Shown here one piece after another: positions 1 to 64,000 of a DNA stretch of 64,000 nucleotides. The position numbers and the translations under genes were made by a program. The DNA is from Roseateles depolymerans (GTDB lineage: Bacteria; Pseudomonadota; Gammaproteobacteria; Burkholderiales; Burkholderiaceae_C). The notes under the pieces are model-generated. The model saw only the letters and a list, made by a program, of their open reading frames with translations. It had not been told where the DNA came from and searched no databases. The stretch covers positions 75,771-139,770 of the forward strand of contig QFOD01000011.1 of assembly GCA_003241055.1 (NCBI GenBank), given 5' to 3'. How positions within the stretch are numbered: the first letter of the stretch is position 1; every line of letters starts with the position of its first letter.

Positions 1-4
1 CGCC

Positions 5-907
5 ATGAGCTATCCCACTCTCGAAGACGTCATCGGCTCGACCCCGCTCGTGCGCCTGCAGCGCCTGCCTGGGTCCGATGCCGAGGCGCGCGGCAACGTG
101 ATCCTCGCCAAGCTGGAGGGCAACAACCCGGCGGGCTCGGTGAAGGACAGGCCGGCCATCAGCATGATCCGGCGCGCCGAGGAGCGCGGCGAGATCAAGC
201 CGGGCGACACGCTGATCGAGGCCACCTCGGGCAATACCGGTATCGCGCTGGCCATGGCCGCAGCGATCCGCGGCTACCGCATGGTGCTGATCATGCCGGA
301 GGACCTCTCCATTGAACGAGCGCAGACGATGAAGGCCTTTGGCGCCGAGCTCATCCTGACCCCGCGCAGCGGCGGCATGGAATACGCCCGCGATCTGGCC
401 GAGCAGATGGCGTCCGAGGGCAAGGGCCGCGTTCTGGACCAGTTCGCCAACCCCGACAACCCGCGCATCCATTACGAGACCACCGGCCCCGAGCTCTGGC
501 GCGACACCGGCGGGCGCATCACGCACTTTGTCAGCGCCATGGGCACGACCGGCACTATCACCGGCGTGTCGCGCTATCTGAAGGAGCAGAACCCGGGCGT
601 GCGCATCATCGGCGCCCAGCCGGCCGAGGGCTCGCGCATCCCGGGCATCCGCAAGTGGCCCGAGGCCTATCTGCCCAAGATCTACGAGCCCAGCGGCGTG
701 GACCAGTTGGTGCTGGTCAGCCAGGGCGACGCTGAGGACATGGCCCGCCGTCTGGCGCGCGAGGAGGGACTGTTCGCCGGCATCTCGGCGGCCGGCGCCT
801 GCTGTGTGGCGCTGCAGATTGCCCGCGAGGTGGAGAACGCGACGATTGCCTTCATCGTCTGCGATCGTGGCGACCGTTACCTGTCCACCGGGGTCTTTCC
901 GGCATGA
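5..907 (+). CDS. cysM: Cysteine synthase B (O-acetylserine sulfhydrylase)
   Basis: KLEGNNPAGSVKDR PLP-lysine motif, ATSGNTG, GTTGT; C-terminal DRGDRYLSTGVF typical of CysM. Confidence 0.95.
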   Translation: MSYPTLEDVIGSTPLVRLQRLPGSDAEARGNVILAKLEGNNPAGSVKDRPAISMIRRAEERGEIKPGDTLIEATSGNTGIALAMAAAIRGYRMVLIMPEDLSIERAQTMKAFGAELILTPRSGGMEYARDLAEQMASEGKGRVLDQFANPDNPRIHYETTGPELWRDTGGRITHFVSAMGTTGTITGVSRYLKEQNPGVRIIGAQPAEGSRIPGIRKWPEAYLPKIYEPSGVDQLVLVSQGDAEDMARRLAREEGLFAGISAAGACCVALQIAREVENATIAFIVCDRGDRYLSTGVFPA

Positions 908-1470
908 GCCAGCCGCTGCCGGCCGCATCGGCCTATCCATCGGCTTATCGCTTCTGTCCGCAATGCGCGACCGAGCTGGCCTGGCTGTCGGCGGTGGAGG
1001 ATGGCGGCGACAAGACGCGGCTGCGCTGCCCGGCCTGCGGCTTCACGCACTGGAACAATCCGACCCCGGTGCTGGCGGCGGTCATCGAGTGCACGGATCG
1101 CGACGGGCAGGTGCTGCTGGCGCGCAATGCGGCCTGGACGCAGCGCTTTTTTGGCCTGATCACCGGCTTCATGGAGGCCGGCGAGGCGCCCGAGGATGGC
1201 ATGCGCCGCGAGATCGCGGAGGAAACGGCGCTGCAGGTGGAGTCGCTGAGCCTGCTGGGCGTGTGGGATTTCCAGCGCATGAACCAGGTGATCATTGCCT
1301 ACCACGCGCAGGCGCGCGGAGAGATCAAGCTTTCACCGGAACTGGCCGAATACAGGTTGTTCGCGCCCGGGCAACTGCGCTGCTGGCCGCAGGGCACCGG
1401 CCAGGCGCTGGCCACCTGGCTGAGGCAGCGCGGCATTGAGCCGCAATGGATGGAATTGAACCGGGATTGA
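904..1470 (+). CDS. NUDIX hydrolase with N-terminal zinc ribbon (NudC-like)
   Basis: CPQC...CPAC zinc ribbon; Nudix box GFMEAGEAPEDGMRREIAEET; ATGA overlap with cysM stop. Confidence 0.85.
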   Translation: MSQPLPAASAYPSAYRFCPQCATELAWLSAVEDGGDKTRLRCPACGFTHWNNPTPVLAAVIECTDRDGQVLLARNAAWTQRFFGLITGFMEAGEAPEDGMRREIAEETALQVESLSLLGVWDFQRMNQVIIAYHAQARGEIKLSPELAEYRLFAPGQLRCWPQGTGQALATWLRQRGIEPQWMELNRD

Positions 1471-1474
1471 ACCC

Positions 1475-1714
1475 ATGGACGCAAAGATGGACGTACAGCG
1501 CGAACTCGACACGCGGGGGCTGAATTGTCCCCTGCCCATCCTCAAGGCGAAGAAGGCACTGGCCGAAATGGCCAGCGGCGATCTGCTGCGCGTGGTGGCG
1601 ACCGACCCCGGTTCGCTGCGCGACTTCCAGGCGTTCTCGCGCCAGACCGGCAATGAGCTGGTGGACCAGCAGACAGCGGGCGCCGAGTTCATCCACGTGC
1701 TGCGGCGGCGCTGA
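1475..1714 (+). CDS. Sulfurtransferase TusA/SirA family
   Basis: LDTRGLNCPLP motif and ATDPGS; start may be 1487. Confidence 0.9.
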   Translation: MDAKMDVQRELDTRGLNCPLPILKAKKALAEMASGDLLRVVATDPGSLRDFQAFSRQTGNELVDQQTAGAEFIHVLRRR

Positions 1715-1738
1715 GGCGCCGCCGCAGCCGTCACGGCA

Positions 1739-2617
1739 TCAGAGGGTCAGGCCTTGCAGGAACTCGCGGAAGCCCGGGCCCAGTTCGCGGTGCGCCAGCG
1801 CCAGTTCCACATTGGCCTGCAAAAAGCCTTCCTTGCTGCCGCAGTCGTAGCGCTTGCCTTCATAGCGATAGGCAAACACCTTTTCACGGCGCAGCAGGCC
1901 GGCGATGCCGTCGGTCAGCTGGATCTCGCCGCCCACGCCGCGCGGCTGGTTGGCAATCTCGTGGAAGACGCCGGGCGTCAGGATGTAGCGGCCGGCCACG
2001 CCCAGGCGCGAGGGCGCGTCCTCGGGGGCGGGCTTCTCGACGATGCGCGTCACGTCCATCAGGTTCTCGTTGACCTGGGTGCCCGCGACGATGCCGTAGC
2101 GCCGGGTGTGCTCGGGCGGCACCTCCTGCACGGCGAGAATGGACGCGCGCCACTCGGAGAACTGGTCGACCATCTGCCGCAGGATGGGCTTCTGGCCCAC
2201 CATCAGGTCGTCGGCCAGCAGCACCGCGAAGGGCTCGTTGCCCACCAGGCGCTGCCCGCACAGCACCGCGTGGCCCAGGCCCAGGGCCTGGGGCTGGCGC
2301 ACATAGATGCACTCCATGTCGTCCGGCTTGACACTGCGCACCACGTCCAGAAGCTCCTGCTTGCCGGAGTTCTGCAGTGCGACCTCCAGCTCGAAGGTCA
2401 TGTCGAAATGGTCCTCGATCGGGCGCTTGTGTCGGCCGGTCACGAAGATCATCTCGCGCACGCCAGCCGCGTAGGCTTCCTCGACGGCGTACTGGATCAG
2501 CGGCTTGTCGACGACGGGCAGCATCTCCTTGGGCTGGGCCTTGGTGGCCGGCAGGAAACGTGTGCCGAGACCGGCGACCGGAAAGATGGCTTTGGTAACG
2601 CTGGGTTTGGTGGCCAT
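1739..2617 (-). CDS. galU: UTP--glucose-1-phosphate uridylyltransferase
   Basis: [37 protein letters not shown]. Confidence 0.96.
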
Positions 2618-2708
2618 TGGGGGCGCAATGTTGAGAAAAGTCGAATTGATTGTGTCATGGGGTCCGTGACATTTGCCCCAGCCAATGCCTTAGTGGCCGT
2701 GTAAGAAG

Positions 2709-3656
2709 ATGTCCGTATTGATACTGGAACCGCTCGAGACCGAGGTCGTTCAATGGCTGGCCGAACGCCATGATGCGCGCTTCGCGCCCGAGCTCGTGGG
2801 TGACACCGAGGGCCTGCTGGACGCACTGCAGGACGCCCGTGCGCTGATCGCGCCGCCCGAGGTGCGCATCGACGCCGAACTCCTGCGTGGTGCCCCGCAG
2901 CTGCGCGCCATCGGCCGGGCCAGCGGCGGATCGGAGAACATCGACGTCGAGGCCTGCCGCAAGGCGGGCGTGGACGTGGTGCGCTCGCAGACGGCCACCG
3001 CCAATGCCGAGGCCGAGTTCGTCATCGGCGCCTTGCTGAGCCTGCTGCGGCGCGTGCCGGTGGAGGGCAGCGATGGCCTGATGGTGGGGCGCGAATTGGG
3101 CTGCTCCACGGTGGGCATCCTGGGCCTCACCGCGTCGGCGCGCGTGCTGGCGCAGCTGCTGCCGGCGTTCGGCACCCGCGTCATCGGCTATGACCCGGCG
3201 CTGCACCCCAGCGACGCGATCTGGGAGCGCTGGGGCATCGAGGCGGTGGGGCTGTCAGAGTTGGTGGAGCAGAGCGATGGCGTCGTGCTGCTGCTGCCGT
3301 TCTACGAGCGCTACCGCGGCCTGCTGTCCGAGCGTCAGCTCGACGGCGCACGCAGCGGCCAGGTGCTGGTCAGCCTCAGCCACTCGGGCGTGTTCGACGA
3401 GAGCGCGCTGGCCCGCGCGCTGCAGACGGGGCGCCTGCTGGCGGCCTGGTTCGACAGCCTGGAGCCCGGCTGGCTGGAGCCGGGGCGGCCATTGCATGGC
3501 ATCACCACGCTGCAGGTGACCCCCAGGCTGGCCGGCACGACCCGCGAGTCGCGCGTGCGTGCCGCCTGGGCCGTGGCGCGCCGTATCGACGAGCTGCTGG
3601 GGGTGCCCGTGGCCGTCAAGCCGCGAGCGGAGCCGCGCGCCGTCGGGCGCTACTGA
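2709..3656 (+). CDS. D-2-hydroxyacid/phosphoglycerate dehydrogenase-like protein with divergent catalytic motifs
   Basis: LRAIGRASGGSENIDVEAC, GRELGCSTVGILG and FGTRVIGYDP resemble the SerA-like fold. Confidence 0.8.
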   Translation: MSVLILEPLETEVVQWLAERHDARFAPELVGDTEGLLDALQDARALIAPPEVRIDAELLRGAPQLRAIGRASGGSENIDVEACRKAGVDVVRSQTATANAEAEFVIGALLSLLRRVPVEGSDGLMVGRELGCSTVGILGLTASARVLAQLLPAFGTRVIGYDPALHPSDAIWERWGIEAVGLSELVEQSDGVVLLLPFYERYRGLLSERQLDGARSGQVLVSLSHSGVFDESALARALQTGRLLAAWFDSLEPGWLEPGRPLHGITTLQVTPRLAGTTRESRVRAAWAVARRIDELLGVPVAVKPRAEPRAVGRY

Positions 3657-3714
3657 GGCATCGAGCCGACGAGCCGTTCAGCCCTCCGACGATGGCCGGC
3701 GTGCCTTTCGGTGT

Positions 3715-3741
3715 GACGGGCGTCCAGCGGGCGCCCGTCAT
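3715..3741. terminator. GC-rich hairpin between convergent genes, probable terminator
   Basis: tgacgggcgtcc-agc-gggcgcccgtca inverted repeat; no long U tract. Confidence 0.45.
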
Positions 3742-3749
3742 TCGTGGCC

Positions 3750-6575
3750 TCAGGCCGGCAGTCGGGCCAGTTGTTCGCGCAGGCGGGTCACGGTGGCCTG
3801 GAAGTCCACCACCCGGGCGCGCTCCTGCTCCACGACGGCAGCCGGTGCGCGGGCCACGAAGCTCTCGTTGGAGAGCTTGGCCTCAGCCTTGGTGATCTCG
3901 CCTTCCAGGCGCGTGACCTCCTTGCCCAGGCGGGCGCGCTCGGCCTCGACATCGATCTCCACCTTCAGCGCAAGGCGTGCCGCGCCGTGCACCAGCACCG
4001 GCGAGGTGGCGCTCTGCTTGGCGAACTCGGCCTCGTCCTCGATCAGCTCCACGCCGCTGAGCTTGGCCAGCACCTTGAGCACTGGCGCGGCCTCGCGCAG
4101 GAAGGACAGGTCGCCGCCCACCAGTAGCGGCACGCGCTCGGCCGGGCTGAGGTTCATCTCGCTGCGCAGGCTGCGGCAGGTGCCCACGACGGCCTTGAGC
4201 TGGGCCATCCAGGCGTCGGACGACGCGTCGATGCGCTCGGGCTGGGCCAGCGGATAGGCGGCCTGGCCGATGAACTCCGTGCCTTTGCGGGCCGCCACCG
4301 GAGCGACCGTCTGCCACAGCTCTTCGGTGATGAAGGGTGCGATGGGGTGCAGCAGGCGCAGCGTGGTCTCCAGCACGCGGATCAGCGTGCGGCGGGTGGC
4401 GCGCGCCTGAGCCTCGTTGCCGGTCTGGATCTGCACCTTGGCGATCTCCAGGTACCAGTCGCAGTACTCGTCCCACACGAAGCTGTAGAGGCTGTTGGCG
4501 ACGTTGTCGAGCCGGTATTCGGCAAAGCCCTGGGCCACGGCCGCCTCGACGCGCTGCAGCTCGCTGGTGATCCAGCGGTCCGCCGGGCTGAACAGGTTAT
4601 AGCCGGGCGGGCACTCGCCTTCGGCATGGGCCAGGCCGCAGTCCTGGCCCTCAGTGTTCATCAGCACGAAGCGGGTCGCGTTCCAGAGCTTGTTGCAGAA
4701 GTTGCGGTAGCCCTCGCAGCGCTTGGTGTCGAAGTTGATGTTGCGGCCCAGCGTGGCGTAGGACGCCATCGTGAAGCGCAGCGCATCCGCGCCGTATGCT
4801 GGCATGCCCTCCGGGAACTCCTTCTTCACGCGGGCGGCCACCTTGGGGGCCGTCTCGGGCTTGCGCAGGCCGGTGGTGGATTTCTGGATCAGCGTGTCCA
4901 GGTCCACGCCCTGGATCAGGTCCACAGGGTCCAGCACATTGCCCTCGGACTTGCTCATCTTCTGGCCTGAAGAGTCGCGCACCAGACCGTGGATGTAGAC
5001 GTCCTTGAACGGCACCTTGCCGGTGAAGTGGGTCGTCAGCATGATCATCCGGGCGACCCAGAAGAAGATGATGTCGTAGCCCGTCACCAGCACCGAGGAC
5101 GGCAGGAACAGCTGCTGTTCCAGCGCGCTCGTGCCGGTGGTCTCGGGCCAGCCCAGCGTCGAGAACGGCACCAGGGCCGACGAGTACCAGGTGTCCAGCA
5201 CGTCGGGGTCGCGGCTCAGCTCGCCCGTGTATCCGGCGGCCGTGGCACGGGCGCGGGCGTCTTCCTCGCTGCGCGCGACGAAGAGCTCGCCGTTCGTGCC
5301 GTACCAGGCCGGGATCTGGTGGCCCCACCACAGCTGGCGCGAGATGCACCAGTCCTGCAGGTTGTGCATCCAGTGGTTGTAGGTGTTGACCCACTGCTCG
5401 GGATGGAACTTCACCGCGCCGGTGTCCACCGCGGCGATGGCCTTGTCGGCGATGCTCTTGCCGTCGGCGCCTGGCTTGGTCACGGCCACGAACCACTGGT
5501 CGGTCAGCATGGGCTCGACCACCTGGCCGGTGCGCTCGCAGCGCGGCACCTGCAGCTTGTGCTTCTTGACCTCGGCCAGCAGTCCCAGCGCGTCCAGGTC
5601 GGCCACGATCTTCTTGCGAGCCACGAAGCGGTCCAGGCCGCGATAGGCCTCGGGCGCGTTGTCGTTGATCTTGGCCTGCAGGTCCAGCACCGAGATCATC
5701 GGCAGGCCATGGCGCTGCCCGACCGCGTAGTCGTTCGTGTCGTGCGCTGGCGTGACCTTGACGACGCCGGTGCCGAATTCGCGGTCCACGTAGTCGTCGG
5801 CGATCACCGGAATCTCGCGATCGGTCAGCGGCAGCTTCACTTTTTTGCCGATCAGCGCGCTGTAGCGCTCGTCCTCGGGGTGGACCATCACGGCCACGTC
5901 GCCCAGCAGGGTCTCGGGGCGGGTGGTGGCCACCACCAGTTCGCCAGAGCCATCGGCCAGCGGATAGCGGATGTGCCACAGCGAGCCGTCTTCCTCCTCG
6001 CTGGTGACCTCCAGGTCCGACACCGCGGACTGCAGCACCGGGTCCCAGCTCACCAGGCGCTTGCCGCGGTAGATCAGGCCTTCTTCAAAGAGGCGCACAA
6101 AGGTTTCGACCACGACCCTGGACAGCTTCTCGTCCATGGTGAAGTACTCGTGCTCCCACGAGACCGAATCGCCCAGCCGGCGCATCTGGCCGGTGATGGT
6201 GTTGCCGCTCTGCTGCTTCCACTCCCACACACGCGCGACGAAGTTCTTGCGGCCCAGGTCGTGGCGGCTCTGGCCCGCGGCCTGCAGCTGGCGCTCCACG
6301 ACGATCTGCGTGGCGATGCCAGCGTGGTCGGTGCCTGGCACCCACAGCGTGTTGTGGCCCAGCATGCGGTGGTAGCGCGTCAGCGAGTCCATCACCGTCT
6401 GGTTGAACGCATGACCCATGTGCAGCGTGCCGGTCACGTTGGGCGGCGGCAGCTGGATGGAGAACGAGGGCTTGGCCGGGTCCAGCGAGGGCTTGTAGAT
6501 GCCACTGGCCTCCCATTTTGGGCCCCATTGGGCTTCCAGTGCGGCAGGTTCGAAGGACTTGGCGAGTTCGGTCAT
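3750..6575 (-). CDS. valS: Valine--tRNA ligase
   Basis: [13 protein letters not shown] (HIGH), [18 protein letters not shown]-terminal coiled coil; start MTELAKSF. Confidence 0.97.
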
Positions 6576-6674
6576 GTTGGTTTCAAAAAACACAGCGGGG
6601 CGACCCCTGGCGGGGGCCGCCCCGATGACGGGATGCGGGATGGGCTGATTGTCCTATATGGACATCCCGGCGCC

Positions 6675-7457
6675 TCAGCGCCTGGCTCGTCGCCGCAACA
6701 GCGCACCGGCACCCAGCAGGCCGCCGAGCATCAGGGCGGCGCTGCCGGGCTCCGGCACGGGGGCTGCGCTTGCGTAGGCATAGGCCTCGCCGTACAGATA
6801 GCCCGATATCGCCGTGCCGGAGAGATTCACGAAGCTCACCTGCAAAAAGCTGGGTGCGTTCGAATAGCCCGCGCCATCGGCATTGATGTAGGCCTGGGCG
6901 TATGCGGAGCCCTGTGTGCTGCCGTCCAAGGACTGCACCGAGAGGTAGGCGCTGGCCGAGGCGTATTCGCCCAGCGCGGCCGAGACGGTGGCCGCGGGCG
7001 AATCCGCCATCAGCACCAGCAGGGTGTGCGGCGCGAGTGTGAATTGGCCGGCGTAGGTCTCGGCGTAGGCGGTCGATCGCACGCCCGCGGTGACGGCGCT
7101 GGCTTGGGCGCTGCCTCCCCAGCCAGCGCCCTGAAACAGATCGCCGGCCGTGGACGAGGCGCTGGCGCTGAATCCCACCCCACTGACGGCCACGGCCGGG
7201 ATGGCGACGCCCAGGCCGGGCGCATATTGCCAGTCGCCGGCTTGGTAGCTGCCGTTCAGAGACCAATAGGCGTTGTTGTAGGTGCTGGTGTCGCCATTGA
7301 ACGAGATGGCGGCGGTGATGCCGTCGTTCGGGTCCAGGTCGATCAGCTGGAGATGGACGTTGCTCAGCGACGCGCTGGCCGTTGCGGCCTGGGCGCTGAT
7401 TGCCGTGCAGACACCCAGCGCCAAGCCGGTCATCGTGCGCAAGAGAGGTGATTTCAC
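6675..7457 (-). CDS. PEP-CTERM sorting-domain surface protein
   Basis: Signal peptide after a GTG start with GAGGAG RBS; Ala/Ser/Gly/Tyr-rich body; C-terminal [27 protein letters not shown]. Confidence 0.9.
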   Translation of the reverse strand: MKSPLLRTMTGLALGVCTAISAQAATASASLSNVHLQLIDLDPNDGITAAISFNGDTSTYNNAYWSLNGSYQAGDWQYAPGLGVAIPAVAVSGVGFSASASSTAGDLFQGAGWGGSAQASAVTAGVRSTAYAETYAGQFTLAPHTLLVLMADSPAATVSAALGEYASASAYLSVQSLDGSTQGSAYAQAYINADGAGYSNAPSFLQVSFVNLSGTAISGYLYGEAYAYASAAPVPEPGSAALMLGGLLGAGALLRRRARR

Positions 7458-7647
7458 AGACTGCTCCTCGATTCGCGAATGAATGTCCGAGACGGCGGAC
7501 ATGACCGTTCGAACAGCATGCTAGGAGGTGTTCAAGGTCGGTTTGGTGACAGGCCCAGGCCCCATCCGCAGGGCAGATGAGCCGCAGCGGCCCTGGTTCA
7601 CGGGGGGCGGGGGCGTGATGTTCGGGAGGCTGCCCCACCCGGGCGGT

Positions 7648-7673
7648 CGATACAAAACGAAACCCGGCGATAC
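7648..7673 (+). promoter_or_regulatory. Triple direct repeat, probable OmpR-family response-regulator site
   Basis: CGATAC-aaaa-CGAAAC-ccgg-CGATAC with 10-bp period, upstream of the operon that encodes an OmpR-type regulator. Confidence 0.55.
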
Positions 7674-7755
7674 CGCGGCGAGATGCCGGGCGGCGCCTGG
7701 ATCGGGACCATGGCGGGACGTTGATTTCCAACCCTCAATCCACCTCGGAGCCCTC

Positions 7756-7965
7756 ATGGCCAACGAACCTCACTGGACCCAACACCCGAATTTCCGACAT
7801 TGGTCGCTGGCGCCTGAGACCGCGCTGCCCTCCATCGGGGCAGGCGAGCGCAGCACGGCGCTGTCGCGGCAGGCGCTCATTCCCGCCCTGGATTCTTCCT
7901 GGGCCTGGCCTGCACCGCAGCGCAGGGCGGTTGATGACGCTCATGTCAGGAGCCTGCATGACTGA
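7756..7965 (+). CDS. Small hypothetical protein (69 aa)
   Basis: GGAG 5 nt before ATG; stop overlaps the ferredoxin start; no recognisable motif. Confidence 0.45.
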   Translation: MANEPHWTQHPNFRHWSLAPETALPSIGAGERSTALSRQALIPALDSSWAWPAPQRRAVDDAHVRSLHD

Positions 7966-8269
7966 GTCGGGCAAGCCCGCGCTGGCTCCGCGCATCAATC
8001 GCAACCGCTGCGAGGGCAAGGGCGATTGCGTCTTGGTCTGTCCGCAGGCCGTCTTCAGCGTCTCGGTGCTGCCGCCCGAGGAGCGCCGCGGGCTGAGCAT
8101 CGGGGGCCTGCTCAAGGGCTACGCCCACGGATGGCGCCAGGCGCAGACGCCGCGGCTGGACGCCTGCAATGGCTGCGGCCTGTGCGTGAGCGCCTGCCCC
8201 GAGCGGGCCATCACACTGGTGCGGCGTGGGCACAATGGACGGGGCGATGGCACGACTGCTTCTGCTTGA
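7958..8269 (+). CDS. Ferredoxin, 4Fe-4S dicluster family
   Basis: CEGKGDCVLVCP and CNGCGLCVSACP motifs. Confidence 0.85.
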   Translation: MTESGKPALAPRINRNRCEGKGDCVLVCPQAVFSVSVLPPEERRGLSIGGLLKGYAHGWRQAQTPRLDACNGCGLCVSACPERAITLVRRGHNGRGDGTTASA

Positions 8270-8951
8270 CGATGACGAGGCGCTGGCCGGGCCGCTGGCG
8301 CAATACCTGGCACGTTTCGACTTTCAGCTCGAGGCCGTGACGCGCCCCAGCGAGGCGCTGAAGCGGCTGGCGGCTGAACGTTTCGACGCGCTGATCCTCG
8401 ACGGCATGCTGCCGGAGATGGACGGCTTCGAGTTCTGCCGGCGCCTGCGTGCCGGCACCGATCCCTGGCATGCGATGCCCGTGCTGATGCTGACCGCGCG
8501 CGGCGATCTGACGGACCGGGTCGTCGGCCTGGAACTGGGCGCGGACGACTATCTCCCCAAGCCTTTCGAGCCGCGCGAGCTGGCGGCCCGGCTGCAGACG
8601 GTGCTGCGCCGGCTGCGCCTGGCACCGCCGGCCTCGGCGTCGTCCGGCCGGCTGTGCTTCGAGGGCCTGGAGATCGACACCGTGCGTCGCATCGTGATTG
8701 CAGGCGCCCAGCCCGTGGAGCTGACCAGCACGGAGTACGAGCTGCTGCTGATGCTGGCGCGCGAGCCGGGTCGCGTGCTGTCGCGTGACGAGATCCTGAA
8801 CCGCCTGCGCGGCCAGGAGGCCGAGCTCTACACACGTGCGGTGGACATTCTGATCAGCCGCTTGCGGCGCAAGCTCGAGCCGCTGGAGGCGGTGAAAACG
8901 CTGCGCAATGCGGGCTACTGCTTTGCGCTGCCTGTCTGGGAGGGCGCATGA
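8247..8951 (+). CDS. OmpR/CpxR-family response regulator
   Basis: LLLDDD, ILDGMLP, MLTARG, GADDYLPKPF, winged helix RAVDILISRLRRKLE. Confidence 0.93.
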   Translation: MARLLLLDDDEALAGPLAQYLARFDFQLEAVTRPSEALKRLAAERFDALILDGMLPEMDGFEFCRRLRAGTDPWHAMPVLMLTARGDLTDRVVGLELGADDYLPKPFEPRELAARLQTVLRRLRLAPPASASSGRLCFEGLEIDTVRRIVIAGAQPVELTSTEYELLLMLAREPGRVLSRDEILNRLRGQEAELYTRAVDILISRLRRKLEPLEAVKTLRNAGYCFALPVWEGA

Positions 8952-10042
8952 GGCGGTATCCGGCCGGGGCGCACCCCTACGACCATCACGCCCGCGAGCG
9001 TTTCAAGCGTCGCATGACGCGCCGCCTGCGGCGGCAGCTGCGTGCCGACTGGAAGACGCGCTGGCGGGTGCGGCAGCGCTGGCATCGTCGCTGGCATCAT
9101 CATCACGGCCGCTTCAAGCACTCGCTGGGCGCGCGGCTGATCGCCGTGTTCCTGCTGCTGGCGCTGCTGAGCAGTGCCATCCTGTGGGGAACGATGAGCC
9201 ATGCGCTGAGCCTGTTCCTCGCCGTGCCGGCCCTGCTGCTGGTGACGGGCGCGGCGTTCGGCGCGATCCGCCACATGGTGCGGCCGCTGCACCTGCTGGC
9301 GCTGGGGGCCGAGGCATTTGGCCGCGGTGAGCTGGATCACCGCGTGCCCGAGGTGCACCGCGACGAGATCGGCGACCTGACCCGCCGCTTCAACCAGATG
9401 GCCTTCGACATCCAGGCCATGCTGGATGGCAAGCGGGCCTTGCTGCTGGCCATCAGCCATGAGCTGCGCAGCCCGCTGACGCGCGCCCGCCTGCACGCCG
9501 AGCTGGTGGACGAGGGCGCCTCGCGCAGCGCCCTGCTCGACGAGCTTGCGCAGATGCGCGACCTCATCAGTGCGCTGCTGGAGAGCGAGCGGCTGGGCAG
9601 CGGCCACCGGGCGCTTCAGCGGAGCGATTGCAGCCTGGGCGAGCTGCTGCAGGAGCATGCCCGGCCCGGCGTGACGGTGTCGGTCGAGCCTGGGCTGCCA
9701 CCGCTGAACCTGGACCGCCTGCGGGTGCAGCTGCTGCTGCGCAACCTGGTGCACAACGCGCTGCGCCACAACGATGCGACACGGGGCGAGGTGCAGCTGA
9801 GCCTGAGCCGCGACGGCGCCGGGCAGCGCATCACCGTGCGCGACTTCGGGCCCGGCGTGCCCGCCGAGGCGCTGGCCCAGCTGGGCCAGCCCTTCTACCG
9901 GCCGGACGCGGCGCGCACCCGGCACGACGGTGGCGTGGGCCTGGGCCTGTGCCTGTGCCGGCTGGTGGCCGAGGCCCACGGCAGCCGGCTGGTGTTGCGC
10001 AATGCCGAGCCGGGGTTCGAGGCGTCGGTGCGGTTCTGCTGA
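8948..10042 (+). CDS. HAMP sensor histidine kinase
   Basis: Two TM helices, HAMP, ISHELRSPL H-box, NLVHNA, DFGPG, GVGLGL. Confidence 0.93.
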   Translation: MRRYPAGAHPYDHHARERFKRRMTRRLRRQLRADWKTRWRVRQRWHRRWHHHHGRFKHSLGARLIAVFLLLALLSSAILWGTMSHALSLFLAVPALLLVTGAAFGAIRHMVRPLHLLALGAEAFGRGELDHRVPEVHRDEIGDLTRRFNQMAFDIQAMLDGKRALLLAISHELRSPLTRARLHAELVDEGASRSALLDELAQMRDLISALLESERLGSGHRALQRSDCSLGELLQEHARPGVTVSVEPGLPPLNLDRLRVQLLLRNLVHNALRHNDATRGEVQLSLSRDGAGQRITVRDFGPGVPAEALAQLGQPFYRPDAARTRHDGGVGLGLCLCRLVAEAHGSRLVLRNAEPGFEASVRFC

Positions 10043-10044
10043 GT

Positions 10045-11538
10045 TCAGCTGAACTTGGGCACGCGGTCGAACCAGGGCTGGGCCAGTTCCAGCTCGGTGG
10101 CCAGCTGCAACAGCAGCGCGTCCTCGCCGGGCCGCGCGACGAACTGCAGGCCCAGCGGCAGGCCGTCCGCCGTCCAGTGCAGCGGCAGCGAGATGGCGGG
10201 CGTGCCCGTCAGGTTGGCCAGCTGGGTGAAGGGCACATGCCGCAGGCTGTCGCTGGCCATCTGGTTGACCACGCCGTCCAGCCAGCCGGCACGGGCCAGC
10301 AGCGACAGCAGGCCGCTGGCGCGCAGGGCGCCCAGCGCGGCCACCTGCAGCGCGGGCGGGTCGCCCGTGCCGTGGGTCACCGGGGGCGAGGCCAGCGTGG
10401 GCGTCAGGTAGAGGTCGTAGCGCGCGTGCAGCCGGGCTAGCGCCCGGGCGTAGTCGTTCCAGCGCTGCAGCTCCGCCGTGAGGCGGCCGGCGCTGGTGGC
10501 GCGGCCCAGCGTGGCCAGCACGCGGGTCAGCGGCTCGAAGCCGGCCGCGCGCGCGCCGGCGGCCACGGCCCGGTCCACCGCCGCAGGCACCTGGCCGAAG
10601 TAGATGTGCAGATAGCTGCGCGCCAGCGCGCGGCCGTCGATGTCCGGCGCGGCGGCCTCCACCTCGTGGCCCAGGCCGCGCAGCAGCTGCACGGTGCGCT
10701 CCACGGCCAGCCGGGCCTCGTCGTGCACCGGCTCGCCAATGGGGGAATCGGCGCACCAGGCGATGCGCAGGCGCCGCAGCGGCTGGCGGCTTTGCTCAAG
10801 AAAGGACACCGGGGGGCGCGGTAACGCGATCGGATCGCCCGGCTCGGGGCCGCTCAGCAGGTCCAGCGCCAGCGCGGTGTCGCGCACGCTGCGGCTGAGC
10901 ACACCGTCGCTGCTGGCGCCGAACCACACCTCGTTCAGACCCGGCCCCACCGAGATGCGGCCGCGCGAGGGCTTGAGGCCCACCAGCCCGCAGCAGGCCG
11001 CCGGGATGCGGATGGAGCCGCCACCATCGTTGCCGGCCGCCATGGGCACCACGCCGGCCGCTACGGCCGCGGCCGCACCGCCGCTGCTGCCGCCGGGCGT
11101 GCGTGTGGCGTCCCAGGGGTTGCTGCTGCGGCCGAAGGCCTGCGGGTCGGTCACGCCCTTGAGCGCCAGTTCGGGCGTGTTGGTCTTGCCGAAGATCACC
11201 GCGCCGGCATCCAGCAGGCGGCGCACGATGTGGGCGTGTTCACGAGCGGGCGGCAGGCTGGCCAGTGCGCGGCTACCGCAGGCGGTGGGCGTGCCGGCGT
11301 AGTCGTGCACGGCGTCCTTGATGAGCATGGGCACGCCGGCCAGCGGCCCGCGCACACCGCGCGCGAGCTGTTCGCGCGCTCGGGCGGGCAAGGCCTGGCA
11401 CACCGGGTTGAGCCGGGGCTGCACCTCGGCCAGACGCTGCTCGGCCAGCGCCAGCAGGGTAGGGCCGGTCGTGCGGCCCTGGGCCACGGCCTGGGCCAGT
11501 GCGGTGGCGTCGTGTTGTCGGTATTGCTTGAAGTCCAT
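10045..11538 (-). CDS. Amidase-signature family amidase
   Basis: GVPMLIKD, GKTNTPE, TPGGSSGG, NDGGGSIRIPA. Confidence 0.92.
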   Translation of the reverse strand: MDFKQYRQHDATALAQAVAQGRTTGPTLLALAEQRLAEVQPRLNPVCQALPARAREQLARGVRGPLAGVPMLIKDAVHDYAGTPTACGSRALASLPPAREHAHIVRRLLDAGAVIFGKTNTPELALKGVTDPQAFGRSSNPWDATRTPGGSSGGAAAAVAAGVVPMAAGNDGGGSIRIPAACCGLVGLKPSRGRISVGPGLNEVWFGASSDGVLSRSVRDTALALDLLSGPEPGDPIALPRPPVSFLEQSRQPLRRLRIAWCADSPIGEPVHDEARLAVERTVQLLRGLGHEVEAAAPDIDGRALARSYLHIYFGQVPAAVDRAVAAGARAAGFEPLTRVLATLGRATSAGRLTAELQRWNDYARALARLHARYDLYLTPTLASPPVTHGTGDPPALQVAALGALRASGLLSLLARAGWLDGVVNQMASDSLRHVPFTQLANLTGTPAISLPLHWTADGLPLGLQFVARPGEDALLLQLATELELAQPWFDRVPKFS

Positions 11539-11653
11539 CGCGGTTGGTGGGCGCTGTTGTCTCGGCCGCGATTCTGGCCTGCCCGGGCATGACCGTCGGC
11601 AGGGTCATGGCCGGTCTATATATTCCGGCCCCGGTTCATCTCACCACCTGTTC

Positions 11654-12883
11654 ATGTCCACGATTTCCTCTTCGATTCGCCTCGCGCTGGGTGCGCTGCT
11701 GGGCTTGCTCGGCGCCGCGGCCCATGCGGACTTCGCCATTCCGGGCTTCGAACTCGTTCACACGGCGCCGGTGGAGGCCCGTCTGGACACGCCTGACCTG
11801 CGCGAACCTTCGCGGGTGTGGCGCGAGATGTTCGATGGCGCGCGGGAGGAAATCGCCATTGCGCAGTTCTATGTGGCCGGCCAGAGCGGCGAGGTGCTCG
11901 ACGAGCAGATCGCCGCGCTGGAGGCGGCAGCCGCACGCGGCGTGAAGATCCGCTTCCTGCTGGAGGACAAGGGGCAGCGCCTCTCGGATGCGGCCACGCT
12001 GGAGCGGCTGCGCCGCATCCCCGGCATCGACTTTCGCGTGCTGGCTTACGACAAGCTCAGCAGCGGCGGCATCATTCATGCCAAGTACTTCATCGTGGAC
12101 CGCCGCGCGGCCTTCGTGGGCAGCCAGAACTTCGACTGGCGCGCGCTCAAGCACATCCATGAAACGGGTTTGCGCATCACCGATGCGACCGTCGTGGCCG
12201 AGGTGCAGGCCATCTTCGAGCAGGACTGGCAGGCCCAGGCCCTGCTGGCGGCCGGCAAGCCGGTGACGCCGTTGCCGCAGGCCCAGGCGCCGTTTGACAT
12301 CACGCAGAAGACCTTCCTGCTCGCCAGCCCGCGGACCTGGAACCCGCCTGGCGTGGGCGACTCCGAGGAGGTGCTGCCGCGGCTGCTGGCCCAGGCGCAG
12401 AAGGAGGTGCGGGTGCAGTTGCTGGACTACGCGCCGCTGAGCTTCGCCGCCGGCCGCCGGCCCTTCTATGCGGTGATAGACAACGCGATCCGCTCGGCCG
12501 CGGCGCGCGGCGTCAAGGTCAAGCTGATGGTGTCGAACTGGAACACCGAGGAGCCCGCCATACAGCATCTCAAGAGCCTGGCGCTGCTGCCCGAGGTGGA
12601 GATCCGCATCGTCACGCTGCCGCAGGCCAGCAGCGGCTTCATCCCCTTCGCCCGCGTGATCCACAGCAAGACCATGGTCATCGACGGCGAGCTGGCCTGG
12701 GTGGGCACCAGCAACTGGAGCGGGGGCTACCTGGACAAGTCGCGCAACCTGGAGGTGGTGATGCGCGACAAGGCCATGGCCGAGCGTCTGGCGGCGCTGC
12801 ACGAGCAGACCTGGAGCTCGCCCTATGCCGCGCCCATCGACGTCAACCGGCACTACCCCAAGCCGGCCAAGGGCACGCCCTGA
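11654..12883 (+). CDS. Secreted phospholipase D-superfamily protein (PLD3/PLD4-like)
   Basis: Signal peptide ending AHA-D; two HKD motifs HAKYFIVD and HSKTMVID with GSQNFDWR and GTSNWSGGY. Confidence 0.88.
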   Translation: MSTISSSIRLALGALLGLLGAAAHADFAIPGFELVHTAPVEARLDTPDLREPSRVWREMFDGAREEIAIAQFYVAGQSGEVLDEQIAALEAAAARGVKIRFLLEDKGQRLSDAATLERLRRIPGIDFRVLAYDKLSSGGIIHAKYFIVDRRAAFVGSQNFDWRALKHIHETGLRITDATVVAEVQAIFEQDWQAQALLAAGKPVTPLPQAQAPFDITQKTFLLASPRTWNPPGVGDSEEVLPRLLAQAQKEVRVQLLDYAPLSFAAGRRPFYAVIDNAIRSAAARGVKVKLMVSNWNTEEPAIQHLKSLALLPEVEIRIVTLPQASSGFIPFARVIHSKTMVIDGELAWVGTSNWSGGYLDKSRNLEVVMRDKAMAERLAALHEQTWSSPYAAPIDVNRHYPKPAKGTP

Positions 12884-12934
12884 CCCCAGGCGAGGCGGAC
12901 GTGCGCGGCGCGGGGGGACCCGCGCCGGTTTGCC

Positions 12935-13912
12935 TTACATGAACAGGTGCTCGCCGGCGTTCTCGCCGCCCAGGATCACGTAGTTCACCTTCTTCAGGTC
13001 GGCCAGCTGGGTGCCGCCGGCGTAGGAGATGGAGCTCTGCAGGTCTTCCTGCATCTCGCGCAGCGTGTCGGCCAGCCGGCCCTTGACCGGCTCCAGGATG
13101 CGCTTGCCTTCCACGTGGCGGTACTCGCCCTTGTTGAAGTCGCTGGCCGAGCCGTAGTACTCCTTGAAGAGCTTGCCGTCGACCTCGACGGTCTTGCCGG
13201 GCGACTCCTCGTGGCCGGCGAACAGCGAGCCGATCATCACCATGGACGCGCCGAAGCGGATGCTCTTGGCGATGTCGCCGTGGTGGCGGATACCGCCGTC
13301 GGCGACGATGGGCTTGGTGGCCACGCGGGCGCACCACTTCAGCGCCGACAGCTGCCAGCCGCCGGTGCCGAAACCGGTCTTGAGCCGCGTGATGCAGACC
13401 TTGCCCGGGCCCACGCCGACCTTGGTCGCGTCGGCACCCCAGTTCTCCAGGTCGATCACGGCCTCGGGCGTGCCCACGTTGCCGGCGATCACGAAGGCCT
13501 TGGGCAGCTTGTGCTTGATGTGGGCGATCATGCGCTGCACGCTCTCGGCGTGGCCGTGCGCGATGTCGATGGTCAGGTAGTCGGCGCCCACGCCGTCGGC
13601 GGCCAGCCGGTCCACCAGCTCGTAGTCGGCCGGCTTCACGCCCACCGACAGCGACACCAGCAGCCCCTTGGCGCGCATGCTGCGGGCATAGGCCAGGCTG
13701 TCCAGGTCGAAGCGGTGCATCACGTAGAAGTAGCCGTCGCGGGCCAGCTGTTCGGTGATGGTTTCATCCACCACGGTCTTCATGTTGGCCGGCATCACCG
13801 GCAGCTTGAAGCGGTGGGGGCCGAACTGCACGGAGGTGTCGCAGTCGGCGCGGCTGTCCACGCGGCACTTGCGCGGCAGCAGCAGGATGTTGTCGTAGTC
13901 GAAGATTTCCAT
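12935..13912 (-). CDS. guaC: GMP reductase
   Basis: [47 protein letters not shown]. Confidence 0.95.
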
Positions 13913-14013
13913 GGTTCAAGTTCGCATGTGTCGGTGCGCGTTGAGGCAGTGCGCGACCTCGGCTGCGAGCGCTTGACTTGGCTCTTCCGGCCCTTGCCCG
14001 GCGTGTTGCGGGC

Positions 14014-14046
14014 AAAAAAAACCGGACGCCAAAATTTGGGCCCGGT
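14014..14046 (-). terminator. Intrinsic terminator in the guaC 5' leader (putative attenuator)
   Basis: Minus strand ACCGGGCCCAAATTTTGGCGTCCGG followed by T8. Confidence 0.75.
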
Positions 14047-14051
14047 GATTG

Positions 14052-14057
14052 ATTCTA
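14052..14057 (-). promoter_or_regulatory. Sigma70 -10 element of guaC
   Basis: TAGAAT; the same CGTAGAATCAAT 12-mer occurs upstream of the antitoxin gene (26670-26681); -35 is weak. Confidence 0.6.
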
Positions 14058-14088
14058 CGCGTTTCGAGGGGTGTGCCAGGGATATCCC

Positions 14089-15399
14089 TTAGTGCCCGAA
14101 GAAGCGGCGGTGTATGCGCCGGGTGGTCCACCACACGCCGGCCAGCACCAGGGGCACGGCCAGGCCGGTGGCCAGCTCGGGGCTGATGGGCAGCCAGCCC
14201 TCGGTCTTCAGCGCCTTGAGCCCGTAGGCCACGAGGCTGACCACGTAGTAGGTAATGGCCGCCAGCGACAGCCCTTCCACGGTGGCCTGCATGCGCAGCT
14301 GGGTCTGCTGGCCCTCGCCGAGCTGGCTCAGCAGCTGCTGGTTCTGCGCCTCGGTGGCGATGTCCACGCGGGTGCGCAGCAGGGCGCTGATGCGCCCGAT
14401 CCGCTCCGACAGGCCCGACAGCCGGCCCGCCGCGGCCGACACGGTGGCGATCGCGGGTGACAGCCGGCGCTGCATGAACTCGCCCAGCGTCTGCACGCCG
14501 GGCAGCTTGCCCTCGTGCAGCTCGGCAATGCGGCGCTCCACGATGGCGTGATAGGCCTCGGTGGCGCTGAAGCGGTACTGGTGCTCGGCCGTGGCGTGCT
14601 CCACCTGGGCTGCGGTGGCGATCAGCGCGTCCAGCAGGGCCGATTCGGACACGTTGCGCCGCTCCAGGCCTTCCGTGATCTCGGCGAGCTGCGTCTCGGC
14701 GCGGGAGAGCATGGGGGTCAGGGCTTTCGCGACGGGCAGGCCGCGCAAGGCCATCAGCCGGTAGGTCTCCAGCTCCAGCAGCCGCTGGCAGACACGCCCG
14801 GCGCGCGACGGCGGCATGCCGGGTTCGGCGATGACGACGACATGCTCGAAGCCCGTGCCGCGCAGCTGGAAGTCCGCCAGCACCAGCGAGTGCCAGCCGC
14901 CCATCGTGGAGGCGAACACGGCGTCGTCATCGAACCAGGCGCTGCCCTCGCGGTAGGCATGGGCCGGGCTGTCCATGGTGCGCTCCAGCATCAGCACCTT
15001 CATGGCGGCCACGGTGCGGCCCGGGATCCGGCTCAGCCACTCGGCGCTGACCTCGGGCTGCAGGGCGTCCAGCGTCGCGGCCGAGGGCAGCGTGCCGGCC
15101 GGCAGCGGCTGCACGATGGAATAGCGGGTGAACTCGCTGTGACGTTCCCACTTCAGCGAGAAGCCGTCGAAGCGCAGGCGCAGGAAGTTGCCGGACAGCT
15201 CATCCAACGCCAGGTGCTGCTGGCCGGGGAGGGCGCTGAGATGGGCATGCTCCTGCGCGCGGCTGATGCCCTCGTTGAGCACCGCCACATAGGTGACGAG
15301 GGCGGGCAGGGCGATGCGCGCCGACGGTCGGGCATGCACTTCGTTGTGCAGCACCAGGCGAAGTTCGTCGTTCTGCGGAAGCAGCAAGGCTTGGCTCAT
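14089..15399 (-). CDS. DUF3422 family membrane-anchored protein
   Basis: LHNEVHARP, WERHSEF, QRLLELETYR, TVEGLSLAAITYY plus two C-terminal TM helices. Confidence 0.85.
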   Translation of the reverse strand: MSQALLLPQNDELRLVLHNEVHARPSARIALPALVTYVAVLNEGISRAQEHAHLSALPGQQHLALDELSGNFLRLRFDGFSLKWERHSEFTRYSIVQPLPAGTLPSAATLDALQPEVSAEWLSRIPGRTVAAMKVLMLERTMDSPAHAYREGSAWFDDDAVFASTMGGWHSLVLADFQLRGTGFEHVVVIAEPGMPPSRAGRVCQRLLELETYRLMALRGLPVAKALTPMLSRAETQLAEITEGLERRNVSESALLDALIATAAQVEHATAEHQYRFSATEAYHAIVERRIAELHEGKLPGVQTLGEFMQRRLSPAIATVSAAAGRLSGLSERIGRISALLRTRVDIATEAQNQQLLSQLGEGQQTQLRMQATVEGLSLAAITYYVVSLVAYGLKALKTEGWLPISPELATGLAVPLVLAGVWWTTRRIHRRFFGH

Positions 15400-15479
15400 G
15401 TCGGGCGCAAAGATCGGGGTGGCATGAATCCCTAAAATTGTGGCCCCATTCCAGGGCCTCCTCGGGCGGCCAGAACATC

Positions 15480-16613
15480 ATGCAAACAGCATTCCCGGCA
15501 GTCGTCATCAGTGGCACCGGCCTGTATCGGCCGCCGCACGTCATCACCAATGCCGAGCTGGTGGAGGCGTTCAACCGCTACGCCGATCAGCAGAACACCG
15601 CGCATGCCGACGCGATCGCCAGCGGCGAACGCCAGCCCGTGCCGCACTCGAGCGTGGAGTTCATCGAGAAGGCGTCCGGCATCAAGCAGCGCTACGTCAT
15701 CGAGAAGGACGGCGTGCTGGACCCGGCGCGCATGTATCCGCGCTTCACGCCGCGTGCCGACGACGAACTGTCGCTGATGGCCGAGATCGCGGTGGACGCG
15801 GCGAAGCAGGCCCTGGCCCAGGCCGGCAAGACCGGCGCCGATGTCGACGCCGTGCTGTGCGCCAGCGCGAACATGCAGCGCGCCTACCCGGCGATGGCCA
15901 TCGAAATCCAGCAGGCGCTGGGCGCGGGTGGTTACGGCTTTGACATGAACGTGGCCTGTTCGTCAGCCACCTTTGCACTGGAACAGGCGGTCAATGCGGT
16001 GCGCACCGGTTCGGCGCGCTGCGTGCTGGTGGTGAACCCCGAGATCACATCGGCCCACCTGGCCTGGAATGACCGGGACTGCCACTTCATCTTCGGCGAC
16101 GTCTGCACGGCGCTGGTCGTGGAGCGTGCCGAGACCGCCACGGGGGCCGACCAGTGGGAGGTGCTGGGCACCAAGCTGATCACCCAGTTCAGCAACAACA
16201 TCCGCAACAACTTCGGGTTCATGACCCGCGCGGAAGACCGTGATCCGGCCGCCCGCGACCTGACCTTCTATCAGGAGGGCCGCAAGGTCTTCAAGGAAGT
16301 CGTGCCTATGGCCGCCGCGCACATCGAGGCCCATCTGGCCGGCCTGAAGCTGGAGCCTACGCAGATGCGCCGCTTCTGGCTGCACCAGGCCAACCAGGGC
16401 ATGAACCAGCTGGTCATCAAGAAGCTGGTGGGGGCGGACGCGGGCGACGAGGTCGCGCCGCTGATCCTGAACGAGTACGCGAACACCGCGTCGGCCGGCT
16501 CCATCATTGCCTTCCACCAGCACCGGGCCGACCTCAAGGCGGGCGATGCCGGCGTGATCTGCTCCTTCGGTGCTGGCTATTCGATCGGCAGTGTGGTGGT
16601 GAAGAAGCGCTGA
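15480..16613 (+). CDS. Beta-ketoacyl-ACP synthase III (FabH-like)
   Basis: Cys-His-Asn triad: [26 protein letters not shown]. Confidence 0.92.
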
Positions 16614-16646
16614 CGGCCTGCCCTCAAAGGGGAGAGGCTCGCGCGT

Positions 16647-17414
16647 TCAGAAGCGCAACGACAGCCCGACGGTGCCGCTCCAGTCGGGCGTGTTGCGGTT
16701 CAGCCCGCGGGTCAGCGCCACGTCCAGCTGGGCATTGCGGCTGAGCAGCCAGGCCAGCCCGGTGCCGGCCGTCAGCACCTTGCCGCCGTTGCGTGAGGAC
16801 GCCAGCTGTTCGGCGGCCAGCTCGACGAAGGTGCGCAGGGTCTCGTTCAGCGGGATGGCCAGGCTGGCCGAGGCCAGTGCGGCGGTGTAGCGCTGATCGT
16901 CCGCGTTGCGGTCGGTCAGCACCCCGCCCATGGCGCCCAGCGACAGCCCCGCGGGCAGCTCCCATTCGGCGGCGATGCGCACCGAAGGGCGCAGCCCGTG
17001 GCCCTTGAAGTCGCCGCTGCCGCTGGGGGTGTCCACATGGAAGAGCCAGGCCAGCGTCGGCCGCCCGTCGCCCCCTTCGCTGAATTGCCACTTCACGCCC
17101 AGCGAGGCATCGCCGCGACCGCTGCTGCTGGGCTGGCTGGTGCCGGTCTGGCGCAGGGCGCCCTCTGTTTCCAGCCGCAGCTCGAGGTCATGCCCGACGC
17201 CCAGACGCAACAGGGTGGGCGTGCTGCGCAGACGGGTGGTTTGGCCGCCGGACTTCTGCTTTTGCCAGGCGCCGCTGGTTTCCAACTGGAAACGGCCGGC
17301 ATCCAGCACCTCGGGGGACTCGGTGAAGTCCGGTCTATCGGTAGAGATCGCGTCCTCGGCGAGCGTGGGGCCCGCGAGGCCGAACAACATCAGGGACAGG
17401 GCCAGCTTCTGCAT
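16647..17414 (-). CDS. Outer-membrane beta-barrel transporter (MetA-pathway of phenol degradation family)
   Basis: Signal peptide, ISTDRPDFTES, amphipathic strands, C-terminal Phe. Confidence 0.8.
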   Translation of the reverse strand: MQKLALSLMLFGLAGPTLAEDAISTDRPDFTESPEVLDAGRFQLETSGAWQKQKSGGQTTRLRSTPTLLRLGVGHDLELRLETEGALRQTGTSQPSSSGRGDASLGVKWQFSEGGDGRPTLAWLFHVDTPSGSGDFKGHGLRPSVRIAAEWELPAGLSLGAMGGVLTDRNADDQRYTAALASASLAIPLNETLRTFVELAAEQLASSRNGGKVLTAGTGLAWLLSRNAQLDVALTRGLNRNTPDWSGTVGLSLRF

Positions 17415-17473
17415 CGTCGTCTCCCATGTGCCCGAACGGCGGGGCTGACTATAGGGTGCGCTATCGTGCCGGC

Positions 17474-18907
17474 ATGAGCGAGATGAGTTTTTTCTGGCAC
17501 GACTACGAGACTTTTGGCCGCGTGCCGCGCCGCGACCGGCCGGCGCAGTTCGCTGGCGTGCGCACCGATGCGGAGCTGAACGAGATCGGTGAGCCGCTGA
17601 TGGTGTATTGCCAGCCGGCACCCGACTACCTGCCGGATCCGGAATCCTGTCTGCTGACCGGCATCCTGCCGCAGCACTGCCAGCAGCGCGGCGTGCCCGA
17701 GCACGAGTTCGCGGCCGCCATCGAGGCGGCGCTGGCCGAACCCGGCACGGTGGGCGTGGGCTACAACAGCATCCGCTTCGACGACGAGGTCACGCGCTTC
17801 CTGTTCTGGCGCAATCTCATCGACCCCTATGCCCGCGAATGGCAGAACGGCTGCGGCCGCTGGGATCTGCTGGACGTCGTGCGCTGCGCCTACGCACTGC
17901 GCCCTGAGGGGCTGGCATGGCCCAAGCATGAAGACGGCCGCCCCAGCTTCAAGCTGGAGCACCTGACCGCCGCCAACGGCCTGGCCCACGAGGCGGCGCA
18001 CGATGCGCTGTCCGACGTGCGCGCCACCGTCGCCCTGGCGCGCAAGCTGCGCCAGGCCGTGCCGCGGCTGTGGGACTTCTGCCTGAAGCTGCGCAGCAAG
18101 CAGGCCGTGTGGGATGAGATCGGCGTGGGACGGCCCTTCTTCCACATCTCCGGCATGTACGGCCCCGAGCGCGGCTGCATCGCACTGGTGTGGCCGCTGG
18201 CGCCGCACCCGACCAACAAGAACGAACTGGTGGTATGGGACTGCTCGGTCGCGCCGGACGAGCTGCTGACGCTGAATGCCGCCGACATCCGCGCGCGCAT
18301 GTTCACCAAGCAGGAGGAACTGCCCGAGGGCGTCACGCGGCTGCCGATCAAGACCATCCACGTCAACAAGTCGCCTATCGTGATCAGCAACCTCAAGGTG
18401 CTGACTCCCGAGATGGCCGAGCGCTGGGGCCTGGATCTGCAGGCCCAGCTGGCCCATGCCCACGCATTGGCCGAGCGCGGCCGGCTGTTGGACGGCCTGT
18501 GGGGGGAGGTGTTCCAGCGCGAGCCCTTTGCCGCAGTCGATGTCGACGAAGACCTCTACGGTGGCTTCATCGGCAACGAGGATCGCCGGGCCTTGCTGCG
18601 GGTGCGTGGCCTGTCGCCCGAGCAATTGGCCGAACGGGCCAGCCAGGGCAAGCTGAGCTTCCAGGATGGGCGGCTGGACGAGCTGGTGTTTCGCTGGCGC
18701 GCGCGCAACTTCCCCGCGAGCCTGTCGCCCGAGGAGGCCCAACGCTGGCAGGCCCACTGCGGTGCGCGCCTGCACGAGGGTGAGGGCGGCGCGCAGACGC
18801 TCGCGGCCTTCATGGAACGCATCGATCAGCTGGGTGAAACCGCCGACGAGCGTGGCGAGGAGATTCTGGCCGCGCTGTATGACTACGCCGAGCAGATCGC
18901 CCCGTGA
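17474..18907 (+). CDS. sbcB: Exodeoxyribonuclease I
   Basis: WHDYETFG, DRPAQFAGVRTD, GYNSIRFDDE, AHDALSDVRAT. Confidence 0.96.
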   Translation: MSEMSFFWHDYETFGRVPRRDRPAQFAGVRTDAELNEIGEPLMVYCQPAPDYLPDPESCLLTGILPQHCQQRGVPEHEFAAAIEAALAEPGTVGVGYNSIRFDDEVTRFLFWRNLIDPYAREWQNGCGRWDLLDVVRCAYALRPEGLAWPKHEDGRPSFKLEHLTAANGLAHEAAHDALSDVRATVALARKLRQAVPRLWDFCLKLRSKQAVWDEIGVGRPFFHISGMYGPERGCIALVWPLAPHPTNKNELVVWDCSVAPDELLTLNAADIRARMFTKQEELPEGVTRLPIKTIHVNKSPIVISNLKVLTPEMAERWGLDLQAQLAHAHALAERGRLLDGLWGEVFQREPFAAVDVDEDLYGGFIGNEDRRALLRVRGLSPEQLAERASQGKLSFQDGRLDELVFRWRARNFPASLSPEEAQRWQAHCGARLHEGEGGAQTLAAFMERIDQLGETADERGEEILAALYDYAEQIAP

Positions 18908-19013
18908 GTGGCCGGCCTTGCCGGGGTTTTCGGGCTCCGGCGAACCGGCATGGTTTTCGTCGCGCAGTCCTGCGATCATCGGGGCTGATGAGTCCAGATC
19001 CTGAGGAGACGTC

Positions 19014-19949
19014 ATGAGTGCATCCACCCTTTCTGCCCCCGCCGACGACGCCGTGGCGGCACGGATGAGGGCGTTGCTGGTGCGAGCCCCGGTCGCCGTG
19101 GCTTTCGTGAGCCAGCAGCGCTTCGAGGTGGTCAGCGAGCAGTTCAATCACCTGTTCGGCCACGGCGACGAGACGGATCTGGCGGGGCAGTCCACGCGTG
19201 TGGTGCACACCAACGACCTGGCGCACTCCGGCCTGGCCGAGCGTTGCACTGCGGCGTTCGTGGCGGGACGGCCGCTGGATGAGGAGATCGAGTACGTGCG
19301 CGCGGACGGCCACCGGTTCTGGGGTCGCCTGCAGGCCACGCCGCTGCACTGGGAGCAGCCCCAGGGCGAGGCGCTCTGGATCGTCGAGGACGTCACCGCG
19401 GCGCGCGCGCTGCGCCTGCAGCCCACCTGGACGGCCAAGCACGACGGGGTCACCGAGCTGGCCAATCGCCGCGAGTTCGAGCGCCGCCTGTCGGAGCATG
19501 TCGGCAGCCGCCGCAGCGAGCCGGTGTCGGTGCTGTGGCTGGACGTGGACAGGTTTAGCGACGTGGTCAAGGAGATGGGCGCCGAGGTGGGCGACCATTT
19601 CCTCTACGGCCTGGGTCAGATGCTGATCGGCAAGGTTCGCGCGTCAGACCTGGTGTCGCGGCTGGAGGATGACCATTTCGCCTTCCTGCTGCCGGATTGC
19701 GATCAGCACTATGCGCAGATCATTGCCGAGAAGCTGCGCTCCGCCGTGGCCAGCTACCGGCTGCGTTGGGGCCTGCACCGCACCCGCGTGAAGGCCAGCC
19801 TGGGTGTCGTGCAGGTGCAACCCACGCTCACCAGCGTGGATGCGGTGCTCGGTGCGGCGGCGCTGGCCTGCACCGAGGCCAAGGCTGCGGGCGGCGACAG
19901 CGTGCGGGTGTTCGTGTCGGCAGGCGGCTACGAGGAACTGGCGGGCTGA
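19014..19949 (+). CDS. PAS-GGDEF protein with degenerate active site
   Basis: PAS/PAC followed by HDGVTELANRR, DVDRF, RASDLVSRLEDDHF. Confidence 0.85.
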   Translation: MSASTLSAPADDAVAARMRALLVRAPVAVAFVSQQRFEVVSEQFNHLFGHGDETDLAGQSTRVVHTNDLAHSGLAERCTAAFVAGRPLDEEIEYVRADGHRFWGRLQATPLHWEQPQGEALWIVEDVTAARALRLQPTWTAKHDGVTELANRREFERRLSEHVGSRRSEPVSVLWLDVDRFSDVVKEMGAEVGDHFLYGLGQMLIGKVRASDLVSRLEDDHFAFLLPDCDQHYAQIIAEKLRSAVASYRLRWGLHRTRVKASLGVVQVQPTLTSVDAVLGAAALACTEAKAAGGDSVRVFVSAGGYEELAG

Positions 19950-20083
19950 GCACGGCATCTGCCGGGCTCCGTGGCGGAATGCGCAGATTGGGTGGGCCTC
20001 AAAGCGTGAAATGCACCATGAATCGCGCTTTGTTCTACAGTTCGCCACTGCCCGCCCTTTGGGCGTGACCACTGACCACCGCC

Positions 20084-20356
20084 ATGTCCGTCAACCTCAG
20101 CACCCCCTTGTCCGGCATTTCCGCGGCCAATGAGCGTCTGCGGGCGTCTGCGGCCAATATCGCGAACCTGGCCGCGGCCAACCAGACGCGCAGCACGGCC
20201 GAGCCCACCAATGTGGACAAGGTGCCGCAACGCGAGATCAACCCGGCCAACGAGGTGGTCGAGCAGCAGTCGGCGGCCTATGCGTTCGTCGCCAACCTGA
20301 AGGTGCTGCAGACCCAGATCAACACGACGGGCGCGTTGCTGGACATCAAGGCCTGA
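20084..20356 (+). CDS. Small flagellar basal-body rod-like protein (FlgC-like termini only)
   Basis: SGISAANERLRASAANIAN and AYAFVANLKVLQT...GALLDIKA. Confidence 0.75.
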   Translation: MSVNLSTPLSGISAANERLRASAANIANLAAANQTRSTAEPTNVDKVPQREINPANEVVEQQSAAYAFVANLKVLQTQINTTGALLDIKA

Positions 20357-20382
20357 GCGGCCGCTGGCGCCCTCACCGAAAC

Positions 20383-20406
20383 AAGCGGCCACAGGCCGCT
20401 TTTTTT
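20383..20406 (+). terminator. Intrinsic terminator
   Basis: aagcggcc-aca-ggccgctt followed by a T run. Confidence 0.75.
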
Positions 20407-20626
20407 CATCTGCCAGCCGGCGGGCCAGTGTCCTTTTGAGCCATGCAGCGGCCTGCAGGCCACTCGGCCAGCAATTGCTCGCGCAGGGCCAGGGTTTCGG
20501 CGCGCTGGCTGGCCAGGCCGGCGGCCAGTTCGTCGATTTCCTTCAGCCGTTGATCCAGCGCAGCCAGCACGAGGTCTTGGGGCACGCCTTCGCTGCTCTG
20601 GGCAAACAGATGGCGCAACTGGTGCT
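20406..20626 (-). pseudogene. 3' remnant of a MerR-family regulator
   Basis: HQLRHLFAQ...LVLAALDQRLKEIDELAAGLASQRAETLALREQL resembles the MerR dimerisation helix; no HTH and no credible start. Confidence 0.6.
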
Positions 20627-20935
20627 GAGGCGGTGCTGGCCAGCGGTGTCGCGCTGGTCGGCCTGGGCACGGCGCTGGCGATGGCGCCGGACCTGCCGCG
20701 CCGCTGGCTGGCCGGCGAGGCGCTGGTGGCGCCGCGGCCTCAGGTAGGCTGGAAGGACAAGGCGATGGCCGGCCTGGCGACGATGGCGCTGGTGCGGCGA
20801 CAGCTTCGTCTGCTGGCCTCGGGCCGCGAGACGCCGGGCGAGGGTTCGCCGCTGTGGACCTTGCTGCTGGACCAGTGGCGGGCGCGGCGCCTGACCCGCC
20901 GCTACCGCGACTGGCGAAGCGCCCATCCGGCCTGA
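20624..20935 (+). pseudogene. 3' remnant of an NADH:flavin oxidoreductase (Old Yellow Enzyme family)
   Basis: AEAVLASGVALVGLGTALAMAPDLPRRW...WKDKAMAGLATMALVRRQL resembles the last barrel strand and tail of OYE-like enzymes; 5' part is missing. Confidence 0.6.
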
Positions 20936-20961
20936 ACCGGCGCCGTCGAGCCGGACCAGTC

Positions 20962-21369
20962 TCAGTCGGCGCTGGCCTCGTCCAGATGGAGGCGGGCAGG
21001 GCGCCCACCTGCGCTGCCGTGGGCCCAGTGAGCCGGCAGGCCGCGCAGCACGGTGCGAGCATCCAGCGACGCGATCGGCACCTCCAGATTGGCAGGAATG
21101 CGTTGATGCGCCAGCAGCGCCATGTAGCGCAGCGCCGAGACGCGCAGGAAAGAGGCGAAGTTGCCCACCGCCCCGCGCGCCTGCACGAGCTCGTCATGCA
21201 GTTTCTCGATGAGCTGAACGACGCTCATGCCGTCACGGGCGGCGATCTCCTCCAGCACCTCCCAATGCAGGTTCTCGAGCCGGATGCTGGTGATCACGCC
21301 GTGCAGCCGCACCGAGCGGGTCCGCGACTCGTAGGACTCGGGGTTGGCGCTGACGAAGACCTCGCACAT
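20962..21369 (-). CDS. Ribbon-helix-helix domain protein
   Basis: TRSVRLHGVITSIRLENLHWEVLEEIA, NFASFLRV. Confidence 0.85.
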   Translation of the reverse strand: MCEVFVSANPESYESRTRSVRLHGVITSIRLENLHWEVLEEIAARDGMSVVQLIEKLHDELVQARGAVGNFASFLRVSALRYMALLAHQRIPANLEVPIASLDARTVLRGLPAHWAHGSAGGRPARLHLDEASAD

Positions 21370-21400
21370 GGTTCACCTCCAACGGCGATTGTGCGTGGGT

Positions 21401-21979
21401 TCAGTGGCTGATGCGCGTGCCCAGCACGGTCAGGAACTGCGCGAGCCAGGCCGGGTGGGCGGGCCAGGCGGGCGCCGTGACCAGATTGCCGTCGGTGACG
21501 GCCTGATCCACCGGGATATCGGCATAGCTGGCGCCAGCCAACTCCACCTCGGCGGCGCAGGCCGGGTAGGCCGATACCTTCTTGCCGCGGATGATGCCGG
21601 CCGCGGCCAGCAGTTGGGCGCCGTGGCAGATGGCAGCAACGGGCTTGCCGGCCTTGGCGAAATGCTGCACCAGCGGCAGCACGCCGCTCACCGTGCGCAG
21701 GTATTCGGGCGCGCGGCCGCCGGGGATGACCAGGCCGTCGTAGTCCTCGGGCTTGACCGCGTCGAAGCTGGCGTTCAGCACGAAGCGGTGGCCGGGCTTC
21801 TCGGAGTAGGTCTGCGCGCCCTCGAAGTCGTGGATGGCGGTGAACACGAAGTCCCCGGCCTTCTTGCCCGGGCAGACCGCATCGACCTGATGACCCACGG
21901 CCAGCAAGGCCTGGAAGGGCACCATGATCTCGTAGTCCTCGACGTAGTCGCCCGCCAGCAGCAGCAGCTTCTTGCCCAT
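21401..21979 (-). CDS. DJ-1/PfpI family protein
   Basis: [25 protein letters not shown] nucleophile elbow. Confidence 0.92.
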
Positions 21980-22061
21980 GCTTGTCTCCTTGTGTGAATG
22001 GAGCTTCGATTCTGAAAAGGGCGCAGCATCCTTGGGTAACAGCCGGTTATGCAGGGAGGCT

Positions 22062-23126
22062 TCAATCCAGCAGCCGGGCCGAGTCGACGATGCTGACGCC
22101 TTGCAGCTGGCCCAGCCAGTGATCGAACCAGGGTTTGTGGGAGGCGCCGACGATGCTCAGCACGCGCGCACCGGGCCGTTCGCGGAAGGTCTCGCGGATG
22201 TTGGCCACCATGCGCAGGTTGCGAATCTCCCAGCCGGCCACCCACCACTGCGGGTAGCGCTGCGGCGAGGGATCGCGCATGGCCGGGCTGACATTCGACT
22301 CGGCCAGGCGCCGCAGCACGTCGGGCCGGTTGAGCTGGCGGTACATGGGCAGCAGGTCGGGTGCCTGCTTGAGCGCCTGGGTCTGGGCCTCATCCCTTTT
22401 GGCCTGGGCGCTCTTGCGCTGCCAGGCCGCCTGCAGCTGGGCCCAGAAAACCCTCTCCTCCTCACCCTCGACCTCGATGAAGTCGCCCGTGTGGTTGTCG
22501 ATCGCGTGGACGCGCTCCAGCCCCAGCCGCGCGGCCAGGCGGGCGCCGATCAGCAGGCTCTCGTCGTTCTGGCCTGCAAGTTTGGCCAGCTGTTCGACCA
22601 GTGCCGCATCGAGCGAGTCGCCGGCCACGCGCTCCGCAGGCGGTAGTCGCAGCCACTGCACCAGTGCAGACGGCGTGTCGCCCGAGGCCAGGAAGAGTGC
22701 GGCGAGCCCGCGGCGTTGTGCCGGCGTGGGCTGGGCGGGCCAGGTCTTGAGCGTCTTCTCGATCGCCTGCAGTGCAGCCGGGACTTCCAGCCCGGTGGCG
22801 GCTTTCGCTGCGTCCGTCTTGGGGCAGTTGTAGCCGTCGCCATATTTCCCGGGCCGGCGCTTTACCAGATCGCACTCCGCCGGCGGCTGCAGCTCGACGG
22901 TGATGATCTCCGGCTTGAAGCGGGCGAGCCGCTGCATCAGCGGCTCCAGCGCGTTGGCGTCGAAGCCGGCGGGCATGCTGCGCAGATGGGCGGTGGCCAG
23001 CACCAGCACCTGGGCGCGGGAGCCGACCATGCCGCGGTCCAGTCCGGCGAGATCGTCTCGGGCCAGCGCGCTCAGCGGCAGCGCCAGTGCGAGCAGGGTC
23101 AGGTGGTGACATCGGGGCAGGCGCAT
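22062..23126 (-). CDS. Secreted hypothetical protein (DUF5694-like)
   Basis: Signal peptide; [39 protein letters not shown]. Confidence 0.7.
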
Positions 23127-23255
23127 CGGTCGCTCCAGTGCGGGGTGGTTGCAAAACGGCGATTCTTCCGAGCGGCTGCTCGCGTCGTCGTCCTGGATGC
23201 GACGGAGTGCAGCCTGGTGGGCATGGCCTGCAACGAGGGGCATTCGTGCTGGCAC

Positions 23256-23288
23256 AAAAAAGCCCGCCGGGCTTGCGCTCGGCGGGCT
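23256..23288 (-). terminator. acnB terminator
   Basis: agcccgccg...cggcgggct hairpin with an A run on its + strand 5' side. Confidence 0.75.
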
Positions 23289-23320
23289 GCGTGGGGCGAG
23301 GCCTCAGGTTCAGTCTCAGC

Positions 23321-25918
23321 TCAGGCGGTCACGCTCTTGGCCGCGTCCGCGTATTCCTCGATCTGGTCGAAGTTCATGTAGCGGTAGACGCTGGCCTTGT
23401 CCGCGTCGATGACGCCCATCTCCTTCAGGTACTCCTCCTTGGTCGGCAGGCGGCCCAGGCGGGACGCGATGGCCGACAACTCGGCCGAGCCCAGGAACAC
23501 GTTGGTGTTCTTGCCCAGACGGTTGGGGAAGTTGCGGGTGGAGGTGGAGATCACGGTCGCGCCTTCGCGCACCTGGGCCTGGTTGCCCATGCATAGCGAA
23601 CAGCCCGGCATTTCGGTGCGCGCACCGGCCGTGCCAAAGGCGGCGTAGTGGCCTTCCTTGATCAGTTCGCTCTGGTCCATCTTGGTCGGCGGGGCGACCC
23701 ACAGCTTGACCGGGATGTCGCGCTGGCCGCCCAGCAGCTTGGCCGCGGCGCGGAAGTGGCCGATGTTGGTCATGCACGAACCGATGAAGGCCTCGTCGAT
23801 CTTGGTGCCGGCGACTTCGGACAGGAACTTGGCGTCGTCCGGGTCGTTGGGGCAGCAGACGATGGGCTCGGTGATGTCGGCCAGGTCGATCTCGATCACC
23901 GCGGCGTATTCGGCGTCCTTGTCGGCTTCCAGCAGCTCGGGCTTGGCCAGCCAGGCCTCGACCTTCTCGATGCGGCGGGCCAGCGTCTTCGCGTCGGAAT
24001 AGCCGTCGGCGATCATGTTCTTCATCAGCACGACGTTGCTGGTGAGGTATTCCTTGATCGGTGCCGGGTTCAGCTTGATCGTGCAGCCGGCGGCCGAGCG
24101 CTCGGCGGAGGCATCGCTCAGTTCAAACGCTTGCTCCACCTTCAGGTCGGGCAGACCCTCGATTTCCAGGATGCGGCCCGAGAAGATGTTCTTCTTGCCG
24201 GCCTTGGCGACCGTCAGCAGGCCGGCCTTGATGGCGTACAGCGGGATGGCATGCACGAGGTCACGCAGCGTGACGCCGGGCTGCATCTCGCCCTTGAAGC
24301 GCACCAGCACCGATTCCGGCATGTCCAGCGGCATCACGCCGGTGGCGGCGCCGAAGGCGACAAGACCCGACCCTGCGGGGAAGGAGATGCCGATGGGGAA
24401 GCGGGTGTGTGAGTCGCCGCCGGTGCCGACGGTGTCGGGCAGCAGCAGGCGGTTCAGCCAGCTGTGGATCACGCCATCGCCCGGGCGCAGGGCCACGCCG
24501 CCGCGGTTGCTGATGAAGGCGGGCAGTTCGCGGTGGGTCTTCACATCCACCGGCTTGGGGTAGGCGGCGGTGTGGCAGAAGGACTGCATGACCATGTCGG
24601 CCGAGAAGCCCAGGCAGGCCAGGTCCTTCAGCTCGTCGCGGGTCATCGGGCCGGTGGTGTCCTGCGAGCCGACCGTGGTCATCTTGGGTTCGCAGTAGGT
24701 GCCCGGACGCACGCCCTGGCCTTCCGGCAGGCCGACCGCGCGGCCCACCATCTTCTGCGCCAGCGTGAAGCCGGCCTTGGATTCGGCGGGGGCTTGCGGC
24801 AGGCGGAACAGCGTGGAGGCGGGCAGGCCCAGGAACTCGCGGGCCTTGGCCGTCAGTGAGCGGCCGATGATGAGGTTGATACGGCCGCCGGCGCGCACCT
24901 CGTCGAACAGCACGTCGCTCTTGAGCTTGAACTCGGCGACGGTTTCGCCGTTCTTCACCAGCTTGCCGTCATAGGGCAGCACGTCGATGACGTCGCCCAT
25001 CTCCAGCTTGCTGACGTCCACTTCGATGGGCAGCGAGCCCGAGTCTTCCTGCGTGTTGAAGAAGATGGGGGCGATCTTGCCGCCCAGCGTGACGCCGCCG
25101 AAACGCTTGTTCGGCACAAACGGGATGTCCTGGCCGGTGGCCCAGATCACCGAGTTGGTGGCGGACTTGCGGCTGGAGCCGGTGCCGACCACGTCGCCCA
25201 CGTAGGCCACGAGGTTGCCCTTCTTCTTCAGGTCCTCGATGAACTGCATCGGGCCGCGCTTGCCGTCTTCCTCGGGCTTGAAGGCCGCGTCGGGGCGGGT
25301 GTTCTTCAGCATCGCCAGGTAGTGCAGCGGGATGTCCGGGCGGCTCCAGGCGTCGGGCGCGGGCGACAGGTCGTCGGTGTTGGTCTCGCCAGGCACCTTG
25401 AAGACGGTGACGGTGATCTTCTTCTCGACCTCGGGGCGCGAGGTGAACCACTCGGCGTCGGCCCAGCTCTGCATCACGGCCTTGGCCTTGGCGTTGCCCG
25501 CCTTGGCCTTGGCTGCGACGTCGTTGAAGTAGTCGAACATCAGCAGGGTCTTCTTCAGGCCCTGAGCTGCAACGTCGGCAACGCCGGCATCGGCATCGTC
25601 CAGCAGTTCGATCAGCGGATGGACGTTGTAGCCGCCCACCATGGTGCCCAGCAGTTCGGTGGCCTTGGCCCGGGAGATCAGGCCGACCGCGATGTCGCCA
25701 TGTGCGACGGCGGCCAGGAACGAGGCCTTGACCTTGGCCGCGTCGTCCACGCCCGGCGGCACGCGGTGGGTCAGCAGGTCCAGCAGGAAGGCGTCTTCAC
25801 CGGCCGGCGGGTTCTTGATCAGCTCGATCAGCTCGGCGACCTGCTTGGCATCCAGCGGCAGGGGCGGAATGCCCAGCGCGGCGCGCTCGGCGGCATGTTG
25901 GCGATAAGCGGTCAGCAT
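23321..25918 (-). CDS. acnB: Aconitate hydratase B
   Basis: [64 protein letters not shown]. Confidence 0.97.
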
Positions 25919-25935
25919 GGTGTTCTCCTTTGAAG

Positions 25936-26364
25936 TCATGCGCTGCTGGCCCCAGGCACGATGAGCTTGAGGCCTTTGAAGTAGTCGCGGAAAAAACTGT
26001 CGTCGCGGGTGATCAGGCCCTGGCATTGCAGCAGGGCATGGGCGCCGATCAGGAAGTCGGGCACGGCGCGGGAGCCGAGGGCGGCCGACGCCGCGCCGGC
26101 GCGCCGTTCCTTGTAGCGGCGCTGCATCTCGCCGGCGCGCACGGCGGCACGGGATTCGATGGGCGAGTAGACGATGCCGACTTCCTCCAGCGCGTCCAGC
26201 AGCTCGGCGCCGAAGCCCAGGCCGGACACGACCTCGCTGAGCACCACGTCGCAGGCCACGACCGGGCCGCGCGACAGCGCCTGGCGCAGGCAGTCCTCGG
26301 CCGCTTCGGCGCGGGCATCACCGCCGAGCAGGTCGATCAGCACGGAGGAGTCGATGGCGATCAC
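25936..26364 (-). CDS. PIN-domain toxin, VapC family
   Basis: [30 protein letters not shown] acidic tetrad. Confidence 0.88.
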
Positions 26365-26606
26365 AGGTCCACCGGATCGCCGGGGGCACGGCCCCGCAGT
26401 TCGCGCATCACGTCATCGGTGCTGGTGCCCTCGGGCAGCTTGAAGCGGCCGCGCAGCTTGGCCAGCGCGTCATCGACGTTCTTGCGCAGGATGATGCGGC
26501 CACCGTCCAGCTCGACCTTGAGCACGCTGCCCTTGGTGAGCCCCAGCGCGTCACGGACGGCCTTGGGCAGGGTGATCTGCCCGCGCTCGGCTACGGTGGC
26601 TTCCAT
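26361..26606 (-). CDS. AbrB/MazE/SpoVT-type antitoxin (VapB)
   Basis: MEATVAERGQITLPKAVRDALGL; GTGA overlap with the toxin start. Confidence 0.88.
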   Translation of the reverse strand: MEATVAERGQITLPKAVRDALGLTKGSVLKVELDGGRIILRKNVDDALAKLRGRFKLPEGTSTDDVMRELRGRAPGDPVDL

Positions 26607-26649
26607 GAGGCGCTCCTGTGACGTCGGTCTGCACGCTTTGGTGCAGCCG

Positions 26650-26679
26650 GTATGCATCAAAAAGTATGCATTGATTCTA
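26650..26679 (-). promoter_or_regulatory. Toxin-antitoxin promoter -10 with probable operator
   Basis: TAGAAT (26679-26674) followed by two GTATGCAT copies (+ strand 26650-26657 and 26664-26671). Confidence 0.6.
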
Positions 26680-26693
26680 CGTACTGAAGCCCC

Positions 26694-26728
26694 AAAAAAC
26701 AAACCGCGCCGGATACCGGCGCGGTTTG
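26694..26728 (-). terminator. Intrinsic terminator upstream of vapB
   Basis: Perfect 13-bp stem caaaccgcgccgg-ata-ccggcgcggtttg with a T run on the minus strand. Confidence 0.8.
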
Positions 26729-26748
26729 CTCGGGAATGCCGTGGAGGC

Positions 26749-27276
26749 TCAGCGGGCGGCCGGTGCGGAGATGCCCAGACCGCTGTTGACCGCTTCCGGG
26801 TTGGCGGCGGCCGCGGCACGGGCCTCGGCCATCAGGCGGGCCTGCTCGGGGTGCACGCAGTCGTCCACGAGGCGTTGGCCGATCTTGGTGTCCAGCAGCA
26901 TGGACTTGTTGGCGATCTGGATCATCAGCGTGCGGCCGGTCACATCCTCCAGGCGCAGCGCGCCGGTCGACGACAGCACGGGCTTCATCGTCAGCACCTG
27001 CTTCTGGAAGCTCACGTCGATGTAACCCGGCGTCTTGGGGTTGGCAGCGATGTGTACGGTCTGCTTGGCCTCGCAGGCGTAGTCGCCCAGGTAGGCGCGT
27101 TGCGCGGCTGCCAGTTGCTCGTCGCTGGCGGCTTCAAGAACGGGTTCCGGCGCGGGCGCGGGCTGCTTCTTGGCGACGGCGCGCGGGTGCTTGACCGACG
27201 GGCTGGCCATCGCGTGCTGGAGGGGCAGGGCCGCGCACAGGATCAGGGCGGCGGCTTGGAGGGGGCGTTTCAGCAT
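26749..27276 (-). CDS. Secreted hypothetical protein (possible MliC-like fold)
   Basis: Signal peptide; YACE...VLSSTGALRLED...VDDC. Confidence 0.7.
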   Translation of the reverse strand: MLKRPLQAAALILCAALPLQHAMASPSVKHPRAVAKKQPAPAPEPVLEAASDEQLAAAQRAYLGDYACEAKQTVHIAANPKTPGYIDVSFQKQVLTMKPVLSSTGALRLEDVTGRTLMIQIANKSMLLDTKIGQRLVDDCVHPEQARLMAEARAAAAANPEAVNSGLGISAPAAR

Positions 27277-27385
27277 GGGTTCAATCCTGCGTAGGGAGGC
27301 CAAATCGGGCGGCCCGCATCATGGCGGCAGGTCGTGCCCGACGAAGTGAGCAGATGTGTCTGATTGTCGAAGCAGTCGGGCTGCA

Positions 27386-28399
27386 TCAAAGTGGTGCTTT
27401 ACCTGAGTTTTGGGTAAAGAAGGCTTGCCGTGCCGCATCGGGCAGCGCACGGCCGGTGGCGGCGGCGCGTTCCAGCACGGTCCAGAAATAGCGGTAGCTG
27501 GCGCGGTCGTGCAGGCGATCCCTGAAGGACGTGGGTGCCCAGCCGGCCGCCTGCGCGGCCAGCAACAGTTCGCTGGCTTCGGCGATGTCCTCATCGGCGG
27601 GTGCAAAGGCCTCGACGATGGGCAGGATCTGGTCCGGGTGGATGCTCCACATGCGCGTGTAGCCCAGTTCGCTGGCGGCTCGTCTGGCGGCAGCGGCCAG
27701 CCGTTCGCGATCACGGAATTCGGTGACCACGCAGTGCGAAGGCGTCTTGCCATAGGCGTGGGCCGCCGCCGACACCTCCAGCTTGGCGCGCAGCACCAGC
27801 GGATGCTGGAACTGGCCGGGCAACTCCATCGCGCTCTTGGGAATGGCGCCCTGATGGGCCGACACGAAGTCCATCAGGCCGAAGGACAGCGACTCGATGC
27901 GAGGGTGCGCCGCGATGCGGAAGGCATCGCGCAGCGCGCCGTGGGTTTCGATCAGTGTCTGCAGCGGCAGCAGCGGCCGGCCGTGGTGGGTGCAGGTGGC
28001 GTCGATGAAGGCCGCGGCACGTTCCACATCCTCGGCGCTGTCGGGCTTGGGCAGCATCAGATAGGCCAGCCGGTGGCCTGCGCGCGCAATCAGCGTGTCG
28101 ACGTCGGCCTCGAAGGCCGGGTGTCCCCAGGGATGGACGCGAGCGCCGACGCGACCGAAGCGATTGGCATCGCTGGTGGCCAGCTCGGCCATCAGCAGCG
28201 CATGCTCGGCCTCGCCGCCGACGGGCGCGCCGTCCTCCGCGTCCAGCGTGATGTCAAACACCGGGCCGAGCTCGGCCTGAAGGGCCAGGCTCTTGCGCAT
28301 GCGGGCTTCGACGCCGCAGTAGTGATCCACCACCGGCAGGCGAGGGCGCAGTGCCTCCTGGCCGAACAGGGCGTCGCGGGGATGAGAGGTTGAGGGCAT
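27386..28399 (-). CDS. HpcH/HpaI aldolase / citrate lyase beta (CitE) family
   Basis: ITLDAEDGA, LIETHG, SFGLMDF, MWSIHPDQI. Confidence 0.88.
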   Translation of the reverse strand: MPSTSHPRDALFGQEALRPRLPVVDHYCGVEARMRKSLALQAELGPVFDITLDAEDGAPVGGEAEHALLMAELATSDANRFGRVGARVHPWGHPAFEADVDTLIARAGHRLAYLMLPKPDSAEDVERAAAFIDATCTHHGRPLLPLQTLIETHGALRDAFRIAAHPRIESLSFGLMDFVSAHQGAIPKSAMELPGQFQHPLVLRAKLEVSAAAHAYGKTPSHCVVTEFRDRERLAAAARRAASELGYTRMWSIHPDQILPIVEAFAPADEDIAEASELLLAAQAAGWAPTSFRDRLHDRASYRYFWTVLERAAATGRALPDAARQAFFTQNSGKAPL

Positions 28400-28412
28400 C
28401 ACGGTCACGGCG

Positions 28413-28443
28413 AAAAAAGAAAACGGGCCTCAGCGAGGCCCGT
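28413..28443 (-). terminator. mdh terminator
   Basis: acgggcctc-agc-gaggcccgt preceded by an A-rich run. Confidence 0.7.
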
Positions 28444-28479
28444 CGATTCTGGCGTCAGTGCGTCATGCGCACGCCGGCA

Positions 28480-29466
28480 TCACAGCAGGTGCTTGACGCC
28501 GTCCTTCTCGCCTTCGAGCTCTGCCAGGGTCTTGTTGATGCACTCCTGCGAGAACGCGTCGATGGGCAGCCCTTCGACGATCTTGTACTCGCCGCCTTCG
28601 CAGGTGACGGGGTAGCCGAACATGACTTCCTTGGGGATGCCGTATTCGCCGTTCGACGGAATGCCCATGGTGACCCACTTGCCGTTGGTGCCCAGGGCCC
28701 AGTCGCGCATGTGGTCAATGGCGGCGTTGGCGGCCGAGGCGGCCGACGACAGACCGCGGGCGGCGATGATGGCGGCGCCACGCTTGCCCACGGTCGGCAG
28801 GAACACGTTGGCGTTCCAGTCGTGGTCATTGATGGCGTCCTTGACGGACTTGCCGTTCACCGTGGCGAAGCGGTAGTCGGCATACATCGTCGGCGAGTGG
28901 TTGCCCCACACGGCCAGCTTCTCGATGTCGCCCACAGCGATGCCCATCTTGGCGGCGATCTGCGAGGCGGCGCGGTTGTGGTCCAGACGCAGCATGGCGG
29001 TGAAGTTCTTGGCCGGCAGGTCCGGGGCCGACTTCATCGCGATGTAGGCGTTGGTGTTGGCCGGGTTGCCGACCACCAGCACCTTGACGTTGCGCGAGGC
29101 GACGGCGTTCAGGGCCTTGCCCTGGGCCGTGAAGATCTGGGCGTTGGCCGCCAGCAGGTCGGCGCGCTCCATGCCGGGGCCGCGCGGACGGGCGCCGACC
29201 AGCAGGGCGTAGTCGGTGTCCTTGAAGGCGGTCATCGGGTCGCTGTGAGCCTCGATGCCGGCCAGCAGCGGGAAGGCGCAGTCTTCGAGTTCCATGATCA
29301 CGCCCTTCAGCGCGTTCTGGGCCTTCTCGTCGGGGATCTCCAGCAGTTGCAGGATGACGGGCTGGTCCTTGCCCAGCATTTCGCCGGAGGCAATGCGGAA
29401 CAGCAGGGCGTAACCGATTTGGCCGGCTGCGCCCGTGACGGCGACGCGAACGGGTTTCTTGCTCAT
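28480..29466 (-). CDS. mdh: Malate dehydrogenase
   Basis: [43 protein letters not shown]. Confidence 0.97.
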
Positions 29467-29554
29467 GGAGATCTCCGAAGGCAGTTGTGAAGTCGATGAC
29501 AGCCGGGGAGTGTACGGGCTTACCCGAGGCCTTGCGGCGTGCTGGAATGCGGGC

Positions 29555-30283
29555 ATGCCCAAGACATTTGTACGAGCCGCTGCGCCGCTTTACGAACAGA
29601 TCCGTCAGCTCATCGTCAGCGCGATGGCGGCTGGGGAATGGCGGCCCGGCGAGGCCCTGCCCAGCGAGGCGGCGCTGGCCAAGCGCTATGGCGCAAGTCC
29701 TGGCACCGTGCGCCGGGCGCTGGACGAGCTGGCGGCGCTGAATCTGGTCGAGCGCCGGCAGGGGGCAGGCACCTTCGTGGCGACGCACACGGCGCCACGC
29801 GACTCGTACCGCTTCCTGAGGCTGGTCGCCGATGACGGGGCCAAGGGCTTTGAGCGCGAGCTGCTGCATGGTCGGCGGGCGCGGGCCAGCGCGGCCATCG
29901 CGCAGCAGCTGCAACTGCGGCCGGCGGAGCCGGTGATCGAGCTGCGCCGGGTGCTGCGTCGGCGCGGTGTCGTCGTCGTGCAGGATGACCTCTGGCTGCC
30001 CGAGCGGCAGTTCGAGGGGCTGACCGAGGCGGTGGCGCGGGCCTATGCCGGCACGCTCTATGCGCTGTTCGAGGAACGCTTTGGCGTTCACATGGTGCGG
30101 GCCGAGGAGAAGCTGCGCGCGGTCGCTGCCGGGCCTGACGAGGCGGCGGCATTTGGCCTGCCACAGGGTGCGCCGCTGCTCAGTGTGGAACGCGTGGCCT
30201 ACACCTACGGCGACCGTCCGGTCGAGGTGCGGCGCGGGCTGTATCGCACCGATGCCGACCATTACCGCAACGAGTTGAACTGA
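29555..30283 (+). CDS. GntR/HutC-family regulator (SdhR-like by synteny)
   Basis: [33 protein letters not shown] domain. Confidence 0.9.
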
Positions 30284-30373
30284 AGCTGACGCGCCCGAAG
30301 GGGCATCTCAATCGCAATTGGGGTCAATCTCTGGCCTAGAATCGTTCGGTTTCATTGACATGCAGGCTCGACC

Positions 30374-30802
30374 ATGACGGACAGCGCGAAGACAAGACCG
30401 GTTTACCGCAATATCCACATCACTGAGATCGTGTCCTACCGCCTCCCGCCCGCAGGCATCGTGTCCATCCTGCATCGCGTGAGCGCCATGCTGATGTTCG
30501 TGCTGCTGCCCTTCGTGGTCTGGATGCTGGACAACAGTCTCAGCTCGGAAATCACCTTCGACTCGTTCACGAACGTGTTCGTCGCCGGCGCCGCCGGACT
30601 GCCCGGTGGTTTCATCAAGCTGGTGGCGCTGGCCCTGATCTGGGGCTACCTGCATCACTTCATCGCCGGCGTGCGCCACCTGTGGATGGACGCCACGCAC
30701 AGCGTCAGCAAGGCCCAGGGCCATAGCTCGGCGGTGTTGACCCTGGTGCTGAGCATCGCGCTGACGCTGCTGCTGGGCGCGAAGCTGTTCGGTTTGTACT
30801 GA
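30374..30802 (+). CDS. sdhC: Succinate dehydrogenase cytochrome b556 subunit
   Basis: SILHRVS, HHFIAGVRHLWMD. Confidence 0.95.
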   Translation: MTDSAKTRPVYRNIHITEIVSYRLPPAGIVSILHRVSAMLMFVLLPFVVWMLDNSLSSEITFDSFTNVFVAGAAGLPGGFIKLVALALIWGYLHHFIAGVRHLWMDATHSVSKAQGHSSAVLTLVLSIALTLLLGAKLFGLY

Positions 30803-30814
30803 GGACCCCAAGCA

Positions 30815-31174
30815 ATGACTACTTATGGTTCCAAGCGCGTCGTCGTCGGCGCGCATTACGGCCTGCGCGACTGGCTGGCGCAACGCGTCACCGCCGTGCT
30901 GATGGCCCTGTTCACGGTCGTCCTGCTGGTGCAGGTGCTGATGCCGGGTACGCTCGGTTACGACCGCTGGGCGGCGATCTTCTCTCAGCAGTGGATGAAG
31001 CTGCTGACCTTCGTGACCATCCTGGCCTTGGCCTACCACGCCTGGGTGGGCGTGCGTGACATCTGGATGGACTACGTGAAGCCCGTGGGTGTTCGCCTTG
31101 CTCTGCAGGTGCTGACTATCGTTTGGCTGTTGGGTTGCGCCGGCTGGGCAATCCAGGTTCTGTGGAGACTGTGA
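30815..31174 (+). CDS. sdhD: Succinate dehydrogenase membrane anchor
   Basis: GLRDWLAQRVTA, HAWVGVRDIWMDYVK. Confidence 0.95.
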   Translation: MTTYGSKRVVVGAHYGLRDWLAQRVTAVLMALFTVVLLVQVLMPGTLGYDRWAAIFSQQWMKLLTFVTILALAYHAWVGVRDIWMDYVKPVGVRLALQVLTIVWLLGCAGWAIQVLWRL

Positions 31175-32973
31175 TGGCGGCGCTTGCGACGCGTAAGTTT
31201 GATGTGGTGATCGTCGGGGCCGGTGGCTCCGGCATGCGGGCTTCCCTGCAACTGGCCCGCGCGGGCCTGAACGTGGCGGTGCTGTCCAAGGTCTTCCCGA
31301 CCCGTTCGCATACCGTGGCGGCGCAGGGCGGCATCGGGGCCTCGCTGGGCAACATGTCCGAGGACAACTGGCACTTCCACTTCTACGACACCGTGAAGGG
31401 GTCGGACTGGCTGGGTGACCAGGATGCCATCGAGTTCATGTGCCGCGAGGCGCCCAAGGTCGTGTACGAGCTCGAGCACTTCGGCATGCCCTTCGACCGC
31501 AATGCCGACGGCACCATCTACCAGCGCCCCTTCGGCGGCCACACGGCCAACTACGGCGAGAAGCCGGTGCAGCGCGCCTGCGCCGCGGCTGACCGTACCG
31601 GCCACGCGCTGCTGCACACGCTGTATCAGCAGAACGTGAAGGCCCGCACCAACTTCTTCGTCGAGTGGATGGCGCTGGACCTAATCCGCGACGCCGAAGG
31701 CGACGTGGTGGGCGTGACCGCGCTGGAAATGGAAACCGGCGAGATCCACATCCTGCAGGCCAAGACGGTGCTGCTCGCGACCGGCGGCGCCGGTCGCATC
31801 TTTGCAGCCTCCACCAACGCCTTCATCAACACCGGCGACGGTCTGGGCATGGCGGCGCGCGCCGGCATCCCGCTGCAGGACATGGAGTTCTGGCAGTTCC
31901 ACCCGACCGGCGTGGCCGGCGCGGGCGTGCTGCTGACCGAGGGCTGCCGCGGCGAGGGCGCCATCCTGCGCAACGTCAACGGCGAGCGCTTCATGGAGCG
32001 CTACGCGCCCACGCTGAAGGATCTGGCGCCGCGTGACTTCGTGTCCCGCTGCATGGACCAGGAGATCAAGGAAGGTCGCGGCTGCGGTCCCAACAAGGAC
32101 TACGTCGTGCTGGACATGACCCACCTGGGCGCCGACACCATCGGCAAGCGCCTGCCTTCGGTGCTGGAGATTGGCCACAACTTCGCCAACGTCGACATCA
32201 CCAAGGAACCGATTCCCGTGGTGCCGACCATCCACTACCAGATGGGTGGTATCCCCACCAACATCCACGGCCAGGTCGCCGTGCCCAAGGGTGACAACGA
32301 CCGCAGCCCCATCCAGGGCCTGTATGCGGTGGGCGAATGCTCCTGCGTGTCGGTGCACGGCGCCAACCGCCTGGGTACCAACTCGCTGCTGGACCTGGTG
32401 GTGTTCGGCCGCGCGGCCGGCAACCACATCGTCGAGTCCCTCACGAAGGCGCCCAAGGAGCACAAGCCCCTGCCCAAGGATGCGGCCGACTTCACGCTGG
32501 CCCGCCTGGCCCGCCTGGACAACAGCACGTCCGGCGAATATGCGCAGGACGTGGCCAACGACCTGCGCGCCGTGATGCAGTCGCATGCCGGCGTGTTCCG
32601 CACCCAGGCCATGATGGACGAGGGTGTGGTCAAGGTGGCCGAGGTCCGCGAGCGCGTCAAGAACATCACGCTCAAGGACAAGTCCAAGGTCTTCAACACC
32701 GCGCGTGTCGAGGCGCTGGAGGTCGACAACCTGATCGAGGCCGCGCAGGCCACGATGGTGTCGGCGGCCGCCCGCAAGGAATGCCGCGGCGCGCACACGG
32801 TCAACGACTACGAGCGTGGTGCCGACGACGCGGAGTTCCCGCTGGGCCGCAACGACAAGGAGTGGATGAAGCACACGCTGTGGGACAGCGCGACCAACAG
32901 CCTCTCCTACAAGCCGGTGAACCTCAAGCCGCTCACCGTCGACAGCGTCCCGCCCAAGGTCCGGACCTTCTGA
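31174..32973 (+). CDS. sdhA: Succinate dehydrogenase flavoprotein
   Basis: VGAGGSG, RSHTVAAQGG, QFHPTG, SVHGANRLGTNSLLD. Confidence 0.97.
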   Translation: MAALATRKFDVVIVGAGGSGMRASLQLARAGLNVAVLSKVFPTRSHTVAAQGGIGASLGNMSEDNWHFHFYDTVKGSDWLGDQDAIEFMCREAPKVVYELEHFGMPFDRNADGTIYQRPFGGHTANYGEKPVQRACAAADRTGHALLHTLYQQNVKARTNFFVEWMALDLIRDAEGDVVGVTALEMETGEIHILQAKTVLLATGGAGRIFAASTNAFINTGDGLGMAARAGIPLQDMEFWQFHPTGVAGAGVLLTEGCRGEGAILRNVNGERFMERYAPTLKDLAPRDFVSRCMDQEIKEGRGCGPNKDYVVLDMTHLGADTIGKRLPSVLEIGHNFANVDITKEPIPVVPTIHYQMGGIPTNIHGQVAVPKGDNDRSPIQGLYAVGECSCVSVHGANRLGTNSLLDLVVFGRAAGNHIVESLTKAPKEHKPLPKDAADFTLARLARLDNSTSGEYAQDVANDLRAVMQSHAGVFRTQAMMDEGVVKVAEVRERVKNITLKDKSKVFNTARVEALEVDNLIEAAQATMVSAAARKECRGAHTVNDYERGADDAEFPLGRNDKEWMKHTLWDSATNSLSYKPVNLKPLTVDSVPPKVRTF

Positions 32974-32995
32974 TCGGGGCCAGGAGTATCACGAC

Positions 32996-33700
32996 ATGAC
33001 CAAGCGCACCTTCAAGATCTACCGCTACGACCCGGACAAGGACGCCAAGCCCTACATGCAGACCATCGAGCTCGAGCTCGACGGTCACGAGCGCATGCTG
33101 CTGGACGCCCTGCTGAAGCTCAAGGCGGTCGATCCCTCCATCGCGTTCCGCCGTTCCTGCCGCGAAGGCGTGTGCGGCTCGGACGCGATGAACATCAACG
33201 GCAAGAACGGTCTGGCCTGCCTGACCAACCTGCGCACGCTGCCGGACGTCATTGTGCTGAAGCCGCTGCCGGGCCTGCCGGTGATCCGCGACCTGATCGT
33301 GGACATGACGCAGTTCTTCAAGCAGTACAACTCGATCAAGCCCTACCTGATCAACGACACGCTGCCGCCCGAGAAGGAGCGCCTGCAGTCGCCGGAGGAG
33401 CGCGAGGAGCTGAACGGCCTGTACGAGTGCATCCTGTGCGCGAGTTGCTCCACGAGCTGCCCGAGCTTCTGGTGGAACCCCGACAAGTTCGTCGGCCCGG
33501 CCGGTCTGCTGCAGGCCTACCGGTTCATCGCCGACAGCCGCGACGAAGGCACGGCCGAGCGCCTGGACAACCTCGAGGATCCGTACCGCCTGTTCCGCTG
33601 CCACACGATCATGAACTGCGTGGATGTCTGCCCCAAGGGGCTGAACCCCACGAAGGCGATCGGCAAGATCAAGGAACTGATGGTTCGCCGGGCGGTCTGA
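32996..33700 (+). CDS. sdhB: Succinate dehydrogenase iron-sulfur subunit
   Basis: SCREGVCGSD, CILCASCSTSCP, CHTIMNCVDVCP. Confidence 0.97.
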   Translation: MTKRTFKIYRYDPDKDAKPYMQTIELELDGHERMLLDALLKLKAVDPSIAFRRSCREGVCGSDAMNINGKNGLACLTNLRTLPDVIVLKPLPGLPVIRDLIVDMTQFFKQYNSIKPYLINDTLPPEKERLQSPEEREELNGLYECILCASCSTSCPSFWWNPDKFVGPAGLLQAYRFIADSRDEGTAERLDNLEDPYRLFRCHTIMNCVDVCPKGLNPTKAIGKIKELMVRRAV

Positions 33701-33978
33701 TGACGGGATCTGCCTCTTCCGACCTGATCGACGAGCGGGCGCTGTCCAAGCTGCGCTGGCGCTGCCGTCGGGGGTTGCTGGAGAACGACCTCTTCATCGA
33801 ACGCTTCTTTACCCGCCACGAGCCGACGGGCATCAGCGTCGTGCAAGCCGAAGGGCTGACGATGCTGATGGACCTGTCCGACAACGACCTTTTGGACCTG
33901 CTGCTGCGCCGCAAGGAGCCCAGTGGTGAAATCGACACCTTCGCGGTGCGCGAGGTCCTGAGCCAGTTGCGTACCTGA
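33700..33978 (+). CDS. sdhE: FAD assembly factor SdhE
   Basis: LRWRCRRGLLENDL (RGxxE motif). Confidence 0.9.
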   Translation: MTGSASSDLIDERALSKLRWRCRRGLLENDLFIERFFTRHEPTGISVVQAEGLTMLMDLSDNDLLDLLLRRKEPSGEIDTFAVREVLSQLRT

Positions 33979-34005
33979 ATCGAATCTCTGTAAAAGGACT
34001 TCACC

Positions 34006-35316
34006 ATGAACCCGTCTGACGTGAAAGCCACCCTGTCGTTCTCGGACGGCAGCCCCTCGATGGACCTGCCCATCTACAAGGGCAGCATCGGCCCGGATGT
34101 CATCGACATCCGCAAGCTGTACGGCCAGACTGGCAAGTTCACCTATGACCCGGGCTTCCTGAGCACGGCGTCCTGCAACTCGACCATCACCTACATCGAT
34201 GGCGACAAGGGCGAGCTGCTGTATCGCGGCTACCCGATCGAGCAGCTGGCGGTGAACTGCGACTACCTCGAGACCTGCTACCTGCTGCTGTACGGAGAGC
34301 TGCCGAACGAGACGCAGAAGGCTGATTTCGAATACAAGGTCATGCACCACACGATGGTGAATGACCAGATGCAGTTCTTCCTGCGTGGTTTCCGCCGTGA
34401 TGCCCACCCGATGGCCGTGATGACGGGTCTCGTCGGCGCGCTGTCGGCCTTCTATCACGACAGCACGGACATCAATAACCCCGAGCACCGCGAGATCGCG
34501 GCGATCCGCCTGATCGCCAAGATGCCCACGCTGGTGTCGATGGCCTACAAGTACACGATCGGCCAGCCCTACATCTACCCGAAGAACGATCTCTCGTACG
34601 CCGGCAACTTCATGCGCATGATGTTTGCCACGCCCTGCGAGGAGTACAAGCCCAACGACGTGCTGGTGCGCGCGATGGACCGCATTTTCACGCTGCACGC
34701 CGACCACGAGCAGAACGCGTCCACGTCCACCGTGCGTCTGTGCGGCTCGTCGGGCACCAACCCGTTCGCGGCCATTGCCGCTGGCGTGGCCTGCCTGTGG
34801 GGCCCGGCGCACGGTGGCGCCAACGAGGCCTGCCTGAACATGCTGGGCGATATCCAGAAGCAGGGCGGCGTGGCCCGCATCGGCGACTTCATCAGCAAGG
34901 TCAAGGACAAGAACTCCGGCGTCAAGCTGATGGGCTTCGGTCACCGGGTCTACAAGAACTACGACCCGCGTGCCAAGCTGATGCGCGAGACCTGCCACGA
35001 GGTGCTGAACGAGCTGGGCCTGCAGAACGACCCGCTGTTCGAGCTGGCGATGAAGCTGGAGCAGATCGCGCTGGAAGACGAGTATTTCGTCGCCCGCAAG
35101 CTCTACCCGAACGTCGACTTCTACTCGGGCATCGTGCAGCGCGCCATCGGCATCCCGGTGCCGCTGTTCACCGCCATCTTCGCGCTGGCCCGCACGGTCG
35201 GCTGGATCGCCCAGCTCAACGAGATGATCGGCGACCCCGAGTACAAGATCGGCCGTCCGCGTCAGCTGTTCGTGGGTGCCACGCAGCGCGACGTGAAGCC
35301 CATCGGCCAACGCTGA
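34006..35316 (+). CDS. gltA: Citrate synthase (type II)
   Basis: [36 protein letters not shown]. Confidence 0.97.
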
Positions 35317-35412
35317 TCGTCGGCCCTGACCGGTGCGGGTGGCGCAAGCCCTGGCACCGGTCGCACACTGAGGCCCTCGGCATGTCCGGGGGCTTGTCTT
35401 TTGGGGGTCCGC

Positions 35413-36345
35413 ATGGAATCCGGTCCTGAGATCCTGGTGCTCGGCAGCGTCAACCGCGACCTGATCGTGCACGCGCCGCGGCTGCCGCTGCCGGGTGAGA
35501 CGCTGCGTGGACAGCGCTTCGGCTCCTGCCTGGGCGGCAAGGGCGCCAACCAGGCTGTGGCGGCGGCGCGGCTGGGCGCGCGCGTGGCGCTCGCCGCCCG
35601 CGTGGGGCAGCGTGAAGAGGGCGCCGCGCTGGTGGCCCAATTGCAGCGCGAAGGCGTGGATGTGTCGGCGATTGCGCACCCTGAGGACGAGACGCCCGGT
35701 GTGGCCCTGATCGTCGTCGGCGCCGCCGATGCGGAGAATCAGATCGTCACCGTGGCCGGCTCCAACGGCGTGCTGCCGCTGCAGCAGGTCGATGCGCTGA
35801 GGCTGGACGGCCTGCGCTGGCTGGTGGCGCAGCAGGAACTGCCGCTGGCCAGCGTGGCGAGGGCCTTCGAGCGCGCGCGCGCGGCCGGCGTGAGGACGCT
35901 GCTCAATGCGGCCCCGTTCCGTGCCGGCAGCGAGGCCCTGCTGCCGCTGTGTGACCTGCTGGTGGTCAACGCCCTGGAGGCGCAGGCCCTGGTGCTGGAG
36001 ACGTCTGCACGGACACGCGGTGAAGCCTCGCCGGAAGAGCTGGCCCAGGCGCTGCGCGCGCAGGGCCCGCAGGCCGTGCTGGTGTCGCTGGGCGCCGAGG
36101 GCCTGTGCTGGGTGGATGCCGATGGCGCGCGCCGCCAGCCCTGCCGCAAGGTGCAGGCGGTGGACACGGTGGGCGCCGGCGATACGCTCGTGGGCGCGCT
36201 GGTGACGGCGCTGTCCGAGGGTCAGCCAGTGGACGCCGCGCTGGCCTTTGCCCAGGCGGCGGCCGCGCTGGCCGTGTCGCGCGCCGGCGTGCAGGATGCA
36301 ATGCCGCGCCGTGAAGAAGTCGATCAATTGCTGTCGCAAGACTGA
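35413..36345 (+). CDS. rbsK: Ribokinase / PfkB family kinase
   Basis: GSVNRD, GGKGANQAVAAARLG, VDTVGAGD. Confidence 0.85.
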   Translation: MESGPEILVLGSVNRDLIVHAPRLPLPGETLRGQRFGSCLGGKGANQAVAAARLGARVALAARVGQREEGAALVAQLQREGVDVSAIAHPEDETPGVALIVVGAADAENQIVTVAGSNGVLPLQQVDALRLDGLRWLVAQQELPLASVARAFERARAAGVRTLLNAAPFRAGSEALLPLCDLLVVNALEAQALVLETSARTRGEASPEELAQALRAQGPQAVLVSLGAEGLCWVDADGARRQPCRKVQAVDTVGAGDTLVGALVTALSEGQPVDAALAFAQAAAALAVSRAGVQDAMPRREEVDQLLSQD

Positions 36346-36361
36346 ACCCTAGGAGAACGAG

Positions 36362-37672
36362 ATGTCCCAGACCCTGCTGCTGCCGCGCTGGCTGCTGACC
36401 ATGAAGCCCGGCGAGCCGGTGCTGGATCGCCACGCGCTGCTGATCGACGGCGAGCGGATTGCGGCCGTCGGCCCGCGCGAGGCGCTGATCGCCCAGTATC
36501 CGCAGGCGGCTCGCGTGGAACTGCCCGAGCAGATCCTGATTCCCGGCCTGATCAATGCCCACGCCCACTCGGCGATGACGCTGCTGCGTGGCGTGGCCGA
36601 CGACGTGCCGCTGATGGACTGGCTGCAGAACCACATCTGGCCGCTGGAGAAGAAGTGGGTCAGCGAGGAGTGGGTGTATCTCGGCTCCAAACTGGCGGCT
36701 GCCGAAGGCCTGCGCAGCGGCACCACCTACATCAACGACATGTACTTCTTCCCGACCGCCATGGCGCGCGCCGCCATCGACTCGGGCGTGCGTGCCGCCG
36801 TGTCGATGAACGTCATCGACTTCCCCACCGGCTACGCCTCGGGCCCGGACGACTACATCGCCAAGGGCGTGGCCGCCTACGAGCAGTTCAAGGGCGAGAA
36901 GCTGCTGGACTGGACCAGCGCGCCGCACGCGCCCTACACGGTGTCGGACGAGACCTTCATCAAGCTGCGCGACCTGGCCGAGAAGCTGGACATCCAGATG
37001 CACTGCCACATCCACGAGACGGCGGGCGAGGTGGCCGACGGCGTCAAGCAGTACGGCGTGCGCCCGATCGAGCGGCTGGACAAGCTGGGCCTGTTCAGCG
37101 AGCGCATGATCGCCGTGCACATGGTGCATCTGAACGAGGAAGAGATCGCGCTGATGGCGAAGAAGGGCGTGCACCTGGTGCACAACCCCAACTCCAACCT
37201 CAAGCTGGCCTCGGGCGTGATGCCCTTGAAGGCGCTGGAAGCGGCAGGCGTCAACACCATCCTCGGCACCGACGGTGCGGCGTCCAACAACCGCCTCGAC
37301 ATGTTCGGCGAGATCCGTTCGGCCGCGCTGCTGGCCAAGGGCATCACCGGTGACCCGACCGTGGCTTCGGCCCGCACGGCGCTGGAGATGGCCACCATCC
37401 GCGCGGCCAAGGCCATGGGCCGGGGTGATGACCTGGGCTCGCTGGAGGTGGGCAAGCTGGCCGACTGTGTGGCCGTGTCGCTGGACAGCATCGAATGCCA
37501 GCCGGTCTACAACGCGGCGGCTCAGCTGGTCTACGTGGCCGGCCGCGAGCAGGTCAGCAATGTGTGGATCGGTGGACGCCAGGTGCTGCGCGAGCGTCAG
37601 CCCGTGGCCATCGACGTGCCGGCCCTGATGGCCGAGGTGCGCGACGTCGTGGGGCGCATGCAGGCGTCCTGA
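36362..37672 (+). CDS. 5'-methylthioadenosine/S-adenosylhomocysteine deaminase-like amidohydrolase (TRZ/ATZ family)
   Basis: PGLINAHAH, APHAPYT, HIHET, SNLKLASG, GTDGAASNN. Confidence 0.88.
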   Translation: MSQTLLLPRWLLTMKPGEPVLDRHALLIDGERIAAVGPREALIAQYPQAARVELPEQILIPGLINAHAHSAMTLLRGVADDVPLMDWLQNHIWPLEKKWVSEEWVYLGSKLAAAEGLRSGTTYINDMYFFPTAMARAAIDSGVRAAVSMNVIDFPTGYASGPDDYIAKGVAAYEQFKGEKLLDWTSAPHAPYTVSDETFIKLRDLAEKLDIQMHCHIHETAGEVADGVKQYGVRPIERLDKLGLFSERMIAVHMVHLNEEEIALMAKKGVHLVHNPNSNLKLASGVMPLKALEAAGVNTILGTDGAASNNRLDMFGEIRSAALLAKGITGDPTVASARTALEMATIRAAKAMGRGDDLGSLEVGKLADCVAVSLDSIECQPVYNAAAQLVYVAGREQVSNVWIGGRQVLRERQPVAIDVPALMAEVRDVVGRMQAS

Positions 37673-37799
37673 GTGGGTGCGCAGGGGCCGCGATGGGCGG
37701 TCCGTGCATGGGTGCATGGGGCCGGGGAGGGCGTTGCCCTCCTAGAATGCTGGTTTTCCCCTGGCAGCTGATGCGAGCGGCGTGAGCCGCCCGAACCCC

Positions 37800-40700
37800 A
37801 TGACCCGCACCCTGCACCTGCAATGTTTCGAGGGCGGCAATGCCCTGTCCGCCTTCCGCGCCCAGGCCCTGCTGGGCCGCCTGCAACAGGTCAATGACCG
37901 CATCCAGGCCGTCAGCGCCCGCGCCGTGCATTGGGTCTGGACGGACGAGGCCATGGCCGAGGCCGACAAGCCGCGCTTTGCCGCGCTGCTGAACTACGGT
38001 GAGCCGGCCCCGCAGGACGTCGGTGGCGATCTGGTCGTGGTGACGCCGCGCTTCGGCACCGTCAGCCCCTGGGCCTCCAAGGCCACCGACATTGCGCGCA
38101 ACTGCGGCCTGCAGCTGCGCCGTGTGGAGCGCGTGGTGGAGTACCGCATCGCGCTCAAGCCCGGCCTGCTGGGCGGGGCCAAGCATCTGAGCGAGGCCGA
38201 GCTGCAGGCCTGCGCGGCCGAGCTGCACGACCGCATGACCGAGTCCGCCTGCTTCTCGCGCGAGGCCACGGCCCATCTGTTCGACGAACGCACCGCCGAG
38301 CCGCTGGCCCATGTGGACGTGCTGGGCCAGGGCCGCGCGGCGCTGGAGAAGGCCAACGTCGAGTTCGGCCTGGCACTGTCGGGCGACGAGATCGACTACC
38401 TGGAAACCAACTTCAAGAAGCTGGGTCGCAACCCCAGCGACGTGGAGCTGATGATGTTCGCGCAGGCCAACAGCGAGCACTGCCGGCACAAGATCTTCAA
38501 CGCCAACTTCACGGTGGATGGCCAGGCCCAGCCGCTGAGCCTGTTCGGCATGATCCGCAACACCGAGAAGCTGAACCCTCAACACACGGTGATCGCCTAC
38601 TCGGACAACGCCGCCGTGATGGAGGGCCACCTGATCGAGCGCTGGCAGCCCGCGCCCCAGGCCGGCGCGGCCTATGCGGCCCGCGCCGAGCAGGCCCAGG
38701 TGTTGATGAAGGTGGAAACGCACAACCACCCCACGGCCATTTCCCCGCACCCGGGCGCATCCACCGGCGCCGGCGGCGAGATCCGTGACGAGGGCGCGAC
38801 CGGCCGCGGCTCCAAGCCCAAGGCCGGCCTGACCGGCTTCTCGGTGTCCAACCTGCACCTGCCGGGCCTGGCCGAGCCCTGGGAGCGTGACCCGGTGGGC
38901 AAGCCGGCCCATATCGCCAGCGCGCTGCAGATCATGATCGACGGCCCGCTGGGCGGCGCCGCGTTCAACAACGAGTTTGGCCGGCCCAACCTGGCGGGCT
39001 ACTTCCGCGTCTACGAGCAGACCGTGGACGGCGTGCGCCGCGGCTATCACAAGCCCATCATGATCGCGGGCGGCCTGGGGCAGATTCGCGCCGACCTGAC
39101 CCGGAAGATCGAATTCCCCGCCGGCACGCTGCTGGTGCAGCTGGGCGGCCCGGGCATGCGCATCGGCATGGGCGGCGGTGCGGCCTCGTCGATGGCGGCG
39201 GGCACCAACACGGCCGACCTGGACTTCGACTCCGTGCAGCGCGGCAACCCCGAGATCGAGCGCCGCGTGCAGGAGGTCATCAATCACTGCTGGGGCCTGG
39301 CCGAGGCCAATCCCATCCTGGCCATTCACGACGTGGGCGCGGGCGGCATCTCCAATGCCTTCCCCGAGCTGGTGAACGACGCCGGCCGTGGCGCGCGCTT
39401 CGACCTGCGCAAGGTGCCGCTGGAGGAGTCAGGTCTTGCGCCCAAGGAGATCTGGTGCAACGAGAGCCAGGAGCGCTATGTGCTGGCCATCGCGCCCGAG
39501 AGCCTGGCGCAGTTCCAGGCGCTGTGCGAGCGCGAGCGCTGCCCGTTTGCGGTGGTGGGCGTCACCACGGCCGAGCGCGAGCTGGTGCTGGAGGACGGCG
39601 AGGGCGGCGAGCGCCCCATCGACATGCCCATGGACGTGCTGCTGGGCAAGCCGCCCAAGATGCATCGCGACGTGGCGCGCGTGGCCCGCAGCGGCGGCAC
39701 GCTGGACCTGAGCAGCGTGACGCTGGAGCAGGCCGCGCTGGACGTGCTGCGCCACCCGACCGTGGCCAGCAAGCGCTTCCTGATCACCATCGGCGACCGC
39801 ACCGTGGGCGGCCTGAACCATCGCGACCAGATGATTGGCCCCTGGCAGGTGCCGGTGGCGGACTGCGCCGTCACGCTGGCCGACTTCAAGGGCTTTGCCG
39901 GCGAGGCAATGAGCATGGGCGAGCGCACGCCGCTGGCGGCCGTGAACGCGCCGGCCTCGGGCCGCATGGCGGTGGCCGAGGCCATCACCAACCTGCTGGC
40001 CGCACCCATCGAGCTCGCCCGCGTGAAGCTCAGCGCCAACTGGATGGCCGCCTGCGGTGAGGCGGGCGAAGACGCGGCGCTGTTCGATACGGTCAAGGCC
40101 GTGGGCATGGAGCTGTGCCCGGCGCTGGGCGTCTCCATCCCGGTGGGCAAGGATTCGCTGTCCATGCGCACCAAGTGGGAGCAGGACGGCGAAGCTCGGC
40201 AGGTTACCGCGCCGGTGTCGCTGATCGTCAGCGCCTTTGCCAGCATTGCCGATGTGCGCGGCACGCTGACGCCGCAATTGCAGCGCGAAGACTCGGCCCT
40301 GATCCTCGTGGACCTGGGCCAGGGCCGCCACCGCATGGGCGGCTCCATCCTGGCGCAGACGCTGGACCAGTTCGGCGCCGAGGTGCCCGATCTGGACGAC
40401 CCGCAGCTGCTGGTGTCGCTGGTCAATGCCATCAACGAGCTGCGCGGCCAGGGCCGCCTGCTGGCCTATCACGACCGCTCCGATGGCGGCCTGTGGGCGG
40501 CGGCCTGCGAGATGGCCTTTGCCGGCCAGCAGGGCCTCAGCCTGAACGTGGACATGCTGATCACCGAGGGTGACGGCATCAGCGACAGCCGTGCCGACCA
40601 CGGCGACTCCAAGAACTGGGCTGCCCAGGTGGGCGCACGCCGCGAGGAGCTGACGCTCAAGGCACTGTTCGCCGAGGAGCTGGGCGCGCTGATCCAGGTG

Positions 40701-41774
40701 CGCGCGGCCGATCGCGACGCCGTCATGCAGGTGCTGCGCAGCCACGGCCTGTCCCGCCACAGCCATGTGGTGGGCAAGCCCAACGCGACCCGGCAGATGG
40801 AGGTCTGGCGCGATGCGAAGAAGGCCTTCGGTGCGGATCTGGGCGCGCTGCAGCAGGTGTGGGATGAGGTCAGCTGGCGCATTGCGCGGCTGCGCGACAA
40901 CCCCGCCTGCGCCGACGCCGAACATGCGGCCGTGGGCCAGGCCGACGACCCGGGCCTGCAGGTGCATCTGAGCTTTGATCCGGCCCAGCCTCCGATGATC
41001 GCCACCGGCGCCAAGCCGCGCATGGCCATCCTGCGCGAGCAGGGCGTGAACTCCCATGTCGAGATGGCCTATGCGATGGCCCTGGGCGGCTTCGAGAGCC
41101 TGGACGTGCACATGAGCGACCTGCAGTCCGGTGCGGTCAAGCTGGACGGCGTGGCCGGCTTCGTGGCCTGCGGCGGCTTCAGCTATGGCGACACGCTGGG
41201 CGCCGGCGAGGGCTGGGCGCGCTCCATCATGTTCAACCCGGTGCTGGCCGAGCAGTTCCGCGCCTTCTTCGCGCGGCCCGACACGCTGGCCCTGGGCGTG
41301 TGCAACGGCTGCCAGATGCTGGCCGCGCTGGCGCCCATCATCCCAGGCGCCGATGCCTGGCCGCGCTTCACCCGCAACCAGAGCGAGCAATTCGAGGCAC
41401 GGCTGTCGCTGGTCGAGGTGCTGGACTCGCCCAGCCTGTTCTTCAAGGACATGGCCGGCAGCCGCCTGCCGATCGCGGTGGCGCACGGCGAGGGCTTTGC
41501 GAACTTCGCTCGCCAGGGCGATGCGAGCCGCGTGATCCCGGCGATGCGCTTTGTCGACCACCACGGCCAGCCCACCGAGGCCTACCCGTTCAACCCGAAC
41601 GGCAGCCCTGGCGGCCTGACCTCGGTGACCACAGCCGATGGCCGCTTCACCGCGCTGATGCCGCACCCGGAGCGCGTGTTCCGTAACGTGCAGATGAGCT
41701 GGACGCCCGGCGACAAGGGCGCGCACAGCCCCTGGCTGCGCATGTTCCAGAACGCCCGCAAGGCGCTGGGCTGA
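37800..41774 (+). CDS. purL: Phosphoribosylformylglycinamidine synthase (large fused type)
   Basis: [34 protein letters not shown]; alternative GTG start at 37782; TAGAAT at 37743-37748. Confidence 0.97.
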
Positions 41775-41807
41775 CGCGGGGCCGCCTTGGGCGGGGCTGG
41801 GGCGGCT

Positions 41808-46613
<4,806 letters not shown>

Positions 46614-46622
46614 CGACTGCTT

Positions 46623-47606
46623 TCAGCGGAAGTCGTCGTTCGGCTGCATGGACAGCACCAGGTCGCGCGACGCGGCGCGTGCCCGGCCTGCGGCCTTGGC
46701 CGCGTAGAGCGCCTGGTCCGCCGCGCGGACCAGTGCTTGAGCGCTGCCATCGTCCGCCAGCGGAGCAAGGCCTGGCTGGCTGGTCCAGGCCAGCCAGTGC
46801 GGATTGGCCGCGTCCATGCTGCTCAGGCCGAGGCTGGCCGTCACGTGTGAACGCGTGGGGGACATGGCGTGCGCGATCTGCTCCACTTCCAGCGCCTCGC
46901 CGATGAAGCGGGCCACATGGGCGGCACCGTGCCGGTCGGTCTGCGGCATCAGCAGCGCGAACTCCTCGCCACCGATACGGGCCACCAGGTCGGCCGGGCG
47001 CTGGCAGGCCCGCCGGAGGATCTGAGCGATGCTGCGCAGGCAGGCGTCGCCGGCCGGATGGCCGTAGTGATCGTTGAAGCGCTTGAAGTGATCGATGTCG
47101 ATCAGGATGAGGCTCAGCGGCTGGGCGTCGCGTCGCCCGCGGCGCCACTCCTTGACGATGGAGTCATCGAAGCGACGCCGGTTGGCCACTTCGGTCAGCG
47201 CGTCGACATGGGTCAGTCGTCGAAGCTCGGCGGTGGCCTCGGCCAGTCGAAGCTGCGTCCGCACCCGGGCCAACAGGGCGGCTGGGCGGACGGGCTTGGT
47301 GACGTAGTCCGCGGCGCCGGCGTCGAACCCGGACACCTCGAAGTCGGCCTCGTCACTGCTGGTGACGAAGATCACCGGGATGTCCGCGGTCGCGGGGTCG
47401 GACTTCAGGATGGCGCAGACCTCGAAGCCGCTGAGGTCGGGCATCTGGGCGTCCAGCACGATGACGCCCGGTTGGAATTCTCCGGCCATGCGGATGGCGT
47501 CCTGTCCGTTGGTCGCAAAGCGGATTTCGCCCAGGCTTTGCAGCAGGTGGCTCATCAGCCGGATGGCGGCAGGATCGTCATCGACCAGAAGAATGCGCTG
47601 ACTCAT
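46623..47606 (-). CDS. REC-GGDEF diguanylate cyclase
   Basis: LVDDD, VLDAQMP, DIDHFKRFND, RPADLVARIGGEEF. Confidence 0.92.
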   Translation of the reverse strand: MSQRILLVDDDPAAIRLMSHLLQSLGEIRFATNGQDAIRMAGEFQPGVIVLDAQMPDLSGFEVCAILKSDPATADIPVIFVTSSDEADFEVSGFDAGAADYVTKPVRPAALLARVRTQLRLAEATAELRRLTHVDALTEVANRRRFDDSIVKEWRRGRRDAQPLSLILIDIDHFKRFNDHYGHPAGDACLRSIAQILRRACQRPADLVARIGGEEFALLMPQTDRHGAAHVARFIGEALEVEQIAHAMSPTRSHVTASLGLSSMDAANPHWLAWTSQPGLAPLADDGSAQALVRAADQALYAAKAAGRARAASRDLVLSMQPNDDFR

Positions 47607-47616
47607 GGCCTTGGCA

Positions 47617-49563
47617 TCAGGCGGACGCAGCCTGGGTCGGCAACGCAGGCGCGCGGTGCAGGATGACGGCGAAGCGGCTGCCTTGCCCAGGCTGGCTGCT
47701 GACCTCCAGGTGTCCGCCCATGGCCTCGATCAGCTGTCGCGTGACCACCAGGCCCAGGCCGGTCCCCGGCACCTTGGTGTCGTCCCGTCCGAGCCGGTTG
47801 AACGGCTCGAACAGGTGCTGCATCTGAAGATCGGTCATGCCCGTGCCGGTGTCGCTGATGGCGATTTCCAGGCAGTCGTCCAGCGTCCTCAGCGTGACGC
47901 TGACCTGCCCGCCACGCCGGTTGTACTTGATGCCGTTGCTGAGGAGGTTGATCAGACACTGCCGCAGGCGGTTGGCGTCGGCCAGCACCCAGTGCTGATC
48001 GGCCTCGACGGGCGCGCAGTCGAGCCGGACCTCGACCTGATCGGCCAGGGCCGCTGCGGCGCGCAAGGCCTCGTTGACCACGTCGGCTGCGCGCACCGGC
48101 TGCGGCGTGATCACCAGCCGGCCCAGCTCGTAGTGCCCGAGATCGGTCAGATCCTTCATCAGTGCCGTGAGCTGCACACAGCCGGCTTCGATCATCTGCA
48201 GGCGGTGGGCCTGGGTGTCGTTCAGCGGCGCCGTGGCGTCGCTGCGCAGCGCTTGCGTGAAGCCGAGGATGCACTTCAGCGGGTTGTCGATTTCATGGGC
48301 GACGTACGAGATCATCAAGGCCTTGGTGCGGTTCGAGGCCTCAGCGGCCGCACGGGCGCTGGCTTCGGCCTGCAGTCGCTCGCGGTCGCTCAGGTCGCGC
48401 AGCATCAGCGTGGTCAGGCGCATGCTGCCGTCGCCGACATGTGACACCGAGACCTCGGCCGGCAGCGCGGCGCCATCGTCACGGCTGACCAAGACGCGAC
48501 GTGATGCCGTGGCCTGCGTCAGCGGCAGTCCAGGTAGCCGGGGTGCCAGCAGTGCGGCTGCGGGCATGCCGGGCGTCCGCTGAGGGTCCAGCTGGAGCAT
48601 GCGGCCGGCGGCGGCGTTCATCAGCACGATGAGGCCCTCGGCGTTGATCGTGACGATGGCGTCGGACGCTCCTTCGATTACGGCGGCCTGTCGCTCGGAC
48701 GTCAGGCGCTGCCCCTGGGTTGCCGCGGTGGCCAGCTCGATGTCCGAGCGGCGTTTGAGTTCCAGCAGATTGCGGACGCGGGCCTTGAGTATGGGTGGCG
48801 AATAAGGCTTGATGACGAAGTCGGTGGCCCCGAGCGCCAGGGCCTTGGCTTCGTACTGGAAATTGGCCAGCCGTGTCACGAAGACGATGGGCACCTGCCT
48901 GAGCTGCGGGTCTGCCTGCAGTCGGCTGCAGAGCTCGAATCCGTCCATGCCCGACATGAGCGCATCGATCAGCACCAGATCGGGCTGCCACGAGCGTGCC
49001 ATGTCCATCGCATCCCGGCCCTGTTGAACCGCGCGCACCTCGCCGACCCCGCTCAGCGTGTGCCTGAGCATCTCGATCGCACCTTCGTCATCGTCCACGG
49101 CCATCAGCCGAAACGGGCCGCTGTGGAGCAGGCTCGCCGCGGCCGGGCTGGCCTGTGCAACCTCCTGCTTGGACTGCTTGAGGCGCTCGGCGTTCCTGAG
49201 GATGGCGGCCACGCGTGCCTGCAGCTGCTCGCTAAGAAAGGGCTTGATGACGAAATCCGCTGCGCCGAGCTGAAGTGCTTCGACGCGGGTTTCCTGCGTG
49301 TCGTCGCTGGTGACGAAGAGCACCGGCACGTCCGCCAGCATCGGGTCGCTCTTGAGCAGTGCACAGAGCTGGGTGCCCGACATGCCGGGCATTTCCATGT
49401 CTATGAGCATCAGGTCCGGCGGCTCGGCGCGCGCCAGATGCAGGGCCTGGGCGCCGGACGTGGCGAGTCGCTGATCGCCGTAGGCGGACAGTATCCGACT
49501 CAATGCTCTCAGTGTGGTCGCGTCGTCGTCGACCAGCAGAAGCCTTGGCCCGCGCGGATTCAT
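47617..49563 (-). CDS. REC-REC-PAS histidine kinase
   Basis: Two receiver domains, PAS, VAHEIDNPL, NLLSNGIKY, GTGLGL. Confidence 0.9.
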   Translation of the reverse strand: MNPRGPRLLLVDDDATTLRALSRILSAYGDQRLATSGAQALHLARAEPPDLMLIDMEMPGMSGTQLCALLKSDPMLADVPVLFVTSDDTQETRVEALQLGAADFVIKPFLSEQLQARVAAILRNAERLKQSKQEVAQASPAAASLLHSGPFRLMAVDDDEGAIEMLRHTLSGVGEVRAVQQGRDAMDMARSWQPDLVLIDALMSGMDGFELCSRLQADPQLRQVPIVFVTRLANFQYEAKALALGATDFVIKPYSPPILKARVRNLLELKRRSDIELATAATQGQRLTSERQAAVIEGASDAIVTINAEGLIVLMNAAAGRMLQLDPQRTPGMPAAALLAPRLPGLPLTQATASRRVLVSRDDGAALPAEVSVSHVGDGSMRLTTLMLRDLSDRERLQAEASARAAAEASNRTKALMISYVAHEIDNPLKCILGFTQALRSDATAPLNDTQAHRLQMIEAGCVQLTALMKDLTDLGHYELGRLVITPQPVRAADVVNEALRAAAALADQVEVRLDCAPVEADQHWVLADANRLRQCLINLLSNGIKYNRRGGQVSVTLRTLDDCLEIAISDTGTGMTDLQMQHLFEPFNRLGRDDTKVPGTGLGLVVTRQLIEAMGGHLEVSSQPGQGSRFAVILHRAPALPTQAASA

Positions 49564-49797
49564 GCAACTCTCCGGGTCAGGTCTTGCCTTTGTCATGCCG
49601 CCCTGGCAGATCGGCCGGGGGCCGACTAGTCGAGGCGGTGTATGCGGGTGATGCTAACGCGCCGAAGCGGGGCTGGCGAGCTTGCCCCGGGCAGATTTGC
49701 GGTTTCGTCGCGGCAGCGGGTGGCGCCCGATGCTTCTACCCCTCGCAGTGGTACCGAAAGGCACCGCCAGCGAGGGGAGGGCAGTTGGTGCGGTGCC

Positions 49798-51123
49798 TCA
49801 GTCCTGGACGGCGGCTGCGCGCAGCCGCTTGTTGACGCGCAATGCCAGCAGCGTTGTTGCAACGCCAGAAAGCAGGTACAGGCTGACGGCGACCAGGCCG
49901 AATCGGGACGACAGGTACAGCGCGATGACGGGTGCAAATGCCGCACCGAGCAGCCACGACATGTCGGCGGAGAGCGCTGCGCCGGTGTAGCGGAAATGCG
50001 GCAGGAAGTTGGAGGTCACGGCGCCAGCCGCCTGGCCATAGGACAGCCCCAGCAGCACGAACCCGATCAGGATGAAGGCTGCCTGCCCGGGAGCCCCGCC
50101 GCCAAGCATGACCGGAGCGAAGATCGCAAACACGCCGATGGCCACGGCCAGGGTGCCGAGGAAGCTGCGTCGGCCGACCCGATCGGAGATCAGGCCGGAC
50201 ATGGGCATGGCAACGGCCCCGAAGGCAGCGCCGAGCAGTTCGACCTTCATGAAATCGGCGACCCGGTGCTCGGAGTACAGCGCGATCCAGGACAGCGGGA
50301 ATACGCTGACCAGGTGGAAGAGGGCATAGCTGGCCAGCGCAGCGAAGGCGCCGATCAGAATGTGCTGGCCCTGAGCGGGCAACAGTTCGCTGAGCGGTGC
50401 GGGGTCGAGCTCGTGCTCTTCCATGCGGCGTTCGTACTCATGGGTGACGACCAGGCGAAGCCGGGCGAAAAGCGCCACCACGTTGATCGCGAAAGCGGTG
50501 AAGAACGGGAAGCGCCAGCCCCAGGAAAGAAAGTCCTTGGCGGGCAGGCTGTCGTAGACGTAGAGGAAGACGCCGGACGCCACAAAGAACCCGAGCGGCG
50601 CGCCGAGCTGGCCGAGCATCGAATACCAGCCCCGCTTGTCCGGCGGGGCGTTCAGCGCCAGTAGCGAGGGCAGTCCGTCCCATGAGCCACCGAGGGCCAG
50701 ACCTTGCCCGATCCGGCACAGGATGAGCAGACCGATCGCGGCCGCGCCTGCCGTTTCGTAGTTCGGCACCAGGGCCATGCTGACCGTGGAGCATCCAAGC
50801 AACAGCAAGGCCGTGCTCAGCTTCGCGGAGCGGCCAAATTTTTGCTGAATCGTCATGCCGATCAGCGTGCCTATCGGTCGGACGACAAAAGCTAGTGCGA
50901 AAATGAGGAAAGCGTAAAGCGTGCCGGTGAGGCGGTCTGCAAACGGGAAGAAGATGTGCGGGAACACCAGCACACAGGCGATCCCGAAAACAAAGAAATC
51001 GAAATATTCGGATGCTCGTCCGATGATGACGCCGACCGCGATATCGCCGGGGGCGAGTTCGTCGTCGTGTGCGACGGATGGGCCGGTTGTCGGGGTGACC
51101 AGGGTACTGCTTGCGCTTGTCAT
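49798..51123 (-). CDS. MFS transporter (MHS/ShiA-like)
   Basis: SEYFDFFVFG, RPIG, WGWRFPF, SDRVGRR; about 12 TM; AAGGAG RBS. Confidence 0.9.
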   Translation of the reverse strand: MTSASSTLVTPTTGPSVAHDDELAPGDIAVGVIIGRASEYFDFFVFGIACVLVFPHIFFPFADRLTGTLYAFLIFALAFVVRPIGTLIGMTIQQKFGRSAKLSTALLLLGCSTVSMALVPNYETAGAAAIGLLILCRIGQGLALGGSWDGLPSLLALNAPPDKRGWYSMLGQLGAPLGFFVASGVFLYVYDSLPAKDFLSWGWRFPFFTAFAINVVALFARLRLVVTHEYERRMEEHELDPAPLSELLPAQGQHILIGAFAALASYALFHLVSVFPLSWIALYSEHRVADFMKVELLGAAFGAVAMPMSGLISDRVGRRSFLGTLAVAIGVFAIFAPVMLGGGAPGQAAFILIGFVLLGLSYGQAAGAVTSNFLPHFRYTGAALSADMSWLLGAAFAPVIALYLSSRFGLVAVSLYLLSGVATTLLALRVNKRLRAAAVQD

Positions 51124-51146
51124 AGCCACTTGTCTCCTTATGTCAC

Positions 51147-51163
51147 TAGGACAAAATGTCCTA
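51147..51163. promoter_or_regulatory. Palindromic operator, possibly for the RegA-like regulator
   Basis: TAGGACA-AAA-TGTCCTA perfect inverted repeat. Confidence 0.55.
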
Positions 51164-51166
51164 TCG

Positions 51167-51180
51167 TTGATTTGCATCAA
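51167..51180. promoter_or_regulatory. FNR/Anr box
   Basis: TTGAT-TTGC-ATCAA, exact consensus TTGAT-N4-ATCAA. Confidence 0.8.
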
Positions 51181-51236
51181 TCAACTTACATTTCGGACCC
51201 ACGTGCAAGATCGTTAACCCTCGCGCGTTTACTCGG

Positions 51237-52319
51237 ATGTACCACAAGTTGCCCTCCCTGTCTCGTGCCCTGGCCTGGGGTTCTGCCCTGGCGACCAGCC
51301 TGGCCCTGAGTGGTTGTGACCTGATCGTGATGAAGCCTTTCGGCGACATCGCGGAGCAGCAGTCGCAGCTGATCGTCACTGCGACCTTGTTGATGTTGCT
51401 GATCATCGTTCCGGTGATCGCGCTGACGCTGTACTTCGCGTACCGCTATCGTCAGTCCAACACCGAGGCCACCTACACGCCCGACTGGGACCACTCGACG
51501 CGTCTCGAGCTGCTGATCTGGGGTGCTCCGCTCCTGATCATCATTGCGCTGGGAGCGATCACCTGGATCACCACGCACAAACTGGATCCCTATCGTCCGC
51601 TGGACCGGGTCGCCGAAGGCCGGCCGCTCGCGCCCGAGGTGAAGCCGCTGGTCGTGCAGGCCGTGGCGATGGACTGGAAGTGGCTGTTCATCTATCCGGA
51701 GCAGGGCATCGCCACGGTCAATGAGATGGCCGCCCCGGTGGACCGTCCCATCCGCATCCACATGACCGCGACCTCGGTGATGAACACGTTCTACGTGCCG
51801 GCGCTGGCGGGCATGGTGTACGCGATGCCGGGTATGGAAACGCAGCTGAACGCCGTGATCAACAAGGCTGGTGTGTACGACGGTCTGTCGGCCCACTACA
51901 GCGGCGCTGGCTTCTCGGACATGCGTTTCAAGTTCCACGGTCTGAGCAACGACGACTTCGCCAAGTGGGTCGAGGGCAACCGCGGCGCTGGTGCCGTGCT
52001 GTCCCGCGCCGACTACATGAAGCTCGAGCAGCCGAGCATCAAGGACCCCATCCGCCGCTTTGCGAGCGTTGAGGCGGGCCTGTGGGGCGCGATCCTGAAT
52101 CGCTGTGTCGACGGCCGCAAGATGTGCTCCGACCAGATGATGGCCATCGACGCTGCTGGCGGCGCCGGCAAGGGTGGCGTGGCGGGCACGATGCCCAGCG
52201 CCTGGCGCGACATCGAAGGCGTTCGTCGCGAGCGCAAGGTGGTGGCAGCCCTGTGCACGCCGACCAATCCGCTGGGCCTGCCCACCGAAGTTGCCGGCGC
52301 GCAAGCGTCCCAGAACTGA
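51237..52319 (+). CDS. cyoA: Ubiquinol oxidase subunit II
   Basis: Lipobox [35 protein letters not shown]; no CuA cysteines. Confidence 0.94.
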
Positions 52320-52327
52320 GCACCAAG

Positions 52328-54325
52328 ATGTCGTCTGAATCCTTGCATCCCATCCTGGGTCGCCTCAGTCTTGAGGCGATTCCCTATCACGAGCCCATCC
52401 TGATCGGCACCTTCGCCGGTGTGGCGGTGGGTGGTCTGGCGCTGCTGGCGCTGATCACCAAGTTCCGTCTGTGGGGCACGCTGTGGCGCGACTGGTTCAC
52501 CAGCATCGACCACAAGAAGATCGGCATCATGTACATCGTGCTGGGTGTCGTGATGCTGCTGCGCGGCTTTGCCGACGCCATCATGATGCGCGCGCATCAG
52601 GCCATGTCCTTCGGGGACAACATGGGCTTCCTGCCGCCGCACCACTACGACCAGGTGTTCACGGCCCACGGCGTGATCATGATCTTCTTCGTCGCGATGC
52701 CGCTCGTGACGGGCTTCATGAACTATGTCGTGCCGTTGCAGATCGGTGCGCGCGACGTGGCGTTCCCGTTCCTGAACAACTTCAGCTTCTGGATGACGGC
52801 CGGTGGCGCCGTGCTGGTGATGCTGTCGCTGTTCATCGGTGAATTCGCCAAGACCGGCTGGCTGGCCTTCCCGCCGCTGTCGGGTCTGATGGCGAGTCCG
52901 GATGTGGGGGTGGACTACTACCTCTGGTCACTCCAGATCGCGGGGGTGGGCACGACGCTCTCGGGCATCAACCTGATCGCCACCATCATCAAGATGCGCG
53001 CGCCGGGCATGACGATGATGAAGATGCCCGTCTTCACCTGGACGTCGCTGTGCACCAACGTGCTGATCGTCGCGACCTTCCCGATCCTGGCCGCCACGCT
53101 GGCCCTGCTGACGGCTGACCGCTATCTGGGCACCAACTTCTTCACGAGCGACCTGGGCGGCAACCCCATGCTGTACGTGAACCTGATCTGGATCTGGGGT
53201 CACCCCGAGGTCTACATCCTGGTGCTGCCGGTGTTCGGCATCTTCTCGGAAGTCGTGTCGACGTTCAGCCGCAAGAAGCTGTTCGGCTACGCCTCGATGG
53301 TCTACGCGACGGTGGTCATCACCATCCTGTCCTACCTCGTGTGGCTGCACCACTTCTTCACGATGGGTTCGGGTGCCAGCGTGAACTCGTTCTTCGGCAT
53401 CACGACGATGATCATCTCGATCCCGACGGGCGCGAAGATCTTCAACTGGCTGTTCACGATGTACCGTGGCCGCATCAAGTTCGACGTGCCGATGCTCTGG
53501 ACGGTGGGCTTCATGGTGACCTTCGTCATCGGTGGCATGACCGGCGTGATGCTGGCGGTGCCGGCGGCCGACTTCGTGCTGCACAACAGCCTGTTCCTGA
53601 TCGCCCACTTCCACAACGTCATCATCGGCGGCGTGGTGTTCGGCGTGTTCGCCGGCATCAACTTCTGGTTCCCCAAGGCCTTCGGTTTCCGCCTGGACCC
53701 GTTCTGGGGCAAGGTGTCGTTCTGGTGCTGGCTGATCGGCTTCTGGGTCGCATTCACGCCGCTGTACGTGCTGGGCCTGATGGGCGTGACCCGTCGTGTC
53801 AGCCACTTCGACGATCCGTCGCTGCAGATCTGGTTCATCATCGCGGCCTGCGGCGGCGCCATCATCGCCTGCGGCATCGGCGCCTTCCTGGTCCAGATCT
53901 TCGTGAGCTTCATGCGCCGCGACAAGCTGCGTGATGTGACCGGCGACATCTGGGAAGGTCGCACGCTGGAATGGTCGACCTCGTCGCCCCCGCCGGACTA
54001 CAACTTCGCCTTCACGCCCATCGTTCACGAACTGGACGCCTGGGACGACATGAAGAAGCGCGGTGCCCAGCGTCCGCTGGACGGCTTCATGCCCATCCAC
54101 ATGCCCAAGAACACCTGGGCGGGCTTCGTCATCGCCATGCTGGCCACGGCCATGGGTTTTGCGCTGATCTGGCACATGTGGCTGATCGCCGGCGTCACCT
54201 TCGCCGCCACCGTGATCACCGCCATCGTGCACACCTTCAACTACGACCGCGATTACCACATCCCGGCGGATTCCGTGGCCAAGACCGAAGCCGAGCGCAC
54301 CCGTGCGCTGTCTGCGGCGGCCTGA
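52328..54325 (+). CDS. cyoB: Ubiquinol oxidase subunit I
   Basis: [38 protein letters not shown]. Confidence 0.96.
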
Positions 54326-54340
54326 CCGGGAGATCCAGAA

Positions 54341-54961
54341 ATGACTGCTTCCGTGACTGCCAACGCCTCGGGTGCACCGGTCTTCTTCGACCGCAGCGAG
54401 CACCATGCGCAGCCCAGCACCCTGCTCGGGTTCTGGATCTACCTGATGAGCGACTGCCTCATCTTCGCGGTGCTGTTCGGCACCTACGCCGTGCTGGGTC
54501 GCAACTATGCGGCTGGCCCGTCGGGTGCCGACCTCTTCGACCTGCCGCTGGTGGCGCTGAACACGGCCCTGCTGCTGTTCTCGTCCATCACCTACGGCAT
54601 GGCGATGATCGCGATGCTGCACCGTCGCAAGGGCCAGGTGCTGGCCTGGCTGGCCATCACCGGCCTGCTGGGGCTGGGCTTCCTGTCCATCGAGCTGTAC
54701 GAGTTCGCCCACCTCATCCATGAGGGGGCAGGCCCGCAGCGCAGCGCCTTCCTGTCCAGCTTCTTCACGCTGGTCGGCACGCACGGTCTGCACGTGTTCT
54801 TCGGCAGCATCTGGCTGGTGGTGCTGATGGTTCAGGTCAGCAAGGCAGGCCTGACCGAGCCCAACCGTCGTCGTCTGATCTGCCTCTCGATGTTCTGGCA
54901 CTTCTTGGACGTCGTCTGGATCGGCGTCTTCACCTTCGTCTACCTGATGGGAGTGCTGTGA
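54341..54961 (+). CDS. cyoC: Ubiquinol oxidase subunit III
   Basis: [28 protein letters not shown]. Confidence 0.95.
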
Positions 54962-55341
54962 TGGCCGCCGATCTGCATAACGCCCACCACGATGACCACC
55001 ACGGCGACGACGGCTACCACGCCACCGTCAAGGGCTATGTCGTCGGCTTCGTGCTGTCGGTCATCCTGACCGCCATCCCGTTCTGGCTGGTGATGGCCAA
55101 GGTGCTGCCCAACGGCACCACCGGCTTCGTGATCCTGGGTTTCGCGGCCGTGCAGATGGTCGTGCACATGATCTATTTCCTGCACATGAACGCCAAGGTC
55201 GAGGGCGGCTGGTCCATGCTGGCGCTGCTGTTCACGATCGCCCTGGTCGTCATCATGCTGGCGGGGTCGATCTGGGTCATGTACCACATGAACACCAACA
55301 TGATGCCCACGCCCGATCCCGCGGCGATGCGCAATATGTAA
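54958..55341 (+). CDS. cyoD: Ubiquinol oxidase subunit IV
   Basis: [31 protein letters not shown]. Confidence 0.94.
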
Positions 55342-55348
55342 TCCGCTG

Positions 55349-56071
55349 ATGAAGCAGACCGCGCGTATTGCGTGGGTGGGCGCCGCGTTGCTGGCCATGG
55401 CCGGTTTCGCGGCGCTCGGCATTTGGCAGGTCGAACGTCTGGGCTGGAAGCGTGAGCTGATGGCCCGTGTCGAACGGCAGATGCAGGCCGAGCCCCAGCC
55501 TTTGCCCACATCGTCTTCCTGGACCACGCCCGCCCGCTCGGAGGAATACCGACGCCTGCGCCTCACGGGCCATTTCGAACCCAAGGAGGTGCTGGTGCAG
55601 GCCAGCACCGAACTCGGCGGCGGCCATTGGGTGCTTGCGCCCTTGCGTACGGCAGATGGTGGTGTCGTGCTGGTGAACCGGGGCTTCGTGCCGCCGGAGC
55701 ATCAGGCACAGGCGGCGCACGAAGCCGCGCCTCAGACATCGATCGAGCTCGTGGGGCTGCTGCGTCTGAGCGAGCCGCACGGCGGCCTGCTGCGCGCCAA
55801 TGTGCCTGAGCAGGGCCGCTGGTATTCGCGGGACGTGGCCGCCATCGCGGCGCATCTCGGCCTGGCCGGGCCGGTCGCGCCGTTCTTTGTGGACGAGGTG
55901 GCGGATCCGGCGAAGCCGCAGCGTTGGCCACGGCCAGGGCTGACCGTGCTGCGCTTCAACAACAACCACGCCGTGTATGCGGCCACCTGGTTCGCGCTGG
56001 CGGCCATGGTCGCCGCAGCGGCGGGCTATCTGGTGCTGGACGGCCGGCGGCGCCGGCGCGACGCGGCTTGA
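55349..56071 (+). CDS. SURF1 family protein
   Basis: LGIWQVERLGWK, VLVNRGFVP, NNHAVYAATWF. Confidence 0.92.
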   Translation: MKQTARIAWVGAALLAMAGFAALGIWQVERLGWKRELMARVERQMQAEPQPLPTSSSWTTPARSEEYRRLRLTGHFEPKEVLVQASTELGGGHWVLAPLRTADGGVVLVNRGFVPPEHQAQAAHEAAPQTSIELVGLLRLSEPHGGLLRANVPEQGRWYSRDVAAIAAHLGLAGPVAPFFVDEVADPAKPQRWPRPGLTVLRFNNNHAVYAATWFALAAMVAAAAGYLVLDGRRRRRDAA

Positions 56072-57417
56072 GCCCGGACACCACCGCCGCGCCGCTGCTG
56101 CGTGCATCTGCCGCGGCGCCCGAGAGCCGTGCCGGGCTGAAGAACCTGCGGCAGCTCATCGAGATGCGGGCGCTGGCCGTGGCCGGCCAGCTGGCCACGG
56201 TGCTGGTGGTGGATGGCTCGCTCGGCATTCCGCTGCCGCGCGCGGAGATGCTGACACTGCTGTCCGCGCTGGCGCTGTTCAATCTGCTGTGTCTGTGGCG
56301 TTCGCGCTGGCCGAGGCCGGTGTCGCAGATCGAGTTGTGTCTAGGCCTGCTGGTCGATGTGGCCGCGCTGACCGGTCAGCTCTACTTCTCGGGTGGAAGC
56401 GACAACCCCTTCATCTACCTGTACGTGCTTCAGGTGGCCATCGCCTCGGTGCTGTTGAGACCCGCTGCGCTGTGGGTCGTGGTGGTCAGCGCCGTGGCGG
56501 GCTTTCTGGCGCTCACTCAGTGGCATCGGCCCTTGCTGCTGGACCCGCAGTTCTCCGGCTCGCTGCCGCCCAACTACGTCGGCGGGCTGCTGCTGTGCTT
56601 CGTGCTCAACGTGGTGCTGCTCAGCGTGTTCATCGTGCGCATCAGCCGCAATCTGCGCCAGCTCGATGCCGAGCTCGCCGACCTCCGCCAGCGCGCGGCT
56701 GAGGAGGTGCACATCGTGCGCATGGGCCTGCTGGCCAGTGGCGCCGCGCACGAGCTGGGCACACCGCTGTCGACGATCAGCGTGATCCTGGGCGATTGGG
56801 CGCATATGGCGCCATTCGCTGCCGAGCCGGAGCTGCGGGAGGAGATCGAGGAGATGCAGCAGCAGATCCTGCGCTGCAAGGCCATCGTCAGCGGCATCCT
56901 GATGTCCGCGGGCGAGATGCGGGGCGAGGCGCCGCGGCTGACCACGCTGGAGGCCTTCATCGACGGAGTGGCCGAGCGCTGGCGCGAGCGGCGCCAGCCG
57001 GCCGAGCTGCGCGTGGAACGGCAGGGGCTGCCGCAGCTGCAGATCGTGTCTGACAGTGCGCTGCAGCAGGTCATCGGCAATCTGCTGGACAACGCGGCTG
57101 AAGCGGCGCCGGGCACCTGCCTGCGGCTGGTGGCGCGTTGCAGCGACGAGGGCGACGAACTCAGCCTCGGCGTGCTGGATGAAGGGCCGGGTTTCCCGCC
57201 CGAGATGCTCGAGCGCTTTGCCAACCCCTACCAAAGCAGCAAGGGGCAGCCGGGGCGGGGCCTGGGGCTGTTCCTTTCGGCCAATGTCGCGCGCACGCTG
57301 GGCGGGCGACTGGAGGCGCGCAATCGTGAAGAGGGTGGCGCCGCAGTCACCCTGAGCCTGCCGTTGGCTTCGCTGATGCCGCGACAATCGCGGCCCCATG
57401 CCCCTAGAGCCCTCTGA
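56068..57417 (+). CDS. RegB/PrrB/RoxS-like sensor histidine kinase
   Basis: GGSDNPF quinone-binding motif, AAHELGTPL, GRGLGL; TTG start overlapping the SURF1 stop is inferred. Confidence 0.88.
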   Translation: MSPDTTAAPLLRASAAAPESRAGLKNLRQLIEMRALAVAGQLATVLVVDGSLGIPLPRAEMLTLLSALALFNLLCLWRSRWPRPVSQIELCLGLLVDVAALTGQLYFSGGSDNPFIYLYVLQVAIASVLLRPAALWVVVVSAVAGFLALTQWHRPLLLDPQFSGSLPPNYVGGLLLCFVLNVVLLSVFIVRISRNLRQLDAELADLRQRAAEEVHIVRMGLLASGAAHELGTPLSTISVILGDWAHMAPFAAEPELREEIEEMQQQILRCKAIVSGILMSAGEMRGEAPRLTTLEAFIDGVAERWRERRQPAELRVERQGLPQLQIVSDSALQQVIGNLLDNAAEAAPGTCLRLVARCSDEGDELSLGVLDEGPGFPPEMLERFANPYQSSKGQPGRGLGLFLSANVARTLGGRLEARNREEGGAAVTLSLPLASLMPRQSRPHAPRAL

Positions 57418-57958
57418 CCGCCTGCTGCTCATCGTCGAGGACGACGATAGCTTCGCCCGCACCCTGTCCCGATCTTTCGAGCGCCGTGGCTGGCGCGTGC
57501 TGCGGGCCACCAGCCTGGACGAGCTGCGTCGCGTGCTCGACGAATTGCCGGACGACGAGGAGCTGGGCCACGCGGTCGTCGACCTGAAGCTTGCGGCCGG
57601 TGCCTCCGGCCTGGCCTGCGTGCAGCAGCTGCATGGTTGGGATCCCGAGGTGCTGATCGTCGTGCTGACCGGCTATGCCAGCATCGCCACCGCGGTGGAG
57701 GCCATCAAGCTGGGCGCCTGCCATTACCTCGCCAAGCCGGCCAACACCGACGACATCGAGGCCGCGTTCGCGCGCCGCCAGGGGGACGCCGAGGTCGAGG
57801 TCACCGAGCGTCAGACCGCCTCCATCAAGACGCTGGAGTGGGAGCGCATCCACGAGACCCTGGCCGAGACCGGGTTCAACATCAGCGAGACTGCGCGGCG
57901 CCTCGGCATGCACCGTCGCACGCTGGCGCGCAAGCTGGAGAAGCAGCGCATCAAGTAG
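57398..57958 (+). CDS. RegA/PrrA/RoxR-like response regulator
   Basis: LTGYASIATAVEAIKLGA, LEWERI, NISETARRLGMHRRTLARKL. Confidence 0.93.
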   Translation: MPLEPSDRLLLIVEDDDSFARTLSRSFERRGWRVLRATSLDELRRVLDELPDDEELGHAVVDLKLAAGASGLACVQQLHGWDPEVLIVVLTGYASIATAVEAIKLGACHYLAKPANTDDIEAAFARRQGDAEVEVTERQTASIKTLEWERIHETLAETGFNISETARRLGMHRRTLARKLEKQRIK

Positions 57959-57985
57959 CCCCAAGGCCGACCGCCACGGCAGCCA

Positions 57986-58009
57986 AGATAGTTTTGTACG
58001 AAACTATCT
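57986..58009. promoter_or_regulatory. Near-perfect 24-bp palindrome just upstream of the ClC gene
   Basis: AGATAGTTTTGTACGAAACTATCT, one mismatched pair. Confidence 0.6.
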
Positions 58010-58012
58010 GCC

Positions 58013-59380
58013 ATGAAGGCACGGTACTGGTGGTTCAGGCTGCAGCGCGAGCTGGCGGACTGGCGTCTGTGGCTGACGCGGGCGCTGGTCATCGCGTTTG
58101 CGGCGCTGGCGGGGCTGAGCATCGTCGCCTTTTCCTGGCTGGGTGACTGGGCGCTGGAGCGCTTCTTCGAGCTGCGTGGCCGTTGGGCCTGGGCGCCGCT
58201 GATCTGGACGCCGCTGTGCACGCTGGCCATCGTGGCGCTGACCCGGCGCTACTGGCCGGGGGCGGGCGGCTCCGGCATTCCGCAGGTGATGGCGGCGCTC
58301 GACCCGGCCGTGCCGGCCGAGCAGCGAGGTCTGTACGTGTCCTTGCGGTTGTCGCTGGCCAAGGTGCTGCTGACCTCCTGGGGCCTGCTGGGCGGGCTGT
58401 CACTGGGCCGGGAAGGCCCTTCGGTGCAGGTGGCGGCGGGCGTCATGCACGCGGCAAGGCGCTGGCTGCCGGAGCGCACCGCGGTCAGCGCGCACGGGCT
58501 GCTGGTGGCTGGCGGTGCGGCCGGTATCGCGGCCGCCTTCAACACGCCGCTGGGCGGCGTGATGTTCGCCATCGAGGAGCTCAGCGGGCGCCCCGAGCAG
58601 CGCAGCAGCGGGCTGCTGATCGCCGGTATCGTGCTGGCGGGCCTGGTGGGCGCGTCCATCAACGGCAATGGCACCTACTTCGGCGTGATCCGGGTGCAGG
58701 CGCTGGGTTGGTCGCTGCTGTGGCCGGGCCTGCTGCTGGCCGTGGGCTGTGGCCTGTTTGGCGGGCTGTTCTCGCGACTGATGATCAACGGCCTGCGCGG
58801 GGACGGGCGTGACCTGTGGAGCCGCTGGCGCCGCGCGCGGCCACTGAGCTTCGCGCTGGGCTGCGGATTCGCGGTGGCGCTCATCGGTTTCGTGTCGGGC
58901 GGCGCCACCTTCGGCAGCGGTTACGGCTACACGCAGGCCCTGCTGCACGGCGGCTCGCTGGTAGATGGGCTGTACGCGCCGCTCAAGCTGCTGGCCACCT
59001 GGCTGACCGCCTGGTCGGGCGTGCCGGCCGGCATCTTTGCGCCCTCGCTGGCGATAGGCGCGGCCTGGGGGGCGGACGTGGCCGCACTGCTGGGCCAGCC
59101 GCAGGCGCCGGCGCTGATCGCGCTGGGCATGGTGGGCTTTCTGGCTGCCACCACCCAGGCGCCGCTGACGGCCTTTATCATCGTGATGGAGATGGTGGAC
59201 GGCCATGCGATGGTGCTCAGCCTGATGGCCTGCGCGCTGATCGCCAGCGGCGTGTCGCGGCTGATCTCGCCACCGCTGTACCGGGCGTTGACCCAGCTGC
59301 AGCTCGCGCGGTTGCCGGCCCGCGCGAGCGCGCAGGCAGCTCAGGCGCCCAGTTCCAGCACCTCGGCCAGCAGCTCGTAG
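58013..59380 (+). CDS. ClC-family Cl-/H+ transporter
   Basis: GSGIP, GREGP, FAIEEL, GIFAP. Confidence 0.92.
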
Positions 59381-60345
59381 GAGCGGCGCCGCGCGCCGTG
59401 GTCGTGCAGCGCGCTGGCAACGATGAACTCGTCCACTCCCGTGCGCTCGGCCGTCGCCAGCAGCTGCGCGCGCACGCTCTGCGGTGTGCCGATGACCGAC
59501 TCGGCCAGCATGCGCTGCACCTGTTGTGCCTCGGTCGGGGTCCAGAGATCGTCCATGCTCGCCACCGGCGCGGGCAGCTTGCCGCGCCGGCCGCGCACCA
59601 TGCCCAGGAAGCGCTGCTGCAGCGAGGTAAAGAGGCGCTGCGCCTCGGCCTCGCTGTCGGCCACGACGACATTGATGCCCATGGCCGCGTAGGCGCGCGG
59701 GTGGGCCTCGTTGGGCCGGTAGGTGGCGCGGTAGATGTGCAGCGCCTGCATCAGGAAGTCCGGCGCGAAATGCGACGCGAACGCGAAGGGCAGGCCCAGG
59801 TGCGCGGCCAGCTGGGCGCCGTAGAGGCTGGAGCCCAGCAGCCAGATCGGCACATTCGTGCCCTGGCCGGGCACGGCCTGCACCAGCGCGTGCGGCGCAG
59901 CCGGCGCGAGGAAGGCCTGCAGCTCCTGCACATCCTCGGGGAAGCTGTCGGTGCCGCGCGTGTCCAGGCTGCGGCGCAGCGCGCGCATGGTGGGCTGGTC
60001 GGTGCCGGGCGCGCGGCCCAGCCCGAGGTCGATGCGGCCGGGGAACAGCTCGGCCAGCGTGCCGAACTGCTCCGCAATCGTCAGCGGCGCGTGGTTGGGC
60101 AGCATGATGCCGCCCGCGCCCACGCGGATGCGCCGGGTCACGGCCGCGAGTTGGCCGATCAGCACGGCCGTGGCGGAACTGGCCACGCCTTCCATGTTGT
60201 GGTGCTCGGCCACCCAGTAGCGGGTGTAGCCGAGGCCATCGGCCAGGCGGGCCAGGTCCAGGCTGTTCAGCAGCGCGTCGCGGGTGCTGGCGCCGTCGAC
60301 GACGGGGGCCAGATCAAGAATGGAGAGCAGGGGCATGGCAGACAT
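59341..60345 (-). CDS. Luciferase-like (LLM) flavin-dependent oxidoreductase
   Basis: [37 protein letters not shown]. Confidence 0.92.
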
Positions 60346-60378
60346 GCGGCCATCTTGCCGCTGCCACCCCGGCCCTTG

Positions 60379-61251
60379 TCAGGCCGGGGCTTTGCGCAAC
60401 TGGCGCAGCAGCCATTGACCGACGAAGCCCTCGTAGGTGGGGGCATCGAAGGCGTGCAGGTCCTGGTGCGCGGCGCCGGGCACGGGCCACAGGGTCTTGT
60501 CGCCGCCCGCCTGCGCGAACAGTCGTTCGGTTTCGGGCCAGCGGGTGTGCTCGTCGCGGGTGCCGGACGCGATCAGCAGCGGCGCGCGCACGCCGGCCAC
60601 GGCGTCGATGGGGCGCAGCTGCGAGCGATCCAGCGACAGCCGCATCGGCAGCTGCGCCAGCAGCAGCGGCGACAGCAGCTGTGCGGCCGGATCGCCCAGC
60701 CGCATCGCCAGCCGGTCACGCACGGCGTCGTCGATGCTGGGGTAGACCGACTCCAGCACCAGCGCGTCCAGCTCGGGCTGGCGCTGCGCGAACAGCAGCG
60801 CCGCACCGCCCAGCGACACGCCCACCGCGCCGATGCGCTCGCCCGGGAGGCGGGTTCGCAGCCAGGCCAGCGCGGCCTCGGTGGCCCTTGCTTCGCGGCG
60901 GCCGAACGTGATGCGGTCGCCATCGCTCTCGCCGTGCGAGGGCATGTCGATCAGCAGGCTGGCCAGCCCCTGACGCTGCAGCCAGCGGGCGCGGGCGAGC
61001 ATCTGCAGCCGGTTGCTGCGCACGCCGTGCTGCAACAGCACCGCGCCTTGGCCGGTGCGGCCGGATACGAACCATCCGCTGACTGCAAGCCCGTCGGCAC
61101 TGCGGAACCGCACGACCTCGGCGCCGGCCATGTCAGGCGGCGGTGCCCCTACGGGCTGCCTTGCCGGGCGGGTCAGCCACTCGCCGGCCGCCAGGCTCAG
61201 GCCGACGACGGCCAGCGCGACGAGGGCGGCAGCAATGGCGAGACGCTTCAT
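60379..61251 (-). CDS. Alpha/beta hydrolase
   Basis: N-terminal TM, HGESDG, GVSLGG nucleophile, GTRD, GAAH. Confidence 0.88.
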   Translation of the reverse strand: MKRLAIAAALVALAVVGLSLAAGEWLTRPARQPVGAPPPDMAGAEVVRFRSADGLAVSGWFVSGRTGQGAVLLQHGVRSNRLQMLARARWLQRQGLASLLIDMPSHGESDGDRITFGRREARATEAALAWLRTRLPGERIGAVGVSLGGAALLFAQRQPELDALVLESVYPSIDDAVRDRLAMRLGDPAAQLLSPLLLAQLPMRLSLDRSQLRPIDAVAGVRAPLLIASGTRDEHTRWPETERLFAQAGGDKTLWPVPGAAHQDLHAFDAPTYEGFVGQWLLRQLRKAPA

Positions 61252-61317
61252 GCGCGACACAGCCTGGTGGGCAGCTTGAAGGGGCCTGGGACTGTGACGA
61301 GGGCGTCGACGCGCATG

Positions 61318-62031
61318 TCAGCCGGCGAGGCCGGCGTAGACGTGCTGCACGTCGTCGTTGTCGTCCATGGCGGCGAGGAAGCTCTCCACCTCGTCCAGCT
61401 GTTCGGCGCTCAGGCTGGCTGCGGCGACCGGGTTCTTGGGCCGGTAGCCCAGCTTGGCGCTGAGCACCGTGAAGCCGTGGGCGGGCAGGGCTCGGCTGAC
61501 GAGGTCGAGGTCCGCCGGGTCGGTGAGGAACAGCGTGATGCCGTCTTCGTCGGCCGGCACCAGGTCTTGCGCGCCGGCCTCGATGGCGGCCATGTCGGCG
61601 TCCGCGTCGGGCGTGGCGGGCTCGGCTTCGATGAGGCCCAGGTGGTCGAAGTCCCAGCTCACCGAGCCCGGCGTGCCCTGCTGGCCCTTGCGGAACAGCA
61701 CGCGCATGTCGGATGCGGCGCGGTTGGTGTTGTCGGTCAGCACCTCCACCATCACCGGCACACGGTGCGGCGCAAAGCCTTCGTAGATGACCTGCTCGAA
61801 GTGCACGGTCTCGCCGGTCAGCCCGGCGCCCTTCTTGATGGCGCGGTCCAGCGTGTCCTTGGGCATGGACACCTTGCGGGCGGCTTCCACCGCCATGCGC
61901 AGCTTGGCGTTGTCCTTGGGGTCAGCGCCACTGCGCGCCGCGATCATGATGTCCTTGGCCAGCTTGCCGAAGAGCTTGCCCTTCGCGTTGGCGGCGATGT
62001 CTTTGTGTTTGGCTTTCCACTGCGCGCCCAT
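61318..62031 (-). CDS. YebC/PmpR family protein
   Basis: [37 protein letters not shown]. Confidence 0.92.
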
Positions 62032-62137
62032 GGCGTGTCCTGAATGTCGAGTTGGCCCTGCGAGGTGCTGAGGGCAGGGCCGCTACTTTAAGGCGAGGGC
62101 CGGCTTGCCGACGTGATGGCGTGCTTTGCGCGCTGCG

Positions 62138-63268
62138 CTAGTCCGAACTCCCCAGCGTCGCCACCACCTTTCTCGTCTGCCCCGCCCGCCAGACGCTCAG
62201 CGTCACGCGCTCGCCGATCTGGCGCTGCTCGATCAGCGACAGCATGTCGTCCAGGTCGGCCACCGGCTGGCCATCGACCGCCGTGATGACGTCCCCGGCC
62301 ACGATGCGGCCGTTGCGGTCGCGCGCATAGGCCTGCAGGCCCGCGCGGGCGGCGGGGCCGCCACTGGCCACGCCCACCAGCAGCACGCCCTTGGGCGCGC
62401 CCAGAGCCTGGGCCAGGTTGGCGGCGCCGGAGGTGACGCCCAGCACCGGTCGGATGAAGCGGCCATCGCGGATCAGCCGCGGCACGATGCGGTTGACCTC
62501 GTCCACCGGAATGGCGAAACCGATGCCGGCGCTCGCGCCGCTGGGGCTGTAGATGGAGGTGTTCACGCCGATCAGCCGCCCCGCTGAGTCCAGCAGCGGG
62601 CCGCCGGAGTTGCCGGGATTGATGGCCGCATCGGTCTGGATGGCGCCGCGTATCGTGCGCCGCGTGACCGATTCGATCTCGCGGTTCAGCGCCGACACCA
62701 GGCCGGTGGTGAGGGTCTGGTCCAGCCCGAAGGGGTTGCCGATGGCATAGACCTTCTGGCCCACCTGCAGCTCGCGGCTGCTGCCGATGGCGATGGGCGC
62801 GAGCTTCTCGCGCGGCGCGTCGATGCGTAGCACCGCGAGGTCGCGGTCGGGGAAGGAGCCCACCAGCTTGGCCGGATGCACGCTCTGGTCGGACAGTGTG
62901 ACGGTGGCGGCGCTGCCGCCCTGGATCACGTGGAAGTTGGTGACGATGTGGCCGGCCTCGTCCCAGATGAAGCCGCTGCCCGTGCCTTGCGGCTGCTCGG
63001 TGATGCGCATCGAGAAGAGGTCGCGCTGGTAGGCCAGTGTCGTGATGTGCACGACCGAGGGCGAGGTCTTCCTGAAGACGTTGATGTTGTTGGTTTCCTC
63101 GGCATCCAGCGGGCCGCGCGGGGTGACCGGGCGGGGCTGGGCGGCGGATGCCGCATGAACCGGCAGGCTGCCGGTCGCGGCGAGCAGGGCGCCGAGCGAG
63201 GCCGCAAGCAGCGCGGTGCGGCGGGAGGGCGAGCGTGGCGGGGAGGGCAGGCGGAGCAGACGGAGCAC
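62138..63268 (-). CDS. S1C (DegP/HhoA-like) serine protease with a single PDZ domain
   Basis: VTNFHV, DLAVL, DAAINPGNSGGPL; start uncertain. Confidence 0.92.
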   Translation of the reverse strand: MLRLLRLPSPPRSPSRRTALLAASLGALLAATGSLPVHAASAAQPRPVTPRGPLDAEETNNINVFRKTSPSVVHITTLAYQRDLFSMRITEQPQGTGSGFIWDEAGHIVTNFHVIQGGSAATVTLSDQSVHPAKLVGSFPDRDLAVLRIDAPREKLAPIAIGSSRELQVGQKVYAIGNPFGLDQTLTTGLVSALNREIESVTRRTIRGAIQTDAAINPGNSGGPLLDSAGRLIGVNTSIYSPSGASAGIGFAIPVDEVNRIVPRLIRDGRFIRPVLGVTSGAANLAQALGAPKGVLLVGVASGGPAARAGLQAYARDRNGRIVAGDVITAVDGQPVADLDDMLSLIEQRQIGERVTLSVWRAGQTRKVVATLGSSD

Positions 63269-63379
63269 GGGGGCAAAAAGGGGCAGCCGACGACAGCGCG
63301 CATTTTGAAGCCAGCAGCAAGCCCGAGTCGGGACGTCGGTGCTGCCCTAGACTGCCCGCGCTCCATCACCCGCTCTCCC

Positions 63380-64000
63380 GTGAACCGCTCTGACCGCCTT
63401 GATGCCCTGCGTGGGGTCGCCATCGTCTGGATGGCGATCTACCACTTTTGTTTTGATCTCAATCACCAGGGCTGGTGGCATCAGAACTTCTATCGCGACC
63501 CGTTCTGGACGCTGCAGCGCACTGTCATCGTCAGCCTGTTCCTGTTCTGCGCCGGTGGCGGGCAGGCCATGGCCGTGCTGGCCGGCCAGAGCGCCGCACG
63601 TTTCTGGCGGCGCTGGGCGCAGATTGCCGGCTGCGCGCTCGCGGTGTCGGCAGGTTCGGCGTGGATGTTCCCGAACAGCTGGATCAGCTTCGGCGTGCTG
63701 CACGGCATTGCCGTGATGCTGGTGCTGCTGCGCCTGGGCCTGAGCCGCGCCGCCGTGCCCTGGCTGCTGGCGCTGGCCGGCGCGGCGCTGCTGGCGCCCC
63801 AGGTGCTGAGCCATGCATGGTTCGACACGCGCTGGACCAACTGGCTGGGTCTGGTCACGCACAAGCCCATCACCGAGGACTACGTGCCGGTGCTGCCCTG
63901 GCTGGGCGTGATGCTGCTGGGCTTTGTCGTCACGCGCCGGTGGCCCCGCCTGTGGTCGGGCGGCGTCATGGGCGGTCTGCGTCCGCTGGCGGTGCTGGGG
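63380..64000 (+). CDS. DUF1624 / HGSNAT-like membrane protein (runs off the window end)
   Basis: Manual translation: VNRSDRLDALRGVAIVWMAIYHFCFDL...ISFGVLHGIA...TEDYVPVLPWLG; absent from the ORF track because it is truncated. Confidence 0.8.
   Translation, partial: MNRSDRLDALRGVAIVWMAIYHFCFDLNHQGWWHQNFYRDPFWTLQRTVIVSLFLFCAGGGQAMAVLAGQSAARFWRRWAQIAGCALAVSAGSAWMFPNSWISFGVLHGIAVMLVLLRLGLSRAAVPWLLALAGAALLAPQVLSHAWFDTRWTNWLGLVTHKPITEDYVPVLPWLGVMLLGFVVTRRWPRLWSGGVMGGLRPLAVLG

Follow-up and report, generated by a model that had tools for sequence, protein, structure and literature searches.

The question raised by this locus is whether the first nucleotide chosen by RNA polymerase decides if transcription reaches guaC, the gene for GMP reductase. 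The sequence-only reading had proposed that a promoter upstream of guaC runs directly into a terminator hairpin and that the ratio of ATP to GTP, acting through the start site, determines whether the terminator forms. In the window analysed here (the whole stretch of 64,000 nucleotides from a Roseateles depolymerans contig), the sequence contains each of the minus-strand parts then named, i.e. the -10, spacer, start window, hairpin, U8 tract and second stem, at the positions given for them, and, as had been stated, the stretch that begins at A6 and closes with the U tract measures 33 nt. Both gene assignments were also upheld, the downstream ORF scoring above equivalog cut-offs as GMP reductase (PRK05458, 578 vs 344 bits; TIGR01306, 529 vs 466) and the upstream ORF matching DUF3422. 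In transcript order, with bases numbered from the first base after the -10 hexamer, the features are:

14089..15399, minus strand: the upstream DUF3422 gene, an inconstant neighbour (domain match and neighbour counts in relatives).
14074..14079, minus strand: a -35-like hexamer, CTGGCA (4/6), from the promoter scan; no -35 is conserved in relatives.
14052..14057, minus strand: the -10 hexamer TAGAAT, with a conserved GCG just before it (sequence, promoter scan and relatives).
14047..14051, minus strand: the 5-base spacer CAATC, of fixed length and with variable letters except C5 (C5 in 115/120 relatives).
14043..14046, minus strand: the predicted start window A6-C7-C8-G9, which is also the base of the terminator stem (A6 = 14046, G9 = 14043).
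14021..14046, minus strand: the predicted terminator hairpin P1 (7 bp, a bulge, 4 bp; -14.7 kcal/mol, z -3.5).
14014..14021, minus strand: the U8 tract directly behind the stem (sequence; U-rich in relatives too).
13994..14015, minus strand: a second hairpin, TTGCCCG/CGGGCAA, a likely spacer (sequence and length vary among relatives).
13977..13993, minus strand: downstream CCGG ... CCAAG, alternative-helix partner of the terminator 3' strand (covariation).
13967..13976, minus strand: the conserved YCAAG-YGYYY element, with two possible partners (relatives, covariation).
13916..13976, minus strand: a long helix covering bases 4-14 ahead of the start codon (folding; in other lineages its pairing partner is GGAG-CUUGG).
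12935..13912, minus strand: guaC, GMP reductase type 2 (325 aa; ORF and TIGR01306/PRK05458 scores).

The guaC start codon lies 134 bases after A6 and the terminator hairpin ends 108 bases before it.

The arrangement of a promoter leading straight into a terminator at guaC is real and far from chance. The promoter scan returned a single site (CTGGCA-16-TAGAAT) against 0.1 in shuffled sequences, and the energy of the hairpin folded from A6 was equalled in 1/200 shuffles. A simple terminator scanner found no terminator in the guaC leader, probably because of the bulge in the stem; folding and the relatives both display the G+C-rich stem with a U tract right after it that characterises an intrinsic terminator. 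Across the genome, there were 409 strict -10-like hexamers, of which two were followed by a hairpin beginning at positions 6-8 and a U run, one of these being guaC and the other looking like the inside of a tRNA gene.

Type-2 guaC genes numbered 227 in the genus and family, and upstream DNA was examined for 132 of these, chosen by protein in sets of 24, 28 and 80, the last of which was taken down a ranked list. The core CCGGGCCCA, searched for without reference to any promoter, was present at 108/132 loci, and its first C fell at position 7 after a TANNNT -10 hexamer in all 108, bearing out the conserved spacing between the -10 and ACCGG that an alignment had been expected to reveal. A looser anchor placed the element at 120/132 loci (two of them, L053 and L130, mis-anchored in the table), with 12 loci lacking it, and the loci behind these counts are kin. 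Positions 1-4 of the spacer are variable, C5 is probably a promoter base since it is unpaired in the terminator, A6 is present in 116/120, and no -35 is conserved (positions -32 to -10, upstream of the hexamer, carry <0.3 bits). Hairpins in the relatives span 25-39 nt and leaders about 42-217 nt; at least six of the eight bases after the stem are T in 91/102 relatives with the closing CCGGT, and a U tract is missing from at least 22 of 161 long leaders. The U-tract labels on the GuaC tree are unreliable and did not enter these counts.

Within the hairpin, the base and the upper stem appear to have evolved differently. The basal A-U and C-G pairs were each retained in 105/105 leaders with no compensatory change, a count partly forced by the anchor pattern. 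The upper stem has been rewritten in eight leaders that lost a downstream module described below (L063, L064, L091, L093, L098, L107, L110 and L119), all of which keep the -10, the spacing, ACCGG with its partner, and the U tract. On a GuaC tree made by a quick method, in which 67/135 forks are unresolved, these eight occupy about five separate positions, and the predicted fixed stem base beneath a rewritten upper stem holds. Were the stem passive, its base could covary as well, and these leaders are the best natural experiment in favour of start-site choice.

The reading that we prefer, with a probability of about 0.6, is that a nucleotide-sensitive choice of start site gates the predicted intrinsic terminator ahead of guaC. 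With plentiful ATP (or CTP), RNA would start at A6 (or C7), the full stem would abut the U tract, and transcription would terminate after about 33 bases. An A6 start would require ATP and then CTP, a C7 start CTP, and a G9 start GTP twice, such that an excess of GTP over ATP or CTP would shift initiation to G9, where the first bond is G-G. Three base pairs would then be lost, GG would part the stem from the U tract, and polymerase would read on. In the read-through RNA, the downstream CCGG/CAAG segment may capture the terminator 3' strand, and the freed G9-C12 may hold the YGYYY strand off the ribosome-binding region while that region is being made. GMP reductase would accordingly be produced when GMP should return to IMP. 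In E. coli, guanine induces guaC, whereas adenine represses its expression.

Which bases are likely to serve as starts was judged from the source genome, in which the ATG codons of long ORFs fall at positions 6, 7, 8 and 9 after -10-like hexamers in 5, 69, 23 and 19 of 155 cases, with control hexamers giving a three-base reading-frame pattern only. Many ORFs of this genome appear leaderless, the 69 cases at position 7 being of this kind, and when the ATG peak is read as leaderless starts, position 7 becomes the modal start. Starts in E. coli fall at positions 6-9 in 8, 55, 29 and 7% of cases, according to the accessible part of PMC5730371. The guaC promoter has C at both 7 and 8, so that C fills the two best start positions and A6 (or C7) would compete with G9; the purines A6 and G9, each preceded by a pyrimidine, occupy the two weak ones. 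Liu and Turnbough reportedly found in 1994 that C is the poorest initiating base, and the promoter thus combines alternative start bases at positions 6-9 with a poor initiator at the preferred position, as in pyrC- and pyrD-type control. Because position 7 is modal in the source genome, C7 may serve as an OFF start alongside A6, in which case the sensor would weigh GTP against ATP and/or CTP. The original proposal of A6 as a start is consistent with the conservation of that base, but A6 need not be the sole OFF start, given the use of position 6 in 5/155 cases and the modal position of C7.

Predicted hairpin energy declines with the start position, from -13.5 kcal/mol at C7 to -10.9 at C8 and -8.9 at G9, and over the folded leaders a G9 start costs the stem about 5.8 kcal/mol (3.6-6.4, n=149). 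Intrinsic termination requires a stem adjoining the U tract, and the bases directly behind the stem change from TTT in 147/149 leaders to GGT in 148/149 with the G9 start. Since the shortened stem can stay strong in the predictions, at -8 to -20 kcal/mol, read-through from G9 would come mainly from the GG placed between stem and U tract. The loss of basal pairs, to which the sequence-only reading had attributed read-through, does occur in the folds, and is probably not the main cause.

The nearest known bacterial systems are pyrC and pyrD of E. coli and Salmonella, for which CTP/GTP-sensitive start-site selection is described in the accessible part of PMC6524683. So far as that text describes them, the guaC leader resembles both in having starts a few bases apart past the -10, extra 5' bases that complete a hairpin, and a G start as the ON state (both the starts and their effect being predicted for guaC), and the skipped 5' bases of guaC do form the base of the predicted hairpin. 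In the pyrC and pyrD leaders, again within the text available, the hairpin hides the ribosome-binding site, whereas the guaC hairpin is U-tailed and leaves the ribosome-binding region to a separate module, with the same predicted accessibility for both starts. guaC also differs in that it serves purine recycling, and its invariant A6 makes ATP a likely further input. The guaC leader is not considered a member of the pyrC/pyrD group, since its hairpin is a predicted terminator lying 108 bases ahead of the start codon and since it gave no match to the Rfam models. Yeast IMD2 offers a second likeness: whether transcription of a guanine-nucleotide gene ends early depends there, as is predicted for guaC, on starting with G or with A. 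As described in the accessible part of PMC11323793, it differs in that Pol II scans across tens of bases and in that the terminator depends on a protein. The sign is also opposite, IMD2, which makes GMP, being OFF at high GTP in that account and guaC, which consumes GMP, being predicted ON, so that the guaC leader would be, if the preferred reading is correct, the bacterial mirror image of IMD2.

A second conserved module is evident from the alignments at 13993-13916, and was overlooked in the sequence-only reading. It was assessed in 185 leaders (119 protein-selected and 66 pattern-selected, identical ones removed), and downstream CCGG ... CAAG-YCAAG-YGYYY was found in 161 of them. Its first part pairs with the terminator 3' strand through matched changes (TCTG/CAGG 11 times, ATTG/CAAT 6 times, CTTG/CAAG 30 times), with a mismatch in about a sixth of rows; a leader's own partner outperformed swapped partners in 117/160 leaders, by a mean of -2.35 kcal/mol, and eleven leaders without a U tract have swapped the terminator 3' strand and its partner together. 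The YCAAG-YGYYY element can pair either with G9-C12, C14 and position 17, forming an alternative helix, or, as folding indicates, over the ribosome-binding region. The pairing of G9-C12 in 161/161 leaders was forced by the search pattern; an unforced anchoring, which placed 149/167 long leaders and missed 18, gave G opposite C12 in 146/149 and a pyrimidine opposite G11, G10 and G9 in 146, 148 and 146/149. The base opposite C8 was G in only 63/149, and the retention of a partner for G9 but not for C8 marks G9 as the end of the conserved alternative helix. There is also covariation between position 17 and the first base of YCAAG (A-U 75, G-C 85, one mismatch), mostly as one split on the GuaC tree. 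The stem TTGCCCG/CGGGCAA at 13994-14015 had been suggested to stabilise read-through RNA; the stem is present, and with its variable sequence it looks like a spacer bringing the downstream module up to the terminator 3' strand. Within the long helix, at 13930-13965 of the window (minus strand), the window's branch of the family conserves an inner helix whose unpaired bases, ACTG and CAAC-like, are constant; it is retained even in L086, which is otherwise module-less. An antisense promoter at the conserved GTCAAG was considered and dropped, since the matching -10 position is variable by eye.

In the energy model, the terminator 3' strand is in the hairpin with probability 0.80 from A6 and 0.29 from G9, and with its downstream partner with probability 0.16 and 0.64 respectively, the ribosome-binding region being unpaired at 0.30 for both starts. 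Transcripts cut just past the module already form the alternative helix from A6 (mean 0.62, vs 0.92 from G9), and on full leaders that helix costs a median of 7.0 (A6) or 4.1 (G9) kcal/mol. These models do not support a translational tier acting as an equilibrium switch, and because they show no clean switch, such a tier, if any, would operate through the order of cotranscriptional folding, a ligand or a protein. The idea that leaders without a U tract would be the more start-sensitive failed (5/22 vs 39/139).

The module is the basis for an explanation that is unlikely but carries some weight, namely that the start is fixed (A6 or C7), the terminator merely damps, and a guanine nucleotide or protein stabilises the downstream alternative helix, freeing the ribosome-binding site. 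Several observations fit: the alternative helix contains invariant unpaired bases (C13 opposite Y in 161/161, and A15-A16 opposite CAA in nearly all), it would need 4-7 kcal/mol of help on full leaders, and 22 leaders keep the module with no U tract, of which the terminator model alone gives no account. Further, CCAR at positions 13-16 occurs in 161/161 leaders with the module and 10/24 without, for which reason it is assigned to the module and not to the terminator. Such control does not explain why module-less leaders in about five lineages keep the exact spacing, ACCGG and the U tract, none of which a passive damper needs, and the module has not yet been made when the terminator acts. A combination of both ideas is rather unlikely, in which a two-tier GTP sensor within 130 bases would gate the terminator by start choice and then, through binding of a guanine nucleotide to the long helix that the G9 RNA forms starting at its first base, free the ribosome-binding site. 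The nucleotide would bind at the internal loop of that helix, which is invariant (a C-Y mismatch, a C-G pair and AA facing CAA), and a start-site switch and a new riboswitch class would then stand in series.

An aptamer embedded in the terminator itself seems quite improbable. The conserved CCAA near the hairpin tip recalls the class of terminators with conserved tip bases, and riboswitches of the HMP-PP type and of the guanidine-IV type are likewise short terminators of this type in the accessible part of PMC8632094. Unlike those, as far as they are described there, the guaC tip can be rewritten, as happened where the downstream partner was lost with the base unchanged, and what is invariant is a base-exact spacing from the -10 for which an aptamer has no need; there was also no Rfam match. 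About as improbable is a weak constitutive promoter followed by a fixed leaky terminator or a 5'-protecting stem, with no nucleotide sensing: a stem starting at +1 would fix the spacing as well, but its base never covaries while the upper stem does, and the end of the alternative helix at G9 would be left unexplained.

Reiterative transcription of the pyrG type, in which RNA begun at G9 reads GGGC and would, at low CTP, gain further G residues that build an antiterminator, is very improbable. In the B. subtilis pyrG attenuator the first nucleotides likewise decide an intrinsic terminator, and GGGC after C, which most guaC leaders have, fits the pyrG requirements (10.1101/732214, accessible part). 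Slippage from one start builds the antiterminator of pyrG in that account, whereas the guaC start bases, and hence the 5' end itself, are a strand of the terminator, and there is no conserved pyrimidine-rich partner for extra G (the base after YGYYY is G in 63, A in 51, T in 19 and C in 16). G11 has moreover been lost in L063, L110 and L222 with the rest intact.

Scarcely credible is the case that the sequence-only reading had named against itself, in which the hairpin is only the terminator of the DUF3422 gene and guaC has a separate promoter downstream. The hairpin lies 43 bases after the DUF3422 stop in the source genome and may also end that mRNA there, but DUF3422 is upstream in only 14/119 protein-selected leaders (a divergent fabH in 22/119), so that this function cannot explain the hairpin's retention, and past the hairpin 0/185 leaders show another strict -10 hexamer, which largely refutes termination of DUF3422 as the sole role. 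The spacing, at 25-39 bases, is too variable for the inverted repeat to be the site of a DNA-binding repressor, and that reading was set aside.

Most of the sampled members of one large bacterial family of soil and water carry the guaC leader. A loose pattern matched 120 times over the genome collection, 72 times upstream of guaC in Comamonadaceae-type genera (e.g. Comamonas, Acidovorax, Variovorax, Polaromonas, Rhodoferax, Ideonella and Roseateles), with the remaining 48 scattered over unrelated taxa among the matches listed. A strict pattern over metagenomes had guaC downstream in 111/120 matches, with six too short to tell and three others. The element was absent from nine loci that encode close GuaC homologues and belong to three further families of the order, from the upstream region of E. 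coli guaC (type 1) by eye, and from the plasmids searched; in a class-wide sample, type-2 guaC occurred in 1/397 genomes outside the family, with an AT-rich upstream region lacking the element. The Rfam comparison that had been proposed gave four weak, unrelated matches in the window, far below the gathering score, and Rfam 15 (including the PyrC, PyrD and PyrG leaders and purine riboswitches) had no match at E<=1 in 20 relatives.

In the literature searched, which did not extend to subscription journals, there was no description of the guaC leader and no bacterial case of start-site choice gating an intrinsic terminator or serving purine balance. Searches by guaC and GMP (reductase) terms found nothing on the leader in the main texts of PMC4448216, PMC6431027, PMC11953324, PMC6524683, PMC11109978, PMC8632094, PMC5737381 and 10.64898/2026.10.21.760802; the supplements of PMC11109978, PMC5737381 and the 2026 preprint may list the motif. 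The supplements of PMC8632094 and PMC2864571 contained no guaC leader, the matches in PMC2864571 being RNA letters. The family-wide leader is thus apparently undescribed so far. If start-site gating is correct, RNA polymerase itself would measure the balance of GTP to ATP/CTP and thereby fix how much GMP reductase is made, no regulator protein being needed, by an element that is small and widespread at the sampled loci of the family. Natural variants with the terminator alone or the downstream module alone make the two tiers separable, and the leader could serve as a compact purine-ratio sensor.

Several further observations were made on guaC leaders. A G directly before the -10 hexamer occurs in 93/120 guaC promoters, compared with 9% at other such hexamers in the source genome (window 14060-14058), and may tune promoter strength or start choice. 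Two loci of family f13, L264 and L267, have GuaC proteins nested inside the family clade on the tree, yet short leaders without the element, possibly reflecting transfer of the guaC gene without its regulator. More distant guaC genes of the same order (about 52% identical; L277-L286, family f243) share a different conserved leader about 60-220 bases before the start codon, in which a promoter of the TTGAC type and a structured, G+C-rich segment are joined by a strong terminator with a U tail and, behind it, a TTGGGG run that is near-invariant; Rfam gave a generic terminator-like match only, and this leader is itself a candidate for a riboswitch-like attenuator. In L002, L004, L007, L008, L013, L017, L020, L032, L033, L035 and L036, the terminator 3' strand and U tract after hairpin position 20 have given way to a near-identical segment, rich in G+C, with several hairpins; the genomes that carry it are scattered over several genera, and their close relatives have the U-tract form, which suggests exchange of leader alleles, and there is no other copy in their own genomes. 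Finally, a G+C-rich palindromic segment is inserted just before the guaC start codon in L006, L021, L022, L023 and L068, and is probably a REP-like repeat because four similar stretches occur elsewhere in its own genome.
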